The position numbers were made by a program, and so were the translations under genes. From the NCBI GenBank assembly GCA_963817895.1, contig CAWFQB010000010.1:64001-128000 (forward strand): 64,000 bases of DNA. The letters run 5' to 3'. This stretch comes from an uncultured Chthonomonadaceae bacterium (GTDB lineage: Bacteria; Armatimonadota; Chthonomonadetes; Chthonomonadales; Chthonomonadaceae). Positions 1 to 64,000 of the stretch are shown one piece after another. The first letter of the stretch is position 1, and the number at the start of each line of letters is the position of its first letter. The notes below the pieces were generated by a model. The model saw only the letters and a program-made list of their open reading frames with translations, was not told the origin of the DNA and did no database searches.

Positions 1-192
1 GGCTGCCTTCAACTTCGGATGGTTCGCCAGTCCGAGATAGTTGTTGCTCGATAGGTTGATGATGTTAGGCTTGCCATTGACGGTAATGCGCGCCCCGGAC
101 GGCCCCTCCATAATCGTGGGCGTTTTATATAGATGCTGATCTTTGAGCGTATCAATCTGCCCGCACAGCCAAGTTTGCAGCGTATCGTTCAT
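1..192 (-). CDS. BioF/Kbl-family PLP-dependent enzyme (8-amino-7-oxononanoate synthase / glycine C-acetyltransferase), N-terminal part; runs off window
   Basis: Manual translation from ATG at 192: MNDTLQTWLCGQIDTLKDQHLYK...IINLSSNNYLGLANHPKLKAA; SNNYLGLANHP is the family signature. Confidence 0.85.
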   Translation of the reverse strand, partial: MNDTLQTWLCGQIDTLKDQHLYKTPTIMEGPSGARITVNGKPNIINLSSNNYLGLANHPKLKAA

Positions 193-229
193 AATATTTC
201 CCTTTAGTTTAATATTTGTCTTTTTTCGT

Positions 230-1114
230 CTACTTCGCGTCTTTCGCGGTTTGTTTCTCCCCTTCTCCTTTTCTCCTCTTCTCCTTGTCTTCTGCTTTCG
301 CGGTCAGCCGGGTCAGCGTCACTTCCGTTTTGGCGGTTTCGTTGTCGGGCAGATGCTCCACGCCACCCCCGGTCAGTTGCAGTATCTGAAAATTCTTCGC
401 GTCCATGTCGGCAAGCCCGTTGAAGTGGAAAACCACATCGGTTTTGTTGCCCGTGCGCGGGTCCGTCGCGTTTACTTTGGCGTCGTACTCCACCTTTACT
501 CTCCACGTCGGCTGCCCGTTCCACGTTCCCGGCCCGACAAGGACGCCTTTGCCCTCCGTGTTGCCGACTACAAGGCCGGTATCCTGCCAGTTGAATTTCC
601 ACGATTCGCCCACGCGAACGGGGGCAGGCGGCGTAAACCCGCGCTGCATCCGGGCGGTCAGGCGAAATAGCTGCGCAATCGGTTCGCGCACGAGGTCTAC
701 GCCCCCCTCGGCTTTCACCGCAGCCTCGCCGGTTTTGTCGCGAGTGAGGGTCATTTTCGGAATGGCGCTGGTCAGTTCCATCTCCCTGCCGTCGAAATCG
801 CCGTCCGCTTTTTCCGTAACGTCCTCCATGACAACGGTTCCGTCCGGCTTCACGTCTCGAATGGTTTGCAGCAGCGTGATGTTGAACAGCGAGTCGACAA
901 TATCCAGATCGTACCGCTTTTTATCCGCCGTCCGATGCACCATCATTTTATAACGCGCGGTTTCGCCGGACTTCCAAATGGGGCGCAGAGCATACGTGGC
1001 CGACGGGCTGCCGGAAGGGACAGAAACGGCGGTTTGCGCCACGCTCGTTACAGGCGCGGCTAAAAGACCAAGCAGCAATGCGCCGCCAACCAAAGCAAAG
1101 TTGTTGTTTTTCAT
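230..1114 (-). CDS. Hypothetical secreted protein
   Basis: 294-aa ORF with an N-terminal signal peptide (MKNNNFALVGGALLLGLLAAPVTSVAQ); no recognised family motif. Confidence 0.7.
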   Translation of the reverse strand: MKNNNFALVGGALLLGLLAAPVTSVAQTAVSVPSGSPSATYALRPIWKSGETARYKMMVHRTADKKRYDLDIVDSLFNITLLQTIRDVKPDGTVVMEDVTEKADGDFDGREMELTSAIPKMTLTRDKTGEAAVKAEGGVDLVREPIAQLFRLTARMQRGFTPPAPVRVGESWKFNWQDTGLVVGNTEGKGVLVGPGTWNGQPTWRVKVEYDAKVNATDPRTGNKTDVVFHFNGLADMDAKNFQILQLTGGGVEHLPDNETAKTEVTLTRLTAKAEDKEKRRKGEGEKQTAKDAK

Positions 1115-1482
1115 TTCAGGGTTCTTTTCTCAAATTCAAGCGCAGGTTCAGGGGAAAAGAAACGCCGTAAACTCTCGTAAATCTACCGAAACGGCGCGGG
1201 CAGAAGCGCGTCTGCCCATAATGGAACCGCGTTTCCCTATCTAAACTTTTTACGTAGATGCGCCTGCCGACGTTACGGATGATTTCAACGATGCTGTTGC
1301 CGTTTTCGGTCCCATTTCACCGGCATATCTACGCGCAGGGTGGTATGATAGTATATACCGCGCTCAGCGCAGAGCCATTCTTCATCTGAAACACACTCTT
1401 TTATCCCGATTGTGTTCTCACCGGTGTACCCATTCGTTTCATTCTCGTCTCGTTCTCGTCGTACAGGAGAGGTTCATTTCCC

Positions 1483-4203
1483 ATGTTTGTATCCCTATCC
1501 AAAACACGCCTGCTGTTGCTGCCGTGTCTGATTGCCGCTTCCCTCGGCCCTATCGCGGCGCAGGCGCAAAACCCGCTGCCGCAAAACCCGCTGCCGCAAA
1601 CGCCGCAACCCCAAACCCCGCGTCGGACGCCGCGCGCTCCACGAACACCCAATCCTAACCCGATGCCCGACCCACAGGGTCCCGATCCGCAAACTCCCGC
1701 GCCGACCCCGGCCCCCGGCCCACAAACTCCCACGCCCGGACAGCCCGGCGGTGGCGGCGGATTTGGCGGGCGTTTCGGCGGCGGCGCCGGCGGCGGACAG
1801 CAGGCTCGTCCCGCCGCGCCCCGGCCCTACAAGGACGTGATTACCGCCGAGGCGAAGTCCGACCCCGGCCTTTTCACCGTGCATCGCATTGATGACCGCA
1901 TTTTGTTCGAGATTCCTGTAAAGCAGTTAGGCAAAGAGATGCTGCTGTCTACGGAGATTGAAAAAGTCCCGGCGGGAAGCAATGGCTACGGCGGCACGGC
2001 GGCGGGCGACAAAGTGGTTCGGTTTACGCGCCGCAACAACACCGTTTTTCTGCGCACCGTAGACTACTCTTCCCGCGCCGAAGGCAAGGGCGCGATTGCC
2101 CGCGCAGTCGAGGCCGCCAATGTGGAACCCATCGTGATGGCGTTCAATGTCGAGGCCGAAGGTACGGACAAGTCTGCCGTGATTGATGTCACGCGCCTGT
2201 TTACCACCGACCCGGCGGAATTTGCCGTGAAACAGGCGTTGGGCGGCTCCGCCGTAGACCCGACCCGCAGTTTTCTGGAAAAATCCAAATCGTTTCCCAC
2301 CAACATCGAAGTAAAGTCCAACCTGACCTTCATCGGCGGCGGCGGGGCGGGCGCGGGCGCATTGGGCGCTCCGGGCGGACGCGGACGGCGCGGCGGGGGA
2401 GCCAGCAGCCTGACGGCTCTTGTCCACTACAGCCTTGTGCTGCTGCCGGAAAAGCCGATGATGCCGCGCCTGTACGACTCGCGCGTCGGCTACTTCACCG
2501 AACGCTTCGAGGATTATGGCACGCCTGAAAACCGGGTGGCCGAGCGGCAGTATATTGCCCGCTACCGGCTGGAAAAGAAAGACCCCAAAGCCGCCCTTTC
2601 CGAACCCGTGAAGCCGATTGTCTATTACATCAGCCGCGAAGTGCCGGAAGAGTGGCATCCGTACCTGAAAAAAGCCATTGAAGATTGGAACGTCGCTTTC
2701 GAGGCGGCTGGCTTCAAAAACGCCATTGTCTGCAAGGAACCGCCGACTTCCAAAGAAGACCCGGATTGGGACCCGGAAGATGTTCGCTATTCCGTGATCC
2801 GGTGGGCGCCCACGCCGACGGAAAACGCGATGGGGCCGAACATCCACGACCCGCGCACGGGCGAAATTCTGTCTGCGCACATCATTGTGTGGCACAACGT
2901 CCTGAAACTCGGCCAGACATGGTACTTCACGCAGGTCGGCAACATGGATCCGCGCGCGCAGAAACTGCCGCTGCCGCAGGACTTGATGGGCCAGATTTTG
3001 CAGTACGTTGTCAGCCATGAAGTCGGGCATACGCTCGGCCTGCGCCACAACCACAAGGCGAGTTCGTCCTACACCGCCGCGCAGTTGCGCGATAAAACCT
3101 TCACAGACCAGTACGGCGACGAAGCCTCCATTATGGACTACGGGCGCTTTAACTACGTGGCGCAGCCGGGTGACAATGCCCGCCTGATACCCATTATCGG
3201 CCCGTATGACAAGTTCGCCATCGAGTGGGGCTACAAGCCACTGGGCATGAACCGCCCCGACGACGAGAAGCCGGAACTGGACAAACTGGCCTCGCAGCAG
3301 GTCAGCAATCCCATGCTCCGCTTTGGCGGCGAAGACCTCAACGCGCAATCCGACCCGAGCGTGGAAACGGAAGATTTGGGCAGCGATCCTGTGGAAGCCA
3401 CGAGCTACGGCCTGAAAAACATCAATCAGATCGCGCGGATGCTGGTTCCCGCCACCACCAAATACGGCGAGGATTATCAGGACCTGAGTGAGATGTACAC
3501 GCAGTTATTGGCGCAGCGGCAGCGCGAACTCGGCCATGTTGTCAAAGTCGTGGGCGGCGTGGTGCAGACCGACTACCATGCCGGACGCGGCGGCGAAGTG
3601 TACAGCCCGGTTCCCCCGGCAAAGCAGGCGCAGGCCGTGAAGTTTCTGGTGGACAACGCCTTTACCACGCCGCGCAGTCTGCTGCTGACCGATATTCTCA
3701 ACCGCGTTCAAGCGTCGGGCGTACAGGATGAGGTTCTGAACGGGCAGCGCTCAATTCTGACCAGCCTGCTCAGTGACGCGCGCGTGAAGCGGATGCTCGA
3801 CATTCAGGCCACATCAACCGGCACGGCGTACACCGTGGGCAATCTGGTGCGCGATGTGCAAAACGGCATCTGGAGCGAACTGTACAAGCCCGCCCCCGTT
3901 GTGGATTTGTACCGCCGCAACCTGCAGCGCGCGTATCTGGAAACCCTGCGCGGCAAATTGCAGGGCGACAGCGCGACGCCGACCGATCTGCGGCCCGTCG
4001 CGACCGGCAGCCTGATGGACTTGCAGCGCGCCATTGACCGCGCCCTCGTGAAAACCACGGACGCCGATACGCGCCTGCACCTGATGGACAGCCGCGTCAC
4101 GATTGAGCGCATCCTCAAAGCGCCCGTTGTGGTCACGCAACCCGCCCCCGCCGTCGCCGCCTTCCCGTTCGGGCGTGGCGGAATCGAGGACAACGACAAG
4201 TAG
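1483..4203 (+). CDS. Secreted zinc-dependent metalloprotease (metzincin, EcxA/DUF4953-DUF5117 type)
   Basis: Signal peptide, Pro/Gly-rich linker, HEVGHTLGLRHN zinc motif, SIMDY Met-turn; GGAG upstream. Confidence 0.9.
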   Translation: MFVSLSKTRLLLLPCLIAASLGPIAAQAQNPLPQNPLPQTPQPQTPRRTPRAPRTPNPNPMPDPQGPDPQTPAPTPAPGPQTPTPGQPGGGGGFGGRFGGGAGGGQQARPAAPRPYKDVITAEAKSDPGLFTVHRIDDRILFEIPVKQLGKEMLLSTEIEKVPAGSNGYGGTAAGDKVVRFTRRNNTVFLRTVDYSSRAEGKGAIARAVEAANVEPIVMAFNVEAEGTDKSAVIDVTRLFTTDPAEFAVKQALGGSAVDPTRSFLEKSKSFPTNIEVKSNLTFIGGGGAGAGALGAPGGRGRRGGGASSLTALVHYSLVLLPEKPMMPRLYDSRVGYFTERFEDYGTPENRVAERQYIARYRLEKKDPKAALSEPVKPIVYYISREVPEEWHPYLKKAIEDWNVAFEAAGFKNAIVCKEPPTSKEDPDWDPEDVRYSVIRWAPTPTENAMGPNIHDPRTGEILSAHIIVWHNVLKLGQTWYFTQVGNMDPRAQKLPLPQDLMGQILQYVVSHEVGHTLGLRHNHKASSSYTAAQLRDKTFTDQYGDEASIMDYGRFNYVAQPGDNARLIPIIGPYDKFAIEWGYKPLGMNRPDDEKPELDKLASQQVSNPMLRFGGEDLNAQSDPSVETEDLGSDPVEATSYGLKNINQIARMLVPATTKYGEDYQDLSEMYTQLLAQRQRELGHVVKVVGGVVQTDYHAGRGGEVYSPVPPAKQAQAVKFLVDNAFTTPRSLLLTDILNRVQASGVQDEVLNGQRSILTSLLSDARVKRMLDIQATSTGTAYTVGNLVRDVQNGIWSELYKPAPVVDLYRRNLQRAYLETLRGKLQGDSATPTDLRPVATGSLMDLQRAIDRALVKTTDADTRLHLMDSRVTIERILKAPVVVTQPAPAVAAFPFGRGGIEDNDK

Positions 4204-4274
4204 CTTAAACCACCTGCCGTGTCACGCCGCCGCAAGCGCGGCAGGGGAATTGCCTGTACAAATCGCGTCAACTT

Positions 4275-4320
4275 TGCTATAATACAGCCGTATCCTGCTC
4301 GATCAGGATACGGCTGTATT
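4275..4320 (+). promoter_or_regulatory. Extended -10 (TGCTATAAT) overlapped by a perfect 17-bp inverted repeat
   Basis: AATACAGCCGTATCCTG-ctcgat-CAGGATACGGCTGTATT at 4281-4320; TGCTATAAT at 4275-4283. Confidence 0.6.
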
Positions 4321-4344
4321 GCTGGCTCTGGCTGGAGGAAAAAC

Positions 4345-4638
4345 ATGGTTACACTGGATAGGCCCGCCGAAATCGCATTGGACACGCTGAAAGCGGAAGA
4401 CCGCATATTGGCGGAACGCGCGTTTGCCATTATCGAACGTTTTTCCGAAAACGATACGGCGCAGAAAATTCGCAAAGTGTCTATGCCTGATCCCTCCGAA
4501 GATTTTTATATTGTGGAACAGGGCCATCTGAGTTTTCTGTTTGAAGCGCATGGAGAGCGCAAATTGGTAGTAGACATCACGGCTACCGCCCGCCTCCGGT
4601 TTTTTCAAAAATTGCGCGAAGCGGAGACAGCGGCTTGA
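4345..4638 (+). CDS. Small hypothetical protein, possibly RelE/ParE-like fold
   Basis: GGAGG RBS then ATG at 4345; 97 aa with a residue pattern loosely like RelE-family toxins. Confidence 0.5.
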   Translation: MVTLDRPAEIALDTLKAEDRILAERAFAIIERFSENDTAQKIRKVSMPDPSEDFYIVEQGHLSFLFEAHGERKLVVDITATARLRFFQKLREAETAA

Positions 4639-4966
4639 AAACTTTTCGCAGTCACCAATTCAACTATGCCGCGTGTCGGAATGAACTGAATACCTTCAAC
4701 ATGGTTTCAGTCAAGTCGTAGATTGGTTCTACAAACTGGATGATACGCGGCACACAAAACAGTTTGAGGCTATGTTCGGCAGCAACGTTGAATACAGTGG
4801 TTTACTGGTAATCGGGCGCAACAGCGCTCTTAAACCCGGCGAACGGGATCGTTTGCGCTGGCGACAGCAAAATGTGCTTGTGAACTCGCGCAAGGTGGAA
4901 TGTGTCACCTTCGACGATTTGCATAGCGATCTGACAAGAAAGTTGAAACGATACTATCCCGTGTAA
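4635..4966 (+). pseudogene. Internally deleted Shedu/DUF4263-like nuclease remnant
   Basis: TTG overlapping the upstream stop gives (M)KTFRSHQFNYAACRNELNTF; another frame gives HGFSQVVDWFYKLDD...LLVIGR...VTFDDL; the middle is absent. Confidence 0.65.
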
Positions 4967-4977
4967 TTTCTTATCGG

Positions 4978-5070
4978 AACACGAAGGACACGGAGAGGAA
5001 AACAGAGAGTGGAGAGGGAACTGTAGCGTTTCCTTTCTTCTCCTCTGTTCTCTCCGTGTCCTCCTTGGTT
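4978..5070. repeat. Imperfect inverted repeat (ACACGAAGGACACGGAGAG / CTCTCCGTGTCCTCCTTGGT), REP-like
   Basis: Complementary arms between convergent genes. Confidence 0.55.
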
Positions 5071-5145
5071 TTTTGTTCTTCCGGTTTATTCGCAGGGCGC
5101 AGAGCGCAGGAAAACAGGTTTTGCCCACGCTGCATCATGCAAAGT

Positions 5146-5855
5146 TCACGGCACAGGCAGGTATGTGATTTTGGAGAGGTTTTCCAGTTTCGTCCATTTG
5201 ACGTGCGAATCCACATACGCCATTTCAATGCCGCCGTTGTGACGGGCGATGCACAGCCGCCCCATGTTACTGCTGCTGTTCGCGCCGGTCTGCGTGTTGT
5301 ATTGCGAAGGGCAGGAGGTATCGCCATTGTAAATCCAGGCGTCAATCCAGATGGCGTCGGCCAACAGCATGGTCGAGGAGGGTTCCGGTACCTGGCTCAG
5401 ACTGCATACGCATCCCGGGTCTGAACTGCAGTACAGCCAGCCATTGTAGGCGTAACTGCCGTAGTATTTGTAGCCATTCCACGCCTGCGCACTGCTTCCC
5501 TATCCGGCGTAAGGACTGACAGCGTTGGTGCCGGGCCGGGCGTCCGGGCATATATGCACCTGTTTGTTTTTGATGTATGGCTCAAAGGCGACGTTCCAGA
5601 GGTAGCCGCTGTATGCAACGTGATAGTCCAGCAGTTGCTCGTCATAGTCCTGTGAGTACATCGTGGCTCCGTAGGATAGTTGCTTGAGGTTGCTGGCGCA
5701 GCTTGCCTGCCTCGCCTTTTCCCGCGCCTGCGCGAAAACGGGGAACAGAATGGCGGCGAGAATCGCGATGATGGCGATCACCACGAGCAGTTCGATCAAA
5801 GTAAAAGCGTTGCGCGTTGCGCGTTGCGTACTCGGATTTGGGAGATGCGTTTCAT
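5146..5855 (-). CDS. Prepilin-type N-terminal cleavage/methylation (DUF1559-like) protein, interrupted as written
   Basis: [34 protein letters not shown] and C-terminal [23 protein letters not shown] then ATG at 5855 (out of frame across a CGCAACG x3 repeat); in-frame TAG at 5500-5502. Confidence 0.85.
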
Positions 5856-5958
5856 GGGCGAGAACTCCTTTTTCTATTTCTCTCTGCCTCCGGGAAGGTG
5901 AAGCGGAGGCAGAGAGTTTGCGTCCCGTCAGGGGGAGCAAAGCAGCAAACGCGACAAA

Positions 5959-7011
5959 TCAGCGGATGCGGTTTTTGCGACGGCGCAGAAAGCCCGCGCC
6001 CGCTACGCCCATGCCCACAAGCAAGGCGACGCTGCCGGGTTCGGGTACGACGGTGACGAGGAGATTGTGATACATGCCATTAGCGTCGATGTAATAGCCG
6101 ACGAACTGCGTGGCGTTGTTGGTGCGGCCCAGTTCCGTATCAACAGCGCCGGGAACCGCTATCGAGGTATAGCTGCCGTTGCTGGTGTCGTAAATGTAAG
6201 CATTACGATTGTCTGGGGTGTGCGCTTGAGGCTCATAGTTGCCAAAAATCAGCCCGGTGGTGGTGATGCCGTCGGAAGATGTACTGTAGGCGCCGGGAAC
6301 GTTCAGATACGTCGTCATCCCGTTTTGGGTAATGGAGCCCTCGTAGGTATCGTCAGTGAGAGAAGCAAGCGTGACCAGATTTTCGCCATTGGGGCCAATC
6401 GCCTGGAGTTCATTGTTCCGGGGCTGGCCGTTTTGGTCTTTAATGTCCGCGATGGGCGTGAACGTGTCGGTCGCGATGTTGTAGCTGGCAATGCGGTTAT
6501 CACCAATGTAGCCATATTGAACGGCGACGATACCGGCCTCATTGACATTCTCGAGGTTTGTGTAGCCGAAACTCAGGCCCGTCATCGGGTCTGTAACCTT
6601 TGGGGCGGTGAAAGCGGCGGGGTTGCTGGTGCCGAGGTTGCTGTTGTAGATGAAATCCGTGGTGTAGTTGAAGCTGGAGTCAAGGGTCTGACCAGTCACA
6701 TACCCGGCGTTGTTGATGCCGTTATAGTACAGGATTTGCGTGTTGGCAGCACCGGGATAGTCAATGGGGAGGGTAAAGGTGCCGTCGGGACTGCGAATGT
6801 AGCCGTGATTGACGCCGCTGGGGTCCACATAGGTTCCGGTGATGCTGCCCGACGCGCTGATGCCCGATGCGCCCGAACCAATTGGCCCCTGTCCAGGCAC
6901 ATCAAACGTGTCCAGGCGGAAGGACAACTGCGCATTGGCGGGACGGGCGGCAAACAGGGCCAGAGTGGACAGGGCGATCAGGCCGGCTTGCAGGAAAAGA
7001 GTGCGAGGCAT
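5959..7011 (-). CDS. PEP-CTERM sorting-domain surface protein with repeated beta-strand units
   Basis: Signal peptide; repeated (V/Y)PGA..T...GI units; C-terminal VPEPGSVALLVGMGVAGAGFLRRRK. Confidence 0.9.
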   Translation of the reverse strand: MPRTLFLQAGLIALSTLALFAARPANAQLSFRLDTFDVPGQGPIGSGASGISASGSITGTYVDPSGVNHGYIRSPDGTFTLPIDYPGAANTQILYYNGINNAGYVTGQTLDSSFNYTTDFIYNSNLGTSNPAAFTAPKVTDPMTGLSFGYTNLENVNEAGIVAVQYGYIGDNRIASYNIATDTFTPIADIKDQNGQPRNNELQAIGPNGENLVTLASLTDDTYEGSITQNGMTTYLNVPGAYSTSSDGITTTGLIFGNYEPQAHTPDNRNAYIYDTSNGSYTSIAVPGAVDTELGRTNNATQFVGYYIDANGMYHNLLVTVVPEPGSVALLVGMGVAGAGFLRRRKNRIR

Positions 7012-7097
7012 AGAGTTCTCCTTTTTGTGATAACAGACGTAAAACTAAACGCTGGGTGTATTTGTGGAAGCGACGATGGTTCATTTCCGACACTCTC

Positions 7098-7173
7098 AGA
7101 ATAACGTTATTTTCGTGACCGCTCCGTGACCGTTACAGGCATTTTCGTGACGCTTTTTCCCGGTATCGTTACG
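7098..7173 (-). promoter_or_regulatory. SARP-type activator-dependent promoter of the PEP-CTERM/prepilin operon
   Basis: On the minus strand CGTAACG, CGTCACG, GGTCACG, GGTCACG at 21/21/11-bp spacing, then 10 nt, then TATTCT (7103-7098). Confidence 0.6.
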
Positions 7174-7270
7174 GAGGAATTTTGCGCGGAAACGGCGAAC
7201 TGTTTGCCATCTTTGAAAAGCGCTTTGCTTTTGTTATTGCTTTCTTGAACCGGCAGGAAATCAGCCTTTT

Positions 7271-9239
7271 ATGTCCTCCCCACTCGCCATTCATCTGTTT
7301 GAAACATTCCGCGCCGAGCGCGGCCCTATCGCCCTGTCCGGCCTGCATCTGCGGGAGGGTGAGCGGCTGCTGGCCTATTTCGCGTTGCGGAACAGCGAAC
7401 CGGTGGCGGCGCGGGAACTGGCAAAGCATTTCTGGCCCACCGAAGCCGAAGTCAGCCCGGGGAGCGAGGGCAATTTCCCCAGCGTCCGTCAGGCGTTGAG
7501 CGCGCTGCGACAGGCGCTCGGCGCGGACGCGCGCAGGATCACTCGCCCCACGCGGGCAACCGTGCGGTTCGACGTTACAGGCATTGAATGTGATGTTCTG
7601 GCGTTCGACGCGCTGACGCAGGTTGGGGCAGGGGAGAGTTCCGGGAGTGGGGAGAAGGAGGCCGCGCGCATTGCCTGTGAAGCCTGGACGGAGGCGGCAG
7701 CATTGTATCGCGGCCCGCTGCTGGCGGCGTGGGACGATGCCTGGGTGAAAGAAGCGCGAACCCGCCGTCAGCGTACCTATGAGCGAACATTGCGCCGCCT
7801 GATTGAATATGCGCGGCTTCAGGGCGAATGGGGGGAAGTGGAACGCTGGACGCGCCGCCTGGTGGCCGCGGGCCCACCGATGAGGAAGCAAGGCGCGACC
7901 TGCTCCGCCTGTTAAGCGCGTCGGGACGACATGCCGAGGCGGGGGAGATGCTGGACAGTCTGGCGGACGCGGCAAAGGCGGCAGGGCAGGCGCTGCAGCC
8001 GGAAACGCTCGCGCTGGCCGGGGAACTAAGGCAGGCGCGCGAGCGCGTTCCTCTGTCCGCAGGAGCGATTACGCCGCCTGTGGCTGTGACCGGATTGGCA
8101 GCCGCTCCGCCGCAGAACAAAACATCGGCAACAATCGCGCGTACCGCTAATCAGGAGAACAGCGTTCCTCCTCCTCCGGTCAACAGCGATGCCACACAGG
8201 AGTTTGCCGCCCTGCCCATAGAACCGGCGGGGGGCGCGGTTCCCGTGCAGTTGCCCTACTATATTGAGCGCGAGGGAGATGCGGAGTTTCACGCCGCGCT
8301 TGCGCGGAGCGACAGCATCCTCGTGATTTGGGGGGCGCGGCAGGTGGGCAAAACCAGCCTGATGGCGCGGGGACTGCACAGGGCGCGGCAGGCCGGGATG
8401 CGCGTGGTCGTAACGGATTTCCAGAAAATCAATGCGGAGCAGCTTGTCTCGGCTAATACGCTGTATCTCGCCCTCGCCGAGTCGCTTGCGATACAGCTCG
8501 ATCTCGACGTTCTGCCCGGCGAGGACTGGAATCTGGCGTTCGGGCCGAACATGAATTTGGAACGGTATCTGCGGCGGCGCGCGCTGCGCGCTTTTCCCGA
8601 ACCCCTCGTCTGGTGTCTGGATGAGGTAGACCGGCTGTTTACCTGTTCGTTCGGCCAGGAAGTGTTCGGCCTGTTTCGCTCCTGGCACAACGAACGCGCT
8701 CTGGACCCTGCGTGTCCCTGGTCGCGGCGTTTCGCTGGCCCTCGCCTGCGCGACGGAAGTGAGCCTGTTCATTACCGACATCAACCTGTCGCCTTTCAAC
8801 GTTGGGACGCGGCTGATCCTGGAAGATTTCACGCTCGCGCAGGTGGAGGAACTGAACCGGCGCTATGGCGGAGTTCTGTCGGAAGAAGAGTGCGCGCGTT
8901 TTCACGTCCTGACGGGCGGCCACCCGTACCTGACGCGGCGGGGATTGGATGCCGCGCGGCGGGGGCTGTTCCTGGAACGCATGGAGCGGGAGGGACACCA
9001 CGCTGACGGTCCCTTTGGGGAGCATCTGCGCCGCCTGTCCTCCTTCCCTGTCGCCGGAACTGCTGGAAGTAGTGCGCGAAATGCTTGCCGGACGCCCCTG
9101 CTCCGACCCGAAAGCGTTCTATCGCCTGCGCACGGGCGGCATACTGACCGGCGCGTCGTGTGGGGAAGCTCGGTGGCGCTGCCGCCTGTACGCCGCGTTT
9201 CTGAGCAGCCAGTTTGCCCCTTTCCCGCCCATCGCGTAA
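7271..9239 (+). CDS. SARP-family transcriptional activator (winged helix + BTAD) fused to an AAA_35-like ATPase; about 3 frameshifts
   Basis: LLAYFALR...FWP...LRQALG, DVLAFD...AALYRGPLL (BTAD); GGAVP...YYIER, Walker [10 protein letters not shown], Walker B LDEVD, SPFNVG, TGGHPYL; joined across ORFs 7271/7828/8759/8949. Confidence 0.85.
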
Positions 9240-9289
9240 CGATTGGCGCCCATTTCGTCACGCAGTCGTCACGAAAGACAGCGTATACT
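9235..9289 (+). promoter_or_regulatory. SARP-type activator-dependent promoter of the AAA_35-WD40 gene
   Basis: CGTAACG(9235), CGTCACG(9256), CGTCACG(9267), then 10 nt, then TATACT(9284-9289). Confidence 0.6.
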
Positions 9290-9330
9290 ATCCTGAAAAT
9301 GCGGGTGTTGGGACAGCAGGACAACCAGAT

Positions 9331-12300
9331 ATGACGACGCAGGCAAACAATTTCTATATCACGGGGGAACTCTGCCCCTGGACTCCGGCTCGTATGTGAC
9401 GCGGCAGGCGGACACGGAACTGCTGGAAGGACTGAAGCGCGGCGAGTTCTGCTATGTGCTGAACACGCGGCAGATGGGCAAGTCGTCGCTCATGGTGCGA
9501 ACGGCGCGCGACCTGCGAAAGATGGGCTGCCGCATCATTATCCTGGACCTGACGGCCATCGGCCAGAATTTGACTATCGAATAGTGGTACTCCGGGCTGG
9601 TGGGACGCATCGCGCAGCAAACCGACCGGGAGGACGAACTGCTCGACTTCTGGGAAGCGCATGCAACTCTGGGGCCGATGCAGCGATTTGTCGAAACCCT
9701 GCGCCGCGTTCTGTTGACGCGCAAGCCGTCCGGCGAGACAGGCAACGCGGCGGGAGTGGCGGAGGACGGCAGGCTTGTTTTGTTCATAGACGAGATTGAC
9801 GCGGTGCGCAGCCTGCCGTTTTCCACCGACGAGTTTTTCGCCGGCATCCGCGAGTGTTACAATCACAAGGCGACCGAGTTTGCGTTCAACAATCTTACCT
9901 TCTGTCTGCTGGGCATGGCGACGCCGAGCGATCTGATCCGCGATACCCGCGTCACTCCCTTCAACATCGGACAGCGTATCGAACTGCGCGACTTTACCCG
10001 CGAAGAAGCCCTGCCGCGAGCGGCAGGGCTGAAAATACAGCGCAGTGAACCGGAAGCGGAACTGCTGCTCGAGCGCGTTCTTTACTGGACGGGCGGGTAT
10101 CCCTACATGACGCAGCGCCTTTGCCGCGCCGTTGCCGACAGCCTGACCGCGCAGAGTGAAAGTCCGAATGTTTCGAGTTGGAGCGGCAAGCGGGACGGGA
10201 TCGAAGACGCCGCTCTGGTGGACAGCCTGTGTCAGCGTTTGTTTTTAACCCGAACGGCGCAGGAGACGGATGACAACCTGGCGTTCCGCGCGCGCGCCTG
10301 CTGCACAGCGAGGAAGACCGCGCGGCCCTGCTGGATTTGTACGGGCAGGTGCGGCGTGGTAAGCGGGTACGGGATGATGAAACGAACCCCCTGTGTCCCA
10401 TACTGCGGCTGTCGGGCGTGGTGAAGGCGTCGGGCGGCGCGCTGCTCCTGCGCAACGCGATTTACGCGCGCGTGTTCGATGCCGCCTGGATTGCCGAGTA
10501 CATGCCGGATGCCGAAGTGAGGCGGCAGAAACGCGCGTTTCGGCGGGGCGTTTTGCGAACCGCAGCCGTGTTCGGCAGCCTGACCCTTGTGATTGGCGCG
10601 TTGCTGTTCGTCGCCGTTGTGAACGCGAAGCGCGCCCACGTTGCCGAAGCCGACGCGCAGAAGCAGGCGGCGTATGCCCGCGAACAGGCGGATTATGCCC
10701 GCGAGCAAGCGCAGGCCGCTTCCCAATTGCTCTACGACGCGAACATGAACCAGGTACAGCATGATTGGGAACTGGGAAATTTAACAGTCGCGAACGGCCT
10801 GCTGCAAGAGACGAAAGACAGCCCGGCGTGCGGTTTCGAGTGGGAGTATTGGAACCGCCTGCAAAACGAGTACGCCGCGCCCCTCCCCACGACAAACTTG
10901 TTCTGGGCATTGATCGCGCCGGACAATCGCACACTGGGGGTAATCACGCGGGAGGAACAATCCCCGGAAAAAGGCCGCTTTACCGCGCGGGATTTGTTCA
11001 CCGGAATTGCGCGGTTTTCCACTCCGGCGCGTTGTCTTGTATCGCCGTCCCTGGCGTATTCGCCGGACGGCAGCCGCCTGCTGCTGTGCGTCGGCAAAAC
11101 CGTGGAAGTGAGGGACGCGCAGAACGGACGGCTGCTGCAAATGGTTCCCGCGCGACAGGAGGACGTTCTCACCTTCCAGTTCACGAGGGACGGCGCGGCG
11201 ATTCTGGTGGCGCGAACCGGGGGATTGCTGACGCTTTGGGATTGTCACACGGAAAGAACGCTATGGGAACGCAAAATACCTGTAACAGATAGGGTCTGCA
11301 TTGTCACGAGTGATAAGAGCGCGGCTACAATTATAGCAACAGGCGAATATACAGGCGTGATGCAGATTTGGGATATTGCAGCCGGCGACGAATTGTACCG
11401 TAATGACCGGAATTTCAATTGCGGGCCGCTTGCCTTTTCGCCCGATGGCCGCTTTCTTGTGGGAAGGCAAGCGGAGATGGGATTGAAATCCTTGAACTGT
11501 CAACGCGCGCGCTGCGAAATCTCTTCGACCCTCCCGGCCCCGCCTATTCCTACCACTTTTCCCGGATAAACGTCGGCTGACAGTGGGCTATGCGGGGCGC
11601 ATTTGTACCTATGATATGTCGTCAGGCCGCCTTCTGAGCGACCCTCCCAAGTCCAGTACCGGCTGTGACGAGGTATGTATTTCCCCGAATGGCCGCTTCG
11701 CGCTTCGCGCCGAGAGAGATGACAAATTTCACTTTGTCCGAACCACGCCCCGCGCCGCTTCCCTGCGCCTGATTCCGCCTTCCGCGCCGCAAGTCCTGCC
11801 TGATGGCAAATCGCGTCGCGCTCCGCTGTGGAGAAGTCGTTACTCGCCCGACGGCCGGCGGCTGGCGACCCCCTGTGGGGATGGCAACGTGTATCTATGG
11901 GACACCGGCACGGGGAAATTGCTTCAAACGCTGCGAGGCGACGGGGTACGGGCGAATGTCGCCGCGTTTTCCCACGATGGCAGCCGCCTTGCCGTAGGCG
12001 ACGATGCGGGCCGGATCAGCCTGTGGGATTTGCAAGCCGGGAAGCGCCTGATTCAATTTCGCGCCCACATCAGGCTGAACACCCATATACCGGACCAAAC
12101 AGGACTGGTCAACGATATACGCTTCACTTTGGATGATCGGCAGTTACTCACAGCCGGCGACGACTTCACCGCGAAAATATGGGACTTGGCGGCGGGAAGC
12201 GGAACCGCGCCACGCCTGCATATCGCGCTGCAAGGGCATACCTATGCCGTGGAGTGTTTCCTACTTGCTCCTGACGGCGCCACTCTGCTGACGGGCAGTG

Positions 12301-12716
12301 ATGATGGAACGGCAAAACTGTGGGAGCGCCGTACCGGGCGTCTGCTGGCTACCTTCAAGTCGTCGGCGGAAATCTGGAGCGCGGCGTTTTCGCCGGATGG
12401 CAGGCAGATTGCCCTTGCCACGCTGTATAAAACCGCTGAAGTATGGGACATCGGCACACATCGGAAACTTCACACCCTCAGCGGGCATCTGGATTGGGTG
12501 ACGGATGTGGCCTACTCGCCGGACGGCAAGCGCATCATAACGAGCAGCAGAGACAAAACGGTGAAACTGTGGGACGCGCAAACGGGCCGGGAACTGCTCA
12601 CGCTGCGCGGGCATACCAAACAGGTTATCAGCGTCGCCTTTTCTCCGAACGGGCGTCAAATCGCCACATCCGGTTCCGATGGAATCGCGCGTCTGTGGAA
12701 TACCGATACCAACTAA
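9331..12716 (+). CDS. AAA_35-like ATPase - single TM helix - WD40 beta-propeller protein; several frameshifts and one in-frame TAG
   Basis: [12 protein letters not shown]...SYVTRQAD, Walker A RQMGKSS, Walker [42 protein letters not shown]; many GH...FSPDG...W(D) WD40 repeats. Confidence 0.85.
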
Positions 12717-12821
12717 TACAGGCTGCTTGAAGTTGGACGCGCACGTCATCTGGCGCGCTGTGTCCCGTTCATGGCTAAAGACAGGAAAAATCAGGTTCTT
12801 CCCCGTGTTCCCTGTGGTCTA

Positions 12822-13817
12822 TCATTCCCCTGGTTGCGCGAAGTGGCAGGCGGCGAACTGTCCATCACCCATTGCGCGTAGCGCGGGAACTTCCTGTGCG
12901 CAAATCTCCTGCGCGAGGGGACAGCGGGTTCGGAAACGGCAGCCGGAAGGCACATCAACGGGGGAAGGCACGTCGCCTTCCAGTAGCGGTCGGTCGTGGC
13001 GCAACGCGGGATCGGCAATGGGCGCGGATGCAAGCAGCAGTTGCGTATACGGGTGTTTGGGCAGGGAAAAGACGCGCTCGCTCGGCCCCTCTTCCACAAT
13101 CACGCCAAGATACATTACGCACACGCGGTCACAGAAATGCCGCACGATAGACAGGTCATGCGCGATAAACAGGTACGCCAATCCGCGCTCCGCCTGAATG
13201 TCGGACAGCAAATTCAGTATCTGCGCCCGAATCGAGACATCGAGGGCGGAAATCGGCTCGTCCAGTATCAGCAGTTTGGGATTGGTGGCGAGGGCGCGGG
13301 CAATCCCGATGCGCTGCCGCTGTCCGCCCGAAAATTCATGCCCGTAGCGCGTGGCGAATTCGGGACGCAGCCCGACATTTTGCAGCAGTTCGCGGGCGCG
13401 TTCCAATCCCTCCTGCCGCGAAGTCACCAGTTTGTGGGCGCGTAACGGCTCGGCTACAATGTCGCCGATCATCATGCGCGGGTCCAGAGCGGCATACGGG
13501 TCCTGAAAGACGATGTTCATGCGCTGCCGCATCCGGCGCAAACCTTCGCCCTGCAACGCCAGCACGTTTTCGCCCTCCAGGTGTACCTGCCCGCCTGTCG
13601 GCTGCAACAGCCGCAGAATGGCCCGTCCCGCCGTGCTTTTGCCACAGCCGCTTTCCCCCACCAGTCCAACCGTCTCTTTCGCGCCAACGGTCAGATCAAT
13701 GCCATCCACTGCCCGCACGGTTTTTATCGCCATGCGCCAGCCCTGCCGCTGATGTATATGAAAGTGCTTGACCAATCCCTGTACCGTCAGCAGCGTTCCC
13801 GCTTCAGCATGTCTCAC
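12822..13817 (-). CDS. Oligopeptide/dipeptide ABC transporter ATP-binding protein (OppF/DppF-like)
   Basis: GESGCGKST, FSGGQRQR, ILDEP, HPYT and C-terminal Cys cluster. Confidence 0.92.
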   Translation of the reverse strand: MRHAEAGTLLTVQGLVKHFHIHQRQGWRMAIKTVRAVDGIDLTVGAKETVGLVGESGCGKSTAGRAILRLLQPTGGQVHLEGENVLALQGEGLRRMRQRMNIVFQDPYAALDPRMMIGDIVAEPLRAHKLVTSRQEGLERARELLQNVGLRPEFATRYGHEFSGGQRQRIGIARALATNPKLLILDEPISALDVSIRAQILNLLSDIQAERGLAYLFIAHDLSIVRHFCDRVCVMYLGVIVEEGPSERVFSLPKHPYTQLLLASAPIADPALRHDRPLLEGDVPSPVDVPSGCRFRTRCPLAQEICAQEVPALRAMGDGQFAACHFAQPGE

Positions 13818-13893
13818 GTTTCTGCTCCTCGATTCAAAAACTTGTCGTTTGGCCTCTCACCTGAAACCTTAAAACCATAGAACCCTGAAAACT

Positions 13894-14865
13894 TTACCCG
13901 CCGTACAAATAACAGCGTGTGGTTTGCCCCGGTTCGGGTTCGGTGTATTCGGGTTCTCGCGTGGGACAAATAGCCATACGATGCGGGCAACGGGGCGTGA
14001 AGGGGCAGCCGGGGGGAAGATGCGCGAGATCGGGCGGCTGTCCGGCGATTGTGGACAGGCGGCGCGAACCGGCCTGCTGGAACTGCGGCAGGCTGGCAAG
14101 CAGTCCCTGCGTATACGGGTGTTTGGGCGCGCGGAATATCTGCTCCACGCTGCCGCTTTCCACCAGCATACCCGCGTACATCACCAAAACGCGATCACAC
14201 ACTTCGGCCACAACCCCTAAATCGTGCGTAATCAGCACAATGCCCGTATCGGTCTGCTTTTGCATCCCGGCCATCAGCGCCAGCACCTGCGCCTGAACGG
14301 TCACGTCCAGCGCGGTTGTCGGCTCGTCGGCTATAAGAAGTTCGGGGTTGCAGGCAAAGGCCATCGCGATCATCACGCGCTGCCGCTGCCCGCCCGAAAT
14401 TTCGTGCGGGTACTGCCGCAAACGCAGTTCCGGGTTGGGAATACGCATATCGCGGAATAGCTGCAACACGCGGTCACGCGCTTCACTCCTGCTTGCGCCC
14501 CGATGCAGACGGATAGGTTCCGCAACCTGCGTCCCCAGTGTCATAGTCGGGTTCAGGCACGAAAACGGGTCCTGAAACACCATTGCCATGCGCGAACCGC
14601 GCAATTTCTGCATCTCCCGCGCCGATTTGTCGACAAGTTCCACGCCATCTAATTTGACTGAGCCACCCGTGATTTTGCCCGGCGGTGAGGGGATCAGCCC
14701 CATAATGGACAGCGACGTAACGCTTTTGCCCGATCCCGACTCGCCCACAATGCCAACGGTTTCGCCCCGCGCCACCTGAAACGTCACGCCGCGAACGGCC
14801 TGCACCTTCCCCCCGGGCGTTTGAAACTCCGTGCGTAGATTTTCCACTTCCAGTAACGCGCTCAT
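13894..14865 (-). CDS. Oligopeptide/dipeptide ABC transporter ATP-binding protein (OppD/DppD-like)
   Basis: GESGSGKSVT, ISGGQRQR, ADEPTTALD, HPYT. Confidence 0.92.
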   Translation of the reverse strand: MSALLEVENLRTEFQTPGGKVQAVRGVTFQVARGETVGIVGESGSGKSVTSLSIMGLIPSPPGKITGGSVKLDGVELVDKSAREMQKLRGSRMAMVFQDPFSCLNPTMTLGTQVAEPIRLHRGASRSEARDRVLQLFRDMRIPNPELRLRQYPHEISGGQRQRVMIAMAFACNPELLIADEPTTALDVTVQAQVLALMAGMQKQTDTGIVLITHDLGVVAEVCDRVLVMYAGMLVESGSVEQIFRAPKHPYTQGLLASLPQFQQAGSRRLSTIAGQPPDLAHLPPGCPFTPRCPHRMAICPTREPEYTEPEPGQTTRCYLYGG

Positions 14866-14987
14866 GCGGTTTCCCTCTTTACAGCATACGCCTTATTTAA
14901 CAACACGCCTTCAGGGTCTGTAAATCTAAATCTTTCCGGCAGACACAACATGTTGTGTCCCTACATTGGGGAACTTGCTCTTTATCG

Positions 14988-15024
14988 CAAAACGCCCCCA
15001 TTGCAGTTGCAAATGAGGGCGCTC
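14988..15024 (-). terminator. Probable intrinsic terminator after rplA
   Basis: Minus strand GCGCCCTCATTTGCAACTGCAATGGGGGCG followed by TTTT. Confidence 0.55.
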
Positions 15025-15058
15025 GGCTTGTTCAGGTTAAAACGATTGCACACGATGA

Positions 15059-15872
15059 TTACTGGCGTTCGAGCAATTTTGCCATGACCGCTGTATCAAT
15101 TTGCAGGCTCGGCCCCATCGTGGACGTGAGCGTGATTTTCTTCACGTACTTGCCTTTCGCGGCGGCAGGCTTGGCCTTTATCAGCGCGTTCAGCAGGGCG
15201 GTGAAGTTGGCATGAAGGTGTTCGACCGGATAGCTGGCTTTGCCAATCGGCGCGTGAACGATGCCGTTTTTATCCACGCGGAACTCGGCTCGCGTCGCGC
15301 CTTTAATGTCGCGCACAACCTGTCCGATGTTGGGGCTGACCGTTCCGGCTTTGGGGTTGGGCATTTTCTGCTTCAGAATCTGACCCAGGCGACCCACGAG
15401 CGGCATCATGTCCGGGGAAGCGACCAGAATATCGCACGACGCGCCGCCCTCTTTCTGGATGCGCTCCACCAAATCTTCCGCGCCCACGAAGTCCGCGCCC
15501 GCCGCCTGCGCATCGGCGGCTTTTTCGCCCCGCGCAAACACCCACACTACGCGCGTTTTGCCCGTGCCATGCGGCAGGTTGGTTGTGCCGCGCACCATCT
15601 GATCGCCATGCCGGGGATCAACGCCCAGGTTAATAGCCGTTTCCACCGTTTCATCGAACTTGGCCGTCGCCAGTTCCTTGACGCGGGCAAAGGCCGCATC
15701 CGGTTCCATCAACTCCGTTACATCTACGCCTTTGGCAATCGCCAGAAATCGCTTGCTGTGCTTGGCGCGATTATGTTTCGCCTGACGCCGCGCTGCGGTC
15801 GAAAGTCCATGCTTTTCCGCTTTGCCGTCATCCATCGTTGCGTTGCGGGGCGGTTGTTTCTACATCTGCCAT
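15059..15872 (-). CDS. rplA: 50S ribosomal protein L1
   Basis: AKFDETVE, LPHGTGK, MPNPKAGTV, STMGP. RBS-supported ATG at 15872 needs one frameshift; the in-frame ORF starts at 15835. Confidence 0.97.
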
Positions 15873-15887
15873 TGTGTTTGTTCTCCT

Positions 15888-15921
15888 GTGGTAGTAGCGG
15901 AGCCGAAGAGACTCCTTCCAC
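15888..15921 (-). promoter_or_regulatory. L1-binding autoregulatory leader upstream of rplA
   Basis: GTGGAAGGAG...CTCCGCTACTACCAC just before AGGAG, resembling the known GTGGGAG...CCGCTA..ACCAC L1 target. Confidence 0.65.
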
Positions 15922-15926
15922 GAGTG

Positions 15927-16000
15927 GGAAGATAAGAGATACAGAGGGAAGAGCAGTTTGTGCATTTTACTCGTATCTCGTATCTCCTATCTCTTATCTT
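15927..16000. repeat. Inverted heptamer array (GAGATA[C/A] / GTATCTC)
   Basis: gataagagatacag ... ctcgtatctcgtatctcctatctcttatc. Confidence 0.7.
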
Positions 16001-16388
16001 TCTTTTCTTCTTTCGTCGGTGTCAGCATCTGCCGATCCGAATTGGGTTCCAGAGTGCGCTGTCCGATTTGGGACCAGACGAGGGTGATAATCAGCAATCC
16101 CCATAGCCCCAGGCCATACGCCACGCCGTTGACAACATTGCGCGTATTGTTCGCGTTGAACAGCACGTTCGCCATCACTTGCAGACACGCCATGCCCGCA
16201 AATGCGGCCAGCAAACCTGTCCATACCGATTTGAAATAAAAGCGACCTTTGCGCCGATCCTGCTGCTGCGTGGCGACGTGGTAAGGCAGCGATCCATCAA
16301 GGCGCGTAACGCGCTCACGTAACGCCATCCATAACATCGCGAACAGACTGAGTATAAACAAACTCACCGCAGCAGAGGAAACAACCAT
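15987..16388 (-). CDS. Hypothetical membrane protein (3 hydrophobic segments) between rplK and rplA
   Basis: 133-aa ORF, AAGGAG RBS, three TM-like stretches. Confidence 0.65.
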   Translation of the reverse strand: MVVSSAAVSLFILSLFAMLWMALRERVTRLDGSLPYHVATQQQDRRKGRFYFKSVWTGLLAAFAGMACLQVMANVLFNANNTRNVVNGVAYGLGLWGLLIITLVWSQIGQRTLEPNSDRQMLTPTKEEKKDKR

Positions 16389-16407
16389 CGTGTCGCTCCT
16401 TTTCAGA

Positions 16408-16520
16408 TCAGGTTGTTAGTTGTTAGGTTGTTAGGTTGTTAGGTTAAAACACTTCAGTTCCTATCAAACTACCGTATCTCGGCAACCTGATAACCTAACA
16501 ACTAACAACCTAACAACCTA
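16408..16520. repeat. Inverted array GTTGTTA(G) / CTAACAAC
   Basis: About four units per arm; includes the rplK TAG. Confidence 0.85.
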
Positions 16521-16940
16521 TGCCACATCTACTCCCATTGAACGGGCTGTGCCGGCAATGATTTTCATCGCGCCCTCAATGTCGTTGGCGTTCAGGTCGG
16601 GCATTTTCTGCTCGGCGATCTGACGGATTTGCTCCTGTGTCAGGCTGCCGACCTTTTCGCGGTTGGGACGCCCGGAGCCTTTGGCGGCAGCCGCCATTTT
16701 CTTGATCAGGTCGGCGGCGGGCGGCGTTTTGGTAACAAAGGTGAATGAGCGGTCTTCATAAATGGTGATTTCAACCGGGATAATAGACCCGGCCTGCGCC
16801 GCTGTCTTTTCGTTGTATCCCTTGATGAACTCCATCATGTTGATGCCGTAGGGTCCAAGCGTGGAACCGACGGGCGGCGCGGGAGTCGCTTTGCCCGCGG
16901 CAATCTGAAGCTTGACAACAGCGGTAATTTTTTTTGCCAT
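16518..16940 (-). CDS. rplK: 50S ribosomal protein L11
   Basis: [32 protein letters not shown]. Confidence 0.98.
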
Positions 16941-16949
16941 GAGAGTCCT

Positions 16950-17504
16950 CTAAACTACTTTCTCCACCTGCGAGAAATCCAGTTCCACAGGCGTATCGCG
17001 TCCAAAGATGGAAATCAGCACTTTCAATTTTTCTTTGGCCGCTTCCACGTTTTCAATCTTGCCGGTAAATTCGGTGAAGGGGCCAGCCGTAACGCGCACG
17101 GTTTCGCCCTTTTCGTATTTGATGACCGCAACCGGAACCGTACCCTCCATCGCGCTGAGAATTTCTTTCACTTCATGCTGCGGCAGGGGGGTGGGGCGGT
17201 TGCCTGGTGGCGGGGGCGGAATAAAGCCGGTGACGCCGATTGTGGATTTGACCAGATACCAGGTGGTATCGTCCATTTCCATTTCAATCAGCACATAGCC
17301 GGGGTACAGCTTGCGCTTTACCTCGACTTTGGTGGACGGCTTGCCTGCTTTTCCCGCCCGCGACTTTACTTCCGTTTCGGTCGGCACAAGAATACGGTTG
17401 ATCTTTTCGCCCAGCTTCATTGTCCGAGCGCGTTGTTCGATGTTGGTCTTGACCTTGTTCTCGTGGCCCGAATAGGTATGGATAGCATACCACTGTCGTT
17501 GCAT
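16950..17504 (-). CDS. nusG: Transcription termination/antitermination factor NusG
   Basis: WYAIHTYSGHENKV, PGYVLIEM, KOW motif, IFGRDTPVEL. Confidence 0.98.
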   Translation of the reverse strand: MQRQWYAIHTYSGHENKVKTNIEQRARTMKLGEKINRILVPTETEVKSRAGKAGKPSTKVEVKRKLYPGYVLIEMEMDDTTWYLVKSTIGVTGFIPPPPPGNRPTPLPQHEVKEILSAMEGTVPVAVIKYEKGETVRVTAGPFTEFTGKIENVEAAKEKLKVLISIFGRDTPVELDFSQVEKVV

Positions 17505-17560
17505 GTTTCCTCCACCTTTAGCGCGCGGCGGGTTCCGGCGCAGTGATTGCGTCGGGCGAA

Positions 17561-17788
17561 TTACCCCCGGTGCAGGATGCGAGCAAAAATAGCTCCCAGT
17601 ATCACATCCATAATGCCCATATAAATGCCCAGCACAATAATGACGCCGATCACGATATAGGTCAATTTGAGGGCTTCAGGGCGCGTGGGCCACGTTGTTT
17701 TTTGCAGTTCCGTCAGCACTTCCTGCAAATAACTCGTCTTCTGCGGAGCCGCTTCTGCGACAATGGGACCGGGTTGTTCTACCGACAT
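17561..17788 (-). CDS. secE: Preprotein translocase subunit SecE
   Basis: ELQKTTWP plus a TM helix; lies between tRNA-Trp and nusG. Confidence 0.93.
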   Translation of the reverse strand: MSVEQPGPIVAEAAPQKTSYLQEVLTELQKTTWPTRPEALKLTYIVIGVIIVLGIYMGIMDVILGAIFARILHRG

Positions 17789-17807
17789 GGCTGCACCTGT
17801 AAATTCA

Positions 17808-17880
17808 GGGGGTAGGGAGTGGGGAGTAGGGAGTAGGACAATTGTTTTTCCTACTCCCTACTCTCTACCATCTACTTCCT
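17808..17880. repeat. Inverted heptamer array GGGAGT[A/G] / CTACTCC
   Basis: ggtagggagtggggagtagggagtagg ... cctactccctactctctacc. Confidence 0.8.
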
Positions 17881-17959
17881 ATAACGTGGGCGGGAAATCG
17901 TACGGAAATCTTCCTGTAGCGACTTCCCGCCCGGTTTGTGTGGCGCGACGCGCCGAAAA

Positions 17960-18035
<76 letters not shown>

Positions 18036-18045
18036 AGGAAGAGGC

Positions 18046-18122
18046 AAGAGATACGAGATACGAGATACGAGAAGCATGCAGCTTCTCTTACCTTGTATCT
18101 CCTATCTCCTATCTCGTATCTA
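18046..18122. repeat. Inverted heptamer array GAGATAC / [G/C]TATCTC
   Basis: gagatac x3 ... gtatctcctatctcctatctcgtatc; includes the rpmG TAG. Confidence 0.85.
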
Positions 18123-18290
18123 CTTCGCTTCCCGATGAAGCGTATGTTTGCGACAGGTGGGACGCGGGCAATATTTGTTGAGTTCCATGCGCGCCTGATG
18201 CTTGATACGGTTCTTGGAAGTCGTATAGTTTCGTGAACGACAGACGGTGCATGCCATATTGATGACGATGCGTGTGTCTTTCTGTGCCAT
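18120..18290 (-). CDS. rpmG: 50S ribosomal protein L33 (Zn-binding form)
   Basis: Manual translation MAQKDTRIVINMACTVCRSRNYTTSKNRIKHQARMELNKYCPRPTCRKHTLHREAK. Confidence 0.96.
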   Translation of the reverse strand: MAQKDTRIVINMACTVCRSRNYTTSKNRIKHQARMELNKYCPRPTCRKHTLHREAK

Positions 18291-18354
18291 GTTGGGTTAT
18301 CCAATAAAGCGTAACCGTCAGGACTGGCCCGGCGATTACGCGGAAACGCGCCGA

Positions 18355-19554
<1,200 letters not shown>

Positions 19555-19681
19555 TTTCTCAAATTTCTCCCATTTCAATACTCAGCCGACCTTGCGACCG
19601 ACTGCAACAACCTGACAATGCGCTCAACCTAAAACGTTTGTAACACTTACGAGCGAAGACAACATTGTCAGTAGTTAGACC

Positions 19682-19753
19682 GGCCCACAATGGGAATCGG
19701 ACCCATGACCTCTTCTTTACCAAAGAAGTGCTCTGCCTCTGAGCTATGTGGGC
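19682..19753 (-). tRNA. tRNA-Thr(GGT), CCA not encoded
   Basis: GCCCACA/TGTGGGC acceptor stem, anticodon loop TTGGTAA. Confidence 0.92.
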
Positions 19754-19759
19754 GGGGTG

Positions 19760-19832
19760 TTGGCAGGGAGTAGGTTGTAGGGAGTGGGGAGTAGAAAACG
19801 AACTTCCTACTCCCTACAACCTACTCCCTGCG
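19760..19832. repeat. Inverted heptamer array between the tRNAs
   Basis: gcagggagtaggttgtagggagt ... actccctacaacctactccctgc. Confidence 0.8.
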
Positions 19833-19833
19833 C

Positions 19834-19918
19834 TGGTGGCGAGAAGAGGATTCGAACCTCTGAAGTTAAAAACAACTGATTTACAGTCAGTCCCCGTTGG
19901 CCGCTTGGGTATCTCGCC
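19834..19918 (-). tRNA. tRNA-Tyr(GTA)
   Basis: 85 nt, GGCGAGA acceptor, CTGTAAA loop, long variable arm, CCA end. Confidence 0.96.
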
Positions 19919-19930
19919 ACGTCTTGAAAT

Positions 19931-19997
19931 AGTGAGAGTGGAGAGTGAGAGTGAAAGAACAAGATTTTACTCTCACTCTCACTCTCCACTCTCACTA
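19931..19997. repeat. Inverted hexamer array GAGAGT / ACTCTC
   Basis: agtgagagtggagagtgagagtg ... ctctcactctcactctccactctcact. Confidence 0.8.
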
Positions 19998-20091
19998 CAA
20001 TTTGTATGACAGTTGCCCTCCTGTAAATGGTTGCACTGTCGCCACACAAAGTTTTACTCGGAGAACGAAAGTTCTACCGAGTGTATGATGA

Positions 20092-20120
20092 ATTATAGCA
20101 CAGGGTTTGGGGAAAGTCAA
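20092..20120 (-). promoter_or_regulatory. Sigma70-type promoter of the tRNA-tuf operon
   Basis: TTGACT-17 nt-TATAAT with extended TG. Confidence 0.8.
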
Positions 20121-20677
20121 GGCGGAAGCGGAAGGTTGACCGCGCGACTTTTCACGGATTTCTGTGTAAGATGATAGTTCTTCATTCTTAAGGCAGAAGT
20201 TTTCTTCACTGACAGCAATTGTCAGATGCGGAACGGAAAAAGATTGCTGCGTTTTCAGCGCGATAAAATAAATACGATTATTTTTGAAACTGGTAAAATT
20301 TTCCTCATTTTTCTGTCGAATTAGCCCGAATGTACGTTATAATGAACCATTGCCGCGTTGCAGTTCTAAACGCTCCGCAACGCAGCGTTGCCCCGATGCT
20401 CCTGCTTGGAACACCTCGCCGTTTTCCCAATTTCTAATTTCATTGTTTGTTATTGTTTGTTGTTGCCCCGCGACCGGCAACAACGCTCATCGTGAGCGTT
20501 GTTTTGCCTGCCCACGCCTCCGAACGCCTGCCCGCGTTCAATGAGGTTGACACGTTCACTCTTGTTGTGTGACGCGCTTCACGGCGGCAAAGGATTCGAC
20601 CGGGATATACTGTTCCTGTCGAACATACCGACAATCAAGCAATGATAATCTCCTGTATTGAAAGGCGAAACCGGCTC

Positions 20678-21475
20678 ATGCGCGTGCGATCATTTACCCT
20701 GCTGATAATTTTCTCTCTGTTGTGCTGCGGTTTGGCGGCGATGGCGCAGAAAACCGCGCGTTCTTCTCAGACGCTCTCTTCAAGCGCAATGGATGCGCAG
20801 AAAGCGCGCTTCATGGATCGCGTGATTGAACTGACCAATATCGAGCGGGTGAAGGCGGGCGTGGCCCCGTTGAAGCGCGAAGAGAGCCTGACCAAATCCG
20901 CGGGCTGGCTGGCCGAGGATATGGCGACGAACAACTATTTCGATCATAAAGATCGTCAGGGCCGGCATATCGAACCGCGCCTGCCGGACTTCGGTTATAC
21001 GGGCTATGCGATGATCGGCGAGAATATCGCGGGCGGTCAGCAGACGCCGGAGCAGGTGGTTGCCGAATGGATGCGTAGCCCCGGTCATCGCGCCAACCTG
21101 CTGAACCCGGATTTCCGCGAACTGGGCGTGGCGTATGTCCACGCGCCCAACAGCGAATTGCAGGACTACTGGGTACAGGACTTCGGAACCCGCCGCGACA
21201 TCTTCCCGCTGATCATCAACAACGATGTGCCGCAAACCAATTCTCCGACCATTCACCTGTACGCGCATGGCGACAAATGGGCGCAACAGGCCCGCTACAG
21301 CACGGACGGCGCGCATTGGACCGAATGGGAACCGTTTCAGCCAACCCGCACCCTGAAACTGGATGCCATGAACGGCAAGCAGACGGTGTACGAGGAACTG
21401 AGCAACGGCAAAGACACCCGCCGCGCCGCCGCCACCGTGGAACTCACCATCATGCAGCGCGTCGCCTCGAACTAA
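20678..21475 (+). CDS. Secreted CAP (SCP/CRISP) domain protein
   Basis: Signal peptide; GENIA, WMRSPGHRANLL, YWVQDFG. Confidence 0.88.
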   Translation: MRVRSFTLLIIFSLLCCGLAAMAQKTARSSQTLSSSAMDAQKARFMDRVIELTNIERVKAGVAPLKREESLTKSAGWLAEDMATNNYFDHKDRQGRHIEPRLPDFGYTGYAMIGENIAGGQQTPEQVVAEWMRSPGHRANLLNPDFRELGVAYVHAPNSELQDYWVQDFGTRRDIFPLIINNDVPQTNSPTIHLYAHGDKWAQQARYSTDGAHWTEWEPFQPTRTLKLDAMNGKQTVYEELSNGKDTRRAAATVELTIMQRVASN

Positions 21476-21521
21476 TCTCCTCCGCAGCCGTTTACGCGCC
21501 AATCAGCAATATCAACTTTGT

Positions 21522-21558
21522 ATTCCCTTCCTCGGAACGTTCCGAGGAAGGGAATTTT
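21522..21558 (+). terminator. Perfect 34-bp palindrome plus T run, probable terminator
   Basis: ATTCCCTTCCTCGGAAC|GTTCCGAGGAAGGGAAT then TTT. Confidence 0.7.
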
Positions 21559-21736
21559 AATTTTGGAAGGTTTACGCGCAGCCGCTCACGAGTATTACCA
21601 AACGACAATTTCCAAAAAAGCTTGGGAGAAGGGGAACCTGATGCAGTTGCCAAACCGCAATAGGGGAGAAAGCGGCAAGACAAGGCCCTCATGGTATAAT
21701 ACACATACTTGGACAATCTCGAAAGGACAACTTTTC

Positions 21737-23104
21737 ATGGAAGACATCCTGAAAAATCTCTATAACGACTGCGACCCGCTGAAACCTGCGCAGCCGAAAT
21801 TTTATACCGACCTTTCCACGGTGCGCGGGGGCGAAACGTTCATCAAGACGCTGTGCGAAGAGTTGGAGCGTTCTACGGGGAATGTGTGCGTCTTGTTTAC
21901 CGGGCATAGCGGGTGCGGTAAGTCCTCCTAACTGCAAAAACTAACCCATGAACTGCGGACAGTCCGCGAAAAGCCGTCCCACAACCGCTACTTCCCCGTG
22001 TATATTGACGCGCTGGAATATATTGATGTTTTCGATGCCTCGCTTCAAGAGATACTGCTGTCCATTGTTTCCGAGTTGGCGGCTGCGGTTTTGAAGGAGG
22101 GCATTGAACTGAAAAACACCGTCCTGCAAAGTATGTTCAATGAGATCGCAGGATATGTTACCGGCTCGAAACCCACAAAAATCACCCTGCCTTTCGGGGA
22201 AGCGAAACTTGAAATCGCGCTGAATCGGGCGGACCCCAGTATTCGGGAACAGGTTCGCCAGTATCTTAAGCCGCGCACTTCCAGCTTGGTCACGGAAATC
22301 AATAATGTCCTGATTGATGCGCGGACACAACTGAAGGCGAAAATGCCGAGGGATGGCGGCCCCATTTACCGGGATATTGTGATCGTCGTGGACAATCTGG
22401 AAAAGATACAAACGCTGGCGGGACACGAAATGGGAGAAAATTCGGCCCATGCGCTGTTCATCGAGGGTGCGCCCCAACTCTCCGCGCTCAAAGCGCACGT
22501 TATCTACACGGTACACCTTTCCCTGGCGCGCGCGAACGGACATGAATTACTGATTGCTTACGGCAAGGAACCCGTCGTCCTATCCAATGTGAAGACGGAG
22601 GAGCGTACCAGTCACGCGCCCTGGCAGCCGGGACGCGAGGCTTTGCGCGAACTTCTCGCAAAGCGCGTCCACCCGTTGCGGTTGGAGCAGGTTTTTGATG
22701 AGGATGCCCTTGCGTTCATCCTGACGTACTGCGGCGGACATGCGCGACAGTACCTGAACTTTGCGCGCGAGTCCACGCTGTACACGGACACGACGCCGAT
22801 TTCCCTGCAAGCGGTGCAACGAGCGGTAACGCAGTCGGTTCCCTTCTTCAGCACGGAAATGGATGACAACGACTGGAAATTGCTGGCCGAACTGGAGCAT
22901 AACGGCAAACAACGCTGGAACACGAAAACCCCGGAAAGACGCCTGTTAATGGATAGGCTGTGCGTTCTGGAATATATCAACGGCGACCGCGCGCAGGATA
23001 TGTTCAATAAGGCGATGCCTTGGTACGCCGTACACCCGATTGCGCGCGAACTTGACCCCTTCCGGGAGGCGTTGGACGCTTTGCAGCAGGGAGAAACCTC
23101 ATGA
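21737..23104 (+). CDS. P-loop NTPase (AAA/KAP-like) with an in-frame TAA at 21929-21931
   Basis: LYNDCDP, Walker A TGHSGCGKSS*L, Walker B IVVDNLEK, CGGHAR, WYAVHP. Confidence 0.75.
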
Positions 23105-24309
23105 ACGCAGTTTCCGAAAATAACGCGATCCTGTTCAACAGTAAGCCGCCTGACAACGCCACACGGCGGGCAACACTGGCACGCGAACTCCGTGTCGCGC
23201 AGGGTTTCACGCTGATTTTCGCTTTGTGCAATACGGCTGACGAACGCGCCCGCCAAATTGCCGCGCTGAAAGCGGAACTCCCCGACTTAAACATACAGGA
23301 AATTCCGGTTCGCAAACAGATACCGCATCTGCTGGATGTCCTGCGGGCCACATTGGAGGAGCCACTCCCCGATGCCGTGTTCGTATACGGCATGGAAAAC
23401 TGGCTGCGGGGCGATAGTAACCCACGTTCCAATCCCTTTGTCCTCAATCTGAACGCGGCCCGCAACCATTTCAGCGCAGATTGTCCCTGTCCCCTCGTCT
23501 TCTGGATACCCGAATTCCTGTTTCGGCTCCTTATCGGCGGCGCGCCCGACTTCGTTTCGGTACGCAGCGGCCTTTATGTCTTTACAGCCTCTTTGTCGGA
23601 GACAAGAGAAACTACACAAACGTTACAGACACCCGGCTTGACGGAAGTATCAGGACTGTCACTAAGCGAAAAGCAACAACGCTTGGAAGAGTTGAAGGAA
23701 TTACTAATCCGTGTGCAAAGCCTACCGAAGAAAAGCCGCTATTGGCAAGATGAGGTAGCTGTCTTAGACCAACTAGCCATGGCCTATTATGTGCTGGGAT
23801 ACTACCGTGAAGCCGAACCGCTGTATCAGCAGGCATTGGATATTCGGCGCTATTTCTTTCCAAAAGGGCATCCCATCATTGCTCAAACCCTCAATAATCA
23901 GGCGGTGTTGTACGTATCACAAGGCAAGTACGAGCAAGCCGAACCGCTATATCAGCAAGCATTGGACATTTGGCGTAAGGCAGTTGGGGAACGCCATCCT
24001 GATTATGCCACTTGTCTCAACAGTCTGGCGGCATTGTATCAGCAACAAGGTAGGTATGAGCAAGCCGAACCGCTGTATCAGCAGGCATTGGATATTCGGC
24101 GCAAGTTCTTGTCATCAGGGCATCCTGACTTTGCCATTAGCCTCAACGATCTGGCGGAGTTGTACAAGGCACAAGGTCGCTATGAGGAGGCCGAATCGCT
24201 TTACGACGAGGCGTTGAAGATATTAGAACAAGCATTGGAACCGGAACACCCAAATACCGTAATTGTGCGTGAAAACTTGAAAAGATTTCGTCAGCAACGA
24301 CTAAAATAA
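23101..24309 (+). CDS. Tetratricopeptide-repeat protein with N-terminal degenerate-NTPase-like domain
   Basis: ATGA overlap with the ATPase; LNAARN...PLVFW...APDF; four 42-aa TPR units (YEQAEPLYQQAL). Confidence 0.85.
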   Translation: MNAVSENNAILFNSKPPDNATRRATLARELRVAQGFTLIFALCNTADERARQIAALKAELPDLNIQEIPVRKQIPHLLDVLRATLEEPLPDAVFVYGMENWLRGDSNPRSNPFVLNLNAARNHFSADCPCPLVFWIPEFLFRLLIGGAPDFVSVRSGLYVFTASLSETRETTQTLQTPGLTEVSGLSLSEKQQRLEELKELLIRVQSLPKKSRYWQDEVAVLDQLAMAYYVLGYYREAEPLYQQALDIRRYFFPKGHPIIAQTLNNQAVLYVSQGKYEQAEPLYQQALDIWRKAVGERHPDYATCLNSLAALYQQQGRYEQAEPLYQQALDIRRKFLSSGHPDFAISLNDLAELYKAQGRYEEAESLYDEALKILEQALEPEHPNTVIVRENLKRFRQQRLK

Positions 24310-24333
24310 CGGCCTGTGCCGACAGCGTGACAG

Positions 24334-24420
24334 GACAAGCTGACGGGCATAAGCGGAGGCACGAACAAGACGTATGGCTACAACAGCAACGGCAACTGCG
24401 CGTCCGTTACCGCTGGCAGT
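24334..24420 (+). pseudogene. RHS/YD-repeat fragment (copy 1)
   Basis: Translates DKLTGISGGTNKTYGYNSNGNCASVTAGS; near-identical copy at 29535. Confidence 0.65.
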
Positions 24421-24449
24421 TCTATTGCCGCGTTCGCATCGTGGATTTA

Positions 24450-25214
24450 TTAGACGGAGATCGGTTCGTTAGGGAGGGCAAGGCGCATGGACGAGGCGGC
24501 AAGCTGCTGCTGCCAGTCCGCCTGTTCCCGCTTTTCGCGGATGTCATCATCGTAATGCACCAGGTACGCGCGTTCGCGGAAATGGGCGGGGTATTCACAT
24601 AGCTGCTCGAAATGCGCGTGGACGGTGCTGGCGAACGGGGGCTTGAAACTGCAATCGTGGAACACGCAGGCCGTGTCCTCGAAGAACCAGGGGTCTTCAT
24701 TGGCGTCGGCAAGGCTGTCGCAGGTAAATCCAACTGCCGAATTCCCCTCCGCTATCTTAATGCCATACGAGCGGGCATGGGGAACGTGGCGCACGGGATG
24801 AATCTCCAGCGTCAACCCCTCCCACGTATGTGGCTGCCCGACATGCAGCGGGATCACCTCGAAATAGTCATCCAACTTGCAGGCGCAATCGCATACCTGC
24901 GCCATCGTGCCGGACAGCACATTGCGCCACAGCAGGCCGGGCAGGGTATCGGCAATGAACAGGGGCGGGCGGATTTTCCATTGCAGCATGTTCCGAAAGC
25001 CCCACTCTTCCAGTCCGTAGATGTGGTCGCCGTGCAGATGGCTGATGAAAACCGCGTCCATGTCACGCAGGGAAAGCCCCATCGCCTGCAATCGCGCCGG
25101 AACCGTATGCCCGCAGTCAATCAGCAGGCGCTTGCCCCCGCTCTCCACCACTGCCGACGAATTGCCCCAGTGCGCAGACCAAGCCGACCCCGTTCCATTC
25201 CAGGTTATCTTCAT
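24450..25214 (-). CDS. MBL-fold metallo-hydrolase (RNase Z/PhnP-like)
   Basis: GTGSA, LIDCG, SHLHGDH, HAH, LVHY. Confidence 0.88.
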   Translation of the reverse strand: MKITWNGTGSAWSAHWGNSSAVVESGGKRLLIDCGHTVPARLQAMGLSLRDMDAVFISHLHGDHIYGLEEWGFRNMLQWKIRPPLFIADTLPGLLWRNVLSGTMAQVCDCACKLDDYFEVIPLHVGQPHTWEGLTLEIHPVRHVPHARSYGIKIAEGNSAVGFTCDSLADANEDPWFFEDTACVFHDCSFKPPFASTVHAHFEQLCEYPAHFRERAYLVHYDDDIREKREQADWQQQLAASSMRLALPNEPISV

Positions 25215-25340
25215 GGCGGTTACTCCCTCGCGAAAAATGTAGTGAATGATAAACGGCGCAGGCGTCTTTTACCGGTACATACCATTGTACACGAGAAGAC
25301 GGCTGCGCCGATTGGTTTCCGCGATTCTGCGAACTAAAAT

Positions 25341-26009
25341 TTAGTTGTCCGCGCCTACCGCATCGGCGCGTTCGCGCTTAGTCGTCAGCGAATGAACCAG
25401 TTCCGCCGCCTGACTTGTGGGCGTAGCGGATACAGACGGCGCGGGTGGCGTTGTCGTTGTGGGCGGCGCGCTCGCGTTTTTGTTCAGGCTGGCCGCGCTG
25501 CGGAACGTGCCGAGGCACTTGTCGGCAAGCGGGAAGAACACGTTCAGGTTTTGCAGCATGTACTTGTGGTGGATGCGGTGATGCTCCTTCACAAAGCGGT
25601 ACACGCCCACTTTTTCAAACCAGCGTCCGGCGGGAACGTGCATGCAGTAGTGGAAATACTCGTAAACGGTGTAGTAAGCCACGACGGAGGCAACCCCGCC
25701 CCACATACTGGGAATGTGCGTGACGCGCTCGATGAGCCAGAAAAAGGGCAGATGAAAGCCGACAAACAGCGGAAGGGCGAACCAGTCCATGGCGATGTGG
25801 TCTTTTTCCTGACCCTCCTGCCACTCGTAGGAGGAGTGTTCAAACTTGTAGCGCTGATGGTGAACAATGGTATGCGCGTTGAAAGTCTGCTTGATGAACT
25901 TCGGCGAATGGAACAGATGCTTGTGGAACGCCCACTCGAAAAAACTCTCATACAGGAAGTAAAAGACAAACGCGGCCGCCTCGCAGCCGATCACAGTCCA
26001 TGTCATGTC
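25341..26009 (-). CDS. Sterol desaturase / fatty acid hydroxylase family protein
   Basis: His boxes EWAFHKHLFH, HTIVHH, YEYFHYCMH, HHRIHH; TM segments. Confidence 0.85.
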   Translation of the reverse strand, partial: DMTWTVIGCEAAAFVFYFLYESFFEWAFHKHLFHSPKFIKQTFNAHTIVHHQRYKFEHSSYEWQEGQEKDHIAMDWFALPLFVGFHLPFFWLIERVTHIPSMWGGVASVVAYYTVYEYFHYCMHVPAGRWFEKVGVYRFVKEHHRIHHKYMLQNLNVFFPLADKCLGTFRSAASLNKNASAPPTTTTPPAPSVSATPTSQAAELVHSLTTKRERADAVGADN

Positions 26010-26305
26010 GAACAAATTCCCTTCTCGTATCCGCTATTCGGACGCGACCCTATAACAATGTACAGGCCCGCAATGAGCCTGAAGTCGCGCTCTACACTAC
26101 GAGTCCGCGTGTCGCGTGGTTTCTAAATTTCGCAATGCCTGCGAATAGCTTTCGATTACGAACCTGCCGCGCCAATCGCCGGGTATGAAAAACGGCCTGA
26201 ACACATGCGTGTCGCGGGCCGTTCCGTGGAAAACTTACCGGAGACAACCAGAACGCTTGACCCTATCGCGCCGCTCAGGTAAAAATGCCTGTAGGCGCAA
26301 GGGCA

Positions 26306-26344
26306 GGATTAAGCCATTGTACCTGCTTAATCCCTTAGTGTCAA
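26306..26344 (-). promoter_or_regulatory. Sigma70 promoter with a palindromic operator across the -10
   Basis: TTGACA-17 nt-TACAAT; GGATTAAGC-N10-GCTTAATCC at 26306-26333. Confidence 0.65.
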
Positions 26345-26353
26345 GCCAGAAAT

Positions 26354-26451
26354 TAGGTTGTTAGTTGTTAGTTGCTGGGTTGTTAGGTTTCAGCTGGCGC
26401 ATCCACAACCTGAAAACCTAACAACTAACAACCTAACAACTAACAACTCTA
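26354..26451. repeat. Inverted array GTTGTTA(G) / CTAACAAC
   Basis: Multiple units per arm, abutting the TAG of the 26449-26748 gene. Confidence 0.85.
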
Positions 26452-26748
26452 TCTCTGCCGGAAGACGAAGAAATAAAGCAGCAGGGCAATCAGCAGCAGG
26501 ATCAGCGTAAGGATGACCGGCGTGGCGGAATTGGCGCGGCGCGTGGCAAGGCGTTCCTCCTTGCGCTGCGCGACGCGCTCTTCCAGCGTTGGCTGCGCTT
26601 TCATCTTTTGACCGCCCGCTTCTGTCTCGAATACCGCTGTCGTCACGGCAACGGAAGCGGAAAGCGGCTTATGGCACTGCCAGCAACTGTCTTTTTCCGT
26701 AACATCCTGATTGATGGCCCCGCAATGAGGGCATTTGATCTTGTCCAT
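26449..26748 (-). CDS. Small zinc-ribbon protein with C-terminal TM anchor
   Basis: MDKIKCPHCG...CWQC; hydrophobic C-terminus. Confidence 0.7.
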   Translation of the reverse strand: MDKIKCPHCGAINQDVTEKDSCWQCHKPLSASVAVTTAVFETEAGGQKMKAQPTLEERVAQRKEERLATRRANSATPVILTLILLLIALLLYFFVFRQR

Positions 26749-27024
26749 CCCGTTTCTTTCTGGCTTCCCGGCCCGACGCGGATGTTCGCGTTTCCACCGG
26801 CGGCAACGTGAGCGTCGGGGAGAAGCGGAAAAAATTTGTGTAATTAAAGAGGGTTTTGCGCGAAGATAGCAGGCATATTCGGGCAAACTTGCGGTACAAT
26901 TCCCTACAGACATCGGCGCAGAAACATTATACTCTTACTTTTCTCACTTGCAGCCTCTTTTGTTCGCGCGCCGACTGCAAACGCTATTTTAGCCCGTACC
27001 GCCATTGATGGAGTTCCCCACACT

Positions 27025-27840
27025 ATGCTTGAATTAGCGCTGGCGCTGCCGCCTTTGCTTGCCTGCCTGCCCCCGCAAGCCTCTTCCTCTTCCCTGCGCC
27101 TGCTGAAGCGCGCGCAAAAACATATTGCCCACAGGCATTATGAGGAGGCCGTGACAGATTTGCGCCGCGCCATTGCTTCGGGGGCGGACGCTTACGCCTG
27201 TACGCTGCACATCGCCGATCTGGAATCCCGCCGTCAAAACTGGATGCGCGCGCTATGCGCGGCGGAACAGGCTGTTGCCCTCGCGCCCGAACGCCTGACC
27301 GCGTATGAAGTTCTGATGACCATTGCGCTGAATGCCGGCGATTTTGAGCGCGCGATTGCGGCCTGCCAAACCCTGCTGAAACGCGCCCCCCGCCACCTGA
27401 CCGCGCACGAAACGCTGGGCATGATTTACATGCAGGCGGGCGATGTGGATGCCGCCCTGCGCGTTCTGAACGCCCTGCTGCGCTTCACGCCCGACAATCC
27501 CGCGTGTCACTTCCGCAAGGGGTTGCTGTGCCAGCACAAGGGCGAAATCGGCGCGGCCATTGAAGCGTTTTGCGCCACGCTGTATCTCGACCCGGACGGC
27601 CCATTCGCGGAAGAGGCGCGAGAAGCCATAGAAGCCCTGGACGCCTTTCAGCTTAACCAGATTTTGACGCTCGGCATGGATGACATGGTATTTCGCGCGC
27701 AATTGCGGCGCGGCGCGGGCGCGGCGGCTTCGGCGCGCGGCTTCGTCTTGAGCGAACAGGGCAAGCATATCCTCTCGGACCTGTGCGTCCACCTGCTGCC
27801 CGACGCCCTGGAACACTGCCGTTCGTTGCGAGTGAATTAG
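27025..27840 (+). CDS. Tetratricopeptide-repeat protein
   Basis: Successive 34-aa TPR patterns. Confidence 0.8.
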   Translation: MLELALALPPLLACLPPQASSSSLRLLKRAQKHIAHRHYEEAVTDLRRAIASGADAYACTLHIADLESRRQNWMRALCAAEQAVALAPERLTAYEVLMTIALNAGDFERAIAACQTLLKRAPRHLTAHETLGMIYMQAGDVDAALRVLNALLRFTPDNPACHFRKGLLCQHKGEIGAAIEAFCATLYLDPDGPFAEEAREAIEALDAFQLNQILTLGMDDMVFRAQLRRGAGAAASARGFVLSEQGKHILSDLCVHLLPDALEHCRSLRVN

Positions 27841-27841
27841 G

Positions 27842-28705
27842 TTGGAAGCTCTGCTGAATATTGCCCGTCAGGGACAGCGTACCCTTATCATGGGCATTCT
27901 CAATGTCACGCCCGATAGTTTTTCCGATGGCGGGCTGTACTCCGACGTGGAAACGGCGGTTGCCCGCGCCCGACAGATGGTGGAGGAGGGCGCGGATATT
28001 CTCGACATTGGCGGCGAATCCACGCGCCCCGCCACGTTTGCCAGCCACAAGCCCCTGTCCGTTGACGAAGAACTGCGCCGTATCCTGCCCGTTGTGGAAG
28101 CTCTTTCCGCCTGCCTCCCCGATGTTCCCCTTTCCGTTGACACCTACAAGGCCGTTGTCGCGCAACGCGCAATGGAAGCCGGGGCCGCAATGATTAACGA
28201 CATCAGCGCCCTTCGCGCCGATCCCGACATGGCCGCAACCCTTGCCGAACTAGACGTTCCCGTCTGCCTGATGCACCTGCCCGGACTGCCGACCGCTCTT
28301 TCTCCCAGCCCTGATTATGGCGACGTGGTACAGGACGTGGCCGAACATTTGCGCGAACGGGCGGAAGCCGCGATTCGGGCGGGCATTGCGCCCCGCAATA
28401 TTGTGCTTGATCCGGGCATCGGGTTCGGGAAAACCGTTGGGCAAAATCTGGAACTGCTGCGGCGTTTGCGCGAACTGACCACGCTCGGCTATCCCCTGTT
28501 GCTCGGCACATCGCGCAAATCCACGATTGGCAAAGTGCTGGGCGGCCTGCCTCCCGAAGAGCGTTTGGAGGGTACGGCGGCAACCGTCGCCCTGTGCATC
28601 GCCAATGGCGCGGCGATTGTGCGCGTCCACGATGTGAAAGCCATGACTCGCGTGGCTCGCATGAGCGACGCTATTGTTCGGGGGTGGCCTCCGCCAGCAA
28701 TTTGA
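27842..28705 (+). CDS. folP: Dihydropteroate synthase
   Basis: MGILNVTPDSFSDGG, DIGGESTRP, DPGIGFGK, GTSRK, RVHDV. Confidence 0.97.
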   Translation: MEALLNIARQGQRTLIMGILNVTPDSFSDGGLYSDVETAVARARQMVEEGADILDIGGESTRPATFASHKPLSVDEELRRILPVVEALSACLPDVPLSVDTYKAVVAQRAMEAGAAMINDISALRADPDMAATLAELDVPVCLMHLPGLPTALSPSPDYGDVVQDVAEHLRERAEAAIRAGIAPRNIVLDPGIGFGKTVGQNLELLRRLRELTTLGYPLLLGTSRKSTIGKVLGGLPPEERLEGTAATVALCIANGAAIVRVHDVKAMTRVARMSDAIVRGWPPPAI

Positions 28706-28723
28706 TGTGCCGCATCACGCGCA
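28690..28723 (+). repeat. 34-bp direct repeat, left copy
   Basis: TCCGCCAGC-aat-TTGATGTGCCGCATCACGCGCA; matches 29657-29690 at 31/34. Confidence 0.8.
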
Positions 28724-28807
28724 CTTGTATGAAGTGAACTTTACAAGCCGAGTTGCAAAGACATTCTTTAAGGATAGAAGATTTCTCACGAAAGAACGGT
28801 GACACCC

Positions 28808-29528
28808 ATGCGGGCGCAACAGCGAACCTCCGGTTTTTCCCTGACGGAACTGATTGTCGTTCTTGGCATCTGTGCCCTTCTTGCCGCTGTGTTGTTTCCT
28901 GTCTTCAACTCTGCGGCGCAAGGCGCAGGAAAGCGCCTGCGTGACCAACTTACAACAACTCAGCCATGCGTTCTCGCTGTACATGATGGATAATGATGGC
29001 GCGTACCCGCCGCTTGTCGCGGCACCTTTCTCCAATGGAAGAACCTCCAACGGCGTTTCTGATTGGCGCGATGCTCTCCAACCCTATCTTGGCGCGCAAT
29101 CCTTCCCGGCTTGTCCCTTCACCGAGTCGTTGCCGGTAAGTACCCCGCCGCATGATAATCGCGTTTGTGGGTATGCCTGTAACGCCTACTTGAGCGCAAC
29201 GATAGGAACCTCCCACAACCATCAGATGCTTGGGCTTCAAGGAACGACGCTCTCCCCTCCCTCGCTCACGGTAGTTGTCTGTGATTCGCGCGCGGAGCTA
29301 CTGGGACTAAGAAAGCCGGATAATGGGCGCGCTCCTGGGGATGTGGGAAAATACAGCGTCTTCAATCTTGGGTTGCTCGACCTTATTGCGTCTCAGGTTC
29401 CCGCCGCCATAAGGCATCATGGTGGGGCTAACTATGCGTTTGCCAATGGACATGTCAAGTGGCTCAAGCCAGAACAACTCGGTACTGACAAGAAGAGCGA
29501 TGGTATCAATCCCGGTTTCGGTTTATGA
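28808..29528 (+). CDS. Prepilin-type (DUF1559-like) protein; one frameshift near 28915
   Basis: GFSLTELIVVLGICALLAAVLFPVF, CVTNLQQL, RHHGGANYAFANGHVKW. Confidence 0.85.
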
Positions 29529-29534
29529 CCGCGC

Positions 29535-29633
29535 AACAAGCTGACGGGCATAACGGGAGGCACGAACAAGACCTATGGCTACGACAGCAACGGCAACTGC
29601 ACATCCGTTACCGTTGGCAGCAGCGTCACCAGC
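29535..29633 (+). pseudogene. RHS/YD-repeat fragment (copy 2)
   Basis: Translates NKLTGITGGTNKTYGYDSNGNCTSVTVGSSVTS. Confidence 0.65.
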
Positions 29634-29646
29634 CACCAACTATCCG

Positions 29647-30822
29647 TCACCTGTCTTCCGCCAGCCGCTTGATGTGCCGCATCACGCGCAGATGGACGTT
29701 GCGAATGATGTCCTGCGTCCACCAGTCGTAATAGCAGATGGGGTACACGTTCAGTTTGTACCACGTCGTACCCACCAGCGTTGTCGTGCCATTGCCGTTG
29801 TCTTCCAGCGTAAACTGCCCCTTTTGCAATTCAAAATGCCCGATCACTTCGGGATGGTTGGGCTGCGTGGTCACGTCAAACGCCAGTTCCCGCCCCGGCT
29901 TAACAACGGTCAGTTTCTCCTCGAAAGCGATATTGCCCGTAAACAGACATTTCCGGTTCGCGCCCACCTGATGGCCGTTCGCCGTAGACTGTATGGGCGC
30001 GGGCAGGCCGACACGCCACAGCCAGTAATCCGGCGGCGCGGTGTTGGCGGGATACGCGATGATGTATTGCCACACGCGGGCAGGCGGCGCGTTGATGACG
30101 ATCCGGTCGGTCTCCTCATTGGCGAAATGGTGCGGCGACAGCGGAATCCAGAATGAACAGGGTCAGCATAAGCGGGCGCGAGCGTGGCGTTCAATTGCTT
30201 GTGGTTGGCCGCGAAGATTTTGCGCCCGATGAAACTGCCGAGCAAAACGAAAACCAGCAGCAGGGGCGACGCCATCAGCAGGCAAATGGCCCCCTCGCTG
30301 TAAAAACACGTAACTGAGCAGCAGGGCGAGGCTGACATTTATCAGGCCGTACAGCAGATATACCGCAGTGCTGAGTTTCGCCTCCTGCCAGAAGTACGCG
30401 CACACGCCGCCCATCGCGAGGGGCAGCAGCACAAACTCTCCCATCGTAAAAACGCCGCCCGCGTTCTGATCGAGCGAGAACAGCCAGCGCGTGAGCAGCA
30501 TCACGACCAGCGCCATGCCGTTGGAGGCCAAAATCCCGGTCAGCGCGGCGCGGTGTGGGTTGGTGTGCAGAACCCGCCATTTGCGCCCCTGACGCTTCTC
30601 CTTCAGCCGTGTTTTTACCTGTGTCTGCCCTGTTACGGACGGCTCGATTCCAGTTGCAAATTGTGAAGCATTGGTTTGCGCGTCCGCCTCAGTTCGCGTT
30701 TCGCCGTCCCCGGTTCCATCCGCGTGAAGCGAAAAATCCATCGGCAGCGGAGTCGGCTGGATTGGATTGGATTGTAAAGAGTTCTGCTGTGGCTCTTCCT
30801 GTTCTTCGTGCTGCTGTCGCAT
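29647..30822 (-). CDS. Membrane protein with C-terminal SRPBCC/START-like domain; frameshifted
   Basis: TM region (EGAICLLMASP) and C-terminal GQFTL...TTLVGTTWY...IIRNVHLRVMRHIK across three ORFs. Confidence 0.65.
29657..29690 (+). repeat. 34-bp direct repeat, right copy
   Basis: TCCGCCAGC-cgc-TTGATGTGCCGCATCACGCGCA. Confidence 0.8.
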
Positions 30823-30896
30823 ATCGTTTTATGCCGCCTTGTTTTGTGTTCCCTGCCCCGCCCGTCACCCCGCCCGCAAATTTGGTACAATAGACT

Positions 30897-31709
30897 ATGA
30901 TTCAAAGCGTATTGGAACCGGTTCTGGTTCCACAACCAACAAAAGAACCGACAACGCGGCTGGTGGAGGTGTTTTCGTCCATACAGGGCGAGGGGATGCT
31001 GGTCGGGCATCGGCAGATATTTGTGCGGACGTATGGCTGCAACCTGCGCTGCACGTACTGCGACAGCCCCGAAACGCTCAAAGAATCGCCCATCCCGTCC
31101 GCCTGCCGCGTGGAGCAGACGCCCGGTTCGTGGACGTTTCGCCCGGTTGCCAACCCCATCTCCGGCGACACGCTGACCCGAATTGTGCAGGATTATCTCG
31201 CGGAACCGCACCATTCGCTTTCCATCACGGGCGGCGAACCCCTGCTTCACGCCCGGTTTCTGGGAGCAATGGCTGCCGGACGCCCGCAAACTGGGCCTGA
31301 AAATCTTTGTGGAAACCAACGGCCTGCTGCCCGACCATCTGGCGCGGATTATTCGGCGCTGGTGGATTATGTTTCGATGGACTTCAAAGCGCCGAGCGCG
31401 ACGGGACTGAGCGAAGCGGAAACGTGGAACAAGCATCGCGCCTTCCTGCAAGTGGCGCGGCAAACGAACGTGTACGGCAAACTGGTGATCACGCCCGCCA
31501 CAACCGACGCGGAACTGGACGCGGTAACGGATACCATTGCCGCTGTTGACGCCGCCATTCCTCTGATTTTGCAGCCGGTCACGCCGATGGGAACAGAAAC
31601 GCAGCCGGTATCGCCCGTCCGCATGATCGCGCTTCATGCCCGCGCCGCCCGCCGCCTGTCCGAAGTCCGCGTCATTCCCCAAACCCACAAAATGATGCAA
31701 CTGCTTTGA
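30897..31709 (+). CDS. queE: 7-carboxy-7-deazaguanine synthase (radical SAM); compensating frameshifts near 31265-31350
   Basis: EVFSSIQGEG, CNLRCTYCD, ITGGEPL, ETNG (alternate frame), VIPQTHK. Confidence 0.88.
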   Translation: MIQSVLEPVLVPQPTKEPTTRLVEVFSSIQGEGMLVGHRQIFVRTYGCNLRCTYCDSPETLKESPIPSACRVEQTPGSWTFRPVANPISGDTLTRIVQDYLAEPHHSLSITGGEPLLHARFLGAMAAGRPQTGPENLCGNQRPAARPSGADYSALVDYVSMDFKAPSATGLSEAETWNKHRAFLQVARQTNVYGKLVITPATTDAELDAVTDTIAAVDAAIPLILQPVTPMGTETQPVSPVRMIALHARAARRLSEVRVIPQTHKMMQLL

Positions 31710-31808
31710 TAGCTATTACACAAATTCTGTTAAACGTGTTGACTATTTCGCCTGAACCAGCCATAAGTAGGCTGTGTCTTATCCAACACGCGAGAGTACC
31801 AAAAGGAG

Positions 31809-32059
31809 ATGAAGACAATGAACGCAACCGCTACGGACGTAAAGAACCGTTTTGGGGAGTTCATGGACAAGGCGCAACGTGAACCGGTGACTGTAGATAA
31901 GTCCGGCAGAAGTTACGCAGTGCTGATCGGCTACGACGAATACCAGCGACTGCTGGCAGCCGAAGACGCTCTATGGGCGGCAAGGGCTGACGAGGCGAAG
32001 AAGTCGGGCTTCATTCGGGCGAGGAAGCCATGACGATATTCAGGGACGTGGACGTTTAG
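31809..32059 (+). CDS. Phd/YefM-family antitoxin (3' end probably frameshifted; ORF as written ends 32033)
   Basis: ATATDVKNRFGEFMDKAQREPVTVDKSGRSYAVLIGYDEYQRL. Confidence 0.85.
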
Positions 32060-32077
32060 CGCAGTCTGTGAAGAGGC

Positions 32078-32315
32078 GTGTCGTTGTTGCTTGCGCTGTT
32101 AGGATGGTTTATCTATCAAGTGTACTTTTTGGATGAGGCGCTGGCGATTGCCGCAATGGAGGGTGGTACCGCTCAGGTTAAATTCCTGGCTGGCGAGGGG
32201 AGCCAGTCCGAACGCGGAATTTAATGGACACGGAGCGCTTACATCCGCGATAGAACACAAGGACAAAGAAATTATTCGCCTGCTGAAACAGGCCGGGCAA
32301 GATGATACCGGGTAA
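32078..32315 (+). pseudogene. Small membrane-anchored ankyrin-repeat protein or fragment, frameshifted
   Basis: Hydrophobic stretch, ALAIAAMEG...VKFL, then LARGASPNA...ALTSAIEHKDKEIIRLLKQAG. Confidence 0.55.
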
Positions 32316-32364
32316 AGCGGAGAAACTTAACAGCCTAACCCCCACAAAAATAAATATGGGGCGT

Positions 32365-32398
32365 AAAAACCGCCCGGTCACTGTGACCGGGCGGTTTT
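32365..32398. terminator. Intrinsic terminator, possibly bidirectional or attenuator
   Basis: AAAACCGCCCGGTCAC-T-GTGACCGGGCGGTTTT. Confidence 0.85.
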
Positions 32399-32414
32399 GT
32401 TCGTCGCCTGCCGT

Positions 32415-32477
32415 TTAGAAAGTGGGACTCCACCACATTTGACGGCGGGCTTTGTTGGTTTGGTTATGTGTAAACAT
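32415..32477 (-). CDS. Putative Trp attenuator leader peptide (20 aa)
   Basis: AAGGAG-8 nt-ATG; MFTHNQTNKARRQMWWSPTF*; terminator about 17 nt after the stop. Confidence 0.6.
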   Translation of the reverse strand: MFTHNQTNKARRQMWWSPTF

Positions 32478-32834
32478 GGATGTTGCTCCTTCGATTGATG
32501 GCAATGGCGTGATGGCCCTGCGCCCGCGTTTGCCGCCCCTCCGGGTTCCTGTTTACCCGTTCCCATCGTCTGCTGCAACAGGAACAGTTTCTATTATGCC
32601 GCTTTCGCGACTTGACTTTGCTGGCAAGGATACCGGGTTTTCGGCAGCGTTCATGTCTCCGCCATCCTGACTTTGCTCCTATTTTCACAAACTCCGCGCG
32701 TACGCGCAACAGCCGCATGCAAATATGTTGCAGCTTCGTAGTCGGCTAATGAAGGAATTTTTCATATCGTACAGGGAAAGAGGGACAATTGGAATTCACT
32801 TGTAGCCATTGTGAGAATTACAACGGAGTAGCAG

Positions 32835-34025
32835 ATGAGCGATACCTCCTTTTCGGGCGCTCTGGACACGCTCAAAGAACATCTGGTCGGCTACGACGAC
32901 GGCGTCGAGCAGTTCAAACTGGCCCTGCTGACGGGCCAGCACATGCTGCTGGTCGGGCGGCCCGGCACGCGGCAAGTCGTACCCCGCCCGCCTGTTCATC
33001 AACTGCGTGCGCGGCGCGCAGTCTTCCGCACGCAGATCACGGCCTACACCATGCCCGATCATCTGGTCGGCGCGCCCATTCCGCACACCTATCTGGAAGA
33101 GGGCCGGCAGGTCTACAATACGGACAACGGCATTCTCAACTGCGATCTGGCGATGCTGGAAGAGTTCAGCGACGGCCCGGTCGCGCTCGCCCGCAGCCTG
33201 AACACCATTCTCTACGAGCGCCTTTTCGAGGTAAAGGATCAGCCGCCCCTTCCCGCCACGCTGCATACCGCCCTGCTCACCGCCAACCAGGCCCCGCATG
33301 GCGAGGAGTGGAAAGCCGTCTGGAGCCGCATCGCGTTTCGCTTCACGCCGCCCGAAGTGACCACGCCCTGGGGACGGTTTCAGACCGGGCAGGTCTATCT
33401 GCACACGCACGGCCACGCGCCCGAACTGCCGCTCGTGGATATGGACCAGGTGCGCGAACTGTCCCATGCAGCGCGAGATGCTGGACGTGCCGCCGGGCGT
33501 TCTGCTGGTGGAAAGCTGGATTTCCGGCGAGTTTCACCGCCGCTGTCAGGAGGACGTGCATCTGGGACGCTCCGGCCTGTTCTCCTCCGACCTGCGGCGC
33601 GAAAACCTGTTTCTGGATGTGATTCGGGCGGGCGCGGTGCTGGAAGGCCGGCCGCGCGCCGACTACAGCCATGTCCGCCGCTATCTGCCCTACGCCCTGC
33701 CGCTTGGCGACGACGCCGACGGCATCGCCGCCCACGCCATTCTGGAAGACGTGCTGGAGAAAGTCCTGCCGCGCAAGATGAGCCGCGACGATCTGGCCGT
33801 ATACGACGCGCTGGGCGATCTGGCGCAGCAGATATTGGAGTATCAGCATCGGGGCACGCGCCGGCGGGCGAGTTTCGCCTGCGCTTTCCCGGCATGCCGA
33901 TGATTTTCGCCGCGCGCCGCGAACTGCTCGGGCATCTCGGCAAAGTGCGCAACGTGTGCGGCGCGATGTATCTGGTGGAAATTCTGCGGCAGGCGCTTGC
34001 CCGTCTGCCCGTTGAAATCGAGTAA
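32835..34025 (+). CDS. MoxR/RavA-like AAA+ ATPase; frameshifted
   Basis: ALLTGQHMLLVGRPGT(GKS), YTMPDHLVG, AMLEE, LNTILYER. Confidence 0.75.
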   Translation: MSDTSFSGALDTLKEHLVGYDDGVEQFKLALLTGQHMLLVGRPGTRQVVPRPPVHQLRARRAVFRTQITAYTMPDHLVGAPIPHTYLEEGRQVYNTDNGILNCDLAMLEEFSDGPVALARSLNTILYERLFEVKDQPPLPATLHTALLTANQAPHGEEWKAVWSRIAFRFTPPEVTTPWGRFQTGQVYLHTHGHAPELPLVDMDQVRELSHAARDAGRAAGRSAGGKLDFRRVSPPLSGGRASGTLRPVLLRPAARKPVSGCDSGGRGAGRPAARRLQPCPPLSALRPAAWRRRRRHRRPRHSGRRAGESPAAQDEPRRSGRIRRAGRSGAADIGVSASGHAPAGEFRLRFPGMPMIFAARRELLGHLGKVRNVCGAMYLVEILRQALARLPVEIE

Positions 34026-34095
34026 TTAGGTTGTTAGGTTGTTAGTTGCAAGTTCTGTCTATCTAACAACCTAACAACCTAACAACCTAACAACT
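34026..34095. repeat. Inverted array GTTGTTAG / CTAACAAC filling the whole intergenic gap
   Basis: Runs from the ATPase stop to ATG 34096. Confidence 0.85.
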
Positions 34096-35399
34096 ATGCA
34101 ACAACCCTCCAAACGACACACGCCGACAATCATGGCGATTTTGCTGGAATGCTGCGCGCGTGGCTGGTTCGGATGCACGAGCGTAATCCGCTTGCGCAGG
34201 GGAAACGCGCCCGCGCGCACCGTCCCTGGCAACTGCGCGTGTCTTCCCTGACGCCTCAACAGCCGGTTAATCTGCATCAGCGCGACGTGGATCGCCTGTT
34301 GCAGCGGCATCGCGACCTGAAGGACATGGACAAACTGGCGCAGGTGGCGGGCAGTTTCCGCCTGCCCGAAAGCGATTTTTTTGCCGACCCGCAGCAGGTG
34401 GAGCGACTGATCCGCCACTTTCTGGACGAAGACCCGCCCTGGCTGCACGTCGGCAAAATTCAATCGGGTAGTGAGGGCAGCGCACAGGGGCATGAGGCGA
34501 AGCAAGAAATGGTAATGCGGGAGCGCGTAACGCGGGAAACCGAGGACGTGACGCTGTTCGTGCCGGGGGAAAACTGGCGCGATCAGCCACTCGCGTCCCT
34601 GACCATGCGGCCCGCCCGTTATCTGGGAGAGATGCATCAGGCGCGGCTGCTGGATCAGATTTTGCCGCCCACCGTGCTGATGGACCGCATGAGCCGGGGC
34701 GAGATGCTGATTCCCAACCGTGACCGCGTTCGTCACCGCCTGGAATTCGAGGCGCAGCAGCGGCGATTGGAAACGGTCGTTACGCAGCCTGTCGAAGTGC
34801 CGATTGAAACCGAGGGCGCGGGCGGAACGAACGGGCAACTGCTGTATATTCTGCTGGATGCCAGCGCGTCCATGCAGGGCAAAAACGCCACGCTCGCGCT
34901 CGGGGTTATCACGGCCGCGTTGCGGGCGAACATGGGGCGGCGGGACACGCGCTATCTGTTCCGGCGGTACGCTGAAGAGGAAAACCTGTGGCCGCGCGAA
35001 GTGGAACCGCCATTACAGGCGCGAACCGTTCGGGAAAAAGACGCTTTTCTCGACACCATTCTGGAAACCAACTTCAACGGCGGAGCCACACACGTCAACC
35101 ACGCCCTGAATGTCGCCGTGACCGATATGGAAAACCTGCGGCGAACCGAAAACCTGGAAGCGCAAATCCTGCTCGTTACGGATGGAAAAGCGGAGATGCT
35201 GGAAAGCACATCCCTGCGCCTGCGGGCCGCAAGTATCAAGGTACACGCCGTCATGGTGACGCCCGAAACCAACCCCGGCCTGCAAGCCCTGGCGGAGAGT
35301 TTCACCGCGTTGGACATCCACACCGGCGCATCGTCAGAATCCGGCGAACAATCCTCATCCGCAATGGATCGCCCCCCTGTCCACGCCGCGCATATATAA
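34096..35399 (+). CDS. VWA-domain protein (ViaA/CoxE-like partner); N-terminal frameshift
   Basis: MIDAS LLDASASM, NGGAT, LVTDG. Confidence 0.8.
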
Positions 35400-35678
35400 C
35401 GTTGAAACTTGTTGCCGGATGTGCTGAAACATTCCGCCAACAAAATACCTCTGCCTGACACCCGGTACCCGAAAATAAGAAAAATGCGGTACAATATAGT
35501 TGGTGATTAGTGTGTAGACTCTGTGCCTGCACAGGCTGACTCTGGAATTGATACGTGTTTTTGCCTCAATCAGCCCCGCGCAGTTTGACATGCGCTCATA
35601 CGAAAATGCTGGACGGTCTGAACACCTGAACACCGCAACTCTGAACACCGGCATTTTCACACGAGGAGTTTAGTTTTC

Positions 35679-36017
35679 ATGAAATCCACTTTTGCTTTGT
35701 TCGGCCTTCTTTCCTTTGTCAGCGCGTCTGTGGCCCTCGCCGCCCCGCCCAAAGAGGACACGAAGCCCGCGCCTAAAAAGCCCGTTGTCAAGACCACCGC
35801 CAAAGTCACCGATGTCTGGACATGCCCGATTACCGGCGAAAAGATCGCCGATCACAAAACCGAAGCGGGCAAGCCCGAAGTGGTCGGCGCGTATCGCGTT
35901 CACTTCTGCTGCGGTGGCTGCGACACGTCGTTCGCCAAACTGAGCGACAAAGACAAGAAAGTCAAGACCGAAGCGGCCCTCAAGAAGGACACCGCCCCCG
36001 TTGCCAAAAAGAGCTAG
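35679..36017 (+). CDS. Small secreted YHS/TRASH-like metal-binding protein
   Basis: Signal peptide, CPITG...HFCCGGC; GAGGAG RBS. Confidence 0.7.
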   Translation: MKSTFALFGLLSFVSASVALAAPPKEDTKPAPKKPVVKTTAKVTDVWTCPITGEKIADHKTEAGKPEVVGAYRVHFCCGGCDTSFAKLSDKDKKVKTEAALKKDTAPVAKKS

Positions 36018-36185
36018 TTTTACGATTTTCAGGGAATGTCCCGAAAAAGGTTTTCGACCCCGCGCATGTCCTTCATGCGCGGGGCGGAAATGTTTGTATA
36101 GCGTTAAGAAGCAGCAAAAGTTGATATTAATGGATTATGCTTTGCGCTTGAAGCTCAACGCTTTGTAGAAAGGGGGTGTTCCCTC

Positions 36186-38493
36186 ATGCCAAAAGAGATT
36201 GTTGTCAATGTGGGCGAACGCGAAACGCGCATCGCCGTGATTGAAGACGGCAAACTGGTAGAACTGCACATCGAACGCGCCGAGCGCGTGGTCGGCAGTC
36301 TGTACAAGTGCCGGGTTTCCAATGTAATACAGGGTATGGATGCCGCGTTTGTAGATATTGGGCTGGATCGCAACGCTTTTCTTGCCGTTGGCGACGTGCT
36401 GCCCTCCCCGGATATGGGCGGCGCAATGCCCGCCGCGGAACCCGCCAGACCGAATAACAGCCAACCGGCGAAATCCGACGCGAATCCCGCCAACGGGCGT
36501 GGCCGTCAGGATCGGCGCTATGGCAAAGACGCGCGCCCGGAACGCGACCGCAAAGAAACCTCTCGCCCCTCCCCCGCTGTGGAAGTTCCCGTCCGGACGG
36601 TGACAACGAGGGCAGGGTGAAACGCTTTTTGTGGATGCCATGCAGGAGAGTGAAGCCGCGCGGGGTGTTTTGAATTCCGCGCTTTCCGCTGCCGATGGAG
36701 TGGGAACCGGCGATATATTTGCGGCCTCTGTACTCGAAAGCGGCAATGAAAACGACGCTGAATTCTTCGAGAACGCGCCCGTCGCGTCTGCTGACGATGG
36801 CGGTTCCAACTCTTTGAACGGCGTAATGGAACAGTCGCGCCAGAATGAGAATGTAAACCGTCTTGATGAGGAAGACAACGACCTCGAAGACGATGACGAC
36901 GATTTTGAAGACGACGATGACGAGGAGGATACGGACGAAGATGGCGAGGACGGAACCGCCGCTTCGGGAACGGACCCCGCCCGCCAGCATCGGCCCATGC
37001 GGGCCAAAGCCGGGTATCGCCGTTCCACCCTGCGTTCACAGCGCATCAGCGACGTGCTGAAAGTCGGGCAAGAGGTGTTGGTTCAGGTTATCAAAGGGCC
37101 GCGCAGCACCAAAGGGGCGCGCGTTTCCACCCGTATCTCCCTGCCGGGACGTTACCTTGTCCTGATGCCGGAAGCCGACAATCTGGGCGTTTCACGCAAA
37201 ATCGAGGAGAGCAAGGAGCGCGACCGCCTGAAAAAGATCGGCGACAAAATCCGCGTTCCCGGTTTCGGCCTGATTATTCGCACGGAAGCCGAAGACAAGA
37301 CCGAACTGGAACTGAAAGCCGACATGGACTTTCTCGTCCAGAACTGGCGGCAGGTGCAGGAAAACGCCCGAACGATGAGCGCGCCCGCCCTTGTGCTGCA
37401 AGATTTGACGCTGCTGTACAAGACCATTCGCGACGTATTCGGTTCCGATGTCAGCAAACTGGTGATTGATGAGCCTGCCGAGTACGAAAAAGCGAACGAC
37501 CTGCTGGATCGCATTTCGCCCAAACTAAAAGGCCGGGTTCACCTGTATGATGGCGCGAAGCCGATTTTCGACGAGTACAATCTGGAAACCGAGATTGAGC
37601 GGCTGACCCGGCGCAAGGTATTCCTGCGTTCGGGCGGTTCACTCGTGATTGAAGAGACTGAAGCGCTGACCGTGATTGACGTGAACACGAGCAAGAACGT
37701 GGGCGGCTACAATCTGGCCGAAACCATTCTCAAAACCAATGTAGACGCGGCAACGGAGATCGCGCGGCAACTGCGGTTGCGCGACATCGGCGGCATCATC
37801 GTGATTGACTTCATTGACATGAACAATCCCCGCGATAAGCAGGCGGTCATCAAGTCGCTGGAAACCGCGCTGAAAAAAGATCGTTCGCGCACGAAAATTT
37901 CCAGTATCAGCGGGCTGGGCCTGATTGAAATGACGCGCAAGCGCACGGGCGAAACCCTGTCCGGTTCCACAATGGATGAGTGTCCGTACTGCAAGGGGCT
38001 GGGGCATCTGCCCTCTCCCGAAAGCGTTTCGCTGCTCGTGGAACGCGACCTGCGCCGTCAGGTGAATGTGCAGCAGAACGCCAAAAAAGACGCTTTTCTG
38101 CTGCGCTGTCATCCGGAAGTGGCGGAACTCATCATCGGGCCGGAGGGCGCGACAGTGGAGGAGATGGAGCGGCAAATGGAGCGGGCGTTATTCGTCCGCG
38201 CCGACGAGGACGCGCACATCGAAGCGTTCACGATCACGCCGGGTGAAATCGGCGACTTCGAGAAGAACAAACTCAATTACCGCCGCGCCCAGATCGTGGA
38301 GTGCCGCATCATGCGTTCCCTGCTCAAAGAGGGCAACAAGTGCGTGGGCTGGTCGGAGGGTTACATGCTTGATCTGGACGACGGCAGCCGCTTTGTCGGC
38401 CAGAAAGCCAAAGTGCGGATTACGGACATACGCCGCTCGTATGCGGCAGGAACCCTGATACCCGGCTCGAACAAACCGCTGGACGAAGGATGA
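36186..38493 (+). CDS. rng: Ribonuclease E/G family protein with acidic insertion and C-terminal TRAM-like domain; one frameshift near 36600
   Basis: ETRIAVIEDG, AAFVDIG, KGARVST, VIDVNT, GGIIVIDFIDM, CPYC. Confidence 0.92.
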
Positions 38494-38616
38494 TTGCAAA
38501 GGATGAAGGATGAAGGATGAAGGATGAAATCACTGCCGCTTCCTCCTGAACCTCATCTGGAGAACAGGACATAAGGAAAGGATTTGTCTTCATCCTTCAT
38601 CCTTCATCCTTTGCAA
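38494..38616. repeat. Inverted heptamer array AGGATGA / TCATCCT
   Basis: ttgcaa(aggatga)x4 ... (tcatcct)x3 ttgcaa, starting right after the RNase stop. Confidence 0.88.
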
Positions 38617-38654
38617 ATACGCCGGAAGGAGTTACCGCTTCTTCCGGCGTATTT
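38615..38654 (+). terminator. Probable terminator
   Basis: AAATACGCCGGAAG...CTTCCGGCGTATTT. Confidence 0.65.
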
Positions 38655-38731
38655 CCTGTTTTAACTGGCTTTGAAGAGTAGGCTGTACAAATATCAGACT
38701 TGAACTACTCAGGTATATGAAGGAGAAGCGT

Positions 38732-39560
38732 ATGCCCGGCCCTTTCCCCGGAATGGACCCCTATCTGGAAGCGCCCTCACAATGGCAGGGCATTCACAAC
38801 ACCCTCACCGTAGATATGGCCTATGCGCTCAACGCTCTGATGCCGCGGGGGTATGCCGCTCGTGTGGAAGATCGCTGCCGTGTGGTGCAAACGCAACGCG
38901 GCATTACCCCGGATGTTGTGGTTCATCAAAAACAGACTCTGCTTCCAACGCCTTTCGGCTGTCGGGAATATTGCCGTCGCGCAACCGCCAATCTCTGCCG
39001 ACGTAGCGGCAGTAGTAGATGCGCCTGTTATCATCGAGTCCATTCCTGTTGAGCCACACGACACATACATTGACATCATCTCCACGACACATGGAGGGCG
39101 TATTGTCACCACGATTGAACTGCTCAGTCCTATCAACAAAGCGCCGGGAGAGGGGCAGAACCTGTACCTTACCAAGCAGCGAGAAATCATGCGCAGTCAA
39201 ACGCATTTGCTGGAAATAGATTTGCTGCGAGCGGATTCTTCAACGGTAGTGAGCGGGCGTCCTGCGCTTCCCGACATGCCGCGCTATGATTATATTATCT
39301 GTTTGCATCGCGGCGGGCAGGGAGAACGTTTTGAAATTTGGCCGACCTCAATTCGCCAGCGACTGCCGCGTATCTTTGTCCCTTTGATGGATTCAGACCC
39401 TGACGTTGTTCTGGATTTGCAGGCGGTCTTAAACCATTTCTATGACTTCGCGCGTCTTGCCGATCAGATTAACTATGCGCTGCCCCCGGAGGCAACGCTT
39501 AGAGATGAAGACGCGATATGGGCGGATGTGCTGCTGCGTGAGAAAGGCTTGCGTTCTTGA
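38732..39560 (+). CDS. DUF4058-family (restriction-endonuclease-like fold) protein; frameshift near 38955
   Basis: MPGPFPGMDPYLE, TTIELLSPINK, HLLEIDLLR, IRQRLP. Confidence 0.85.
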
Positions 39561-39666
39561 TGTCGAGGTGAGCAGAAAATACGCTCCATTAACCTACGGG
39601 TAAAAGAACGGACGCAGTAATTTGCAGGGAAGCGGCTTCCGCGCCGCGATTCAGGAGTAACCCCAC

Positions 39667-42600
39667 TTGACAGCATCTTCATTCAGCGCAGAAATCCCAA
39701 CTGTTCAGAACGCCGGCGCGTTTGCGCTTCACATCACGGAAGTGACGGTGGAGGGAGGCCCGGAAAAAGGTTATGAGTATCGCGGCCTGCTCCGCTCCCT
39801 GGACGAAACCGGCAAGGTTCGGCTGAAGCAGGAATTACAAGCGCGGCGCAAACCGGAATGGCTGGTAAACGCGCGGCATCGGGGAAACGGCGAACTGCAG
39901 TTCAGCCTGTTGTGCCGCCGCTACGATACGCGCGCCTGGCAGGAGGTCGGGCAGGCCACATTGCGCCCACAGGAGCATCTCAACGACGAGAGCAGCGTTC
40001 TGGCGGAAACCGCAATCACCGGCTGGAAGGAAGCGCCGGAGTGCCGACTGCGCATACGGCTGTCGCAGTCCGAAGAAGCGCGCGAACGGAGCGCGCCCCC
40101 CGCCGGTATCAGCAAGGTTTCGCGCGCCATAGTGGCGCGCGAAACCGCTCCGGTCGCTGAGGAACTGGCGCTGTCGGCAGCGGAACTGGAAGCCGTTCCG
40201 CCCCTGAAGTCCCCCGAAATCGTGATCGTCAAAGACATCTGGAACAAACTGCTGGCCTTTCAGGATTTGCTGATCGAGATGTTTTTTGAGCGCCTGCTGC
40301 ACGAAGCCCCGGAACTAATCGAATCTTTCGGGGATGCCATAGACAACGCGCCGCGCTACTTTGCCGAAATGTTCGACGTTGTCGTTCGCGGCCTGAACCC
40401 GCATACGGAGCGCTGTTTGCGGGAGGGCTATCGCGGCGTGTATCCCGCGCCGCTCGATGGCTACAAAACAGTGGAAGAATACGCGCGAATTCTGGCGGAT
40501 CTGGGCATGAGGCCCAAACACTGGATGATTGCCCGACGCATCTGGGCGTGGGCGCTGCCGCACATTCCCTATCTGGAAGAGTATGACCGCGAAATCCTTT
40601 CCAAAGGCGTCCATTCGGCCCCGTACCGCTTTTTCAACAGGCACATTTTGCCGCCCGCGCTGAACGCGATCCGTCAGTTCGATGCCGCGTTGCCGCCGGA
40701 AATGGTTCGCGAAATGGTTCGCGAAGCGGAATTTCTGCTGAAAGATGCCCGCTCGGTCGGCATGGAATTCTACCGAACCCTGTTTGAAATGCACCCTGAT
40801 GTGCTTCCTTACTTCGGGCGCTCAGACATGGACGCGCTTTCCGAACACCTGATACAGGCGATCACATTTCTGGCGCGTTCGCTCGAAGCCGGACAGAGCG
40901 CGATGCAGGAGACGCTCAATCTGGCGCGCGTTCATGCCCATGTCGGCGTGCCGCCGGAAGCGTACCCGAAAATCGTCGCGCCGCTTTTCAAAGTGATGCG
41001 CAGGCGCCTGCCCGATTTTACGCCCGAATTGGAACACGCCTGGGAAACCTTTCTCAATCGCGTTATCAACACGCTGATTTAGCCGATGCTCAACCAGGCG
41101 CGCCTGCTGGCGCAGGCGCGCGAGTTTCTGGAGTTGGTTGCCCGCGAACAGGAGCTGGGAGGCTGCCGATTACGAGCGGCGATGGCTTGAAATCGAGCGA
41201 GAGGTTCACGCCACCGGGTCATACACGCACACCTATGAAGAATTGGCCTATGGCGCGCAGGTAGCGTGGCGCAACGCGGCCAAGTGTATCGCGCGTATCG
41301 CCTGGCGCAACATGATCGTGCGCGACCTGCGCCATGTGACCGACCCCGACGCGATGTTCCGCGAGTGCGTCGAACATGTCCGCATGGGGACGAACGGCGG
41401 CAACCTGCAAATCGTCATGAACGTGTTTCGCGCCAAAAAACCGGGCGAGCGGTGGGGGCCGCGCATCTGGAACTCGCAATATCTGCGCTTCGCCGCGTAT
41501 GAACAGCCAGACGGAACGATAGTAGGCGACCCGGCCAACCTGGGACTGACCAGAGCTTTGCTGCGGCAGGGCTGGACGCCGCCCGAAACCCGAACCGCCT
41601 TCGACGTGCTACCGCTCGCCATCGAAACGCCCGGACACGCGCCGAAATTGTATGAGTTCCCCGAAGAAGTGGTACGCAAAGTGTCGCTGGAACATCCGAC
41701 CATTCCGCAGTTCGCCGAGTTGAACTTGAAATGGTGTACCATCCCCGCAATTTCCAACTTCCGCATGGAAATCGGCGGTATCAACTATGGCTGCGTCCCC
41801 TTCAACGGCTGGTTTATGGGTACGGAAATTGCCCGCAACCTGTGGGAACCGGAACGCTACGACCAGGCCGAAACCATTGCCCGCGCGCTTGGTTTGGACA
41901 CGTCGAGCGAACAAACGCTGTGGCGCGACCGCGCTTTTCTGGAACTCAATGTCGCGGTTCTGCACTCGTTCGCCAAAGCCAAAATTTCGCTTGTGGATCA
42001 TCAAACGGCGTCCCGCCAATTTCTCAGTCACGATTTGCGCGAAAAAAAGGCGGGGCGCGAATGTCCCGCGCAGTGGTCGTGGGTCGTACCCCCGGCGGGC
42101 GGCAGTTCCACAGCGGTATGGCATCACGAAATGCGCGATTTCTACCTCAGCCCGCACTACCACTACGCGGCGGACAAGTGGGCCGTCGTTGACTCTGAAT
42201 TGGGTCTGGAAGAAGAGAATGAGAGTGGCGTGGAGGAGGCAAGCGCAAACCGCATCGTGATTTTGTACGGCTCGGAAACGGGAACGGCGGAGGGTTTCGC
42301 GCGCCAGGCCGCGCGCCGTCTGGCGCGTTTTCACCCTCGCGTTCTTGCCCTCGATGAGATTGCCGGCGAAGACCTGCGCCGCGAACAACTCGCGCTCATT
42401 ATCGCGTCTACCTTTGCTGACGGTGAAATGCCGGGTAACGCCAAAAAATTCCATACGTGGATTCAGGAGCAGCCGGGTGGGTCGCTGGACGGACTGAATT
42501 TCTCCGTAATGGCGCTGGGCAGCACGGTTTACCCGCGCTTTTGCGCGGCGGGCGTGGAACTGGATCGGCAGTTGGCGCGCGCGGGCGCAAGCCGCGCGCT

Positions 42601-44197
42601 CGCCCTGTGCCGGGGCGACGAAATCAGGGGACAGGTGGAAACGTTCCGGCAATGGCTGGACATGGTGGCGCGTATTCTGGGCGAAGACCCGACGAGCGGG
42701 CAGGGCAATGAGAACGACATTCAATTAAGTGTGTCATTTGTGGACATGGAACAAACGGGCGAGGTTCCCGCCATCCGCCGACTACAGGGAACTTTGGTTC
42801 CTGTTATCGCGAATCGCGAACTGCTCAAAGAGGTTGTGCTGGACAGCCGTTCCACGCGGTTTGTCGCCTTTGATATTTCCGGCACGGGCATGACGTATGA
42901 AACCGGCGACCACGTTGCCATTTATCCGCACAACCCGCGTCCGCTTGTGGAACGATTGTGCGCCCGCCTGCAAATTGATCCCGACGCCTGGTTTGTCACC
43001 TCGCTGACGGACAGCAGGGGCGCGTCTGTGGAAGGCGACACGCCCTATTCCCAGCCCACGCGCGTCCGGCAGGCATTGACGGAAGATTTCGACCTGTCCC
43101 TGCGCGAACCCTTTGAGGAAATGTTCGCCCTTCTGCTGCAAACCACGCAAAACGACCGGGACAATGCCGCCCTGAAAGCCTGGAGCGATACCCTGCGTTT
43201 GGGCGAACAGAACGAAGCCTGCCGCGACCTGAAAAAGCATATCAGCGCGAATTTTATCACGCTGGCCGATTTGCTGGAAGCGTTTCCCTCCGCCGCGCCC
43301 CGTCTGGAACAACTGCTCGAACTGCTGCCCAAACAGAAGCCGCGCCTGTATTCCATTTCGTCGTGTTCGCTGCTGCATCCGCGGCAGATTCATGTCACCG
43401 TTGGCGTGGTGCAGGTAACGACGGAGGCGGGCCGAACGCGACAGGGGTTGTGTTCCAATTACCTTGCCGGACTGGACCCGGAGCAGGGCGCGACCGCCCG
43501 CATCGCCGTTCTCGCGTCCAATTTCCGCCCGCCGCAGGATGTGAGCGCGCCCATTCTGCTGGTCGGGCCGGGAACGGGGCTGTCACCCCTGATCGGCTTT
43601 TTGCAGCACCGCGAACTGCAGATTCAGCAGACACACAGGGCGCGGGCAGGCAATGGGCGCGACAGCGCGATCCCTGGAAACGGGTCGAGCGGAAACGCGG
43701 GAACCGATGAGGCGCGCGAGGAACCGGGCATTATCATCGGCCATTCCCGCCTGTATTTCGGCTGCCGCAACCACAGCGACTATTTGTATCAGCAGGAGTT
43801 GGAAGCCTGGCGGGATGGGGGCGTCCTGACCCATCTTGGCGTCGCCTTTTCGCGGTTGGGCGAACAGAAGATGTACGTGCAGCATCTCATCGGGCAGCAC
43901 GCCAAAGATGTCTGGCAAGTCCTGTCGCAGCCCAACTGCCACTACTATGTTTGCGGCGATGCCAAAATGGCGGATGATGTATTCGAGGCGCTGATGACTA
44001 TTGCCGGAACACAGGGCGGATTGTCCCATGCTGAAGCGGTTGAGTTCTTTCAGCAGATGCAGGCGGAAAACCGCTATGTGATGGACGTATGGGGGGTGCT
44101 GCTGAACTTCCCCAAAGCCCTCGCCGATGTGCAGGAGTCCCGGTATACGCAGGGCGAACGCTGGCTCAAGCGCGTGTCCGCAAACGCAGTCGCTTGA
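39667..44197 (+). CDS. nos: Multidomain nitric oxide synthase: N-terminal domain + two globin-like domains + NOS oxygenase + flavodoxin + FAD/NADPH reductase (syNOS-like); TAG at 41080-41082 and +1 shift near 41155
   Basis: Globin-like FFERLLHEAP and FYRTLFEMHPDVLPYF...LARVH; AWRNAAKCIARIAW, PFNGWFMGTEI, CPAQWSWVVPP; LYGSETGTAE; PRLYSISS, GLCSNYL; GPGTGLSP, LYFGCR, YVCGD, DVWG. Confidence 0.92.
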
Positions 44198-44249
44198 GCC
44201 GACTTGCGCATTTTGGCGACCTACGTTAGAATGGCTACAGGAGCAAGTT

Positions 44250-45065
44250 ATGCCTAATCCTTTTCCCGGAATGAACCCTTACCTGGAAACGCCCATGCGC
44301 TGGTCGAATATGCACGGGCGCTTGATTGCCGTTTTGATGGATGAACTGGATACGAAACTGCCGCCCGGATACAGCGTGAATATTGAAGAGCACTGTAGAG
44401 TAGCGCAAACGGAACGCGGCATCTACCCGGATTTGTACGTGAAACGCGATTTGCCCGAAATGCCTGCAACCGGCGGGGTGGCGGTCGCGTTGCCGCCGTA
44501 CCTTGCGACAAGCGAGGTTGCGGATAAGTCCTATATTGTCGCGCTCACGCCCGAAGCATCGCGCGAAACCTATATCAACATTGTGGACGTTGAAAACGGC
44601 AGTCGGGTCGTCGCCAGCATTGAGATACTGAGTACAATCAACAAGACTCCCGGCGCAGGACAAAATTTATACCTGACCAAGCAGCAGGAGGTGTTGAACA
44701 GTTCCACGCATCTCATTGAAATTGATCTATTACGGGCGGGAGCGGTAACGGTCGCTTGCGGACGTCCGGTTGTGCCGGAATCAGGCTATTACGATTACAT
44801 CGTTTGCCTGCATCGCGGCGGGGAAGGCGAACAATTTGAAATCTGGCCCTGTTCTGTTCGGCAGCGCCTGCCCCGCATTGCCGTGCCGCTGGCGGGTAAC
44901 GATCAGAATGTAACGCTGGATATACAGGCCGCCATAGACCGCTGCTACGAGCGCGGACGCTTCGCGCAGAAAATTGATTATACGCAGCCACCTAACCCAC
45001 CGCTTACAGAAGAAGATGCGCAATGGGCAGACGCCCTATTACGCGAGAAGGGATTACGCTCGTGA
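44250..45065 (+). CDS. DUF4058-family protein (paralogue of 38732-39560)
   Basis: MPNPFPGMNPYLE, SIEILSTINK, HLIEIDLLR, WADALLREKGLRS. Confidence 0.88.
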   Translation: MPNPFPGMNPYLETPMRWSNMHGRLIAVLMDELDTKLPPGYSVNIEEHCRVAQTERGIYPDLYVKRDLPEMPATGGVAVALPPYLATSEVADKSYIVALTPEASRETYINIVDVENGSRVVASIEILSTINKTPGAGQNLYLTKQQEVLNSSTHLIEIDLLRAGAVTVACGRPVVPESGYYDYIVCLHRGGEGEQFEIWPCSVRQRLPRIAVPLAGNDQNVTLDIQAAIDRCYERGRFAQKIDYTQPPNPPLTEEDAQWADALLREKGLRS

Positions 45066-45080
45066 TGGCGTAAGAACTCT

Positions 45081-45659
45081 ATGGAGGGTTGTATGCAACG
45101 TCTCGGTTTCAAGGAGAGTTGGGAGTTTTTGCGCGAAACCACAAACTTCGTTGACGATGATGCGGTCTTTCCCGATAAACTTACACCTGTCGGCTTTGAT
45201 GAACCGGAGGGATGGCTGAATATTTACAAGTATCCCGACATATCTGATAGTGAAGAAGAAGATCAGCCGGAGCAGCAAGAGGTCTGGAAATTAGAAAACC
45301 TTACCATGCCCTGCATATTTCTGTGCCGTTGCGGTGTCTATCGAATCTCTTTCAAAAACACGTTTCTGGCAGATTCAAGTTGCTGCTGGAATGGCTTCAT
45401 AGACGTAGATTTCACCGACGCTGATTTATCCCGCTGTGACTTGCGCAGTTCCGAATTCGAGAATGTTGTTTTTGTTCGCGCCGATCTGACGGATGCCGAT
45501 CTGCGCTATTCGTCATTTAACCACTGCGATTTTTCAGGAGCGCAGATGCGCGGCGTAAAGCTAACGCGCTTACAGGCTAAAGAGTTAATTTTATCTGAGG
45601 AACAATGCGCTGCTATAGCATGGCAGCACAACGGCGGCCGACCTCCCAAAGGCGGGTAA
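45081..45659 (+). CDS. Pentapeptide-repeat protein
   Basis: ADLSR-CDLRS-SEFEN-VVFVR-ADLTD-ADLRY. Confidence 0.8.
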   Translation: MEGCMQRLGFKESWEFLRETTNFVDDDAVFPDKLTPVGFDEPEGWLNIYKYPDISDSEEEDQPEQQEVWKLENLTMPCIFLCRCGVYRISFKNTFLADSSCCWNGFIDVDFTDADLSRCDLRSSEFENVVFVRADLTDADLRYSSFNHCDFSGAQMRGVKLTRLQAKELILSEEQCAAIAWQHNGGRPPKGG

Positions 45660-45756
45660 AACATGTCCGACAAAGAACAGTTTTCTTTGTCGGCATTTTT
45701 GTGCCTGCCGAACGTAGTACAACAAGAACATTCTTACAGCGGGAGCGGCAACGGAT

Positions 45757-46821
45757 ATGGGCAGGAATATAGCGATCATTGGAGCGGGCATGGCGGGGTT
45801 GGCGGCGGCGCGAGAACTGACGACGGCAGGGCATAGCATCACCCTTTACGAGAAAAGCCGGGGAGTGGGCGGGCGCGTAGCGACGCGGCGCATTGAGGGC
45901 TGCATCATGGATCACGGGGCGCAGAACATTAAGCCGGAGGGTTCCGCGCTGAAACAGGTGATGCTACATGAACTGCCGACCGAAGAACTGATTAAAATTG
46001 AACCGCCCGTTTGCCTGTACGACAGCAAGGGGACGATCTGGCCGCCCGATGAAGCAAGGAGCGCCGAGGCGAAATATTCCTACCGTAACGGCATGACCAC
46101 GCTTCCCAAACTGCTTCTCAACGCCCTGCCGCCCGAACTCGCGTCTATCCGCTACGAAACGCGCATTTTCCGATTGGAAGAAACCGACAGCGAAGTGATT
46201 CTGAAAGATGAGAACGGACAGGAAGCGGGCAGGGCGGAAATTGTGATTGTCACCGCGCCCGCCCCGCAAGCCGCCGACCTGTTGGGCGACAGCGCCCCCC
46301 GGATGCGCAGTACGTGGGAAACGCTGGATCGGGTGAAAGCGTTGCGGCAGGTGGACTATCATCGCAACATCACGGTTCTGCTCGGCTACGCCCCGCCCGT
46401 TCCCCCGCCGCCCGCGTATGCCCTGCTTGCCGAGGATCGAACCACAGACCTGCTCTGGCTAGCTTTTGAACAAACAAAGTGTTCCGAACGCGCTCCCAAT
46501 GGCGAGGCTGTGTTAATCGCGCAGATGAGTCCCAAATTCAGCAGTTTCTTTTATGATGGCGAAGATAATTTTCTTACGTGGCGCGTTCTGGACGAACTGC
46601 AAACCCTGTTCGGCAGCGCGTATGCTACGCCGTTCTGGTCACAGGTGAAACGCTGGAAGTTCGCGCAACCGCACGGCATGGTGCGCTTCGAGGAGGTAAA
46701 CTTTTCGGGCATGGCCTCGTCCGTCCTCATCTGCGGCGACGGACTGCGGCCAGAAGGCGGGCGCGTCCACCAGGCCTACGCAAGCGGACTGGAAGCGGCA
46801 CAGTTGGCAGCACAACTGTAA
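45757..46821 (+). CDS. Renalase-like FAD-dependent oxidoreductase
   Basis: GAGMAGL, EKSRGVGGRVATRR, DHGAQ, RWKFAQP, CGDG. Confidence 0.88.
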   Translation: MGRNIAIIGAGMAGLAAARELTTAGHSITLYEKSRGVGGRVATRRIEGCIMDHGAQNIKPEGSALKQVMLHELPTEELIKIEPPVCLYDSKGTIWPPDEARSAEAKYSYRNGMTTLPKLLLNALPPELASIRYETRIFRLEETDSEVILKDENGQEAGRAEIVIVTAPAPQAADLLGDSAPRMRSTWETLDRVKALRQVDYHRNITVLLGYAPPVPPPPAYALLAEDRTTDLLWLAFEQTKCSERAPNGEAVLIAQMSPKFSSFFYDGEDNFLTWRVLDELQTLFGSAYATPFWSQVKRWKFAQPHGMVRFEEVNFSGMASSVLICGDGLRPEGGRVHQAYASGLEAAQLAAQL

Positions 46822-46827
46822 CACCAA

Positions 46828-46999
46828 GGAGAGGAGATTACACCACCAAGTCACCAAGTACACCAAGAAAACAAATGCAAAGAAGTGTAAGAAGCAGGGA
46901 ACAAAGCAAAAACGGCGCATAAATATGCTTGCAATGCTCTCCTTTTGTCCTTGTAATCTCTTGGTGTACTTGGTGACTTGGTGGTGTAATCTCCTCTCC
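46828..46999. repeat. Perfect 41-bp inverted repeat built from CACCAAG units
   Basis: 46828-46868 is the exact reverse complement of 46959-46999. Confidence 0.9.
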
Positions 47000-47019
47000 G
47001 AGTTCTTCGTGGTTTTATT

Positions 47020-47961
47020 CTATGGCTGATCGGCGTAGATGGAGTAGGTGGGCGTGGACAGGTAGCGTTCGCCGGTCGAGGGGATGATGACCACGATCAG
47101 TTTGCCCTCATTCTCGTCGCGGTTGGCGACTTGCAGCGCGGCCCACACCGCCGCGCCGGACGAGATACCCGCGAAAATGCCCTCTTCTTTCGCTAATCGC
47201 CGCGCGTAGTCCATGGAGTCGCTGTTGGCAACCTGAATGATCTCGTCGTAGATGTGCGTGTTCAGGTTGTTGGGAATGAAGCCCGCGCCGATGCCCTGAA
47301 TGGGATGCTGTCCGCGCGGCTTGCCGCTCAACACGGCGGACGCGGCGGGTTCTACCGCGACTACCTTAAAACTCGGTTTACGCGCCTTGATGACTTCGCC
47401 CACGCCCGTAATCGTGCCGCCCGTTCCCACGCCCGCCACCAGAATATCTACCTGCCCATCCGTGTCGCGCCAGATTTCTTCGGCTGTGGTTTTGCGGTGG
47501 ATTTCGGGATTGGCGGGATTGTTGAACTGCTGCGGAATGTAGTATTTGCCGGGCGTTTCTTCGGCCATTTCTTCGGCCCTGCGAATCGCGCCCTGCATCC
47601 CCTCGGGGCCGGGTGTCAGAATCAGATTCGCGCCAAGCGCGCGCAGCATCGCGCGGCGCTCGTGCGACATGGTTTCCGGCATCAGGAGGGTACACTTATA
47701 GCCTTTGGCGGCGCAGGCGAACGCCAGCCCGATACCCGTATTGCCGCTTGTCGGCTCCAGTACGGTAATATCCGGCGTTAAAAGCCCGTCCCGCTCCGCC
47801 GCCTCAATCATGGCGACGCCGATACGGTCTTTCACGCTCGATAGCGGATTGAAATATTCCAGTTTACACGCAATCCGCGCCTTCGCCCCGGCAGACACCC
47901 GGTTCAAGTACACAAGCGGCGTATTTCCAATCAATTCAGTTACGTTGTTTGCGATACGCAT
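47020..47961 (-). CDS. cysK: Cysteine synthase A
   Basis: [36 protein letters not shown]. Confidence 0.97.
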
Positions 47962-47973
47962 GGAAGGCTCCGA

Positions 47974-48079
47974 GAGGTAGATAGGTAGGTCGGTAGATGA
48001 GTAGTCGTCTGTTTGTGTACGTTGGGTCAGCCTGAATGAAGAGGCATTTCTACTATCTACTTACCTACCTATCTACCTC
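47974..48079. repeat. Inverted array (AGGTAGAT / ATCTACCT type)
   Basis: gaggtagataggtaggt ... acctacctatctacctc. Confidence 0.75.
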
Positions 48080-48080
48080 C

Positions 48081-48536
48081 TTAAATTCCTGACATCATAC
48101 TCAGTGAATCATCAATACCGGTTTTGCGGTGGACAAGGTCGGAAAGGGTAGTGGAGTCCAGATGGCGGGAAAGCAGGGTTTCTACCTGCTCCTCGAATTC
48201 GCGCACGACCCAGGTTACGCCGGGGGCGTTGACATCGGGGTTTTCGTCCTCGTTGTGGCAGGAGAACAGGCGGTCTCCGCGCATCAGGGCGCGAACAATG
48301 TCGCCCACGCTGATACGGTCGGGCGCGCGAGCCAGATTGTAGCCACCGCCCGCGCCCCGAACGCTGCGCACGATGCCCGCGCTTTTCAGCGCGGCGAGTA
48401 TCTGATCCAGATAGGGGCCGGGAATCTCCTGCCGGGCCGCGATTTCGCGGCTCTGGCAGGCGCAGGCAGGCGGCTGCATCGCCAGGTCTACGGCGGCGCA
48501 CAGCGCATAGCGCAATTTTGAGTTGAAAAATCCCAT
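48081..48536 (-). CDS. Rrf2-family transcriptional regulator (CymR-like)
   Basis: RYAL, YLDQIL, SVRGAGGGY; directly upstream of cysK. Confidence 0.9.
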   Translation of the reverse strand: MGFFNSKLRYALCAAVDLAMQPPACACQSREIAARQEIPGPYLDQILAALKSAGIVRSVRGAGGGYNLARAPDRISVGDIVRALMRGDRLFSCHNEDENPDVNAPGVTWVVREFEEQVETLLSRHLDSTTLSDLVHRKTGIDDSLSMMSGI

Positions 48537-48599
48537 GCCGCCTGAACTTCCCGCTTCGGAGATGTCGCCATACCCGTACTCAGATGGGCATAGAAACGG

Positions 48600-48659
48600 A
48601 TAAACTTGACCTTTTAAGTAGGCTTAATTCAGTATACTTGGAAGGGGCGGGAATGTCAA
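48600..48659 (-). promoter_or_regulatory. Sigma70 promoter with a putative Rrf2 operator downstream
   Basis: TTGACA-17 nt-TATACT (48659-48631); imperfect palindrome TAAACTTGACCTTTTAAGTAGGCTTA resembling IscR/CymR boxes. Confidence 0.7.
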
Positions 48660-48740
48660 ATAACGGCAACATGCCGCGAGGCGCAGCCATCGCGGCGTGT
48701 CGGTTCCCAACATTCGTTTTCAAACACTGAGATACGAAAA

Positions 48741-48923
48741 TTACTCGGCGTATTCGGAAATGTCGTTGCTGCTCATCAGGTTGATGCTCTGCGTGGCGGC
48801 GGCGAGTTTGACGGTCAGGGTGGAACCGTCCTCGAAATCAATGTCGAGTTCCGTTTCGCGCTGCCGAACGCTGTCCACTTTGCGGCCCGCCAGCAGTTTC
48901 GTGAGTTTCTGATTGGTTGCCAT
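48741..48923 (-). CDS. Small hypothetical protein (60 aa)
   Basis: GAGGA RBS; MATNQKLTKLLAGRKV...IDFEDGSTLTVKL. Confidence 0.6.
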   Translation of the reverse strand: MATNQKLTKLLAGRKVDSVRQRETELDIDFEDGSTLTVKLAAATQSINLMSSNDISEYAE

Positions 48924-49158
48924 GCTGTCCTCGTTTCTCTGCGTCCTGCGCAGGGTTGGGTTTCCGGTAGATAAAGACGGCGCATTTTCCGAACGCCAAT
49001 CTGTCCGCGTCAGGATTTCGGGCGCGCTGCCCCTTCTATTCTCCGCGTCCTGCGCATATTCCTGCCGCAATTGCCGGTTTGCCGGAACGTTTTACGACTG
49101 CAAACGGGTAATTGACTGCCAGGGAACCTTCCGCTTTATGCCGCGTATGCCCGCCGCC

Positions 49159-49187
49159 TTGACATTGCCCCGTTCGCCGTCTATAAT
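49159..49187 (+). promoter_or_regulatory. Consensus sigma70 promoter of secDF
   Basis: TTGACA-17 nt-TATAAT. Confidence 0.85.
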
Positions 49188-49209
49188 GTAGGGAATACTT
49201 TTGAATTTT

Positions 49210-49300
49210 TGGGAGTAGGGGGTAGGGAGTGGGGTGTAGGGTCATGCCATGAAATACTGGCAGTTCTCCTACTCCCTGCTCTCCACTCCCTACTCTCTCC
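49210..49300. repeat. Inverted heptamer array GGGAGT[A/G] / CTACTCC in the secDF leader
   Basis: gggagtagggggtagggagtgggg ... cctactccctgctctccactccctactc. Confidence 0.75.
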
Positions 49301-49321
49301 CCTGAATACCGGAGGTTCGTT

Positions 49322-51992
49322 TTGACTGGCAAGCAGAATCGCTGGATGCTTCTGTTCATCCTCGCCCTGACCGCGCTCGCGGCGACAATCACATTCCGTA
49401 ATAGCCTGCCTGGATTTGGCGCTATTCCCTTTCGCACCGGTTTGGACATTCAGGGCGGCGCGCGAGTCGTGCTGCGCGCTAAAACCGAGGCCTTCAAGGG
49501 CAAATGGAACCCGGATTCCAATTTGGAAGCCGTGCGTAAGGTGCTGGAAAACCGCGTCAACGCGACGGGTGTCGCGGAACCGCAGATCATTACCAAAAAG
49601 CCCGACCAGATCATCATCGAGCTTCCCGGCCTGAAAAACGAGGGGGATGTTCGCAGCGTCCCTGCAATCTACGGCCAGCCTGCAATTCTATCTGTTGCCG
49701 CAACTTGGCGACAAAGACGGGCGTTTGCCCGCCAAATGGCGCGTTGCCCAGGTCAAAAACCCGAAAACCGGCGTGGAAGAAGAGACGCTTGTTTTCGCGC
49801 AAAACAACCTGCCGGTTCCTATCGAGATTTTGCGGGAAGAGGTTTTTAACCAGAATCCGATAGCCGCCGGGGGCGATCTTGCCGCCAGCAGCGCACAGCC
49901 TAACCCCACAACCGGCGAGGCCATCATTAACTTTGAACTCAAGGGTGAGGGTAAAGACCGGTTTCAGGAGGTGACGCGCAGCAACATCGGCAAGCATCTC
50001 GCCATTTTTCTGGATCAAAAATTGCTGACCGCCCCGGTCATCAACAGCATGATTCCGGGCAAGGGCGAAATTGAAGGCAGTTTCACGCTCGAATCCGCCA
50101 AAGCGCTTTCCGACCAACTGAACGCGGGCGCACTCCCCGTGCCGCTTGAAGAGGTGGAAGTCCGCAAACTGGAAGCCACGCTTGGGCAGGAAGCGGTTCA
50201 CACCACGTTTACCGCCGGTATTGTCGGGCTGGCCCTCGTTCTTGTCTTTATGCTGTTCTGGTATCGTCTGCCCGGTCTGCTCGCCAACTTCGCGCTCATT
50301 CTGTACGCGCTGTTTTCGCTTGCGCTGTTCAAAGTGTGGCCGATTACGCTCACGCTGCCGGGTATCGCCGGATTTATTCTGTCCATTGGAATGGCGGTTG
50401 ACGCCAATATCTTGATTTTCGAGCGGTTCAAGGAAGAGTTGCGCAGCGGCAAAAACCTGCGTTCCGCCATTGACGCCGGGTTCAAGCGCGCGTTCACGGC
50501 CATTTTCGACAGCAACGTGTGTACCATCGTGACGTGCGGAATTCTGTATGAATTTGGAACCGGGCCGATACGCGGCTTTGCCCTGACGTTGGGGTTGGGC
50601 GTCGTGGTCAGCATGTTTACCGCCATCGCGGTCACGCGCACGTTCCTGTTCGCGCTCGTGAATACAAATCTTGGCGCGAACCCCGGCGTGTTCGGTGTGG
50701 CGGACGAGGCGCATATCCGGCAGTGGAACGTGATGAAGCACAAATGGCGCTGGCTCGGCATTTCGCTGGCGATCATCATTCCCGGTCTTATCGCGTGGGG
50801 AATGGGCGGCATCAAGCAGAGCATTGACTTCACGGGCGGCACGGAACAGCAGATCGCGTTCGCGTCCCGGCACTCCCCCGATGAGATCAGCAAAGTCGTT
50901 AGTTCGCTGGGCAGCAAGTTCAAGGACAACCACGTTGTCATTTCGGAAGACCCCAAGCAGTTATTCCCGCATCAGGCGACAGTGACGACCGAACGATTGG
51001 AAGAGCCGGATCGCCTGAACCTGCTCAATACATTAGTACGGCAAGTCGGGCCGCTGGACAAAGTAAACGGCAAACCGCTTGCCGTAACCGACGTGCCGTT
51101 TTCCAATGTCAGCGGAACCATCAGCAAGGAACTGACCGTCAACGCTATCGAGGCCGTGATACTCGCGTCCGTGTTCATCGTCCTGTACCTCGCCCTGCGC
51201 TTCTCCATCGGCGGGTTCAAGGAGGGTTTGAAGTACGGAAGTTGCGCGGTTATCGCGCTGTTGCACGACGTTCTTGTCCTGTGGGGATCGTTCGCCATCA
51301 TGGGCAAGCTGTTTGGCTGGCAGATTGACAGCCTGTTCGTGACGGCGATGCTGACGGTCATTGGATTTTCCGTGCATGACACCATCATCGTATTCGACCG
51401 GGTACGCGAAAACCTGCACCATCGGGGAGTGGGCGAATCGTTCTCCGACCTGACCGACCGCAGCATTGACCAGACCATTGGGCGCAGCATCAAAACGTCG
51501 TGGACGGTTGTAATGACCCTGCTGGCCCTGTTCCTGTTCGGCGGCGTAGTAATTCACCAGTTCGCGGGCGCCCTCCTTATTGGCATCGTCAGCGGAACGT
51601 ATTCGTCCATCTTCAACGCAAGCGTCCTGCTGGTCATGGCGAAAAGCAAAGACATTGCGCCCATCGTGGCCGGCCCGTCTTCGGGAACGCCCAACCGCCG
51701 CGCGCCTGAAACCCTTCAGGAACGGGCGCGACGAGGCGCGCTGGAAGAGCGCAACATCACTCCCGTTGGCGCAATTCCCGCCCCCACGCCCGCCACGCGC
51801 CCGCAAATCGCCGCGCCCACTAATGGTGGCGCAACGGCCTACACCAACAATGAAAGCGTGTCGCAGGCCGAAGACGACGACGTGGAAGAAACAGAAGCAG
51901 GGGAAGTCCGTGGAACCACACGCCGCGCCTCTGAACCTCGTCCGACGCCTGCAACAGTACGCAAGCAGCCGACGCGAAGACGCAGGATGTAG
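49322..51992 (+). CDS. secDF: Fused protein translocase subunit SecDF; frameshift near 49645
   Basis: GLDIQGG, GALPVP, GMAVDANILIFER, IDFTGG, GFSVHDTIIVFDRVRE, GTYSS. Confidence 0.93.
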
Positions 51993-52097
51993 GTTGTTAG
52001 GTCTTTGGGATATTAGGCTAAAGATGTTTCAGAATAGATGTTGAACTTCTAACGGTACAAGAACCTAACAACCTAACAACCTAACAACTAACAACTT
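51990..52097. repeat. Inverted array TAGGTTGT / ACAACCTA
   Basis: Begins with the secDF TAG. Confidence 0.75.
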
Positions 52098-52120
52098 CTA
52101 ACAGGGAGACTCTACTTATA

Positions 52121-53431
52121 ATGCGCGGTAATGATGGACGGGCGGAAAATACTTTGGGCGCTGCATGGCGTTTTCTGCTGCGTCTGGTGGTGATTGGGTT
52201 GACGCTGTACGCTTGCTATCGCCTGCGCAACATCATTACCACCGTTTTCATTGCCGCCATTATCGCGTATACGCTCAATCCGCTCGTGGACTGGCTGTGC
52301 CGCCAGGACAGTTTTGTACGGGTGCATCAGATGATTACCCGCATGGGCGCGCAGGTGCAAATTGCTTATCGCCGCTCCATTCATCAGCAATTGGTTACGC
52401 CTACAGGCCGCGTCCGCATCCATCGGCATGTGCTGCGGGTGTACGCCACGCTGTATGTGTTCGTCCTATCGGTGTTCGTGCTGTGGTGGGGAACCCGGCT
52501 GATTGTGACGCCGTTCGTATCCGAAATCAAGATCGCCACCAGTCCGGCGAAGGTTCAGGAAATCACGGACAGGATCAATGACAGGCTGGATCAGTACGAC
52601 GAAGATGCCCCGGACTGGCGCAGTTCCGACAAAATCCGTGAGCAAATCAAAAAAATTGATTTTTCTAAAGTGGCGCAGGGCGTGTTTGCCGAGTTGGGAC
52701 AGAAGGCGCTCGACAGCGCCAAAAACATTGTGGAAATAGTCGTGCTGCCCGTTCTCGCCTTTTACTTTCTAATTGATGGGCGCAAACTTAAACACGAATT
52801 TGTCGCTCTGATGCCGCGCCGCCACTTGCGCGAAACTGTGCGGATGGTGAACGAGTTCAACCGCATCATGCGTGACTTTGTGGTGGGGCAGGTGATTTTG
52901 TGCGCCCTTGCCGGCGTGGTCGTGGGCGTGGGATTGGCCGCGCTCCGTGTACAGTACCCGTTTGTTATGGGTGTGCTGGCGGGAATCACGCGCGCCATAC
53001 CCATCATCGGCCCGATTATCGGCGGTATTCCGATTGTGATTTTGACGCTGGTGAGCAAAGGGCCGGGAACCGCGCTGGCCGTGTTGGGATTTTTTACGCT
53101 GCTGCATCTGGTGGAAAGCAAGTTCATCATGCCGAAGTTGATTGGCGACCGCATGGAACTGCATCCCGTGATTATCATTGTGGTGCTGATTGCGGGGGGA
53201 GAGATCGGCGGCGTGTTGATCGGCGGCACGATTGGCAGCCTGCTGGGAATGTTCTTTGCCGCCCCGCTCGCCTCCATTATCCGCGTGATGATACGACGCT
53301 ACTGGCTCGGAATGAGGCGGGCGTCTAATCATCCGTTCCTCGAGTCGGATGCTCCTCAACCTGCGCTTTTGGGCCTGCCTCGCGCGGAATCGTTTGTGGA
53401 AGCCCTCCCTGCCACTAAACCTTTGAAATAA
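52121..53431 (+). CDS. AI-2E family transporter
   Basis: AYTLNPLV, FYFLIDG, IPIIGP, PKLIGDRMELHP. Confidence 0.88.
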   Translation: MRGNDGRAENTLGAAWRFLLRLVVIGLTLYACYRLRNIITTVFIAAIIAYTLNPLVDWLCRQDSFVRVHQMITRMGAQVQIAYRRSIHQQLVTPTGRVRIHRHVLRVYATLYVFVLSVFVLWWGTRLIVTPFVSEIKIATSPAKVQEITDRINDRLDQYDEDAPDWRSSDKIREQIKKIDFSKVAQGVFAELGQKALDSAKNIVEIVVLPVLAFYFLIDGRKLKHEFVALMPRRHLRETVRMVNEFNRIMRDFVVGQVILCALAGVVVGVGLAALRVQYPFVMGVLAGITRAIPIIGPIIGGIPIVILTLVSKGPGTALAVLGFFTLLHLVESKFIMPKLIGDRMELHPVIIIVVLIAGGEIGGVLIGGTIGSLLGMFFAAPLASIIRVMIRRYWLGMRRASNHPFLESDAPQPALLGLPRAESFVEALPATKPLK

Positions 53432-53547
53432 ATTTGTTCGCGCGGGCAGCAAATTCGTCAAAATTTTGTTGTTTCTTGCGAATCGTGCTATAATAGCATG
53501 TCAAAGACGGTAAAAGCGAAAAATAGTTTTACCTGATGGGTGTTTTC

Positions 53548-54435
53548 ATGCCTGAATTGCCGGAAGTTGAATTGCTGCGCCGCCTGCTTGCCCACCGCTT
53601 GTGCCATGCGCGTATTGTGGATGCCTGCTTTCCTTCCCCGGTTATTCTGCGTGGTACAACTCCCTGCGACTTTCGCGCCGAAATTCAGGGCCGAACGATT
53701 GCCGATATTGAACGGCGGGGCAAGTACCTGCTGTTTACGTTAAGCAATCCGGTGAACAATCACGATACAGCAGGCGTCCAACATTGCGACCTTCGCCTTG
53801 TCGTTCATCTTCGGATGCGGGGCGGCCTGCGCGTGGAACCCGGTGACACGGTTCCCGGCAAGTATTTGTGCGGGTTGCTTAATTTGGAAGATGGGCGCGA
53901 AATGCGCTATTATGATATGTGGCGGTGGGGAGAGTGGTGGCTTGCGCCGCCCGCCCCGCAGCCGACCGGACTTGCAGGGTTGGATGAGTTAGGGATTGAG
54001 CCGTTCGACGAAGAGTTTACGACTCCGTTTCTAATCTGGGCGCTGAAACGGCGTCGAACGCCAATTAAGCCGCTGTTGCTCGGTCAAAAAATCGTGGCCG
54101 GATTGGGCAATATTTATTGCGATGACAGCCTGCATCGCGCCCGCCTGCATCCTTCGCGACCCGCAAACAGCCTTTCTGTGGGGGAAGTCGAGCGGCTGCA
54201 TGAAGCGATAGTGGCGGTTTTGGAAAGGGCGATTCGGGAAGCCGACGCGACCGTTCAGCGATTGATTGCCGCCGACGCGAATTTAGAAACGTTCGAGGGA
54301 CTTTCCGCGCAAAGCGTGTATGACCGTCCCGGCCAGCCCTGCCCGACATGCGGGGTCAGCCTTCAAAAGATTGCGTTTTACGGGCGAGGCACCACCTTTT
54401 GCCCTGAATGTCAACCAGTCGCGGTTTCTGTCTGA
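53548..54435 (+). CDS. mutM: Formamidopyrimidine-DNA glycosylase
   Basis: MPELPEVE, RRGKYL, HLRM, GLGNIY, C-terminal zinc finger. Confidence 0.93.
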   Translation: MPELPEVELLRRLLAHRLCHARIVDACFPSPVILRGTTPCDFRAEIQGRTIADIERRGKYLLFTLSNPVNNHDTAGVQHCDLRLVVHLRMRGGLRVEPGDTVPGKYLCGLLNLEDGREMRYYDMWRWGEWWLAPPAPQPTGLAGLDELGIEPFDEEFTTPFLIWALKRRRTPIKPLLLGQKIVAGLGNIYCDDSLHRARLHPSRPANSLSVGEVERLHEAIVAVLERAIREADATVQRLIAADANLETFEGLSAQSVYDRPGQPCPTCGVSLQKIAFYGRGTTFCPECQPVAVSV

Positions 54436-54483
54436 GTCGGCTTGCCGAACACGCGGAACGCGCCGAGAGGAGTGGATTGTCAT

Positions 54484-56229
54484 ATGTCTGACGAGATGGT
54501 TCAGGAAAAGACGAACCCGGTTATGGGAGCGGAGTCGGGCAACGGCCATGAGGAGGTCCAGCCCGGCGCTGTGGCGACGCCCGTCTCTTCCACCGCTGCT
54601 GCCGGAGCCGCAGTAACGGACGAACCGGCTCCGGCCCAACCCGTCGCCGCGCCCATCGCAGCGACTGATTCGGCTGCCGACGCCGCCAACAGTGTGGAAG
54701 CCCCGGCTGCCCCCGCAACGCCCGCGCCAACAGTGGACGTTCCGGCAACAGCGGAGGCCCCGCCTGTCCGCAGCCAGGCGGACGAAGACGCCAACGACTT
54801 TGAAAAAGAGATGCAGGCGTTGGGAATGGGCAAGCAATACGACCGCTCCCTGCAACAGTTGCGCGAAAACGAGGTGATTACCGGCACAGTGATGCGCGTG
54901 GATCGCCGCGAAGGCGTACTGGTGGATGTCGGCGCGAAATCCGAGGGCATCATTCGCCCCAACGAATTGTCGCGCGACGGCAACGTCAATCCTGAAGACG
55001 TTGTTAAAGTTGGGGACAAAATCAAGGTCTATGTCATCGAGCCGGAAAATCAGGACGGCATCCCCGTGCTTTCCAAAAAGCGCGCCGACTTTGAACAGGC
55101 GTGGGATAAGGTACAAATCGCCAAAGACACCGGCGAAACCCTGACCGCAATCGTTACGGATCGCGTCAAGGGCGGGCTGGTGGTTGATCTGGGAATTCGC
55201 GGCTTCGTGCCGGCGTCCCATGTCGGCAACGGCAGCCTGAAAACCAACCTGGACAAGTACGTGGGCCAGTCTATCCCGCTCAAAGTGATTGAAGTGGACA
55301 AGGAGCGCCGCAAGGTGGTTCTTTCCAACAAATCCGCTGTGGACGAGGAGCGACAGGCGAAATCGCAGGAGACCAAGTCCAGCCTTCAGCCCGGCCAGAT
55401 TCGGCACGGGGTGGTGCGCCGCCTGACAAACTACGGCGCGTTCATTGACCTGGGCGGCATTGACGGCCTGCTGCACATCTCCGAAATGTCGTGGACGCGC
55501 ATCAATGACCCGAAAGAGGTGTTGCGCGAAGGTCAGGAACTGGATGTCAAAATCCTGAAAATGGATCTGGAAAGCAACCGCGTTTCGCTTGGCCTGCGCG
55601 ACATTCTGCCCGATCCCTGGATCGAAGTGGGCAAACGCTACAACGAGGGTGATGTGATTAGCGGCACGGTAACGCGCCGGGTTCCCTTCGGCGCCTTTGT
55701 TCAGGTGGAAGGCGATGTCGAGGGTATCATTCCCAATGCGGAAATCCCCCGCAATCGTGGCGGACAGCCCGGACGCGATGTGGTTCAGGGCGAGATTGTA
55801 GAAGTGAAAGTTATCAGCCTGCGCCCGGAAGAGCGCAAAATGACTCTTTCGCTCAAAGCCCTGCTGCCGCCCGAGGAGCAGGAGCAGGCGCCGCCCCGCC
55901 CGCCCCGCCCTGCCGGTGACGCGGGAGCCGCAAGAGAACCGCGCCCTGCCGGTGACGCGGGAGCCTCGCCTCGCCCTGCCGCTGCCACAGAAGCGGGAGC
56001 CGCCGCGCCCAAACGCGAACGCGCCGGACGTGGCCGCGAAACGGAAGAGGACTTCGGCGGACGATTCGCTCCGGCCCGCCCGGACGAACCGCGCTTCAAC
56101 CAACTGGGCGAAGCCTTCGCCGCCGCGCGTCGCAGCAAGCGCGAACAGCGTGATACGGAAGCCGAGGAAGAGTTCGACATCAACAGCGTCGAATTGGAAC
56201 CGGAAGAAGAGACGGAAGAAGAGGGGTAG
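54484..56229 (+). CDS. rpsA: 30S ribosomal protein S1 (four S1 domains, long low-complexity tails)
   Basis: KSEGII, RGFVPASH, YGAFIDLGGIDGLLHISE, FGAFVQV. Confidence 0.93.
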   Translation: MSDEMVQEKTNPVMGAESGNGHEEVQPGAVATPVSSTAAAGAAVTDEPAPAQPVAAPIAATDSAADAANSVEAPAAPATPAPTVDVPATAEAPPVRSQADEDANDFEKEMQALGMGKQYDRSLQQLRENEVITGTVMRVDRREGVLVDVGAKSEGIIRPNELSRDGNVNPEDVVKVGDKIKVYVIEPENQDGIPVLSKKRADFEQAWDKVQIAKDTGETLTAIVTDRVKGGLVVDLGIRGFVPASHVGNGSLKTNLDKYVGQSIPLKVIEVDKERRKVVLSNKSAVDEERQAKSQETKSSLQPGQIRHGVVRRLTNYGAFIDLGGIDGLLHISEMSWTRINDPKEVLREGQELDVKILKMDLESNRVSLGLRDILPDPWIEVGKRYNEGDVISGTVTRRVPFGAFVQVEGDVEGIIPNAEIPRNRGGQPGRDVVQGEIVEVKVISLRPEERKMTLSLKALLPPEEQEQAPPRPPRPAGDAGAAREPRPAGDAGASPRPAAATEAGAAAPKRERAGRGRETEEDFGGRFAPARPDEPRFNQLGEAFAAARRSKREQRDTEAEEEFDINSVELEPEEETEEEG

Positions 56230-56334
56230 GTTGTTAGTTGTCAGGTTGTTAGTTGTTAGGAAGAGGGTTCATGCTAGAGCGTCTCTACGAGCCATATCTG
56301 TCCTTAACCTGACAACCTGACAACCTGACAACCT
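56227..56334. repeat. Inverted array GTTGT[T/C]AG / CTGACAAC filling the rpsA-coaE gap
   Basis: Runs from the rpsA TAG to the coaE ATG. Confidence 0.85.
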
Positions 56335-56937
56335 ATGCGAATTGTTGGCATTACCGGCGGCCTGGGAACAGGCAAAAGCCTCGTGACGGAACTGCTGCGC
56401 GAACGGGGCGCGATTACGTTCAGCGCGGATGAGGCCGCTCGCGCCGCGCTGAATCCTTCCGGCCCGACCCTGCGCGAGATCGGGCGCGTGTTTGGCGTAG
56501 CCTCCCTGAATTCGGACGGCAGCCTGAATCGCGCCTATCTCGCATCCCTTGTTTTTAGCGACGAGCAGGCGCGGCATACGCTCAATCAACTCACCCATCC
56601 CCCCATTTTGCGGCTGCTGCGCGCGCAGATTGAAGCATGTCGCCCGGACTTTGCTCCCTCCACTATTGTCGTGGTCGAAGTTCCCCTGCTGTTTGAAACA
56701 AAAATGCAGAATTGGTTTGAACCAATCGTCGTGGTCAGCGCGTCCCAAACGTTGCAGGTAACTCGCCTGTGTAAGCGCAACGGGTTGTCGGCTGAAGAAG
56801 CGCGGCAACGCATCGCGGCGCAGATGCCACTGGAACTCAAAGTGGCGCAGGCGGATGTTGTTCTCCACAATGAGGGTACCCCGGCGGAACTCGAACGCGA
56901 CGTGGAAACCCTGTGGCGGCAATGGACGCAGGCATGA
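56335..56937 (+). CDS. coaE: Dephospho-CoA kinase
   Basis: GITGGLGTGKS, LNR..LA..VF, THP, EVPLLFE. Confidence 0.95.
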   Translation: MRIVGITGGLGTGKSLVTELLRERGAITFSADEAARAALNPSGPTLREIGRVFGVASLNSDGSLNRAYLASLVFSDEQARHTLNQLTHPPILRLLRAQIEACRPDFAPSTIVVVEVPLLFETKMQNWFEPIVVVSASQTLQVTRLCKRNGLSAEEARQRIAAQMPLELKVAQADVVLHNEGTPAELERDVETLWRQWTQA

Positions 56938-57459
56938 ATCCGGGCTGTTTGGACGTTAGGGAGCGAAAGTTTTCAGGGTTTCTCGTAAAAGCCGTCTGGA
57001 AACGTAAAAATCGCTTGCTTTCTCAAAACCAGTATGCTATAATCCGAATTGTCAGGGATGTCAGTCCGAACCGGTAAACCCACCAACCGGGAACGCTGGC
57101 AAGCACACCGCGTAACGGTCTTCTCAAGACGTTTGACGGCTTCCCGTATGTTGCGCCCGGACTTCGCGCGTTTCCAACGATCATTACGAAGCCGGATGAG
57201 GATTGTAACCCCCAGCATTGTGCCGGACCTGTCACCGGTTAAGGGCGCGTTCCCTTGCCGACAGGTTCAAGTTAAGGGTCCTCCCTGCGCGGGCGTCACG
57301 CTCCACCCAACGCCTGTGTCAACAACTCCGTTTTGCCTGAAGAACGTTTTCATAATTCATTCCAGACTGGAAATCACCCCACTTCGGTCGCGCAGGCTTT
57401 CCCCTTCAAGCGTGCCATTTGTGATCTGAGTCAGATCTAATGAGGAGGTAGGACTCGCC

Positions 57460-60400
57460 TTGAATAGAGCCAACAAACTTAATGTTGCCCTGCATCTGCT
57501 TTTGACCGTCGCCCTGCTTGGGCTGGCGTCGCTGGTGATCGCGCAAAATAACGCGCGCGCGCCGCGCCGTATTCTGCCTGCTGTCGCTAAAAAAGGGCAG
57601 GGACGCAAAGCTCCACACACGTTCATCGGCAAGATAACGAAATTGCCCGCCTACGTAACGCGCCGGCATCTCAGCGACAAACTGACCCGCATGGCGCATG
57701 CCTGGCATCCCAAAGGAACCCGAGCAATCGGAGATCAGGGCGTGGTTCGACAGACCATTCTGCTGACCAAACTGGTTCCCTCCTCCAACTTCACGCTCCA
57801 GTCCGCGCCGTCCATAGACCTGCACCCGTACTGGGACGCGAGCGAAACGTACATCTATTTCGACAGCGACCGACAGGCCGCCACGAACACGCCGGCGGCG
57901 CGCCTTTCAACATCTATCGCCTGCTTACCGATGGTTCCAGCGTGGAACAGATCACCACGGGCAGCGATAACAAAATCGAACCCAACATTTCCACATTGGG
58001 CAGCGCGGCGGGCAACCTCCTCTGCTATGTAGCGGGAGGCCAGATCACGGTTCCGAATCCCGGAACCCCCGAAACGCCCGGACAGCCGGCAACCAAAGTT
58101 CAAACTACAGGGTTCAATCTATTTTATATAGATCTGAAAGGCAATGCGGGTCCGCAGCAACTGACCAATCTGGGCGGCGCATTCCACTTCAGCGATGTGC
58201 GGCATCCCTCATTCGCGCCAGGCGGCACGGACATCTGTTTTGCCGGCAAACTGCAGGGTGATCCCAACAACGTCTATCATATCTTTACTGTTAATCTTGC
58301 CCTGGCCAACATCACGCAATACACGGCGGGGGCGTCCAACGACTACTCCCCGGCATGGTCGCCGTCCGTAGACGTTCCGCGTGGGGCAAGCGTGATCGCG
58401 TACACGAGCAACGCGCAGGCGTTCTCGACCACTGCGGCTCCGGTAATTTCCAACATCACCAATCCCGATGGGCATGATGACATTTTTGTGTTCCAGCCCA
58501 ACCCGCAGATTCCGGCAACGCGGCGCATCACCAATTTCGTCGCGCCTCCCGGCCCCGCCAATCCCAACGATCCCATGCCGCCACACGCTTCCAACCGCAA
58601 CCCGGCCTGGAGTACAACGCGCCTGGATACCCGGCCCACCGGCGTTCCGCCCGGACAGGGCAACACCTCGAACTCAGGGGCAGATACTGCTCGGTTTTGC
58701 CAGCACTCGCGTGGATAACAACCTGGACAGTAACGGCGAACCGGACGGCATTCCCAACGGACTTGCCGGTAACTTCACCACCGACATCTACTACATGAAC
58801 GCCACCATCGCCCCCGATCCCGCTAACCCTCGCGTGGTGACGGTGACGACGCCCGAAGTATCCTACGCCCCGGGCGCGGATTACCCGAACTACACGGGCG
58901 CGCACAAACTGCAAACCTACAATCCGCAGGTGGCAGTGGACGCGATGGACAAGGCCGGCCTGACGCAGTTCGACAACCTGCACCAAAGCAGCGAGGACTT
59001 TCCCACGTTCCCGCAGTTCATCAATACCTACCGTATCGCATTCCAGAGCGACCGGGGCGGCAACTACGACCTGTGGGCGGCCTCCATTCTCGACCTGGAT
59101 GCCCCGACACTGCTGAAGTTCGACCAGAGCACCAACGAAATCGTCCGCGTGGAACGCGCCGGTGACAACGGCTCCCTGTCGAGCCGCTATGTGGCTGCGG
59201 GGACGCGCGTTCGCTTCAAAATTCGCGCCGTGGATTACCAGAGCGGAATCCGCTACGCTTACCTTCAGATCAAATGCCCGGACAGCGCGGGACAATCCAG
59301 CGATCAAAAAGAACACAAAATCTTCTATGCGGGACCCGGCCTGCTGGGACCCGCGCCGCTGAACGTTGTCAGCGCCCCGTATGAATTCGATCAACAGGCA
59401 GTCAAAGCGTCGGATACCAGCGGACAGCCGGTCTTCCGACCGTTCGGCAGCGCGAACGCGCCTCTAAGCGTGGGCGGACCCGGCTCCACTCCCGCGTTCT
59501 GGCCCGGTTTCAACCGCTATACGCCCAACGTGGATGATGCCGGCGCCTACTCCGGCAACCTGAACCCGCCGGATGACGCGACCCTCGTTGCGCCCACCCC
59601 GCCCCTGTTCCCGGATGGGGACAACGGCTACTGGCTGCGGCTGCAGCCGGAAACCGACGCGAATGGCGCGCCGACAAACACGGGTACATTCGTGGCGGAA
59701 TGGGATACGCCCTCCACGTTTGCCAGCGATTGGATTATCGACGTTATTTTGTATGATAACGCCGTATACCCGTTCGATGCTTCCGGCGCGACGCAAAGCA
59801 ACTGGAAAATCTACGACAACGTATGGGGCTTCACCACGCGCCCGTTCACCGGCACGGGGCAGGTCTTGTATGTCAGCGACTACGATACGGGGCAGAAGTT
59901 TTTCAACGGCCGCTTCGGAACCGGGGATTTCACCGGTTTTACCAACTCCGCCAACCTGAGTTTCGAGGGCAATCCGACCGAGGCGTGGATGACCGAGATG
60001 GACCCGCAGTTGTTTCCCAGAATTGCGGTGGATCCAAGCACCACCTATACAATCCAGAACTTCCTGACGCCCCTGGGCGCGACCTCCTACGGAAGTTTTT
60101 CAAATGGAACCGGCGCTTTCGATCCGTCTACGGGCGCGACAATTACCACAGGCCCCATCACCGGGCAGTACGACATCTGGCGCGTTCAGTGTCGCGGCGC
60201 TGTGCCGGACAACGTTCTGAACAGCTACGGCGCGCGCAAAGTTTTACAGCCTGCCGATCCGGTTGCCGGCTTTCCGGCGCGTCAGGTGGTGGTCGCCGAC
60301 AAGTGCGTGATCTGGCATTCGCCGTACCTGGGCGACCTGTACGTCGGACCTGGCACACTGCTGGACAGCACCACTCAGACCAGTCTGGGGAACTTTGTCG

Positions 60401-63400
60401 CCAGCGGCGGACGCCTGTTCGTCAACGGGCAGGACATCGCCTTCGGTCTGACCCTGGGCGGCTCGCAGCCCAATAACTTCCTGACGAATGTCCTGCGCGC
60501 CACCTACACGAATGATAACGCTTTGGGAGCGCCGAACCCCAACGGGTTTGGCGGAGATTACGTCAACGATAGAATCAACTCGCCGGGCGACGCGTTCGCG
60601 GGCGCGGGGAATGGCGTCCACCCCATCGGCTGGTCAACCTGGTACGATTTGTTACATGCGTACCCCGATCTCACCCTGGCGGAAGATCCGCCCTTCAATT
60701 CGCCGCCGGTTTATTTCAGTTATACGACCTTTCCAACTGAAAACCGGGATTACGGCTGTCCGAATACCGGCGCGGAGGGCGGGTTCAATACGGGCATCGG
60801 TTCACCCGACCTCGTGACCTTCATTCCGCCGACAACCCTGCCGGCTGTGCCGCCAAATCCGATTCGCGCGCCCTCCGCAACCATATTTCCGGGCGTGTTC
60901 GGCGTGGATGCCGTTTATAGTTCCACAGCAACGCCCCTCGCCAACGCGGCCATCATGTGGTACAAGGATTTGAATTCGCAGGGCAAAGTGGTCTTTTCGC
61001 CGTTCGGCTGGGAAACCCTCAACCCTGAGTACTACATCATCGGCGCGCCGAAAATCATCGTTTTCAAGAACCGGCGCGTGGAACTGATGCACAACGCGCT
61101 GGACTATCTGCGCACCGGGCGGCTTGTCGGCCAGTTGCGTATCCGCAACGGCACGGGCAGCCCTGGTCAGCCGCTTGCGGGAGCGCTCATCCGCGCTTTT
61201 CGCAACGACCCGGTCAGCGGTCTGGTGACAGCCGCCACGACGTATACGGCCATCACCAAGAGCGATGGATCGTATATCATCGAGGGTCTGGACGCTGATG
61301 GCAAGTACAACCTGGATGCCGACAAATCGGGCTTCCTTGCCGAACACAAGTTCGCCAACGGCTTTCATGGCGGCTACCAGTCCTCCACGGACCTGTTCAT
61401 CACGCAGGCGCAGCCCGGAAATATTACGGGCACGGTTACGGCCGTCGGAACCAATCTGCCGGTTCCTAACGTGAGGGTGCAGGCGAAGGACAACGATCCT
61501 AATAATCCCGCCGTGTTTGTGTCCCAACCCACCGACGCGAAAGGCAACTACCAGATTCAAAACCTGCCCATCGGCACCTATACCGTGACCGTAGTTCCGG
61601 CAGACATCATCGCCGCAGGCTTCAACGGCAGCATCCCGCCCTCGCAAACCATTACGGTCACGTCACAGCAAACGGTGGGTGGGGTCAACTTCCAGTTGAC
61701 GCAGCCGCCGGGGGCTGTCACCGGACACGTTTATATCTTAGGCACGATGACGGGAATTCCGGGCGCGACCATCACGGCTGTCGGCGCGAACGGCATTGCC
61801 ACTACGGATGCCAATGGCCTGTACGGGCCGGTCAGCCTGACACCCGGCGCCTACCAGTTGATCGCCAGCGCGCCCGGTTTCGCGGCTTCGGCTCCGAAGG
61901 CCATCACCATTATCACCAATGGAACGGTGACGGTTGACTTCTTCCTCGTGGCGCTGCCACCCGGCTCCATTTCGGGGCTGGTGACAACCTCGCCGCCGAA
62001 TACCATCCCGGTTCCCGGCGCGACGATTACCGTCACTACATCGGCGGGACAGACGTTCACGACGACCACGACGGGAGTGCAGACCAACACGTCCAACGGC
62101 TCGAACTACCAGTACAACTATCAGCTCGGCAACATTCCGGCAGGCTCGACTGTTCAGGTATCGGCCAGCAAATCCGGGTATACGCCCAAGCCGAATCCGA
62201 ATACCCAGACTGTTCCCGTGACTACGGGGGCCGACACGCGCAACGTCAACTTCATACTCGACCCGCTGGCATCGTTCAACTCCGACCTGACGCTGGTTAG
62301 TTCGCCGTTCCAGTATCCGGGCGTCAGCATCACGGATTTGTTCAGCGTCCCCGGCAGCGACCTGAACGGCTCCTTCGCCTTCATCGCCTGGGACGCCACG
62401 CAGCAGAAGTATGTGTATCGCCCGAACCCGCCTGCGGACACCTTCCATCTGGGTGTGGGCTACTTCCTGCAAGAGACCAACACGGCCAGTATTCTGGCGC
62501 TGACCAACCCGAACTATCAGGAGGCTCCGAAGGACGCGCTCGGCAACTACCAGCCGTTCTCCATTCCCCTGCAAAACGGGTGGAACCTGATCGGGATGCC
62601 GTTCGCGACATCCGTAGACTTCTCGAAACTTCAGATTCAGGAGTCCAACGGCCAGCTCGTCAACGTGCCGGAAGCGCAAGGGGGCGGCAACCCGTCCCTG
62701 GGCGGCGCGCTGTTCACCTACGAGCATGGCTCCTACGAGATCGTGTTCACGCTCGATCCGTTCCGGGGCTACTGGCTGCGCGCGTTCCGACCCGTCACGC
62801 TGATCCTCACGCCCGGAGCGCAACAGGGCAGGGCGGCAAGCAACAAAGGCCGCGCGACGGTTGCCTCCAACGTGACCGGCGACGGCTGGAAACTGCAATT
62901 GAATGCCAGAGCGACGGATACGGCGGCAAGCAAAGCTTACCTGGGCGTGTCGCGCAAAGCGACGGACGGCTACGACACCTATAAGGTGGAAGCGCCGCCT
63001 GCCGCGACAAAAGAGAACGTGCAGATCGCGTTCGAGCATAAGGACTGGGGCAACAAATCGGCTGCGTACAGCATGGATGTCCGCTCCGCCAGCGCGGCCT
63101 CGTGGGAGTTCACGGTAACCTCCAACGTGCTGAATACGCCCGTTGTGGTTTCGTGGCCCAACATCACCGCGATCTCGCGCCATGAAGATATGCAGATCAC
63201 CGACCTGCAAAGTCAGCAGTCCTTCACTCTGCGCAACCGTTCCAGCATGACAATTCCGGCCAGTTCGAGCGTGATTTCGCATCACTACCGCCTGGATGTG
63301 AAGCGAACCACGCGCAACCCGCTCAGTCTGACCAATCTCTCGATTGTGCAGGCCGGGTCAGGCCGCGCGGCGGGCGCCCCTGTCAGCATCTCCTACCAGT

Positions 63401-63627
63401 TGTCGCGGGCCGCGTCCGTGACGATCAGGGTGATGCAGAATGGCCGCTCGATCCGCAACGTGACCGCAACCGGAACCCGCGACGCGGGAGCGAATCAGGC
63501 GACCTGGGACCTGAAGACGGACAACGGAACCTCGGTTCCCGCGAACCTCTATACGGTTGAAGTGCGGGCTGCCGATGAAGAGGGCCATGTGGTTCGACAG
63601 ATCGGCTCGGTGGTTATCACCCGCTAA
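57460..63627 (+). CDS. Giant secreted protein (~2,050 aa): TolB/PD40-like repeats, carboxypeptidase-regulatory-like repeats, C-terminal FlgD-type Ig domain; frameshifts near 57900 and 58670
   Basis: Signal peptide; P(S/A)(W/F)xP and SDR motifs; repeated G.ITG.V...GATI units; ISYQL...WDLKTDNG...LYTVEV. Confidence 0.75.
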
Positions 63628-63891
63628 ACCTCTGCCCCGGCAAATTCTCCTCTCCCTGAATAAGGAGAGGAGAACGGGGTTGAAATTGATATATCAGGAA
63701 AGGGCAGGGGTCCACAGTTGTTGCCGCTGCCATATATCCAAATAATTCAGGCGTGACCGTCTGGAAACGCGCGTAGGCAAACAAGTACGTGGTTGAGAGC
63801 GACCGTAAAAGCAAAACAGGGAAAGGCACCATGTTCCCGCTTCGTTTTTTCGGTTCGCGACTCACTCCCGACACCAAGAGGAGACGATACA

Positions 63892-64000
63892 GTGAATTCA
63901 CTGCGTAAGAGTTGGGCTGCCCGCAGCATATCATGGCTGCTGACAGTCGCGCTGCTTGTTCCCATGCTGATGCTGGGCCGCCGCCCGGCACAGGCACAGG
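63892..64000 (+). CDS. Start of a secreted protein; runs off window
   Basis: GAGGAG then GTG; signal-peptide-like NSLRKSWAARSISWLLTVALLVPMLMLGRRPAQAQ. Confidence 0.55.
   Translation, partial: MNSLRKSWAARSISWLLTVALLVPMLMLGRRPAQAQ

Follow-up and report, generated by a model that had tools for sequence, protein, structure and literature searches.

An uncultured Chthonomonadaceae bacterium carries two adjacent genes whose products, a SARP-AAA_35 protein (F) and an AAA_35-TM-WD40 protein (S), make up a module that is real and widespread and from which we infer a mechanism of transmembrane signaling. The pair lies in a 64,000-nucleotide stretch of contig CAWFQB010000010.1 (the window), where an earlier note had described it together with divergently transcribed surface-protein genes, and that observation was confirmed as a whole. 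A literature search found no paper on the F/S gene pair or on a membrane-spanning AAA_35 member, in keeping with the note's remark that no characterized system has such a layout. Comparisons below are with orthologues from a same-genus genome (the congener), in which the genes are intact.

Domain architecture of F and S

The F gene (7271-9239, plus strand, with its TAA stop codon at 9237-9239) encodes a SARP head (wHTH plus BTAD), a disordered linker and an AAA_35 NTPase module, as judged from Pfam, tblastn and a structural model, and the S gene (9331-12716, plus strand) encodes an AAA_35 NTPase module, a basic juxtamembrane stretch, a membrane helix, a helical linker and WD40 propellers, as judged from Pfam, tblastn and hydropathy. 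Both reading frames are interrupted in this assembly (see below). The pieces of F matched BTAD (E 3.6e-5; 24.6 bits against a cut-off of 22.1) and AAA_35 (E 2.3e-30 and 4.1e-19), and those of S matched AAA_35 (E 9.6e-8 and 1.1e-11) and WD40 (E 6.6e-57; propellers at ~10900-12713), with a single hydrophobic segment (~10565-10621) between NTPase and propellers. These matches bear out both fusions proposed in the earlier note, that of a winged-helix/BTAD head to an ATPase in F and that of an ATPase through one TM helix to WD40 in S.

The two NTPases belong to the same P-loop class, as had been claimed, since all four quoted motifs are present in both translations (RQVGKTS, DEVD, PFNVG and TGGHPY in F; RQMGKSS, DEID, PFNIG and TGGYPY in S), and both score far above the cut-off of Pfam AAA_35 (PF14516). 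We modeled the F orthologue (pLDDT 89) and the first 470 residues of the S orthologue (pLDDT 89). The best Foldseek matches of both modeled NTPase modules (pLDDT 89 each) were the archaeal ATPases PAB2304 (2qen) and SSO1545 (2fna), and further matches included ORC/Cdc6, CED-4, Avs proteins (Avs3 and Avs4) and plant NLRs; as modeled, the modules are STAND/ORC-like. The head of the F model matched AfsR (TM-score 0.65-0.69; 8k60_I and 8hvr_I) and EmbR.

F contains no sensor domain, and its NTPase module forms its C-terminal end; none of the 71 F relatives that we scanned continues for more than a few residues beyond its AAA_35 match. In S and its relatives the NTPase module comes first, and an output head is lacking. 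The evidence thus supports the view that the two proteins are complementary, F being without a sensor and S without an output head. The heads of F are swappable (kinase, TIR, cyclase, wHTH or SARP), and 52 of the 71 relatives carry a kinase and/or TIR domain (TIR in 21, kinase plus TIR in 17, kinase in 13 and cyclase plus TIR in 1), which is also a signature of conflict systems. The note had stressed the lack of a histidine kinase or receiver. Pfam indeed finds no histidine kinase, receiver, sigma or anti-sigma domain in the locus, nor any histidine kinase or receiver among the neighbor genes tested, but a Ser/Thr kinase head is present in 30 of the 71 F relatives, so that "kinase-free" describes this locus and not the family.

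A hydrophobic segment lies at residues 375 to 450 in 44 of 45 S proteins and is the sole one in 43; the S paralogue L004 has none. Because this single segment has a basic N-side flank (a mean of 5.3 K+R per 15 residues, versus 3.4 on the C side), the WD40 part is predicted to lie outside, although the C-side flank is also fairly basic, which counts against that topology. Other S-family members carry PEGA, CarboxypepD_reg or CBM_4_9 at the ectodomain position, and these are typically extracytoplasmic domains, swapped as ectodomains on S; together with the basic N-side flank they favor the outward-facing propeller of the earlier note. In the S model, the NTPase module's winged-helix portion passes without a break into a single long helix of which the membrane segment forms part, so that the nucleotide switch could be biased when the ectodomain moves.

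Conservation of the pair

We looked for S within 7 kb of F in 79 loci. In 53 of them, spread over at least five phyla that include Armatimonadota, Acidobacteriota and Verrucomicrobiota, S follows F directly; in the other 26, S is elsewhere in the locus (6), the contig ends (10), only a second F is present (3) or there is neither (7). With the 10 loci at contig ends left out, S is kept in 59 of 69. High-scoring (F-type) AAA_35 matches numbered 65 in a set of 31 related genomes, and 40 of these are followed within 400 nt on the same strand by a low-scoring one (S). Ten pairs from the cross-phylum loci have F and S genes that overlap by 4 nt. The adjacency is more than chance, and the two genes proved to be conserved neighbors within the genome, within the order and across several phyla.

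The two NTPase modules have also diverged together. Mantel tests, which correlate two distance matrices and judge the result by permutation, gave r = 0.81 for the F and S NTPase distances of 50 pairs, a value reached in none of 2000 permutations, and r = 0.83 for seven paralogous pairs within the genus, matched by 3 of 5040. This co-divergence demonstrates co-inheritance, not contact.

Promoter boxes facing surface-protein genes

Divergent from F and S, as described earlier and as borne out by strands and by Pfam and NCBIfam matches, are two surface-protein genes on the minus strand. The first (5959-7011) is intact and encodes a 350-residue PEP-CTERM protein with a signal peptide; its Pfam score (20.4 bits) is slightly below the cut-off of 20.7, and it scores 22.7 bits with TIGR02595 against a cut-off of 16. 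It is only 34% identical to its positional orthologue in the congener, and the genome holds three exosortase EpsH genes. The second gene of the unit (5146-5940) encodes a prepilin-type protein (N_methyl, E 4.4e-8; DUF1559, E 2.4e-6), the true start of which is probably nearer 5820-5850.

Two SARP-type box promoters were found. Promoter 1 (7151-7098, minus strand) consists of GTCACG (7151-7146), 15 nt, GTCACG (7130-7125), N5, GTCACG (7119-7114), N10 and the -10 element TATTCT (7103-7098); the distance to the PEP-CTERM start is 86 nt, that gene is the first downstream, and the promoter faces the PEP-CTERM and prepilin genes. Promoter 2 (9257-9289, plus strand), in the F-S spacer, consists of GTCACG (9257-9262), N5, GTCACG (9268-9273), N10 and TATACT (9284-9289), 42 nt upstream of the S start codon. 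According to the account of SARP promoters in PMC10936776, repeats are 11 or 22 bp apart and ~8 bp separate the 3' repeat from the -10 element, and the layout here fits the rule as stated there. A search of 5000-13000 gave no canonical sigma-70 promoter.

The pattern GTCACG-N5-GTCACG-N9/10-TAnnnT occurs six times in 7.48 Mb, versus zero or one occurrence for each of 10 control hexamers, and besides the PEP-CTERM gene and S the six sites face two prepilin-type genes, one gene for a secreted protein and a further gene. The congener keeps the boxes of both window promoters, with different spacers, promoter 1 at the orthologous place (L018 + 11732) and promoter 2 in the F-S spacer (L018 - 9628). 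In a paralogous SARP-type pair, boxes with the same arrangement read GTAACG, and one stands before the pair's own S gene; GTCACG boxes also occur at the locus of a further paralogue (C5, L003) and, on C4, next to another BTAD gene. No such boxes accompany the BTAD-AAA_35 paralogues L001 and L002 of this genome, the divergent neighbors of which encode an ankyrin protein, an RsgA GTPase and a GNAT acetyltransferase, with no surface-protein genes among them. A relaxed search of DNA-binding-head loci in other genera gave no enrichment (2 in 27 kb of noncoding DNA, versus 5 in 105 kb). The proposal that the system switches on surface proteins and its own sensor fits this locus, where predicted boxes face the PEP-CTERM and prepilin genes and S, but not L001 and L002.

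Proposed mechanism and its alternatives

In the mechanism that we favor, S would likely sense an extracytoplasmic cue through propellers predicted to lie outside, and the resulting movement of the ectodomain could bias its nucleotide switch through the long helix. S would then activate soluble F through contact between the two NTPase modules, and the SARP head of F would bind the GTCACG direct-repeat boxes and activate the divergent PEP-CTERM and prepilin genes as well as the S gene itself. For this chain as a whole we see about an even chance. It keeps much of the earlier interpretation, which is upheld by the complementary parts, the conserved adjacency and the boxes and is weakened by the kinase heads beyond this locus and by the paralogues without boxes.

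The sign of regulation may be the opposite: like an anti-sigma factor, S would hold F inactive at the membrane through NTPase contact, and the cue would free F to reach the boxes. We consider this unlikely, but all the evidence of coupling (adjacency and co-divergence) applies to it equally. A free SARP is easier to picture reaching promoters than a tethered one, but membrane-bound activators such as ToxR and CadC are known, so that tethering is no bar to activation by S. In the account of PMC10936776, the NTPase module and TPR of AfsR inhibit its SARP head until ATP binds, which would suit release from inhibition. Against this, the box promoter before S would then mean negative rather than positive feedback, possible though that is.

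It is decidedly unlikely that the pair is a conflict system (immunity or kin recognition) in which S would recognize surface cues of foreign or non-kin origin and F would supply the effector, with the SARP form as a derivative that reshapes the cell surface. The AAA_35 NTPase family of F and S is presumably the Npun2340/2341 family of STAND NTPases. That family, in the MNS clade, is described in PMC8195603 as carrying TIR, kinase and other heads and is listed there among conflict-system NTPases. In the same direction point the TIR and kinase heads among the 71 F relatives, the folds shared with Avs and NLRs, a Shedu fragment that adjoins the locus and the fact that the S ectodomain and the PEP-CTERM protein are ~34% identical between congeners, versus ~80% for the cytoplasmic parts. 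However, PADLOC models gave no real match to either NTPase module, and an ECF sigma factor gene stands beside F in 12 kinase-head loci, which argues for ordinary transcriptional signaling. The antiphage STANDs known so far (Avs, bNACHT) share the NOD fold, and TIR heads are common in the F family, but each of those STANDs is one cytosolic protein and responds to phage proteins in the cytoplasm rather than to cues from outside.

The interruptions raise the question of whether the locus is a decaying pseudogene pair with nothing functional in this strain. As the note had stated, the genes carry indels, which we mapped by tblastn with intact same-genus orthologues and by DNA alignment. F has three frameshifts (near 7871, 8728 and 9044) and S has three (at the G5 run 9363-9367, where one base is missing, near 10287 and at 11496-11569), with an in-frame TAG in S (9582-9584; Q in the congener) and another in the prepilin gene (5500-5502; L in the congener). 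Six frameshifts and two TAG codons within 7.5 kb, between intact flanking genes (1483-4203 and 12822-14865), are what decay might leave. Nevertheless, F is 64-88% identical to its intact 696/644-aa orthologue, and identity in that range persists past every break; S is 80% identical to its intact 1353-aa orthologue in the NTPase, 67% in the juxtamembrane stretch and at most 34% in the ectodomain; and the prepilin protein is 80% identical to an intact 225-aa protein in an alignment that spans the TAG. The breaks fall in short runs or repeats (G5, TTT and a GC repeat), a 151-nt contig (run X2) matches window positions 8708-8859 except for one missing base, and genome completeness is 81% in only 14 contigs. 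Because the congener copies are intact and the essential rpoC gene is likewise split here, the breaks in F, S and the prepilin gene are likely assembly or sequencing errors, and decay is very unlikely; were the breaks real, the F/S copy in this assembly would be dead.

Least probable is that F and S are merely cotranscribed paralogues that do not cross-talk, each with its own ligand: F occurs without S within 7 kb in 7 of 79 loci and two F genes only in 3 of 79, but no member scanned has an F sensor or an S output, both genes are kept in 59 of the 69 loci with room, the NTPase modules co-diverge even among paralogues within one genus, and ten pairs overlap by 4 nt.

The proposed relay from S to F resembles several known arrangements in part. 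Planctomycetes have single-chain Ser/Thr kinase-TM-WD40 and ECF sigma-TM-WD40 receptors with a periplasmic WD40 part. In the topology predicted for S, as in these receptors, a cytoplasmic module is joined through one helix to an outside propeller; unlike F/S, they carry the output in the same chain and have no NTPase switch. In sensor-helper NLR pairs (NAIP-NLRC4 and plant sensor/helper NLRs), two paralogous NOD proteins share the task, with sensor repeats on one and an output head on the other, and are coupled by NOD-to-NOD contact, as proposed here; however, NLRs are cytosolic and eukaryotic, whereas S is membrane anchored with a predicted outside propeller and the head of F is a transcription activator. 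Also close are EmbR and the large AfsR-type SARPs (SARP-NOD-TPR). A SARP head is fused to a STAND NTPase in both the AfsR type and F, and the promoter repeats found here, 11 nt apart, ending ~8-10 nt before the -10 element and replacing a -35 element, follow the rule given in PMC10936776. In contrast to these actinomycete proteins, F is from Armatimonadota, its AAA_35-type NTPase is nearest to SSO1545/PAB2304 and has no NB-ARC by Pfam, and it lacks TPR or any other sensor, the sensor being carried instead by a second, membrane-bound protein that has an NTPase module too. Like two-component systems and ECF sigma/anti-sigma pairs, which turn an outside cue into transcription of nearby genes and often autoregulate the sensor, the F/S pair probably passes signals from outside on to surface-protein genes in its vicinity, and it would do so without a kinase, by assembly of nucleotide switches rather than by phosphotransfer or proteolysis.

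Domain architecture and integrity of the F and S genes

Two co-directional genes occupy window positions 7271-12716 on the plus strand, as the earlier note had read, and we refer to them as F (7271-9239) and S (9331-12716). Pfam bore out the note's reading of F as a winged-helix/BTAD activator fused to an ATPase: F carries a BTAD domain (E 3.6e-5; 24.6 bits on the window piece against a cut-off of 22.1), a weak OmpR-type winged helix (Trans_reg_C, 17.1 bits on the F piece, below its cut-off) and AAA_35 on two pieces (E 2.3e-30 and 4.1e-19), so that it has the winged helix and BTAD of a SARP. Likewise, S has AAA_35 on two pieces (E 9.6e-8 and 1.1e-11), one hydrophobic segment encoded at about nt 10565-10621 and WD40 repeats (E 6.6e-57), which is the ATPase-TM-WD40 order that had been proposed. 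The AAA_35 scores (106 and 69 bits for F, 31.6 and 44.6 for S) all exceed the gathering cut-off of 27 bits (PF14516) and place both proteins in the family; among intact paralogues, those of the F type reach 233-256 bits and those of the S type 82-99 bits. All four sequence motifs that the note had listed, RQ[V/M]GK[T/S]S, DE[V/I]D, PFN[V/I]G and TGG[H/Y]PY, were found in the translations. Two-component systems are built from a histidine kinase and a receiver; Pfam found neither (HisKA/HATPase_c, receiver) across the locus or among nine neighbors, among them a secreted Met-zincin, oligopeptide ABC ATPases and a NusG paralogue, in agreement with the note.

The two genes said to diverge from F are both on the minus strand. 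The first (5959-7011) is intact and matches the NCBIfam PEP-CTERM model TIGR02595 (22.7 bits against a cut-off of 16); its translation contains VPEPGSVALLVGMGVAGAGFLRRRKNR, comprising the C-terminal PEP motif, membrane helix and basic tail, and the genome has three EpsH matches, as expected of an exosortase substrate. The second (5146-5940) lies 19 nt after it and is a prepilin-type DUF1559 gene (N_methyl, 32.8 bits; SBP_bac_10, 28.3 bits), with the N-terminal cleavage/methylation motif and an orthologue that matches TIGR02532. The stretch coding for the prepilin N terminus (5640-5830) has dozens of matches, at 75-92% DNA identity, in each of two genomes of the same genus (G001 and G002). This marks the DUF1559 prepilin-type genes as a very large family here, so that any given intergenic site is more likely to adjoin one. 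On the plus strand, a 93-aa ORF (4685-4966) is similar to the Shedu defense nuclease SduA (PF14082, E 2.9e-13) over the C-terminal half of SduA only, and the ORF preceding it (4219-4638) has no Pfam match; a Shedu gene adjoining the locus, truncated or frameshifted, may account for 4204-4966.

The window copy is broken at several points. The orthologous locus of G001 (3 contigs, 97% complete) is wholly intact, with an F whose longest ORF is 696 aa (its database entry, P0001, has 644 aa), an S of 1353 aa, two PEP-CTERM genes and a 225-aa prepilin gene. Relative to it, the window F changes frame near 7871, 8728 and 9044, and S lacks one base in the G5 run at 9363-9367 and is frameshifted near 10287 and at 11496-11569. 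Beyond each break, 64-88% of residues are identical to the congener. Contigs of one sequencing run (X1), from a related organism, show a base missing at 8729 and at 9042 and one extra base behind 9365, and a 151-nt contig of a second run (X2) over 8708-8859 is identical to the window except for one gap. In the same genome rpoB is intact and the essential rpoC (contig C3, 352734-357250) occupies two open frames, with model positions 1-139 in a 238-aa frame and the remainder in a separate 1320-aa frame, which points to indel errors in the assembly. Because of the conserved residues after the breaks, the X1 and X2 contigs, the split rpoC and an assembly completeness of only 81% in 14 contigs, we read most of the breaks as probable assembly errors.

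The two in-frame TAG codons stand apart. One is in S (9582-9584), where the congener has Q, and the other in the prepilin gene (5500-5502), where it has L, a pattern that fits neither one recoding nor a simple indel. A public 151-nt X2 contig over 9555-9705, which spans the S codon, differs from the window by a single letter. Stop-codon recoding was rejected on the two different congener residues and because other broken AAA_35 genes have TGA.

A family of paired NTPases with exchangeable heads

The genome of the window has 25 AAA_35 matches of two kinds. Those of the F type cover the whole model, follow a variable head and end at the C terminus, whereas those of the S type cover model positions 4 to ~246, start at the N terminus and are followed by a membrane helix and, in most cases, WD40 repeats, in proteins of 770-1330 aa. 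Paired loci in this genome include two with BTAD heads (L001, L002), one with a cyclase+TIR head and two S genes (L006), one with a TIR head (L007) and three whose heads are weak or unrecognized (L003, L004, L005). Across 31 genomes of the order, 150 AAA_35 matches were listed, of which 65 were high scoring; for 40 of these a low-scoring match lay on the same strand within 400 nt downstream, and 55 had one within 10 kb. A wide scan with one genome per species gave at least 438 relatives, and we analyzed the best 79 loci, which came from Armatimonadota, Acidobacteriota, Verrucomicrobiota, Heliomicrobium, an actinomycete MAG and a gammaproteobacterial MAG, scoring F and S with two HMMs built for this analysis. 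In these best 79 loci S lay directly downstream of F in 53, with a 4-nt overlap in ten pairs, and elsewhere in the locus in 6; only a second F was found in 3, the contig ended less than 1.5 kb from F in 10, and 7 had no S within ~7 kb. The adjacency in which the earlier note had seen a test of its proposal is thus conserved, both in the order and more widely.

The distances between F modules and those between S modules were correlated (r = 0.81 over 50 pairs; 0 of 2000 permutations as high), also for the seven paralogous pairs of the genus (r = 0.83, equalled in 3 of 5040 permutations). As evidence from sequence, this correlation shows that the modules have been inherited and have diverged together, which is distinct from binding. 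The F/S pair is a family, not a coincidence.

A hydrophobic segment was found at residues 375-450 in 44 of 45 S proteins and was the sole such segment in 43. The 15 residues before it average 5.3 K+R and 0.6 D+E, against 3.4 and 1.6 in the 15 after it, and the N-side flank is the more basic in 36 of the 44. These flanks, together with an ATP-dependent N-terminal module and the lack of a signal peptide, suggest that the C-terminal part lies outside. One S-type paralogue in this genome (L004:6693-10244, at C1:516692-520243), of 1183 aa with AAA_35 and WD40, is without the usual hydrophobic segment and could represent a soluble form of the sensor. Ectodomains of S are mostly WD40, with PEGA/CarboxypepD_reg, TPR and CBM_4_9 also at that position.

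Heads were scanned in 71 F proteins from 69 of the best 79 loci, six loci being left out because F was cut by the contig start and four for size. TIR (21) and Ser/Thr kinase plus TIR (17) were the most frequent, followed by Ser/Thr kinase (13), BTAD (7), an OmpR-type winged helix alone (6) and cyclase plus TIR (1); 6 had no recognized head. A wide protein search returned the same heads, with the nearest relatives in Chthonomonadales and Capsulimonas, which places the organism in Armatimonadota. In 12 loci, mostly from Acidobacteriota, an ECF sigma factor gene adjoins a kinase-head F (for example, L027:4276-4875, PF07638, E 1.3e-53), which suggests that the kinase-head versions feed an ECF sigma factor. 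It follows that "kinase-free," as the earlier note had described the arrangement, holds as a property of this locus and fails as one of the system. When a third conserved partner was sought, only the ECF sigma factor recurred, apart from common outer membrane barrel proteins.

The intact F orthologue was modeled with a pLDDT of 89 as a SARP (residues 1-266), a disordered linker (267-307) and an NTPase module (308-641). Foldseek matched the head to the AfsR SARP in transcription initiation complexes (TM-score 0.65-0.69) and to EmbR, and the NTPase best to 2qen (PAB2304) and 2fna (SSO1545), then to ORC/Cdc6, Avs3/4, CED-4 and plant resistosomes. Residues 1-470 of the S orthologue (pLDDT 89, pTM 0.79) had the same best matches, and the matches of the NTPase modules also include Apaf-1 and MalT. 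In the S model, the winged-helix part (352-388) continues straight into one helix (391-469) made up of the basic juxtamembrane stretch, the membrane segment and an extension outside. The GKT/GKS and DExD motifs are invariant or nearly so (alignments A2 and A4), and the modeled α/β domain, helical domain and winged-helix hairpin are those of the NOD module of STAND NTPases, a class that oligomerizes in a ligand- and nucleotide-dependent manner. The fold by itself cannot separate STAND from ORC/Cdc6-like AAA+ proteins. The SSO1545-type match, obtained with models, fits the "MNS clade" of STAND NTPases, in which PMC8195603 describes an "Npun2340/2341 family" with TIR, kinase and other heads; AAA_35 may be this family. 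PMC11119718 mentions AAA_35 as a domain that accompanies sigma factors of cyanobacteria in an accessory role.

Candidate promoter boxes and uneven divergence

The 259-nt spacer between F and the PEP-CTERM gene contains phased CGTGAC repeats, which on the other strand give the layout GTCACG-N5-GTCACG-N9/10-TAnnnT. When no more than one mismatch is allowed, it occurs at 6 sites in the 7.48-Mb genome, compared with 0-1 for each of ten control hexamers, and phased triplets occur twice, compared with none for 15 controls. Two of the six sites are in the window, both with the N10 spacing: one (7098-7151, minus strand; -10 at 7098-7103) faces the PEP-CTERM gene, 86 nt before its start codon, and the other (9257-9289, plus strand; -10 TATACT at 9284-9289) lies in the F-S spacer and faces S. 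Two are on contig C5, facing a prepilin-type gene and the gene for a secreted 338-aa protein adjoining another AAA_35 pair, and one on C1, with one mismatch, faces a prepilin-type gene. The last, a perfect GTCACG-N5-GTCACG-N9-TATACT (C4:748790-748821, minus strand), faces a 267-aa gene whose product starts MAKSVHLVVIDPQVDF; that gene is divergent from a BTAD gene at C4:749379, which is outside the AAA_35 pairs. No canonical sigma-70 promoter was found in window 5000-13000. The layout agrees with the SARP rule as given in PMC10936776 (direct repeats that stand in for a -35 and are spaced by 11 or 22 bp, the final one ~8 bp from the -10), and we treat the boxes as candidate sites.

Both window boxes are kept at orthologous places in the congener, and the spacers inside them differ. 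The paralogous SARP-type pair L005 has three GTAACG boxes in the same layout, one before its own S and one before the gene for a secreted 706-aa protein. In the loci of other genomes, exact boxes were rare (4 in 938 kb), occurring in 2 of 14 loci with DNA-binding heads and 2 of 65 others, and a relaxed search gave no enrichment in the loci of other genera; a GTCACG box after the S gene of L019 has no clear gene downstream. The GTCACG hexamer is common to at least two paralogous loci, which limits its assignment to F. As predicted sites, the boxes support an activator that would drive surface-protein genes and the sensor. The earlier note had proposed just this, and at the locus itself boxes face both targets; the support does not extend to L001 and L002, which are without boxes or surface-protein neighbors.

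Divergence between the window and its congener is uneven. Flanking genes and cytoplasmic modules are ~80% identical between the two. By part, identity is 80% for the S NTPase module and for the prepilin protein, 67% for the S juxtamembrane part and 64-88% for F, compared with at most 34% for the S ectodomain (10700-12716) and 34% for the PEP-CTERM protein (5959-7011), in which the signal peptide and sorting tail are conserved, both measured against the congener locus L018. No paralogue of the window S ectodomain in its own genome exceeds 39% identity. The congener has a second PEP-CTERM gene at L018:12905-14149. Fast evolution of the outward-facing parts of both the sensor and its presumed target would fit a recognition function, on a speculative view, and the fast-evolving propeller and the equally fast PEP-CTERM protein may form a self/kin surface-recognition loop.

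A putative NLR-like pair split across the membrane

The mechanism that we propose would begin with an outside cue sensed by the propellers of S. The long helix would relay the change to the winged-helix part of the S NTPase module, the NTPase modules of S and F would associate as sensor and helper NLRs do, and the SARP heads of F would thereby be freed or brought side by side. They could then bind the boxes and switch on both the PEP-CTERM/prepilin unit and S itself, in a positive feedback loop. The same data fit the opposite sign, in which S sequesters F. In the activating reading, the ligand-bound membrane NOD receptor would nucleate assembly of a soluble NOD protein bearing any one of several heads (SARP, wHTH, Ser/Thr kinase, TIR or cyclase). 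That this is a sensor-helper NLR pair split across the membrane and a general transmembrane route, with a self/kin recognition loop at this locus, is as a joint claim rather unlikely in our view.

SARP heads on STAND NTPases (AfsR) and STAND families with TIR and kinase heads are already known. Those proteins hold head, NOD and sensor repeats in one chain; here, the parts are split, F having head and NOD and S having NOD and sensor with a membrane helix between them, and this division over two chains is the point of difference. In the literature searched, we found no head-bearing and sensor-bearing NTPases encoded side by side, no membrane-spanning sensor NTPase and no box promoters of this layout for F/S. 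The passages of PMC13581612 covered by the search do not mention the pair, and its supplementary tables may classify the clade; PADLOC and NCBIfam have no model or family for F or S.

The easiest experimental entry is through the SARP version at this locus, and because its predicted DNA boxes and target genes are named, the hypothesis is directly testable. If F and S are indeed coupled through their NTPase modules, bacteria of at least five phyla would have an unstudied route for outside signals, with an NLR-like nucleotide switch in place of phosphotransfer or regulated proteolysis and with plug-in heads whose outputs are transcription, phosphorylation and NAD/nucleotide chemistry. The division of labor between sensor and helper in animal and plant NLRs would then extend to bacteria, and, on the split-pair reading, the pair would constitute a third general route of transmembrane signaling beside two-component and sigma/anti-sigma systems.
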